From Mobula birostris (lineage: Eukaryota), in assembly GCF_030028105.1 (NCBI RefSeq), contig NC_092394.1, positions 28,130,752 to 28,194,751 on the forward strand: a stretch of DNA of 64,000 bases, given 5' to 3'. Shown here in pieces: positions 1 through 64,000 of this stretch. Position 1 is the stretch's first letter. Each line of letters starts with the position of its first letter. A program made the position numbers and the translations under genes. The notes below the pieces were generated by a model. It did no database searches. It was not told where the DNA came from and worked only from the letters and a program-made list of their open reading frames with translations.

Positions 1-787
1 TCTCAGGGTTGTATGTATATGGTCACATATAAGTACTTAGAACAAATAAAATATTTCATTTCTCTGCCACTTGCTTATTCTCTGAACTAATTTCTCCTAA
101 GCTTGCATTGCCCTTTAATAGTCTTTTCTTTATGTCACATTTAACAGTCTGTTCTTATGTTTCTTGCTTGTTTACTCCTGTAACCCACTTTCCTCTTTTC
201 ATTTCAATGCTTTGTCCTCCTTTGCTGAATTATGTAACTATTCCGAAATGTTACCCTTACTGATTTTTTGGCAATGTTTAAATCCTTTACTGTTAATTTA
301 ATCGCCATGACTGGGCGGTGCCTTTTTGCCTGAATAGGTTATATCACTTGTAAACAATGTATTAATTCTTTCAAAGTTAGCCTTTGCTTATTTACTGTCA
401 TATCTTGACATAACTTCCCAATCTACGATTGCTAATTCACACTTCATACCTTCTTAATTTGTTTCATTTAGATTGAACTAAAGCACTATCAATCCTTACA
501 TTAAAATGATATATTATGATCACTATTTCATAATTACCGAATCATCAATTAATCCTTCTCATTATACGATTATAGATCTTAAATAAACTTGTTGGCTCTT
601 TATCATACTGATCTAGGAAAGATTGGTTTTACATCTTCCACATCATTTTGCTTGTGGATTTGTTCAGTCTGCATGTACATTAACATCCCCTATTATTATT
701 CTGCTTTTCTTTTACATGCACCTCCAAATTTATCCTAATCTCTACATTACTCTTACAGTTTGGGGAATTGTATCTCACTTCATCCAA

Positions 788-892
788 GATTCTGTGCCTG
801 AAGAAAGGTGTCGTCCAGAAACGGGAACTGTGTACTCATTTCCATAGATGCTGCCTGAGCTGCCGAGTTCTTCCAGCATTTTGTGTGTGTAA
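788..892 (+). mobile_element. Degenerate PLE pseudo-LTR fragment
   Basis: ctgaaga...gaaac...ccatagatgctgcctgagctgccgagttcttccagcattttgtgtgt resembles the other PLE ends in the window. Confidence 0.65.
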
Positions 893-1409
893 TTCTGTCA
901 TTTGCTTTGTTGTGTCTCACATCCCCAAATTGATTCATCTACTTGACACTTGGAGTAATGATCCTTCCTCTCCACTACCTTTATCTGTTTCTTTTAAATC
1001 AGGACTGCCCCACCTACTCTTCCTATTGTATTTTAAAATATTCTGGAATATTTAATACCTAACTTCAGTCACTTTGTAACAACATCTCTCTCATAGTAGT
1101 TCAATTGATTGACTAACTAACAGAAACTGGTAAAAAAATTCATTTATCTCCAGGTAAATGTAAAATATTTTTAGAAGTGCAGATTATAGTAAAATTAAAT
1201 GAAATACAGAAAGCTTTGGGAACATTCAAGTTGGTGAAGCTGCTTCTGTGAAAGAGAAGCAGAATTAATCTTTCAGGTTGAAGGCCATTCAAAGCTGGAA
1301 AATGATAAATTAATTTAGTTTTAAGTTGCCGAGATTGGGATGGGTGGATAAGAGAAATGGAATTTTCCATAATAGGGTTAGGCCAGTGTTACTGTTTAAA
1401 GTTCAAAGT

Positions 1410-1900
1410 AATTTGGAGCATTATGAGCAGTTTTGGGACCCTTATCTAAGTAAAGATGCGCTGGCATTTGGAAGGGTCCAGAGGAGGTTCACGAGAATGA
1501 TTCTGGGAATGAAAGGGTTAACATACGAGGAGCATTTGATGGCTCTGTGCCTGTAATGCTGCAGTTTAGGAGAATGAGAGGATGGATCTCATTGAAACCT
1601 ATCAAATACTGAAAGACCTAGGTAGAGTGGATGTGGAGAGGATGTTTCCTCCATTGAGAACAGAGATGAGGAGGAATTTCTTTAGCCAGAGGGGAGTGAA
1701 TCTGTGGAATTCATTGCTGAAGATGGCTGTGGAGGCCAAGTCACTGGGAATATTTAAAGTGGAGATTGATAGGTTCGTGTTTAGTCAGGGTGTCAAAGGT
1801 TACATGGAGAAGGCAGGAGAATGAGGTTGGGAGGGATCATGGATCAACCATGATGGAATGGCAGAGCAGACTTGATGGGCTGAATGGCATAATTTATGGT
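1410..1900 (+). mobile_element. CR1 LINE 3' fragment (decayed)
   Basis: LEHYEQFWDP...RVQRRFTRMILGMKGLTYEE and RRNFFSQRGVNLWNSL, typical CR1 ORF2 C-terminus. Confidence 0.9.
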
Positions 1901-1904
1901 AAAT

Positions 1905-2899
1905 TTATTATCTAAGTATGTATACGTCCCCATATACTACCCTGAGATTTAGTATCCTGGAGTCACTCACAGTAGGTACAAACAAACACAATGGAATGGA
2001 TGAAAAACTACACACAAAGACAGATAAATAACCAATGTGCAAAAGACAGCAAAGTGAGCAAATACAAATAAATAAATAAATAAATAACACTGAGATCATG
2101 AGCTGTAGAGTCTTTGAAAGTAAATCCATTGGTTGTGGAATGAGTTCAGAATTGAGGTGAGTGAAGTTATCCATGCTGGTTTAGCGGCCTGATGGTTGAA
2201 CGGTAGTAACTGTTCCTCAGCTAGGTGGTCTCCACGGTGCACCTGTAGAAGTTTGTCAGAGTTTTAGATGACATGCTGAATCTGTGCAAACCTCTAAGAA
2301 AGCAGAGATGCTGCCATGCCTTCCTTGTGCTGGATCCAGGACAGATCCTCTGAAATTATAACGCCGAGGAATTCAAAGTTACTGACCCTCTCCACCTCTG
2401 ATCTTCTGATAAGGCTCATGGACCTCCAATTTACTCCTCCGGTACTCAATAATTATCTCTTTATTTTTGCTGGCATTGAGTGAGAGGTTGTTGTTGTGGC
2501 ACCATTCAACCAGATTTTCTATCTGCCTCCTATATGCTGATTCATCACCGCCTTTCATTCCACCAACAACAGAGGTGTTGTTAGCAAACACATTGGAGTT
2601 CTCCTTAGCCTCACAGTCAAAAGTATAAAGCGAGTAGATCAGGGGGCTAAAAACAGACAGTAGTTAAGCACACTCTTGCTGATAGAGGAGATATTGTTGC
2701 CAATCTGAACTGACTGGGGTCTGCATTGAGGAAATTGATGATCCAGTTGCACAAAGAGGTACTGAAGCCTAGGTTTTGGAACTTATTGATGAGTTTTGAG
2801 TGGTGATGATGTCGTGTGCAGAGCTATAGTCAATAAAGAGCATCCTGATGTATGCATTTTCACTGTCTAGATGTTTGAGGGCTGAGTGAAGAGCCAATG
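1905..2899 (-). mobile_element. Rex1-like non-LTR retrotransposon 3' portion (decayed)
   Basis: FANNTSVVG...DESAYRRQIENLVEWCHNNNLSLN (decayed FADD region) plus a 3'UTR shared with 62594-62950. Confidence 0.8.
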
Positions 2900-3112
2900 A
2901 ACGTGGTAACCTGCCTCAGTGACTGTCATCTAGTAGCACTTAGATTCACTGTGATGAAATGCTTTGAGAGGTTGGTCATGGAACATTGCAACTCCTGTCT
3001 GAGGAGTGACTTGGATTCTCTCCAGTTTGCCTTCGGTCACAACAGGTCAACAGCAGATGCAAATTCATTGACTGGTCACTCAGCCCTGGTACACCTGGAC
3101 AGTGAAGATGGT
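2900..3112 (+). mobile_element. Rex1-like RT fragment, inverted relative to the adjacent piece
   Basis: VTCLSD...VMKCFERLV...LQFAF...RSTADA...HLDSED. Confidence 0.8.
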
Positions 3113-4074
3113 TGTGCGAATCTGTGAGCTTGTAATGGATCAGGCTACCAGAGAAAGAGTTGAGGAAGGGGCATGAGGAGGATTGAGAAGTGGTGTCTTC
3201 CATTTATCCCAAAGTTTCAGCATGGTTCCATAAGAGTTTCATATAGAGGATCTCAGGTGAAGGTGAGATGTAATTCAACATGAAAATGAGTTGAACTAGT
3301 CAAGTGAGTGTGTTGATAGAAGTCAATGGGTTGGACACCTGTTGAATGAAGAAGCAGAAGGCCTCAGGTGTGGAGTTGTGGTGTAGAGAATCTCAGGGTT
3401 GTATATGACATCCATACTCTGATAATAAATGTACTTTGAACATTGAGATTATACATCCACCAACTCCCAAAGGGAAATACTGCATGGCAATATGAGAATA
3501 TTTATTTAATACAATGAACTAATTTTATCCTGGCAAATTTTACTCCCCAAACCTCACTGCTGGCTTTTAGGGCAGCAATGAAGATCCTCCATCTCTATCT
3601 GTATTCTTCATTGATGTTTCCGTAACAGATGTTTTTCAACCAGTCAGGCTTGTTAGCCCTGAACCCCCAAACCTGGAAGAACCGGTGGACCCCTCTTAGT
3701 CTGGTCTCTACCCATTGATCTGTTTGGCATGGGTAAACTTACCAAGAACCAAAGCACAAGGCCCTGACTCCAGCCAACACAGCTCTCCAGGCCACTGAGG
3801 CACTCAAGTCTCCAAAGCCTCCTAGAGTTGCACTCCATGGACTTACACAATATTGTGCTTTCAGTAGTGAGCACAGATTCCCGAGTAATAGCACAAATCA
3901 CCTGACTTCAATTGATCAGTTCTAGTTGATTACCCAGTTTATTTTCCACAAAGTCACTTTCTTTCAATCACTGCAATTTGAAAGCACAAATGGAGTGAAC
4001 TTAAGTGCAAAAATTAAATTAATCTGTCAAATTTAAAATGAAAATAGATCGCCCCCTTCATCAGTGAAACACAG

Positions 4075-4450
4075 AATCCATGAATCAGAATCATGTTTAA
4101 TATCATTGGCATATGTCAAGAAATGTGTTGTTTTGCAGAGGCGATACACTGCAAAACATAATAATAAATACTATAAATTACAATAAGAAGTACTGTGCAA
4201 AATATATATAGCAATAGGTCCTTAATGATCGATGGCACCTTTTTGAGGTATCACCTGTTGAAGGTGTCCTCGATGCTGGGCAGGCTAGTGCCCAGGATGG
4301 AGCTGGCTGATTTTACAACTTTCTGCCACTTTTTCCAATTCTGTGCTCTGACCCCTCTACAACAGACAGTGATGCAACCAGTTAGAATGCTCTCCACAGT
4401 ACATCTGTAGAAACTTGCAAGTATTATTGGTGACTTTGCTCTGCCGAACA
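4075..4450 (-). mobile_element. Rex1-like 3' fragment
   Basis: LASFYRCTVESILTGCITV...VVKSASSILGTSLPSIED; (aatcag)n-like tail. Confidence 0.75.
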
Positions 4451-4469
4451 TGTACTTATTTTACAAATT

Positions 4470-6285
4470 ACCTCAGGTTACCCATAGCCCTCTATTTTTC
4501 TAAGCTCCATGTACCTATCTAGGCGTCTCTTAAAAGACCCTATTGTATCTACCTCCACCACCGTCACCAGCAGCCTATTCCACCCACTCACCACTCTCCG
4601 CGTAAAAAACATCTCCTACTTGCAAGCACCTTAAAACTGTGCCCTCTCAAAGCTGATCCTCTTTTCCCCTTTTCAGCTCCACTCCACGGCCTTCTCCCTA
4701 TAACCTTGATGCCCTGACCAATCAAGAACCTATCAATCTCCGCCTTAAATACACCCAACGACCCGGCCTCCACAGCTGCCTGTGGTAACAAATACCACAA
4801 ATTCACCGCCCTTTGGCTAAAGAAATTTCCCTGCATCTCTGTTTTAAATGGATGCTCCTCTATCCCAAGGCTGTGTCCTCTTGTCCTAGACTCCCCCACC
4901 ATGGGAAACATCCTTTCCACATCTACTCTGTCTAAGCCTTTCAACATTCAAAAGGTTTCAATGAGATCTCCCCTCATCCTTCTAAATTCCAGTGAGTACA
5001 GACCCAGAGTCATCAAATATTCCTCATATGGTAACACTTTTATTCCCAGAATCATGCTTGTGAACCTCCTCTGAACCCTCTCCAATACTAGCACACCGTT
5101 TCTTTGATGAGGAACCCAGAACTGTTCACAATATTCAAGGTGAGGCCTCACCAGTGCCTTGTAAAGACTCAGCATCACATCCCTGCTCTTGTATTCGAGA
5201 CCACCTGAAATGGATGCTAACATTGTATTTACCTTCCTTACCATCAACTCAACCGCAAATTAACCTTTAGGCTGTTCTGCACAAGGATTCCCAAGTCCCT
5301 TTGCATCTCAGATTTTTGGATTTTCTCCCCTTTTAGCAAATAGTCTGCACAATTATTTCCTTTACCAAAGTACACGATAATGAATTTTCCTACATTGTAT
5401 TTCATTTGCCACTTTCTTGCCCATTCTCCTAATCTGTCTAAGTCCTTCTGCAGCCTTCATGTTTCCTCAACATTACCTGCAGCTGTACCAATCTTCGTAT
5501 CATCTGCAAACTCGTCAACAAAGCCATCTATCCCATCATCTAAATCACTGATATAAAGCATAAAAAGAAATGGTTCCAACACTGACCCCTGCGGAACACC
5601 ACTAGTCACTGGCAGCCAACCAGAAAAGGATCCTTTTATTCCCTCTTGCTGCTTCCTACCAATCAGTCATTGCCAGCAACTTTTCTGTAATACCATGGGC
5701 TCTTAACTTGGTAAGCAGCCTATGTATGGCACTTTAGCAAAGGCCTTCTGAAAATCCAAATACACAACATCTACCGCATTCACCTTATCTATCCTACTTG
5801 TAATCTTCCCAAAGAATACCAACAGATTTGTCAGGCAAGTTTTTCCCTTAAGGAAACCATGCTCACTTTGTCCTATCTTGTCCTGTGTCTCCAAGTACTC
5901 CACAACCTCATTCTTAACCATTGACTCTAACATCTTTCCAACTACTGAGGTCAGGCTAACTGGTCTATAATTTCCTTTCTGTTGCCTCCCTCCTTTCTTC
6001 CAGAGTGGAGTGACATTTGCAAATTTCCAGTCCTCTGCCACCATGCCAGAGTTCAATGATTCTTGAAAGATCATTACTAATGCCTCCACAATCTCTGCGA
6101 CTACCTCTTTCAGAACCCTAGGGTGCAGTTCATCGGGTCCCGGTTACTTAATGCACCCTTAGGTCTTTCAGTTTTTTGAGCACATTCTCCCTTGTAATAG
6201 TTACTGCACTCACTTCTCTTCCCTCACACCCTTCAACGCCTGGATACTGCTAGTGTCTTCCACAGTGAAGACTGATGCAAAACGT
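4470..6285 (-). mobile_element. CR1 LINE ORF2 RT region to 3' end (frameshifted)
   Basis: WKFANVTPLWKKG...GNYRPVSLTSVVGK...VDVVYLDFQKAF; LYKALVRPHLEYC; NFFSQRAVNLW. Confidence 0.95.
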
Positions 6286-6405
6286 GTAGACCTTCATTTT
6301 GAAAAACTGGTCATTCAAATTGTTCCAAAGTGACTGATCCAGAAATTGAACGACAGTACTGTTTGTGATTCTTGTAAATCTTTAGCAAAAGTTACTATCT
6401 GTAGT

Positions 6406-6479
6406 AGGCACCGCTGAGATTCGAACTCAGGATCTCCTGTTTACTAGACAGGCGCTTTAACCAACTAAGCCACGGCGCC
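6406..6479 (-). tRNA. tRNA-Thr(AGT)
   Basis: 74-nt cloverleaf GGCGCCGTGGCTTAGTTGGTTAAAGCGCCTGTCT-AGT-AAACAGGAGATCCTGAGTTCGAATCTCAGCGGTGCCT; A/B boxes; T4 terminator at 6387-6390. Confidence 0.97.
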
Positions 6480-7172
6480 AGATGATTTAGCGTTTTAAAT
6501 AAATGCTACAGAACATACGCAACCTGTCGGTTTCTAATATTATTTCAATGTTTTATTATTTGCACATATTTCCCCGTTATTCTAGTGTTATCGTACACTA
6601 ACATTCTCACTTCCGAGGAGTCCCGAAATATTTCTTCTTTTCGGCAAATTATTTCCACCCGAAGCTTTGCAAATTTTTGTGCAAGTTTTGCGCCAGTGTG
6701 CAGGGAGGGTTGCGTGTTTTGCACAGCACAACTAAAAGGTAAAGGGTTAAAGAATAACTGGGATTTGCTGTCTACCGACTGTTCACTGGCTGAGTTTTTA
6801 TCCAAGGGCACAGCATCTGACATCATCGGCCAAAGAACAAGAAGTTGTTTCGCCTTTTTGCATTTGCGACAAATGATTATTCAACTGCTCTTTCTAACCT
6901 GTCTCCGGATTCAAACAGGGAGCAGATGTAGCTTCTGCCTGCCTTAATGAGTTCCTCCAGCATTTTGTGTACACTGGTCAAGATTTTCAGATCTACAGAA
7001 TCTCTTCTGCCTCTTAGCAATAATTCGTTTACTCTGAGTTATTCATTTCTATCTGCGGAGTTATTTACGAATTTTGCAAGATTTCATGATCAAATTTACT
7101 TTCTTGTATTCATTCAGCAGTAAGCGACCAACGAGCGGACAGTGCGATAATTAAATTAAAATGCTAGAAAGA

Positions 7173-7246
7173 AGGCACCGCTGAGATTCGAACTCAGGAT
7201 CTCCTGTTTACTAGACAGGCGCTTTAACCAACTAAGCCACGGCGCC
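7173..7246 (-). tRNA. tRNA-Thr(AGT)
   Basis: Identical 74-nt copy; T4 at 7158-7161. Confidence 0.97.
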
Positions 7247-7539
7247 GGTTGACAGAAATTTTTGAATAATCCAAGTGCAGGATAAACGTGTCACTTTTAA
7301 CTAAAGCTATAGTAATATCTTTATATGCAGAAATCGATTTCTTGGATATAAAAGTTACTCATTCCTCTTTTACAGGAATAAGAATGAGGTGCATAGTAAC
7401 ATAATACGTTGCCTTCAGTTTAATTCAGATGCGGAGGAACATGACTCTGATTACATTTCAAAAAAATAATGTAATATTAAGGAATAAAATGACAAATATA
7501 GTATATTCTTAATTGATCATTTAAAGCTTCGTACTAACT

Positions 7540-7613
7540 GGCGCCGTGGCTTAGTTGGTTAAAGCGCCTGTCTAGTAAACAGGAGATCCTGAGTTCGAAT
7601 CTCAGCGGTGCCT
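7540..7613 (+). tRNA. tRNA-Thr(AGT)
   Basis: Identical 74-nt copy, divergent from the 7173 copy; T4 at 7620-7623. Confidence 0.97.
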
Positions 7614-8375
7614 TCTTTATTTTCATTACTATTCTAACGTCGGATATGCTTCCTGAAATTCATATTGGTCAAGGCGTTTGGGGAGGTTTTAATTTGATCA
7701 AATATCACCTATTGTATGTATTTAAATGTATTTCATGAAAAATGAAGATCAGATCCAATTGATGTGTTAAAAAGAGGAATTACTATGGAGATAGAGCTTT
7801 ACCTGAATACATAAAACACTTTCTCTGATAAATTCAGAAATCTCCAATGTGGCTCACCAGCGGATATTTGCTGCACTCCTTCCCACCTTACCGGTGGTCC
7901 AGTTCTCGTAACCCCTTTCCACTCACCAGTATCCCCACTCTCATGCTCCCATCCCATCCACCGGGGCCCTAATTCCCACAGTCCATGGACACAACAGATT
8001 CCATCTGTCACGCTTCCTTGAAATTTACCCAGTTTCGTTCCCAAACTCTCCTCCAGTTTGATGCGAAGTTTATTCCCGTACTTCCCCTAAACCTCGTGAG
8101 TTCACGAGAACATTTGTCATTCTGCTGCGCAGCATCTGAAGACAGAGAAAAACCCCGTGTCAAAAAGTCAAAGCCGAGTTTATTGTCAGTTGCACAAGTT
8201 CGTGTATGCACAGGTGCAATGAAAACCCGACTTGCTGCAGGATCAAAGCCACGAAGCTTTTTAGAGAAGCAACATTCACATGTAAAACATAAATTATACA
8301 CAATTTCTAGAAGAAACAGCACAATTTGAACAAAAAAAAACTTCCATTGTAGTTCCAAGTGGCCATAGTGGTCAT

Positions 8376-8897
8376 AGACACAAGAAAATCTGCAGATGCT
8401 GGAAATCCAAGTAATTACACACAAAATTCTGGAGGATCTCAGCAGGTCAGGCAGCAAAGAGTAAACAGTCGACGTTTCAGGCCGACGAGAGAAAAAGACA
8501 GGAAGTCAGAGTAAGAAGGTGTAGGCCAGGGACGGGAGGAAGAAGTACACGGGTAGCAGGTGAAATCGGGAGAGGAGGAGGGTGAAGTTAAGAGGTGAAA
8601 TGTTGATTGGTGAAAGAGATAAAGGTCTGGAGAAGGGGGAATAGGAGAGGGTAAAATCCATGGAAAAAAAGGGAAGGGGAGGAGCACCAGAAGGAGATGA
8701 TGGGCAGATAAGGCGAGAGAGGGAAATGGGAATAGGGAACAGTGAAGGAGAAGTGAGGAGGGGGCCAATACCTGGAAGTTTGAGAAATCGATATTCACAC
8801 CATCAGGTTGGAGGCTACCCATAAGGTGTTACTCCTCCAACTGGAGTGTGGCCTCACCACGGCAGTAGAGGAGATGATGGATTGATAATGTCGGAAT
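8376..8897 (-). mobile_element. Penelope-like element 3' end (GIY-YIG C-terminus plus pseudo-LTR)
   Basis: GSLQPDGVNIDFSNF; pLTR with decayed hammerhead near 8467-8490 and a tail. Confidence 0.85.
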
Positions 8898-9396
8898 GGT
8901 GAACAAACTCCTCGCTGCAACCTCAGATAGTCAGGATGCATTGCCGCTTCTTCCTCCCCATCATTCTCAACACGGGTGTCTCCCAGGGCCATGTACTGAG
9001 CCCACTGCTGTACACTGTGCTCACATGTTCAAACACCCGAGTAATCACATTGCCAAGTTCGCAGACGATACGACAGATGATGACTCATCACCGACAGTGA
9101 TGAGATGCCCTAGAGAGAGGAGGCAGAAGAGCTCTGGTGCCAAGCAAATGCCCTCTTCCTTAATGTCAACAAGGCGAAGGAGATGGTTATCGACTTCAGG
9201 AGGACTCACACCACACACACCCTCCCCCCTTTACATTGACAGCACAGCAGTGGAAACAGCAAGCGGTTTCAAACACCTGGGAGTGCACATCTCACACAAC
9301 TTCTCCTGGTCCCAGAACACATCCTACAAAGTTCACCAATACCTCTACTTTCTGAGGAGCCTGAAAACAGCTGAACCATGCACATCCATACTCATG

Positions 9397-9629
9397 CAAC
9401 ACACATCAAAGTTGCTGGTAAACGCAGCAGGCCAGACAGCAGCTATAGGAAGAGGTACAGTCGACGTTTCAGGCCAAGACCCTTCGTCAGGACTAACTGA
9501 AAGAAGAGCTAGTAAGAGATTTGAAAGTGGGAGGGGGAGGGGGAGATCCAAAATGATAGGAGAAGACAGGAGGGGGAGGGATGGAGCCAAGAGCTGGACA
9601 GGTGATTGGCAAAACGGATATGAGAGGAT
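9397..9629 (-). mobile_element. PLE pseudo-LTR insertion with 10-bp TSD
   Basis: TSD CATACTCATG at 9387-9396 and 9630-9639; near-identical to the reverse complement of ~61770-62001. Confidence 0.9.
9459..9494 (-). ncRNA. Minimal type I hammerhead ribozyme motif
   Basis: Minus strand AGTC-CTGACGA-A-GGG(TCTTGG)CCT-GAAAC-GTC-GACT. Confidence 0.75.
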
Positions 9630-10084
9630 CATACTCATGACCTTTTACAAATGCACTTTATAGACGCACAAATCAATCTCTGTATATAAGTGCTATCTTA
9701 CGTGGTTATATTTATTATATATTACTATTACTGTATTCTTTATCTTTTGTGTGTGTTTTTGTGTGCTACATCAGATCCAGAGTAACAATTATTTTGTTCT
9801 CCTATGCACTTGCATACAGGAAATAAGATTAAACAATTTTGAATCTTGAACTAGGAGCAGGAGTAGGCCATTCAGCCTAATGTGTCTGTTCAATCACTTA
9901 TTAAAGAGTTTTGTTTCACCTCAGTGCCAGTGTTTCTTTTGTCTCTTGAATACAGCCAGTGACAACTCCCTTGGGTAGAGTGAATTGCAAAATTTACTGT
10001 CTTCTTTGCTTCTCTGTCTTTCAAAGACAACTGCCAATTTTTAGACTGACCCCCCAGTCAGTAAAAACATCAGCTCTGCAACTA

Positions 10085-10149
10085 CAGTACTGTGCAAAGG
10101 TCTTAGGCATCTAAATAGCTAGTGCGGCTAAGACTTTTGTACAGAACCG
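10085..10149. mobile_element. Tc1/mariner-type MITE
   Basis: TA-flanked TIRs CAGTACTGTGCAAAGGTCTTAG / CTAAGACTTTTGTACAGAACCG. Confidence 0.7.
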
Positions 10150-10567
10150 TAGTAATTCTATGCATTGTTCTGTATTGCTGCCACAAAACAAAAACAAATT
10201 TCATGACATATGTGAGTGATGATAAACCTGATTCTGATATCGTGGGCTGAGAGTGAGAAGGGAACAGGGCAAGGGGAATCATGATTGGGAAAAGGGGAAG
10301 GGAGAGAGGGGGGAGCAGGAAGCACTAGAAAGATCTTCTGTAATAATCAAGAAACAATTTGTTTGGAATCAAATGACCTTGCCTGGTGTCTCAGCACTGG
10401 GTTTGTCTGCACCTGCGCCATCCCCACCCCGCTCCCCACCCACCTCTGGCACTCCTTTTCTGCCACCTGTCCCACACCTCACCCGCGATGCTCTACCCTC
10501 TGCATTCCTAACATGTTCTGCTCCTGTGAGATTTACAAATTCACTCTCTGCTCCACATTGACAAATA

Positions 10568-10598
10568 CAGCACTATGCAAAAGTCTTAGGCACTTTAG

Positions 10599-10673
<75 letters not shown>

Positions 10674-10704
10674 CATGCGCACCAAAGATTTTTGCACAGT
10701 ACTA
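10568..10704. mobile_element. Tc1/mariner-type MITE containing a (TG)n tract
   Basis: Same TIR family, TA-flanked. Confidence 0.7.
10602..10670. repeat. (TG)n microsatellite, about 34 units
   Basis: Perfect TG run. Confidence 0.99.
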
Positions 10705-10737
10705 TACACTATAAAACCTGATAAGCATTTTCTGATA

Positions 10738-11288
10738 ATTCCATGTCCCATTCCCATTCTGACATGTCTATCCACGGCCTCCTCTACTGTCAAGATGAAG
10801 CCACACTCAGGTTGGAGGAACAGCACCTTATATTCCATCTGGGTAGCCTCCAACCTGATGGCATGAACATTGACTTTAACTTCCGTTAATGCCCCACCCC
10901 ACCTCGTACCCCATCCGTTATTTATTTATCTTTTATTATTATGTATTTTTTTCTCTCTCTCCTTTTTCTCCCTCTGTCCTCACTATACTCCTTGCCCATC
11001 CTCTGGGCTTCCCCCGTCCCCCCTTTCTTTCTCCCTAGGCCTCCTGTCCCATGATCCTCTCATATCCCTTTTGTCAATCAACTGCCCAGCTCTTGGCTCC
11101 ATCCCTCCCCCTCCTGTCTTCTCCTACCATTTCAGATCTCCCCCTCCCCCTCCCACTTTCAATTCTCTTACTAGCTCTTCTTTCAGTTAGTCCTGATGAA
11201 GGGTCTCGGTCCAAAACATCGACTGTACCTCTTCCTATAGATGCTGCCTGGCCTGCTGCGTTCACCAGCAATTTTTATGTTTGTTGCT
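10738..11288 (+). mobile_element. Penelope-like element 3' end
   Basis: Paralogue of 61456-62001; GIY-YIG C-terminus; hammerhead at 11189-11224 inactivated (GAAAC to AAAAC). Confidence 0.9.
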
Positions 11289-12033
11289 AAGCATCCTGTA
11301 TTATGTTTCAAAATAATCCCTTCTGACTTCTCTAAACCTGTTTATTTAAACGCTCCTCATGCAACAAGCCCACCATCCCAGGAATCAATTACATATGAAG
11401 GAATAAATTTACAGGAAAGCATTCAATTACAGGAAGGAAGGATGCCATTTGACCAACCAAATCCATTTTGGCTCAGTTCATGAACAGTGCCGCGTGTCCC
11501 ACTCAATACTCTAGCCACAAAGGTGTGCAAGTTCTGTCAAGTACTTAACTGATTCTCTTTTGCTTGCTATTCCCATTGATTCCACACCAAACCTCAACGT
11601 CAGCAATGAACAGCACTTTCTAACCACTCAGTGCTAAAGAATGTTACCTACATTACTCTGCGTTGTTTCCCAAATATTTCATTTTACATTCCCTTGGCCC
11701 TTGCTCCTTAGACCATAAGACCTGAGGATGTAAGGAGCAGAATTTGAATTCGGCCATTCATCTTGTCAAGTTTACTCCATCATTCAATGATGATTGATTT
11801 ATTTTACCTCTCAAACCCATTTTCCTGTCTTCTTATTGTAACCTTAGATGCCCTTGCTAATCAGGAACCTATTGAACTCCACTTTAAATTACACATTGAC
11901 TTGGCCCCCACAGCCTCCTCTGGCAATGAATTCCACAGATTCAGCACCCTCTGGCTAAAGAAATTCCTCTTCATCTTTATTCTGAAGGGACGTTCTTCTG
12001 TTCTGAGCCTGTGCCCTCCAGTCTTAGACTCCC

Positions 12034-12895
12034 TGTCATGAGCCCTGCCCCACGTTTCTTTCAGATCTGCCTCAGGACCAGATTTTCCACTGCTGCCTCG
12101 AGCTCCAAGTCTGCCATGTGCTTTTCAGACCTGCCCCGAGAGGTCGAGCTCCAGGTTCTGCCTTGCGTTTTTCAGACCGGCCTCGAGAGGTCGAGCTCCA
12201 AGTCTGCCATGTGCTTTTCAGACCTGCCCCGAGAGGTCGAGCTCCAGGTTCTGCCATGAGCTTTTCAGACCTGCCCCAAGAGGTCGAGCTCCAGGTTCTG
12301 CCTTGCGTTTTTCAGACCGGCCTCGAGAGGTCGAGCTCCAAGTCTGCCATGTGCTTTTCAGACCTGCCCCGAGAGGTCGAGCTCCAGGTTCTGCCTTGCG
12401 TTTTTCAGACCGGCCTCGAGAGCTCCCTGGGTTGTCAGGTGCTGGCCTTAGAGGTAGAGGTACTGTCATGAGCCCTGTGGTTTGCCATAGAGCATTGAGC
12501 TTTTAGGGGTTTTTTTTGTATTTACTAATCAATATCTTAACTAGAATTGTTAAGCCCTTGTGTTTCTTGGTTTAATCTTGTCAAGTAAGTTAGGGCTGAC
12601 ACATGTTTCCCGCATTCTATGATTATTTAAAGTCTCTGGCTCAGTGCTCTGATGAAGGTCATTGTGTCAGAGAGAGTGAACTGTTTCGTGCTGTTGCTCA
12701 GTCGCTCCTCTGAGGCTCTGTTGGTATTCTGGTGTCTAAACTCTTATTTCTGTCTCTTCCTGAGGATCCTGCCATTCCTCTGCTCCTAGTTCGAGTCATG
12801 AACTTCTGGGTTGAATGGGTGCCAGCAACCTCCATGACAGAGAAAGCAGAGGAATTCTGCACCTGGGTCCAGTCCTTCGAGAGCGTGCCATGACA
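12034..12895 (+). mobile_element. Non-autonomous Gypsy-like LTR element: 14-bp 5' LTR remnant, minisatellite interior, PPT, 3' LTR (12464-12895)
   Basis: TGTCATGAGCCCTG at 12034 and 12464; purine tract AGAGGTAGAGGTAC directly before 12464; CATGACA end at 12895; TATTTAA and CTGCACCTGGGTCC inside the LTR. Confidence 0.7.
12098..12422. repeat. 46/47-bp GC-rich minisatellite, 7 units (A B A C B A B)
   Basis: Units start with TCGAGCTCC at 12098, 12144, 12191, 12237, 12284, 12331, 12377. Confidence 0.97.
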
Positions 12896-13879
12896 TTCTC
12901 CCATCATTAGAAGCATCCTCTCCATATCCATTTTACATAGGTCATTCAATATTCAGAAGGTTTCAATGAGATACTCATCTAATTCTTTTAAACTCCAGTA
13001 AGTCCCCAAATATTCCTCATATGTTATCCTTTTTATTCTGGGGATCATTTTCGTAAGCTTCCTCCAGACCTTCTCCAGCGCTAGCACTTCCTTTCTTAGG
13101 TAATGGGCCCAAAACTGCTCACAATACTCCAAACTTGGTCTTGCCATTGCCTTTGAAGACTCAGCATTACATCCCTACTTTTATATTCCAGTCTTTTTGA
13201 AACAAATGCTAAAGAAGTCTTCTGCCAAAGAGTTTTTCTCTGCTCTGCCTGAATCTTTTATATATTAATAAACTCATTGAGATCTCTTCTCAACCTCTTC
13301 TGTTCCAAGAAACCAACTCTAGCTAAAATCACTCATCCTTGGAATTATTCTAGTAAAGTGCTTCTGGAACCTTCATAAGGAGTGGCTTTCCAGAAATGGA
13401 CACAATATTCCAATTCTAGTCAAACCAGTGTCTTTATCACAGATCAGTTTCTTGAATCTTGACTATTCATCAATGTCCTGATGAAGGGTCTTGATTTGAA
13501 ACACCAAATATTTATTTCCCACCATAGATACAGCTTGACTTGCTGATTTCCTCCTGGATTTTGTACGTGTTGCTCAATATATTACTTGTGTTTGGTGTCT
13601 TAATCTTCAGTCTTCTTCAGTATACTTCAGGAAATCATCTGCATCTAATGGAAGTATTTTCTTTTCTTGAGATAATGTAACCATGTACTTAATTTACTTC
13701 CCTAACATTCCGTGACATCTCCTAAGAAGAGGTCTGAGCATACAGTCTCACAAAACTTTATGATACACTATTGATATTACCATATGGAACTGGAGACAAT
13801 TCAGCTCATCAACTATATGTTAGTGCCCAGAGCAATCCTTTTAATTCCAATCCTCATCTTAATTTGCTCTAATGTATCC

Positions 13880-14250
13880 CCTCTCACATGCCCATTACCA
13901 AGACACTCCTGTCATTGGGTCCCCTTCCCCTAAGGTTCCAATCTGCTTTACCTCCCTTATTTGATTCCAAGTTCCACCTTCCTTTCCCATCTGATTCCAT
14001 TATCTTCAGCCTTCTGTTGCCTCCACCAATCATTTTCCAGCCTCTATTTCTCATTCCACACTTCTCTCTGCCTAAAACACCTCTCCTCACCTAGATCCAC
14101 CCTCCCTTCACCTTTTTATGTTGGAGACCTCGCCTTTATCTTTCAGTCTAGATGAAGGGTATCAAACCGAAACACCGACAGTCCATTTTTCTCCGGAGAT
14201 ACTACCTGAACCTTCAGCACTTTATTTTTCGCTCTAAATTCCAACATCAT
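13880..14250 (+). mobile_element. Old PLE pseudo-LTR fragment
   Basis: Pyrimidine-rich tract, then cagtctagatgaagggtatcaaaccgaaacaccgac (decayed hammerhead). Confidence 0.6.
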
Positions 14251-14886
14251 GTGTGCCAATTAACAGTCTGAATGCCTTAACAGCCATCTCCACTCTGGCT
14301 AATTTATACTAGTCAATTAATTTAACAGCCCAAATCCCTTTGGATCTGTATCATTGCAAATTGTATCATGCAATTGAAATGATATCACGTATCATTGAAA
14401 TGGCTTTGCCTCAGTTTTTATTCCAAATTAGAATGAAACTGAACTATGCCTTGAGCATCTTGTATAATCAACATTTCTACAGGAGCGTTCCTGCTGTGAA
14501 ATGAGGCGCCATTCTGTAAACTAGATGAAATATTGGGGATGCTGGAAACAGAAACAATAACAGGAAATGGCGGAAACACACAGCAGGTCAGGTGATATCA
14601 ATTTTCTAACAACTTTCCATATTAACATGAAAACTGACCCTTCTGCTTCCCCATTTGAAGCTGAAGTGAAGAGAACCGAAACTATGCTTTATTCCTTTGT
14701 CCATCATATGATGCAATGAGCTTAACTGTGCAGCATCACATGAGGCAATGTTTTTAAAACACAGGAGACATGAGAACCTGGAGCAAAGAGATTCAGCAGA
14801 TTGCGCATCATTTACCGGAGAAAGGGAATTGTCAGCATTTTTGATTGAAACTCTACATCAGGAAACAGTTTTATATTGTTCTAGAA

Positions 14887-15051
14887 CAGGGGTGGCCAAC
14901 CTTTTACATTCCATGCATCAACTTTTTCACTCACGAGTTCAAACGCGCCATACAACTTTTGTACCCTCATTCAATTCTTGTAAAAATGTTAATATAGAAC
15001 TCGTGTGTGAAAAAATTGACGCATGGAATGTAAAAGCTTGGCCACCCCTTG
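14887..15051. mobile_element. hAT (Charlie-type) MITE
   Basis: TIR CAGGGGTGGCCAACCTTTTACATTCCATGC; 8-bp TSD TTCTAGAA at 14879-14886 and 15052-15059. Confidence 0.92.
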
Positions 15052-15129
15052 TTCTAGAAGGTTCTTTAAACATTTCCATATTTCCTTACAGCATGGGAAT
15101 ATGTAGGCCTCAAAGTAATCCCATTCTCC

Positions 15130-15385
15130 ATTAATTTTCTCTATAAACTATTCTTTCCATATTCCAATCATTTTTACCACTAAGGTACATTAATAGTTTC
15201 TAAACAACCAACTACATGTCTTTGGGATTTGGGTGGTGGGTGGGGGAGCCAGAACACCCAGAAAAAACGCAGGAGATTACAGGCTGAATAAGCAAACTCC
15301 ACACAGACAGCACTGGAGGTCAGGATTGAATCCAGGTCACTGGTCCCAGGTATCAGCTCTACCTGCTATGCCACTGTGCAGCCCA
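15130..15385 (-). mobile_element. V-SINE/HE1-like tRNA-derived SINE (decayed)
   Basis: Reverse complement of the SINE at 19590 (caaactccacacagacagcac...ggattgaatccagg). Confidence 0.6.
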
Positions 15386-18272
15386 AATATTGAACTATGT
15401 TTGCATATTATACAAGACTTGTTAATAATGGATCACTTTAGAGAAACATCTGATGCACACCGAACACACTTACAAAAAATAAGAGAACGTTTTCAAAGAT
15501 AAGGAATAATGAAGAGAGATTGCCAAGACTCTTGTTATTTTTTTTTTCTGAAACATTGGAAGCCAAAAGGAGATTTAAGTGTTTTAATTGGAGGCTGAAG
15601 GAAGATCTAACTGAAATATTTGAGGCCCTCCATTGTTCAGGGTTGACCATAGATGTTGCATCCTAGTTATGGTATCGTCAGTTGATTCGCAAGCCAGGGC
15701 AGTATGATTAGCTGTTGTCCATGCTTCTGGCTCCCTCTCTTCCAAGCAGTTGATGAATCCAAAGGAATGGCAGAGACCGGTACAGTTTGGCACCAGCAGC
15801 ATTGCAGGAGTTGCTGATCAGTTTTGATCTCAATGTAGGACTACCTTAGGGACTGCAGCTCCGGATTTTTCCTCAGGGTTTACTCTTGAAGCCTTCCCCA
15901 TGAGTGGTATAGCTGCAAGGCAGTGGAGGTTTGAGATCAGTTTCTTTCTCCTAGATGTGCTGATGAGTTCCATCTGCTCGAAGCGACTGGTTTTAAGGCA
16001 CCAGTAACCTACCTTTGCCTCACGTCAACAGGAACGGTTGCGCCTAACTTGGCTGGATTAAGTTGTCAGAGTCTATTTGAGACACACATAGGTAGCGGGT
16101 GCTTAACCCCACTACCACCCACCCCAAGCTATGACAATCTTAAAGAACCATTAAGGTAAACTAAAACTCCCAGGTATTGTGCATTTGGAATATGAAATTT
16201 CCTGAGAGCATAAATTTAAGATAATATCTAGGATAGGGGAGAGTTGAATGGACACAGGTAGGTGGTGAGGATTTGGCTTATAAATACTATTCAGAGTTTG
16301 TAGGAGCCCAGACTGATCATTTGCAGGTAAAGTGGGGGGCAAAACCCTTCATTTTAACAAGTAGGATGAGAAAATGTTGTTACTTCAGCTCTCCTCCAGC
16401 AGCCATGTATACACTGGGCTGAATAACCTATGGTGCAAATTTCTGTGATTCTACTACTGTGATAATTTACACACTTACAGCACAGAAACAGATTTTATCT
16501 GATTTGTAGCATTGTGTACGTCTTTCTATTTTGTTCGTTAGTTCATAAAGACGTCATTCTGCAGCTTTGTCACCCACTTGAATGTTATCTAACATTCATG
16601 CAATTTACAACCACTACCATGTTGTAGTCAGTTCCATGTTCTCATCATTCTGCGAGATTATCACATCTCTAGTCCTGTTTCTGAGACAAGAGCACTATTC
16701 AGAGCTTCACCGTGAGACTGTTGTACTGTCAAAAGTGAAGACATTCAGCATGCCTGCCCTCTTATCTAGCATCAAGCACCTCCGTAAAGAGCATGGACCA
16801 ACCCTTAAAGTCCTCAGATAATACTTATCCCATAAACAAGTTTTAACCTCATTCTTTTAAAATCATAAATGTGATTATGAGCACTTTACTGATCAAACTG
16901 GCTGCTCTTTCCTCTACCAGTGGTTATGCATTTTAAAAATATTAGTGGGCTACAATACCCAAAGATATCCTGAAAGTGTATTGGATGCTGATTAAATGCA
17001 AATTTAGTCAAATTCCATTCTCAGCACATCTGCTTTTCAAGTGGACCCTTAGCTTTCTCAGTACTTTGTATGCCTCAGTGTCTGGGGTAGAGAGCCTGCC
17101 ATAGCAGCGCTTATAAATGAAACTGCAGTTGCAGGAAATCTTAAAATTAAAATGCAGTACTAGAAATACTCAACCAGTCAATCAGACAGTATCCAGGCAA
17201 AAGGAACAGTCAATGTTCAGGCCTAAACCCCTTTATAACTACTTCTCTTAGTAATCGAGATTGTGAGAAAAATTAACAAGCCACTCTTCACAATTATTGC
17301 ATTCATTTATACTGTTACCATTATATAGAATAAAAATATTCTTATTAAACAAAATGAAGAATTATTTATATTTTCCAGCAGAACAGTGAATTTCGCGAAA
17401 ACACCCAACTTTCTAGCTACTAAGCTTATTATTGAGAACATGCTTTAAACTTGTGGCATTTGTCAGCTTATACATACCACTTGTCCTACTTTGAAGCGTT
17501 GAACAGGGAACTATGGAGAAGTGCAAGCCAGACCTGATAACACAATACAATATTGTGCACAGGAACTAAAAAGGCAGAATACCCATTTCAAAAGCCAACA
17601 GTTTCTTTTTCCCCAAAAGTTTAAATACATTTTGTTGGCCGAAGACAGGTGGGAAAGGAAGTGAAAATAGCATGCCAGAATGATCATACCCGAAGACATA
17701 GTTCAGAAAGTGGCCAATTCATATTTAGCACCACTAGGAGTCTTCCACAAGATACTAGGATGGCATATGCCTATTAGATTGGAAGATGTGCACATACATT
17801 GCCCTCATTTTGTTACAAACTTTTAGGACATTCAACACCTGCAGGTCAGGTAACTAAGTAGTTCCATTACAGCCTCACTGTGATCTAAAGTAACTTCTGA
17901 ATCTTTCACACACATACACTTGCCCAATCTTGCTGAATGAAGCGCAATTTTGATGAAATTAGATTAAGATGCATATTTTACTTCCAGAATATTTATGTTC
18001 ATCAGATATTATAAAATTCAAACAATCAATTTTGAGTTTAGTTAAAAATTTAAACTTTAATCCAGCATTTCTAAACTCTACACACCATTGCACAAGAAAA
18101 TTCAGTTTTAATACAGATAAATGTTTAAAGTAGCTCAATTTTCACTAAGTAGATGCCAGTTAAAGGGAAATATTTAACACAAAACTACCATCTCACAGAT
18201 TATCACAAGATGTGGGTTGAACTTGTACTATGAACAAAAGCTGAAATTTAACAGAGGTCACGAGAATTAAAA

Positions 18273-18278
18273 TTTATT
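18273..18278 (-). terminator. Probable PRPF8 polyadenylation signal
   Basis: AATAAA on the minus strand about 48 nt after the stop codon. Confidence 0.7.
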
Positions 18279-18325
18279 TGTTGAATATCAACAGTACACA
18301 ATTTCCATGATAAATGCGTGACTTT

Positions 18326-57764
<39,439 letters not shown>

Positions 57765-58974
57765 TTTTGTCGATTCTGAAGAAATGACAAATTATATTTC
57801 TTTAATTGTAAGAATACATCTGTTCTTATGTCAAATATACCTGTTAGCGTTCCGCTAGTGCAAGCACCATAATACCCAGTGCCCATTGACATTTCTAATT
57901 GTGTGAAATACACTGACATATACATTAAAAATGCAAAAAAAATTAAAGAATGATTCAAACATCTGCATAAAAAGCTATGAAATTCTGTTTATTCACCAAC
58001 ATTCCAGAACACAAGGAAGTTGCTGTACAAAGAAACTGAATTATCTAGTTTTATGCTAAAATCATTTAATAAGACTTAATCATATCCTCAACTCCAAATT
58101 AACACCTACCTGTAGTAATCAATCTCTGCCTTTAAATACACTATTTCTGTACTTTAAGGAAGAGAGTTAGAAAGATGCAAAACTGTCTTAAAAGAAAATG
58201 CACCATGTCTCACCTGTATTAAATTGGCTACACCTTCTTTAAAACAGCAATCTCTCATCTAGACACTCACAAAATAGGAAACCTCTCTACATTCAGCCCT
58301 GAGTATTGTTATAAGTTTGAATAAAGTCATTATCACACTTCTCAACTACAGCAAATACACCTAACTTTTCCAATCTTGCCTCATACGTCAACCTTTGCAC
58401 AATTAAGTCTAGTAAAGCCTCTCTGAACTGCTTTCAATGCACTTATTACCTGCCTTAAATGAGATCACAAAATTAAAGTATTTTGGATGTCTTAGATCTT
58501 GCTAACCATCATCTAATCCCTCCAGTTAAGATGCAACATATGTCTTGTGGAGCCCCCTTCCATCCATCCCACAATCCCTTTGAGTTCCTACTCAAGGCAG
58601 AGGGTATTGCAGTACAAGAGCAAGGACTGTTAGGTTGGGTAACAGCTTCTTCCCCCAGACAGTGAGACTTAGGTCCCTGAAGAACATTGTTTCATTTAGC
58701 TGTGTACAGTGGAATGACAATAGGAACCTGATTTGATAGCTATCCAAGCAGCAATTTCTTCAACCTTTCAAATATCTCTCAGCAGCAATACCTACAGAGT
58801 TGCTGTTGCTCTGTAACCTGCCACTGCTCAGTAATTTACGAACATATTATTAGTTTCCACATATATCTCAATCAGGTTTATTATCACTATCTTATATGAT
58901 GTGACATTTGATGTTTACGGCAGCTGTACAATGCAAGGATGTAAAATTACAATATATCATCATATAAATAAATA

Positions 58975-59192
58975 GTGTAAGAAAGGTAGTAGAGGAGTTA
59001 TTACAGAAACAGTGACCCTGTTCAATTCCGCCATTGTAAGGAGTTGTCCATTCTCCCAGCGACTGTGCAGGCTCCCATTTCCTCCCACATTCCAAATTCC
59101 TATTGGTTATTAGGTTAATTGGGCACATGGATGTAACTGGGTGTTATGGGCTCTTTAGGCCGGAAGGGCCCGTTAACATGCTGTCACTTCTA
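58975..59192 (+). mobile_element. V-SINE-like element (decayed)
   Basis: gttcaattccgcc B box; ttcctcccacattccaaa; ggccggaagggcc. Confidence 0.6.
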
Positions 59193-59212
59193 AAACAGAA
59201 GGAATAACAAGG

Positions 59213-59381
59213 TAAACATGAGGAATTCTGCAGATGCTGGAAATTCAAGCAACACACATCAAAGTTGCTGGTGAACGCAGCATCTCTAGGAAGAGGTACA
59301 GTCGACGTTTCCGGCCCTAAACATCGACTGTACCTCTTCCTAGAGATGCTGCCTGACCTGCTGCGTTCACCAGCAACTTTG
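59213..59381. mobile_element. Collapsed fold-back PLE (two inverted pLTR ends)
   Basis: Palindrome 59259-59382; 13-bp TSD AGGAATAA(CA/TG)AGG at 59200-59212 and 59382-59394. Confidence 0.85.
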
Positions 59382-60609
59382 AGGAATAATGAGGCAGCGC
59401 TCATGGATTTATGGACCACTGAGAAATTTGATAACGAGGGGCTAGAAGTTGTTCCTCTATCATTGAATGTAGATCTTTAGGTTCCAATACCTCCTCCACT
59501 TTTCCCCTCTCCTTTCCAACCCTTAATTTACTGCTCCCTGTGAGATGCTAGTTGTATGTTTTGTACTAGACAGCAATACATCTATATAACTTATCTGCCA
59601 TTTTCTTATTTTCCATTAATTCCCGAGACTCAACTTCTATAGGCCAAATCCTTATTAAAAATTATTTTTTTAAAATATCTAAACACTTTTTACATTCTTT
59701 GTTAGCTTTATCTCACACTCTATTCTTTCATTACCTTTTTCAGTCTTTCTTTGTTACTCTTGTATTCTGACATGTCACCAATCTCTGTGTAACCATTCTT
59801 GTTTTAGCTTTTATAGTTCACTACAGATGGTGGGCATGAAAGGTTCTGAAATTTTCTGCCATTTAATTTTCTTCATTAATCCACGTATAAGTCAGTCATT
59901 ATTTTGTTAAGTAAGCACTTTCAAGTTTAGTTTATTGCCATTAATTATACAGGTGTACCAACAAATGAAACAATGTTCCTCCAGATTAAGGCATACAACA
60001 CAGTACATATACCTCACACTCACAACATATAAAATAATTTTACTCACAAATAATAAGGCATATTTACAACAAAAGATAAAAGAAAACAGTGTAATACTAC
60101 TAGCGCTTCATACTTGATGAGACCTAGATGGTGGCAGGAAGTTCAGTTGTTTCCCATCCTGACAGTTTTTGTCTTAATGCAGTGATGCCTCCTACCTGAT
60201 GGTAGGGGGTTCAAAGGGATTGTTGGACGGATGGGAGGGAATCACTGATGCAGCGTATGCAGCGCTCCTGCTAAATAATTTCTGAAGGCTGGAACCAATT
60301 AACCAGAATCCACTGTACTCAATATTCAACTTAAACAACTTTTGACACGTGTCCATTGCCCTCTTGTACTAGCAGTGTTTCTCCAAAAACGTCAGTTAGT
60401 CCTTTACATAACTTTTCTGCATAAATCGTTTAATCTGTAAGTAGACAATGCATTCTCTTTTGAAAATTCTAATGGCACCTACTTCTACCACCCTTGCAAT
60501 GTATGCGCCTTTTACATTCAGCATGCTAAGGACCAAATCTATTATGTCTGGTTATTCTTTTCTATGATAATTATTTTTGGAGCGGGAGATTGCTAACTAG
60601 GTAACCCAA

Positions 60610-61055
60610 CCTACCGATCGGAGTTGCCACAATGAACTAGGCCGCCATGCAGCCCGGAACACCAGGCCCAACCCTTCACGGGTACACTTTAACCCCTAGC
60701 CCGCCAGCACTCAACAAGCTTAGAAACTGAATTCCGATCCGTGCAACACACCTCGGCCTTGCAACCGAGCGAACGTCAGTATAAACTTCACCGGACGCCA
60801 CTCATCAGCCCGCCGTTAACTCCAGCAACCGAACGAGGCACCTCCGGACGGCACACGGATGTGGGTAGGCGGGTCTTCCTGTTCCGAGCCTCACAGCCTC
60901 CCGTCCCCATTGGTAGCATGTTTGTGATTGATATGTTCTCCAACGACTGCAAACATGCTGAAGTTGAGTTTGTGTGGAGGATGTGAGGAAATTTTGCTGG
61001 AAATTTGTAGTTTACAGAGAGAGGAATGGACAAGTCCGGGCGGGGGCGGGGGGAG
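60610..61055 (-). promoter_or_regulatory. CpG-rich PRPF8 promoter / non-coding first exon region
   Basis: CpG-rich non-repeat segment upstream of the ATG exon. GC boxes at 61038-61053, CCAAT at 60909-60913, tandem ETS-like GGAA sites at 60875-60886. Candidate donors at 60791 (CCG|GTGAAG) and 60614 (TCG|GTAGGT). Exon 1 limits not resolved. Confidence 0.65.
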
Positions 61056-61398
61056 CATTTCAGAGGTCAGTAATATTGAAAAGTGGAGGTAATAAAGGTA
61101 GGGAATTAGAAATGGGGGGAGGGATCTGAAGATAATGGCTTTGATCTTTCAAATATTGAACTAGAGGAAGTTTTTCCTCCTCCCATACTGGAACTTGATT
61201 TAAACAGCAGCCTGCACACCTTGACCCTCCTCAACTAAATGACTAGCTTTTGTTTTGCTGACATTGAGGACAAGATTGTTATGATACCATGCCACTAGGT
61301 TCTCTTATCTTTGCCGTGAACTTCATCTCATTGTTACAACACACATCAAAGTTGCTGGTGAACGCAACAGGCCAGGCAGCATCTCTAGGAAGAGGTAC

Positions 61399-61434
61399 AG
61401 TCGACGTTTCGGGCCGAGACCCTTCGTCAGGACT
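61399..61434 (-). ncRNA. Minimal type I hammerhead ribozyme motif in inverted PLE pseudo-LTR
   Basis: Minus strand AGTC-CTGACGA-A-GGG(TCTCGG)CCC-GAAAC-GTC-GACT. Confidence 0.8.
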
Positions 61435-61903
61435 AACTGAAGGAAGAACTAGTAATTCCACATCCCATTCCCATTCTGACATGTCTACCCACGGCCTTCT
61501 CTACTGTAAAGATGAAGCCACACTCAGGTTGGAGGAACAACACCTTGTATTCCGTCTGGGTAGCCTCCAACCTGATGGCATGAACATTGACTTCTCTAAC
61601 TTCCGCTAATGCCCCACCTCACCCTCGTACCCCATCCGTTATTTATTTATATACACACATTCTTTCTCTCTCTCTCCTTTTTCTCCCTCTGTCCCTCTGA
61701 CTATACCCCTTGCCCATCCTCTGGGTTTTCCCCCCGCCCCCTTTTCTTTCTCCCTGGGCCTCCTGTCGCATGATCCACTCATATCTCTTTTGCAAATCAA
61801 CTGTCCAGCTCTTGGCTCCATCCTCCCCCTCCTGTTTTCTATCATTTTGGATCTTCCCCTCCCCCTCCCACTTTCAAATCTCTTACTAGCTCTTCCTTCA
61901 GTT

Positions 61904-61939
61904 AGTCCTGACGAAGGGTCTTGGCCCGAAACGTCGACT
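61904..61939 (+). ncRNA. Minimal type I hammerhead ribozyme motif in PLE pseudo-LTR
   Basis: AGTC-CTGACGA-A-GGG(TCTTGG)CCC-GAAAC-GTC-GACT: core boxes CUGANGA and GAAA, GUC cleavage triplet, stem I AGUC/GACU, stem II GGG/CCC, palindromic ACGU stem III. Confidence 0.8.
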
Positions 61940-62593
61940 GTACCTCTTCCTAGAGATGCTGCCTGGCCTGCTGCGTTCACCAGCAACTTTGATGTGTGTT
62001 GCTTGAATTTCCAGCATCTGCAGAATTCCTCGTGTTTACATTCATCTCATTGTTATTTGGGATTCAGCCCATTGCAGTGGTGTTACCTGCGAATTTATAT
62101 ATGGATTTAAACCAATATGGCCATGTAGTTGTGAATGTACAGGGAGTAGAGATGGGCCGAACACACTGCTTTGTGGGCACCAGTGTTGAGGATAATCATG
62201 GTGAAGGAGTTGCTTCAGAATCAGGTTGGTTATCACCAGCATGTGACATGATATTTGTTAATAACTTAGCAGTCCTATCTTTACTTATCCATGAGTGAGG
62301 AAGATAAGGATCCAGTTGCAAAGGGAGTTGTTGAATCCCAGGTCTAAGAAGTTGGAGATAAATTATCTTGGAATTAAGGTATTGAGAGCAGAGATAAAAG
62401 TCAATAAACAATAATATAATGTAGGTCTTTTAACTGTCTGGGTGCCCCGGAAATGAGTGTAGCCCCAGGAAGACGGTGCCCACCTTAGGCTTTGGCAGTA
62501 GGCGAAATACAGAGGGCCGAGGCTGGAGTTGATGTGTGTCATAACCAGCCTCTTGAAGCATTTCATGATGCTGGATGTCAGAATCACTGTGTT

Positions 62594-62950
62594 CAAAGTT
62601 TAAAGTGAACTTATTATCAAAGTATGTATACCATATATCACCTCGAGATTCATCTTCTTGCAGGCAGTCACAAAACAAACACAACGGAATTCACGAGAAA
62701 CCACGCACAATGAAGACCAACAAACATTAAACGTGCAAAAGAGGACAAATTGTGCAGGTAATTAAAAAGTAGGCAAATAATGCAGCAAACATGAGCTGTA
62801 GAATCTCCGAGAGCGAGTCCATGGGCTGTGGAGTCTGTTCGGCGCTGAGGCAATAGAAGCCGGTCCAGGAGCCCGATAGCTGCAGGGCAACAACAGCTCC
62901 CGAACCCGGCGGTGTGGAACCCAAGACGCTTGCACCTTCCTGCAATTGTA
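62594..62950 (-). mobile_element. Rex1-like 3'UTR fragment
   Basis: Homologous to 1905-2230 (ttatcaaagtatgtataccatat...gagattc). Confidence 0.6.
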
Positions 62951-63849
62951 GAGAGAGAGATCAGTCAAATCAGGCAGATGGGACGGACTCAGGTGGAGGA
63001 TTTTGGCCGGTGCATAGTAGTTGAACACCAGTTTGTCATCCACTCTTGGGTGTCAACGCTTTAATCTGGCTCGACGTTTAATCGGCGCAGAGTGGTGGAG
63101 ATAAACACCGGTTTGTTAACACTTTCAGATCTCAATGCTTTGATCTTTAAGTGGTCATTAAGGCATACTACCTATTTTTCTTAGGTACTGGGATGGCGCC
63201 AACGAGCAATGCGACCGAGAGTAATGTCCTTCAGGCGGTTCACGAAACTTCTTTCACTTCTGTTACGTCTTCCTTTTTCCTTCAAATGTGATTCTGCTAC
63301 TGCTGGAACCTGCGATCTACATTTGGGTGATGCGTTTTTGGACCGATTGAGCGATCTTACACGTAATGATTTTTACTCTTCATGTTTATGAAGGATGTAA
63401 GTAATAAAGTCAAGTCAAGTCTTTGCTGTCTCTGAGGAGGTTCGATGAGGTTTCGAGGGTAGAGTGCAGACTCAAGGCCAAGAAGCCTGCGGACAGGACG
63501 CTAGTCTGTGATCAACTCCATTTCTCGCCGATTAAAACGTTGAGGAAGATTGAAATCAATGAGGATGAGAGCGGAAGGAAGGCTGGCATGTATTCAGTGA
63601 CATCTACATATGTTCAGTCTCTCTATCCTTCTCGCTCTTTGCTGCCGCAAGATGGTGCCAGGGTCCTGGGTCTTGGGCAAGGCTTAATCAACATGATTTA
63701 TGGATTGGACTCCGTAGTTCATGGAATGATGTGTTTCTGGTTTCTGGTTACTCCTTTTTCTTCGTTGCTATTTTGTGCAATTTTGATTGGGGCGGCCTGC
63801 AGATAATGAATGTTGCGGTGCTGGACTGAACCGGAATGAGCTGAACTGA

Positions 63850-63982
63850 AACAAGAGGAATTCTGCAGATGCTGGAAATTCGAGCAACACACATCAAAGT
63901 TGCTGGTGAACGCAGCAGGCCAGGCAGCATCTCTAGGAAGAGGTACAGTCAACGTTTCAGGCCGAGACCCTTCGTCAGGACT
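63850..63982 (-). mobile_element. PLE pseudo-LTR end with tail
   Basis: Near-identical to the reverse complement of 61904-62037. Confidence 0.88.
63947..63982 (-). ncRNA. Minimal hammerhead motif with GUU triplet
   Basis: Minus strand AGTC-CTGACGA-A-GGG(TCTCGG)CCT-GAAAC-GTT-GACT. Confidence 0.65.
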
Positions 63983-64000
63983 CAGTATGAACTGAATATG

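Follow-up and report, generated by a model that had tools for sequence, protein, structure and literature searches.

Minimal type I hammerhead ribozymes, and their place in the pseudo-LTRs (pLTRs) of Penelope-like elements (PLEs), were defined by Cervera and de la Pena 2014 (PMC4209133). The parts of that survey drawn on here describe single-copy dispersal by the thousand in vertebrate genomes (approximately 4,000 copies in coelacanth and 9,000 in Xenopus), opposite-strand pairs 100-700 bp apart, and a Schistosoma motif that does not cleave as a monomer and cleaves weakly as a dimer or trimer; neither its Table S1 nor its 56-motif alignment includes a cartilaginous fish. In the relevant sections of Craig et al. 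2021 (PMC8557442), a CX2-5CXXC linker is given as the mark of Neptune and Nematis elements, and Naiad elements are described as spreading without canonical hammerheads. For the PAc element of Anolis carolinensis, the passages of Frangieh et al. 2024 (PMC11167929) concerning the ribozyme report that cleavage occurs only with the element protein, that catalytic mutants insert normally in vitro, and that RNA-seq shows no ends at the cleavage site; the PLE tail is explained there by two internal reverse-transcription starts. Finally, the available text of Li, Clavereau, Pollet 2026 (bioRxiv 10.64898/2026.07.22.740005) places only Neptune and Poseidon in vertebrates and reports pLTR-derived retrozymes in one chondrichthyan.

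Here, we consider a 36-nt motif at 61904-61939(+) of a 64-kb window (the whole stretch of DNA analysed), which on the evidence of its sequence and surroundings is a minimal type I hammerhead in the 3' pLTR of a Neptune-type PLE of a batoid ray. Its copies are a textbook instance of the class described in 2014. What they add is a ray Neptune-type family among the PLEs with minimal hammerheads. The group does not figure in the 2014 survey, and the motif escapes detection by Rfam. The earlier note on this DNA had suggested that the class is known and the family possibly uncharacterised, and this agrees with what we found: class and architecture were published in 2014, and no description of the ray family appeared in the literature searched (most subscription papers and repeat databases fall outside that search).

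Direct inspection confirmed the sequence of the 36-mer. Compared with it, the copies at 61399-61434(-) and 9459-9494(-) each differ at one base, and that at 63947-63982(-) differs at three and carries U at position 17 (a GUU triplet). We applied a generic minimal-hammerhead descriptor (stem I of at least 3 bp, CUGANGA, an optional extra base, stem II of at least 3 bp, GAAA, a minimal helix III, and UH) to the window and obtained exactly four matches, namely these four copies, each of which retains 11 of 11 core bases (CUGANGA, GAAA, and U16.1) as well as H17. In 200 dinucleotide shuffles of the window, the mean number of matches was 0.005 and the maximum was 1; even a single match is thus rare, as only one of the 200 shuffles gave one. 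The four intact copies do not amount to four independent observations, because they descend from a common ancestor.

To place these copies in their family, a profile was built from six window copies (ribozyme plus tail) and run on the window. It recovered all 13 sites of the earlier note, the nine decayed ones at E values from 7e-41 to 1e-3, and in addition two half-copies absent from that list, at 49733(+) and 59311(+); seven weaker matches (E 0.018 to 9.9) are excluded from every count. The family total in the window is therefore 15 remnants in 13 insertions, with intact motifs in 4 remnants from 3 insertions. Decay has taken several routes. The CUGANGA half is absent at 8467, 59300, 59311, and 49733, and has gone through decay at 17208; the 11189 copy has a G12A change and has lost the palindrome; U16.1 is lost at 798, 13474, 14145, and 14840; and the 43555 copy retains 11 of 11 core bases and not the palindrome. 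A covariance model from 10 window copies gave nothing new below E 0.1. An Rfam scan of the window returned 15 matches at E up to 5, none of them a hammerhead, so that a standard RNA-family scan overlooks these motifs.

Several claims of the earlier note can be settled from these results. The four intact cores and the nine decayed sites stand as given, the latter all being family remnants; both catalytic boxes, the NUH site, a stem I of 4-5 bp, and an ACGU palindrome with no loop are present in all four intact copies; the expected cut after GUC was placed at the right coordinate (with C3 at 61908, C17 falls at 61935); and the expectation that standard annotation would miss the motifs agrees with the Rfam result. 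The figure of about 13 copies is sound as a list of sites, but the remnants number 15 in 13 insertions and only four are intact. The proposed 3-bp stem II is better drawn with 4 bp, as set out below. Coordinates of all features are collected in Table 1.

Table 1. Features of the focal insertion, its ribozyme, and the other family copies in the window (positions relative to C17 where signed).
Feature	Position	Strand	Evidence or remarks
Left copy of 15-bp target-site duplication	61322-61336	.	Exact repeat of 62041-62055
Short inverted pLTR copy lacking the tail, from -52 to +66 relative to C17	61337-61455	-	119 bp, 97.5% identical to 61883-62001
Intact minimal hammerhead within inverted pLTR	61399-61434	-	Descriptor, core check
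Last 51 codons and stop of PLE ORF (GIY-YIG endonuclease C-terminus); 5' truncation point of the insertion	61454-61609	+	92% to P0001, E 5.7e-23
Pyrimidine-rich 3' UTR / pLTR body	61610-61903	+	Sequence; common to 10736-11288 and 9392-9632
Minimal type I hammerhead	61904-61939	+	Descriptor, folding, pair counts
Stem I	61904-07 with 61936-39	+	
Core C3-A9	61908-14	+	
Extra unpaired A before stem II	61915	+	
Stem II	61916-19 with 61924-27	+	
G12-A14	61928-30	+	
Palindrome ACGU (helix III without loop)	61931-34	+	
C17	61935	+	
Segment from ribozyme to first 3'-end cluster	61940-62001	+	6/14 aligned copies end at +57 to +71
PLE tail, ~38 nt, at only one of the insertion's ends	62002-62040	+	4/14 copies end at +103 to +116; bounded by duplication
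Right copy of 15-bp target-site duplication	62041-62055	.	
Young short copy with tail, beginning at stem I of its intact hammerhead (63947-63982, GUU)	63849-63982	-	
Young truncated copy without tail; intact hammerhead 9459-9494; 10-bp duplication	9392-9632	-	
Truncated copy that retains the endonuclease end; defective hammerhead at 11189-11224 (G12A, no palindrome)	10736-11288	+	
Miniature inverted pair; two 3' half-ribozymes, no catalytic 5' half; 8-bp duplication	59209-59385	.	
Older internally deleted copy in PRPF8 intron; RT-thumb remnant and decayed hammerhead 43555-43590	43456-44154	-	tblastn with P0001, E 2e-21
Older copy retaining the endonuclease end; ribozyme 5' half deleted	8375-8903	-	
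Old decayed copy	797-891	+	
Old decayed copy	13475-13575	+	Profile
Old decayed copy	14136-14246	+	Profile
Old decayed copy, weak	14793-14863	-	Profile, E 1.4e-3
Old decayed copy, core lost, weak	17123-17231	-	Profile, E 4e-4
Old 3' half-copy in PRPF8 intron, absent from the earlier list	49732-49812	+	Profile, E 2e-11

The hammerheads at 61399 and 61904 lie 505 bp apart on opposite strands and belong to one insertion, because a single 15-bp duplication encloses both; the 3' end of the 61904 copy lies at about +105 from C17. The placement in a Penelope-like pLTR of a fish, as originally proposed, is borne out by the combination of endonuclease end, 3' UTR, inverted pLTR, tail, and target duplication. 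The window holds fragments only: three copies with the endonuclease end, one with an RT-thumb remnant, and no full-length element, and hence a tandem pLTR-ORF-pLTR arrangement and transcript ends are not visible there. A frame is open from the ribozyme through the downstream segment, at 61913-62040(+), with an ATG in the core where N7 is U. By analogy it could be an ORF start as in the Anolis element, whose ORF starts in stem II according to the ribozyme passages of PMC11167929; the ray ORF start was not located in our search of fetched proteins, as none of the PLE proteins begins with the 61913-62040 frame and the search for the start gave only two exonised gene models.

Of 11 candidate proteins, 9 match the 51 codons at 61454-61606; the top matches come from Mobula hypostoma (92%), Hypanus sabinus (76-85%), and Rhinoraja longicauda (73%), a pattern that suggests a batoid host and most probably a myliobatiform ray. 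The Mobula hypostoma protein, P0001, has YIDD as its RT motif, followed by a CX4CXXC linker; its GIY-YIG domain scores E 5e-4, which is below Pfam's curated cut-off. When P0001 served as the query of a profile search, 18,649 proteins were retrieved with E values no higher than 0.001. Among seven of its relatives that were scanned, five have RVT_1 plus GIY-YIG, one GIY-YIG only, and one nothing. The CX2-5CXXC linker occurs in P0001, P0002, P0004, and P0006, and linker plus DKG-type patterns are found in 30 of 30 among the listed relatives of 700-1100 aa (with the linker elsewhere in one). The nearest long relatives are 40-47% identical, and no full-length ORF of the ray family is among the recovered sequences; the EN+ PLE ORF (RT plus C-terminal GIY-YIG, upstream of the pLTR) is thus recognised through relatives. 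Pfam searches with eight window frames left the five PLE-related ones without a match, assigned two to RVT_1 from unrelated LINE remnants, and left the other one unmatched. We take the element to be Neptune-type because the linker marks Neptune and Nematis and only Neptune and Poseidon are reported in vertebrates, so that the choice between Neptune and Nematis follows from the linker and the published vertebrate distribution and not from a tree. RT, linker, C-terminal GIY-YIG, 5' truncation, inverted pLTR, and a 30-40 bp tail at one end are all shared with Neptune EN+ PLEs as presented in the relevant sections of PMC8557442, whereas PAc is a Poseidon element, from a clade described without the linker.

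Pieces of the element occur in gene models of four batoid species, which is consistent with abundance and is no measure of it. The models in question (P0003, P0007, P0159, and P0160, for an ATP synthase subunit, a neuromedin-U receptor, STARD3NL, and CoA synthase) include translated element pieces, through either exonisation or annotation error.

At the level of RNA anatomy (positions follow the standard hammerhead numbering), helix I is open with 4-5 bp and stem II consists of 4 bp closed by a C-U-Y-G loop, with one unpaired A ahead of it. Four pairs are preferred over three because, among 10 copies, five have U-G and four have U-A at the fourth position; the G10.1-C11.1 pair is G-C in two of the four intact copies and G-U in the other two. 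As in the consensus presented in the 2014 survey, the motif is of type I, has CUGANGA followed by one unpaired base, a stem II opening with G-C, a short stem I, and GAAA followed by a loopless palindrome, and it lies in a pLTR, mostly singly in truncated copies. The Acropora Neptune entry of that survey shares the core, the 4-bp stem II, and the palindrome with the ray motif; the ray stem II lies at the short end of the range given there.

Folding calculations indicate how such a motif would behave by itself. In the best monomer fold, stems I and II are kept and G5-A6-C7-G8 pairs with C15.2-G16.2-U16.1-C17, closing the core; the probability of the open fold is approximately 1e-3 in three of the intact 36-mers, reaches 1e-2 in the GUU copy, and falls when flanks are added. 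For dimers, the double hammerhead has an energy of -14.7 kcal/mol, whereas a non-catalytic dimer reaches -33.9 and a pair of separate monomers -23.8, so that nearest-neighbour energies, which ignore tertiary contacts, disfavour the active dimer. The copies at 61399 and 61904 are inverted, and therefore one transcript carries one sense and one antisense copy, able to pair with each other; when the insertion is folded in its entirety, the sense ribozyme ends up in a 119-bp duplex with the antisense copy, whichever strand is transcribed. An active dimer of these two copies was considered and rejected, since they lie on opposite strands.

The ends of the copies carry information on how they were inserted. 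When 14 copies were aligned to the 61904 copy, six had 3' ends at +57 to +71 and four at +103 to +116 after C17, while the remaining four, all old, were too diverged to place. These two clusters (10 of the 14 copies) are about 38 nt apart, which corresponds to the 30-40 bp PLE tail, and the tail is found at one end only in both inverted insertions (61337-62040 and 59209-59385). Not one of the 14 aligned copies starts at +1 or ends at the cut site, which argues that insertion templates were uncut at the 3' ribozyme. Both properties, a hammerhead upstream of two reverse-transcription starts that define the tail and the lack of genomic ends at the cut site, are shared with PAc as described in the corresponding passages of PMC11167929.

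The 5' boundaries are more varied. Two young insertions, at 10737(+) and 61454(+), share a boundary at -481 from the cut site, at an AT-rich spot internal to the endonuclease, and an older copy, at 8903(-), starts at -467; the common boundary may mean that truncation favours this site, or it may delimit a non-autonomous unit of approximately 550-590 nt. Further starts lie at -165, -52, -31, and -12. For the copies at 63982, 14145, 13475, 797, 17230, and 49732, the aligned 5' boundary coincides with the ribozyme or falls within it (-31 to -12), with a sharp edge in the young 63947 copy. The ribozyme may be a point where reverse transcription stalls, and in the old copies the boundary may instead be an alignment drop-off. 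In the miniature pair at 59209-59385, the two half-ribozymes are joined at a four-base palindrome within stem II, which suggests template switching within the ribozyme stem.

Is the motif itself maintained? Comparing five old copies with the 61904 copy, 47 of 55 core positions are identical as against 150 of 259 downstream (Fisher p 1e-4), and old-versus-young identity is 85% in the core, 73% in stem I, 63% in stem II, and 58% in the flank. This test is biased because some of the old copies were found through the core. A profile of the tail only recovers four old copies; in the two of these where neither half is missing, 21 of 22 core bases persist. Stems give a different picture: pairing of stems I and II in 10 window copies (82.5% of cells paired) is not above shuffles (156/500 and 165/500), a two-sided change occurs at one pair only, and RNAalifold on the 10 copies gives a weak, different structure with no covariation term. 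The check on conservation and covariation proposed in the earlier note thus came out divided for the window copies, with an excess of core over flank conservation that carries an ascertainment bias, and stem covariation no higher than in shuffles. Apparent covariation of N7 with 16.2 (C-G versus U-A) was rejected as evidence, as both changes are those expected from CpG deamination, an established process. Taken together, we infer from these comparisons that the motif is probably constrained in the active lineage.

The explanation that we favour, at a probability of roughly 80%, is that of a Neptune-type pLTR hammerhead with dimeric or protein-assisted cutting, insertion from uncut templates, and silent copies in the window. 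Where an active element has the tandem arrangement pLTR-ORF-pLTR, its two motifs, lying on the same strand, would pair through their four-base palindromes and so build each other's helix III. The element protein would probably assist, and a slow cut after C17 would trim multimeric transcripts; self-cleavage of the ray motif after C17 is accordingly predicted, by analogy with its relatives, to be slow and either dimeric or protein-assisted. Insertion would use RNA uncut at the 3' ribozyme, with reverse transcription beginning about 66 or 105 nt downstream and mostly stopping early, scattering short 3' fragments. The window copies would be such fragments, single or inverted and with no same-strand partner in the element, and are most likely silent passengers, decaying largely at CpG sites. 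A young, dense family accompanied by several older subfamilies is good material for asking what PLE hammerheads do.

The most serious competitor to this explanation, which we regard as a minority possibility, is that the motif does not act by cleavage and is instead kept as a structural RNA element (one example would be a site of binding or folding for the RT-endonuclease, close to where reverse transcription starts) or is a vestige riding along with the element. The absence of boundaries at the cut site in all 14 aligned copies and the unfavourable folding of the active dimer fit such a role, as do the Anolis catalytic mutants that insert normally with no RNA-seq ends (PMC11167929) and the Naiad elements that spread without canonical hammerheads (PMC8557442), so far as the sections used describe them; yet the strongest conservation between old and young copies falls on the catalytic bases and not on the stems alone (85% in the core), and related motifs are reported to cleave as dimers or with protein in the relevant parts of PMC4209133 and PMC11167929. 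That the short copies form a non-autonomous, pLTR-derived family of approximately 550-590 nt spreading by itself (SINE-like or a non-LTR retrozyme) seems to us unlikely. The shared -481 boundary of two young insertions, with an older one at -467, and the retrozymes in one chondrichthyan (available text of bioRxiv 10.64898/2026.07.22.740005) speak for it, against which stand the other starts at -165, -52, -31, and -12, the RT sequence in one copy, and the lack of any head-to-tail repeat, none having appeared in the window self-comparison or the profile matches. Retrozymes as described in that text resemble the ray copies in having a type I hammerhead in pLTR-related sequence and in being depleted from genes, but they are head-to-tail tandems, whereas the ray copies are dispersed, variably truncated, and in some cases accompanied by coding remnants. 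Chance likeness to a hammerhead inside a repeat is scarcely credible: the lack of an Rfam hammerhead match, the common ancestry that makes the copies a single observation, and the lack of significant covariation would be compatible with it, but it is largely refuted by the features of the motif (a descriptor match in only 1 of 200 shuffles) and by its position, exactly where PLEs are reported to carry such motifs in the survey's account (PMC4209133).

A different question is whether dispersed copies retain activity once transcribed with host genes, so that they would cut pre-mRNAs by way of cis or trans dimers and be selected against in genes; their significance would be greater if this were proved. 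The window allows a limited view of it through PRPF8, a minus-strand gene running from approximately 57791 to 18329, whose exons were recognised by eye (7 of 8 tested match Prp8 domains). Its coding span makes up 62% of the window, yet only 2 of 13 insertions lie within it, neither of them intact (binomial p 9e-4, or 0.002 including the probable first intron, in a test of one gene done after seeing the data and counting exons in the span). This depletion, the four intact cores in 64 kb, and one Mobula gene model that contains the translated motif are what such activity would predict. Repeats are generally depleted in genes, however, every intact copy lies outside the PRPF8 coding span, and folding disfavours the active state, and we consider host-transcript activity improbable.

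The earlier note had further drawn from the local copies a very large genomic population of potentially self-cleaving motifs. The motif class behind this claim is real, and the 2014 survey had already recorded single, dispersed minimal hammerheads by the thousand in individual vertebrate genomes, as the counts cited from it indicate (PMC4209133); the extrapolation is weakened by the small intact fraction (4 of 15), the inverted pair, the locked monomer, and the weak activity of published relatives. Scaling four intact copies in 64 kb to a 3.68-Gb genome (the size of the red stingray assembly) gives 60,000-590,000, with the proviso that one window is not a sample; if typical, the local density is far above the 4,000 and 9,000 given for coelacanth and Xenopus in the sections of that survey used here. 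A bolder reading, in which batoid genomes would hold some 100,000 intact, near-identical hammerheads (at least 10 times published vertebrate counts) whose inter-copy dimers cut pre-mRNAs and are purged from genes, while the core lock silences single copies until a partner or protein arrives, strikes us as very improbable.

The focal insertion itself lies just upstream of PRPF8, outside the coding span and a few hundred bases from a CpG-rich stretch at approximately 60250-61000, which is a probable CpG-island promoter of PRPF8. Elsewhere in the window, three tRNA-Thr(AGT) genes of the same sequence are found at 6406-6479, 7173-7246, and 7540-7613 (two on the minus strand, one on the plus). Two long palindromic elements, at 23857-24213 and 14879-15059, which match themselves as inverted repeats over about 357 and 181 bp, are probably miniature DNA transposons. 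Decayed LINE remnants lie at 4689-6143, 45985-47178, and 26431-27378, two of their frames matching RVT_1, and a tandem repeat with a unit of approximately 93 bp occupies 12098-12425.
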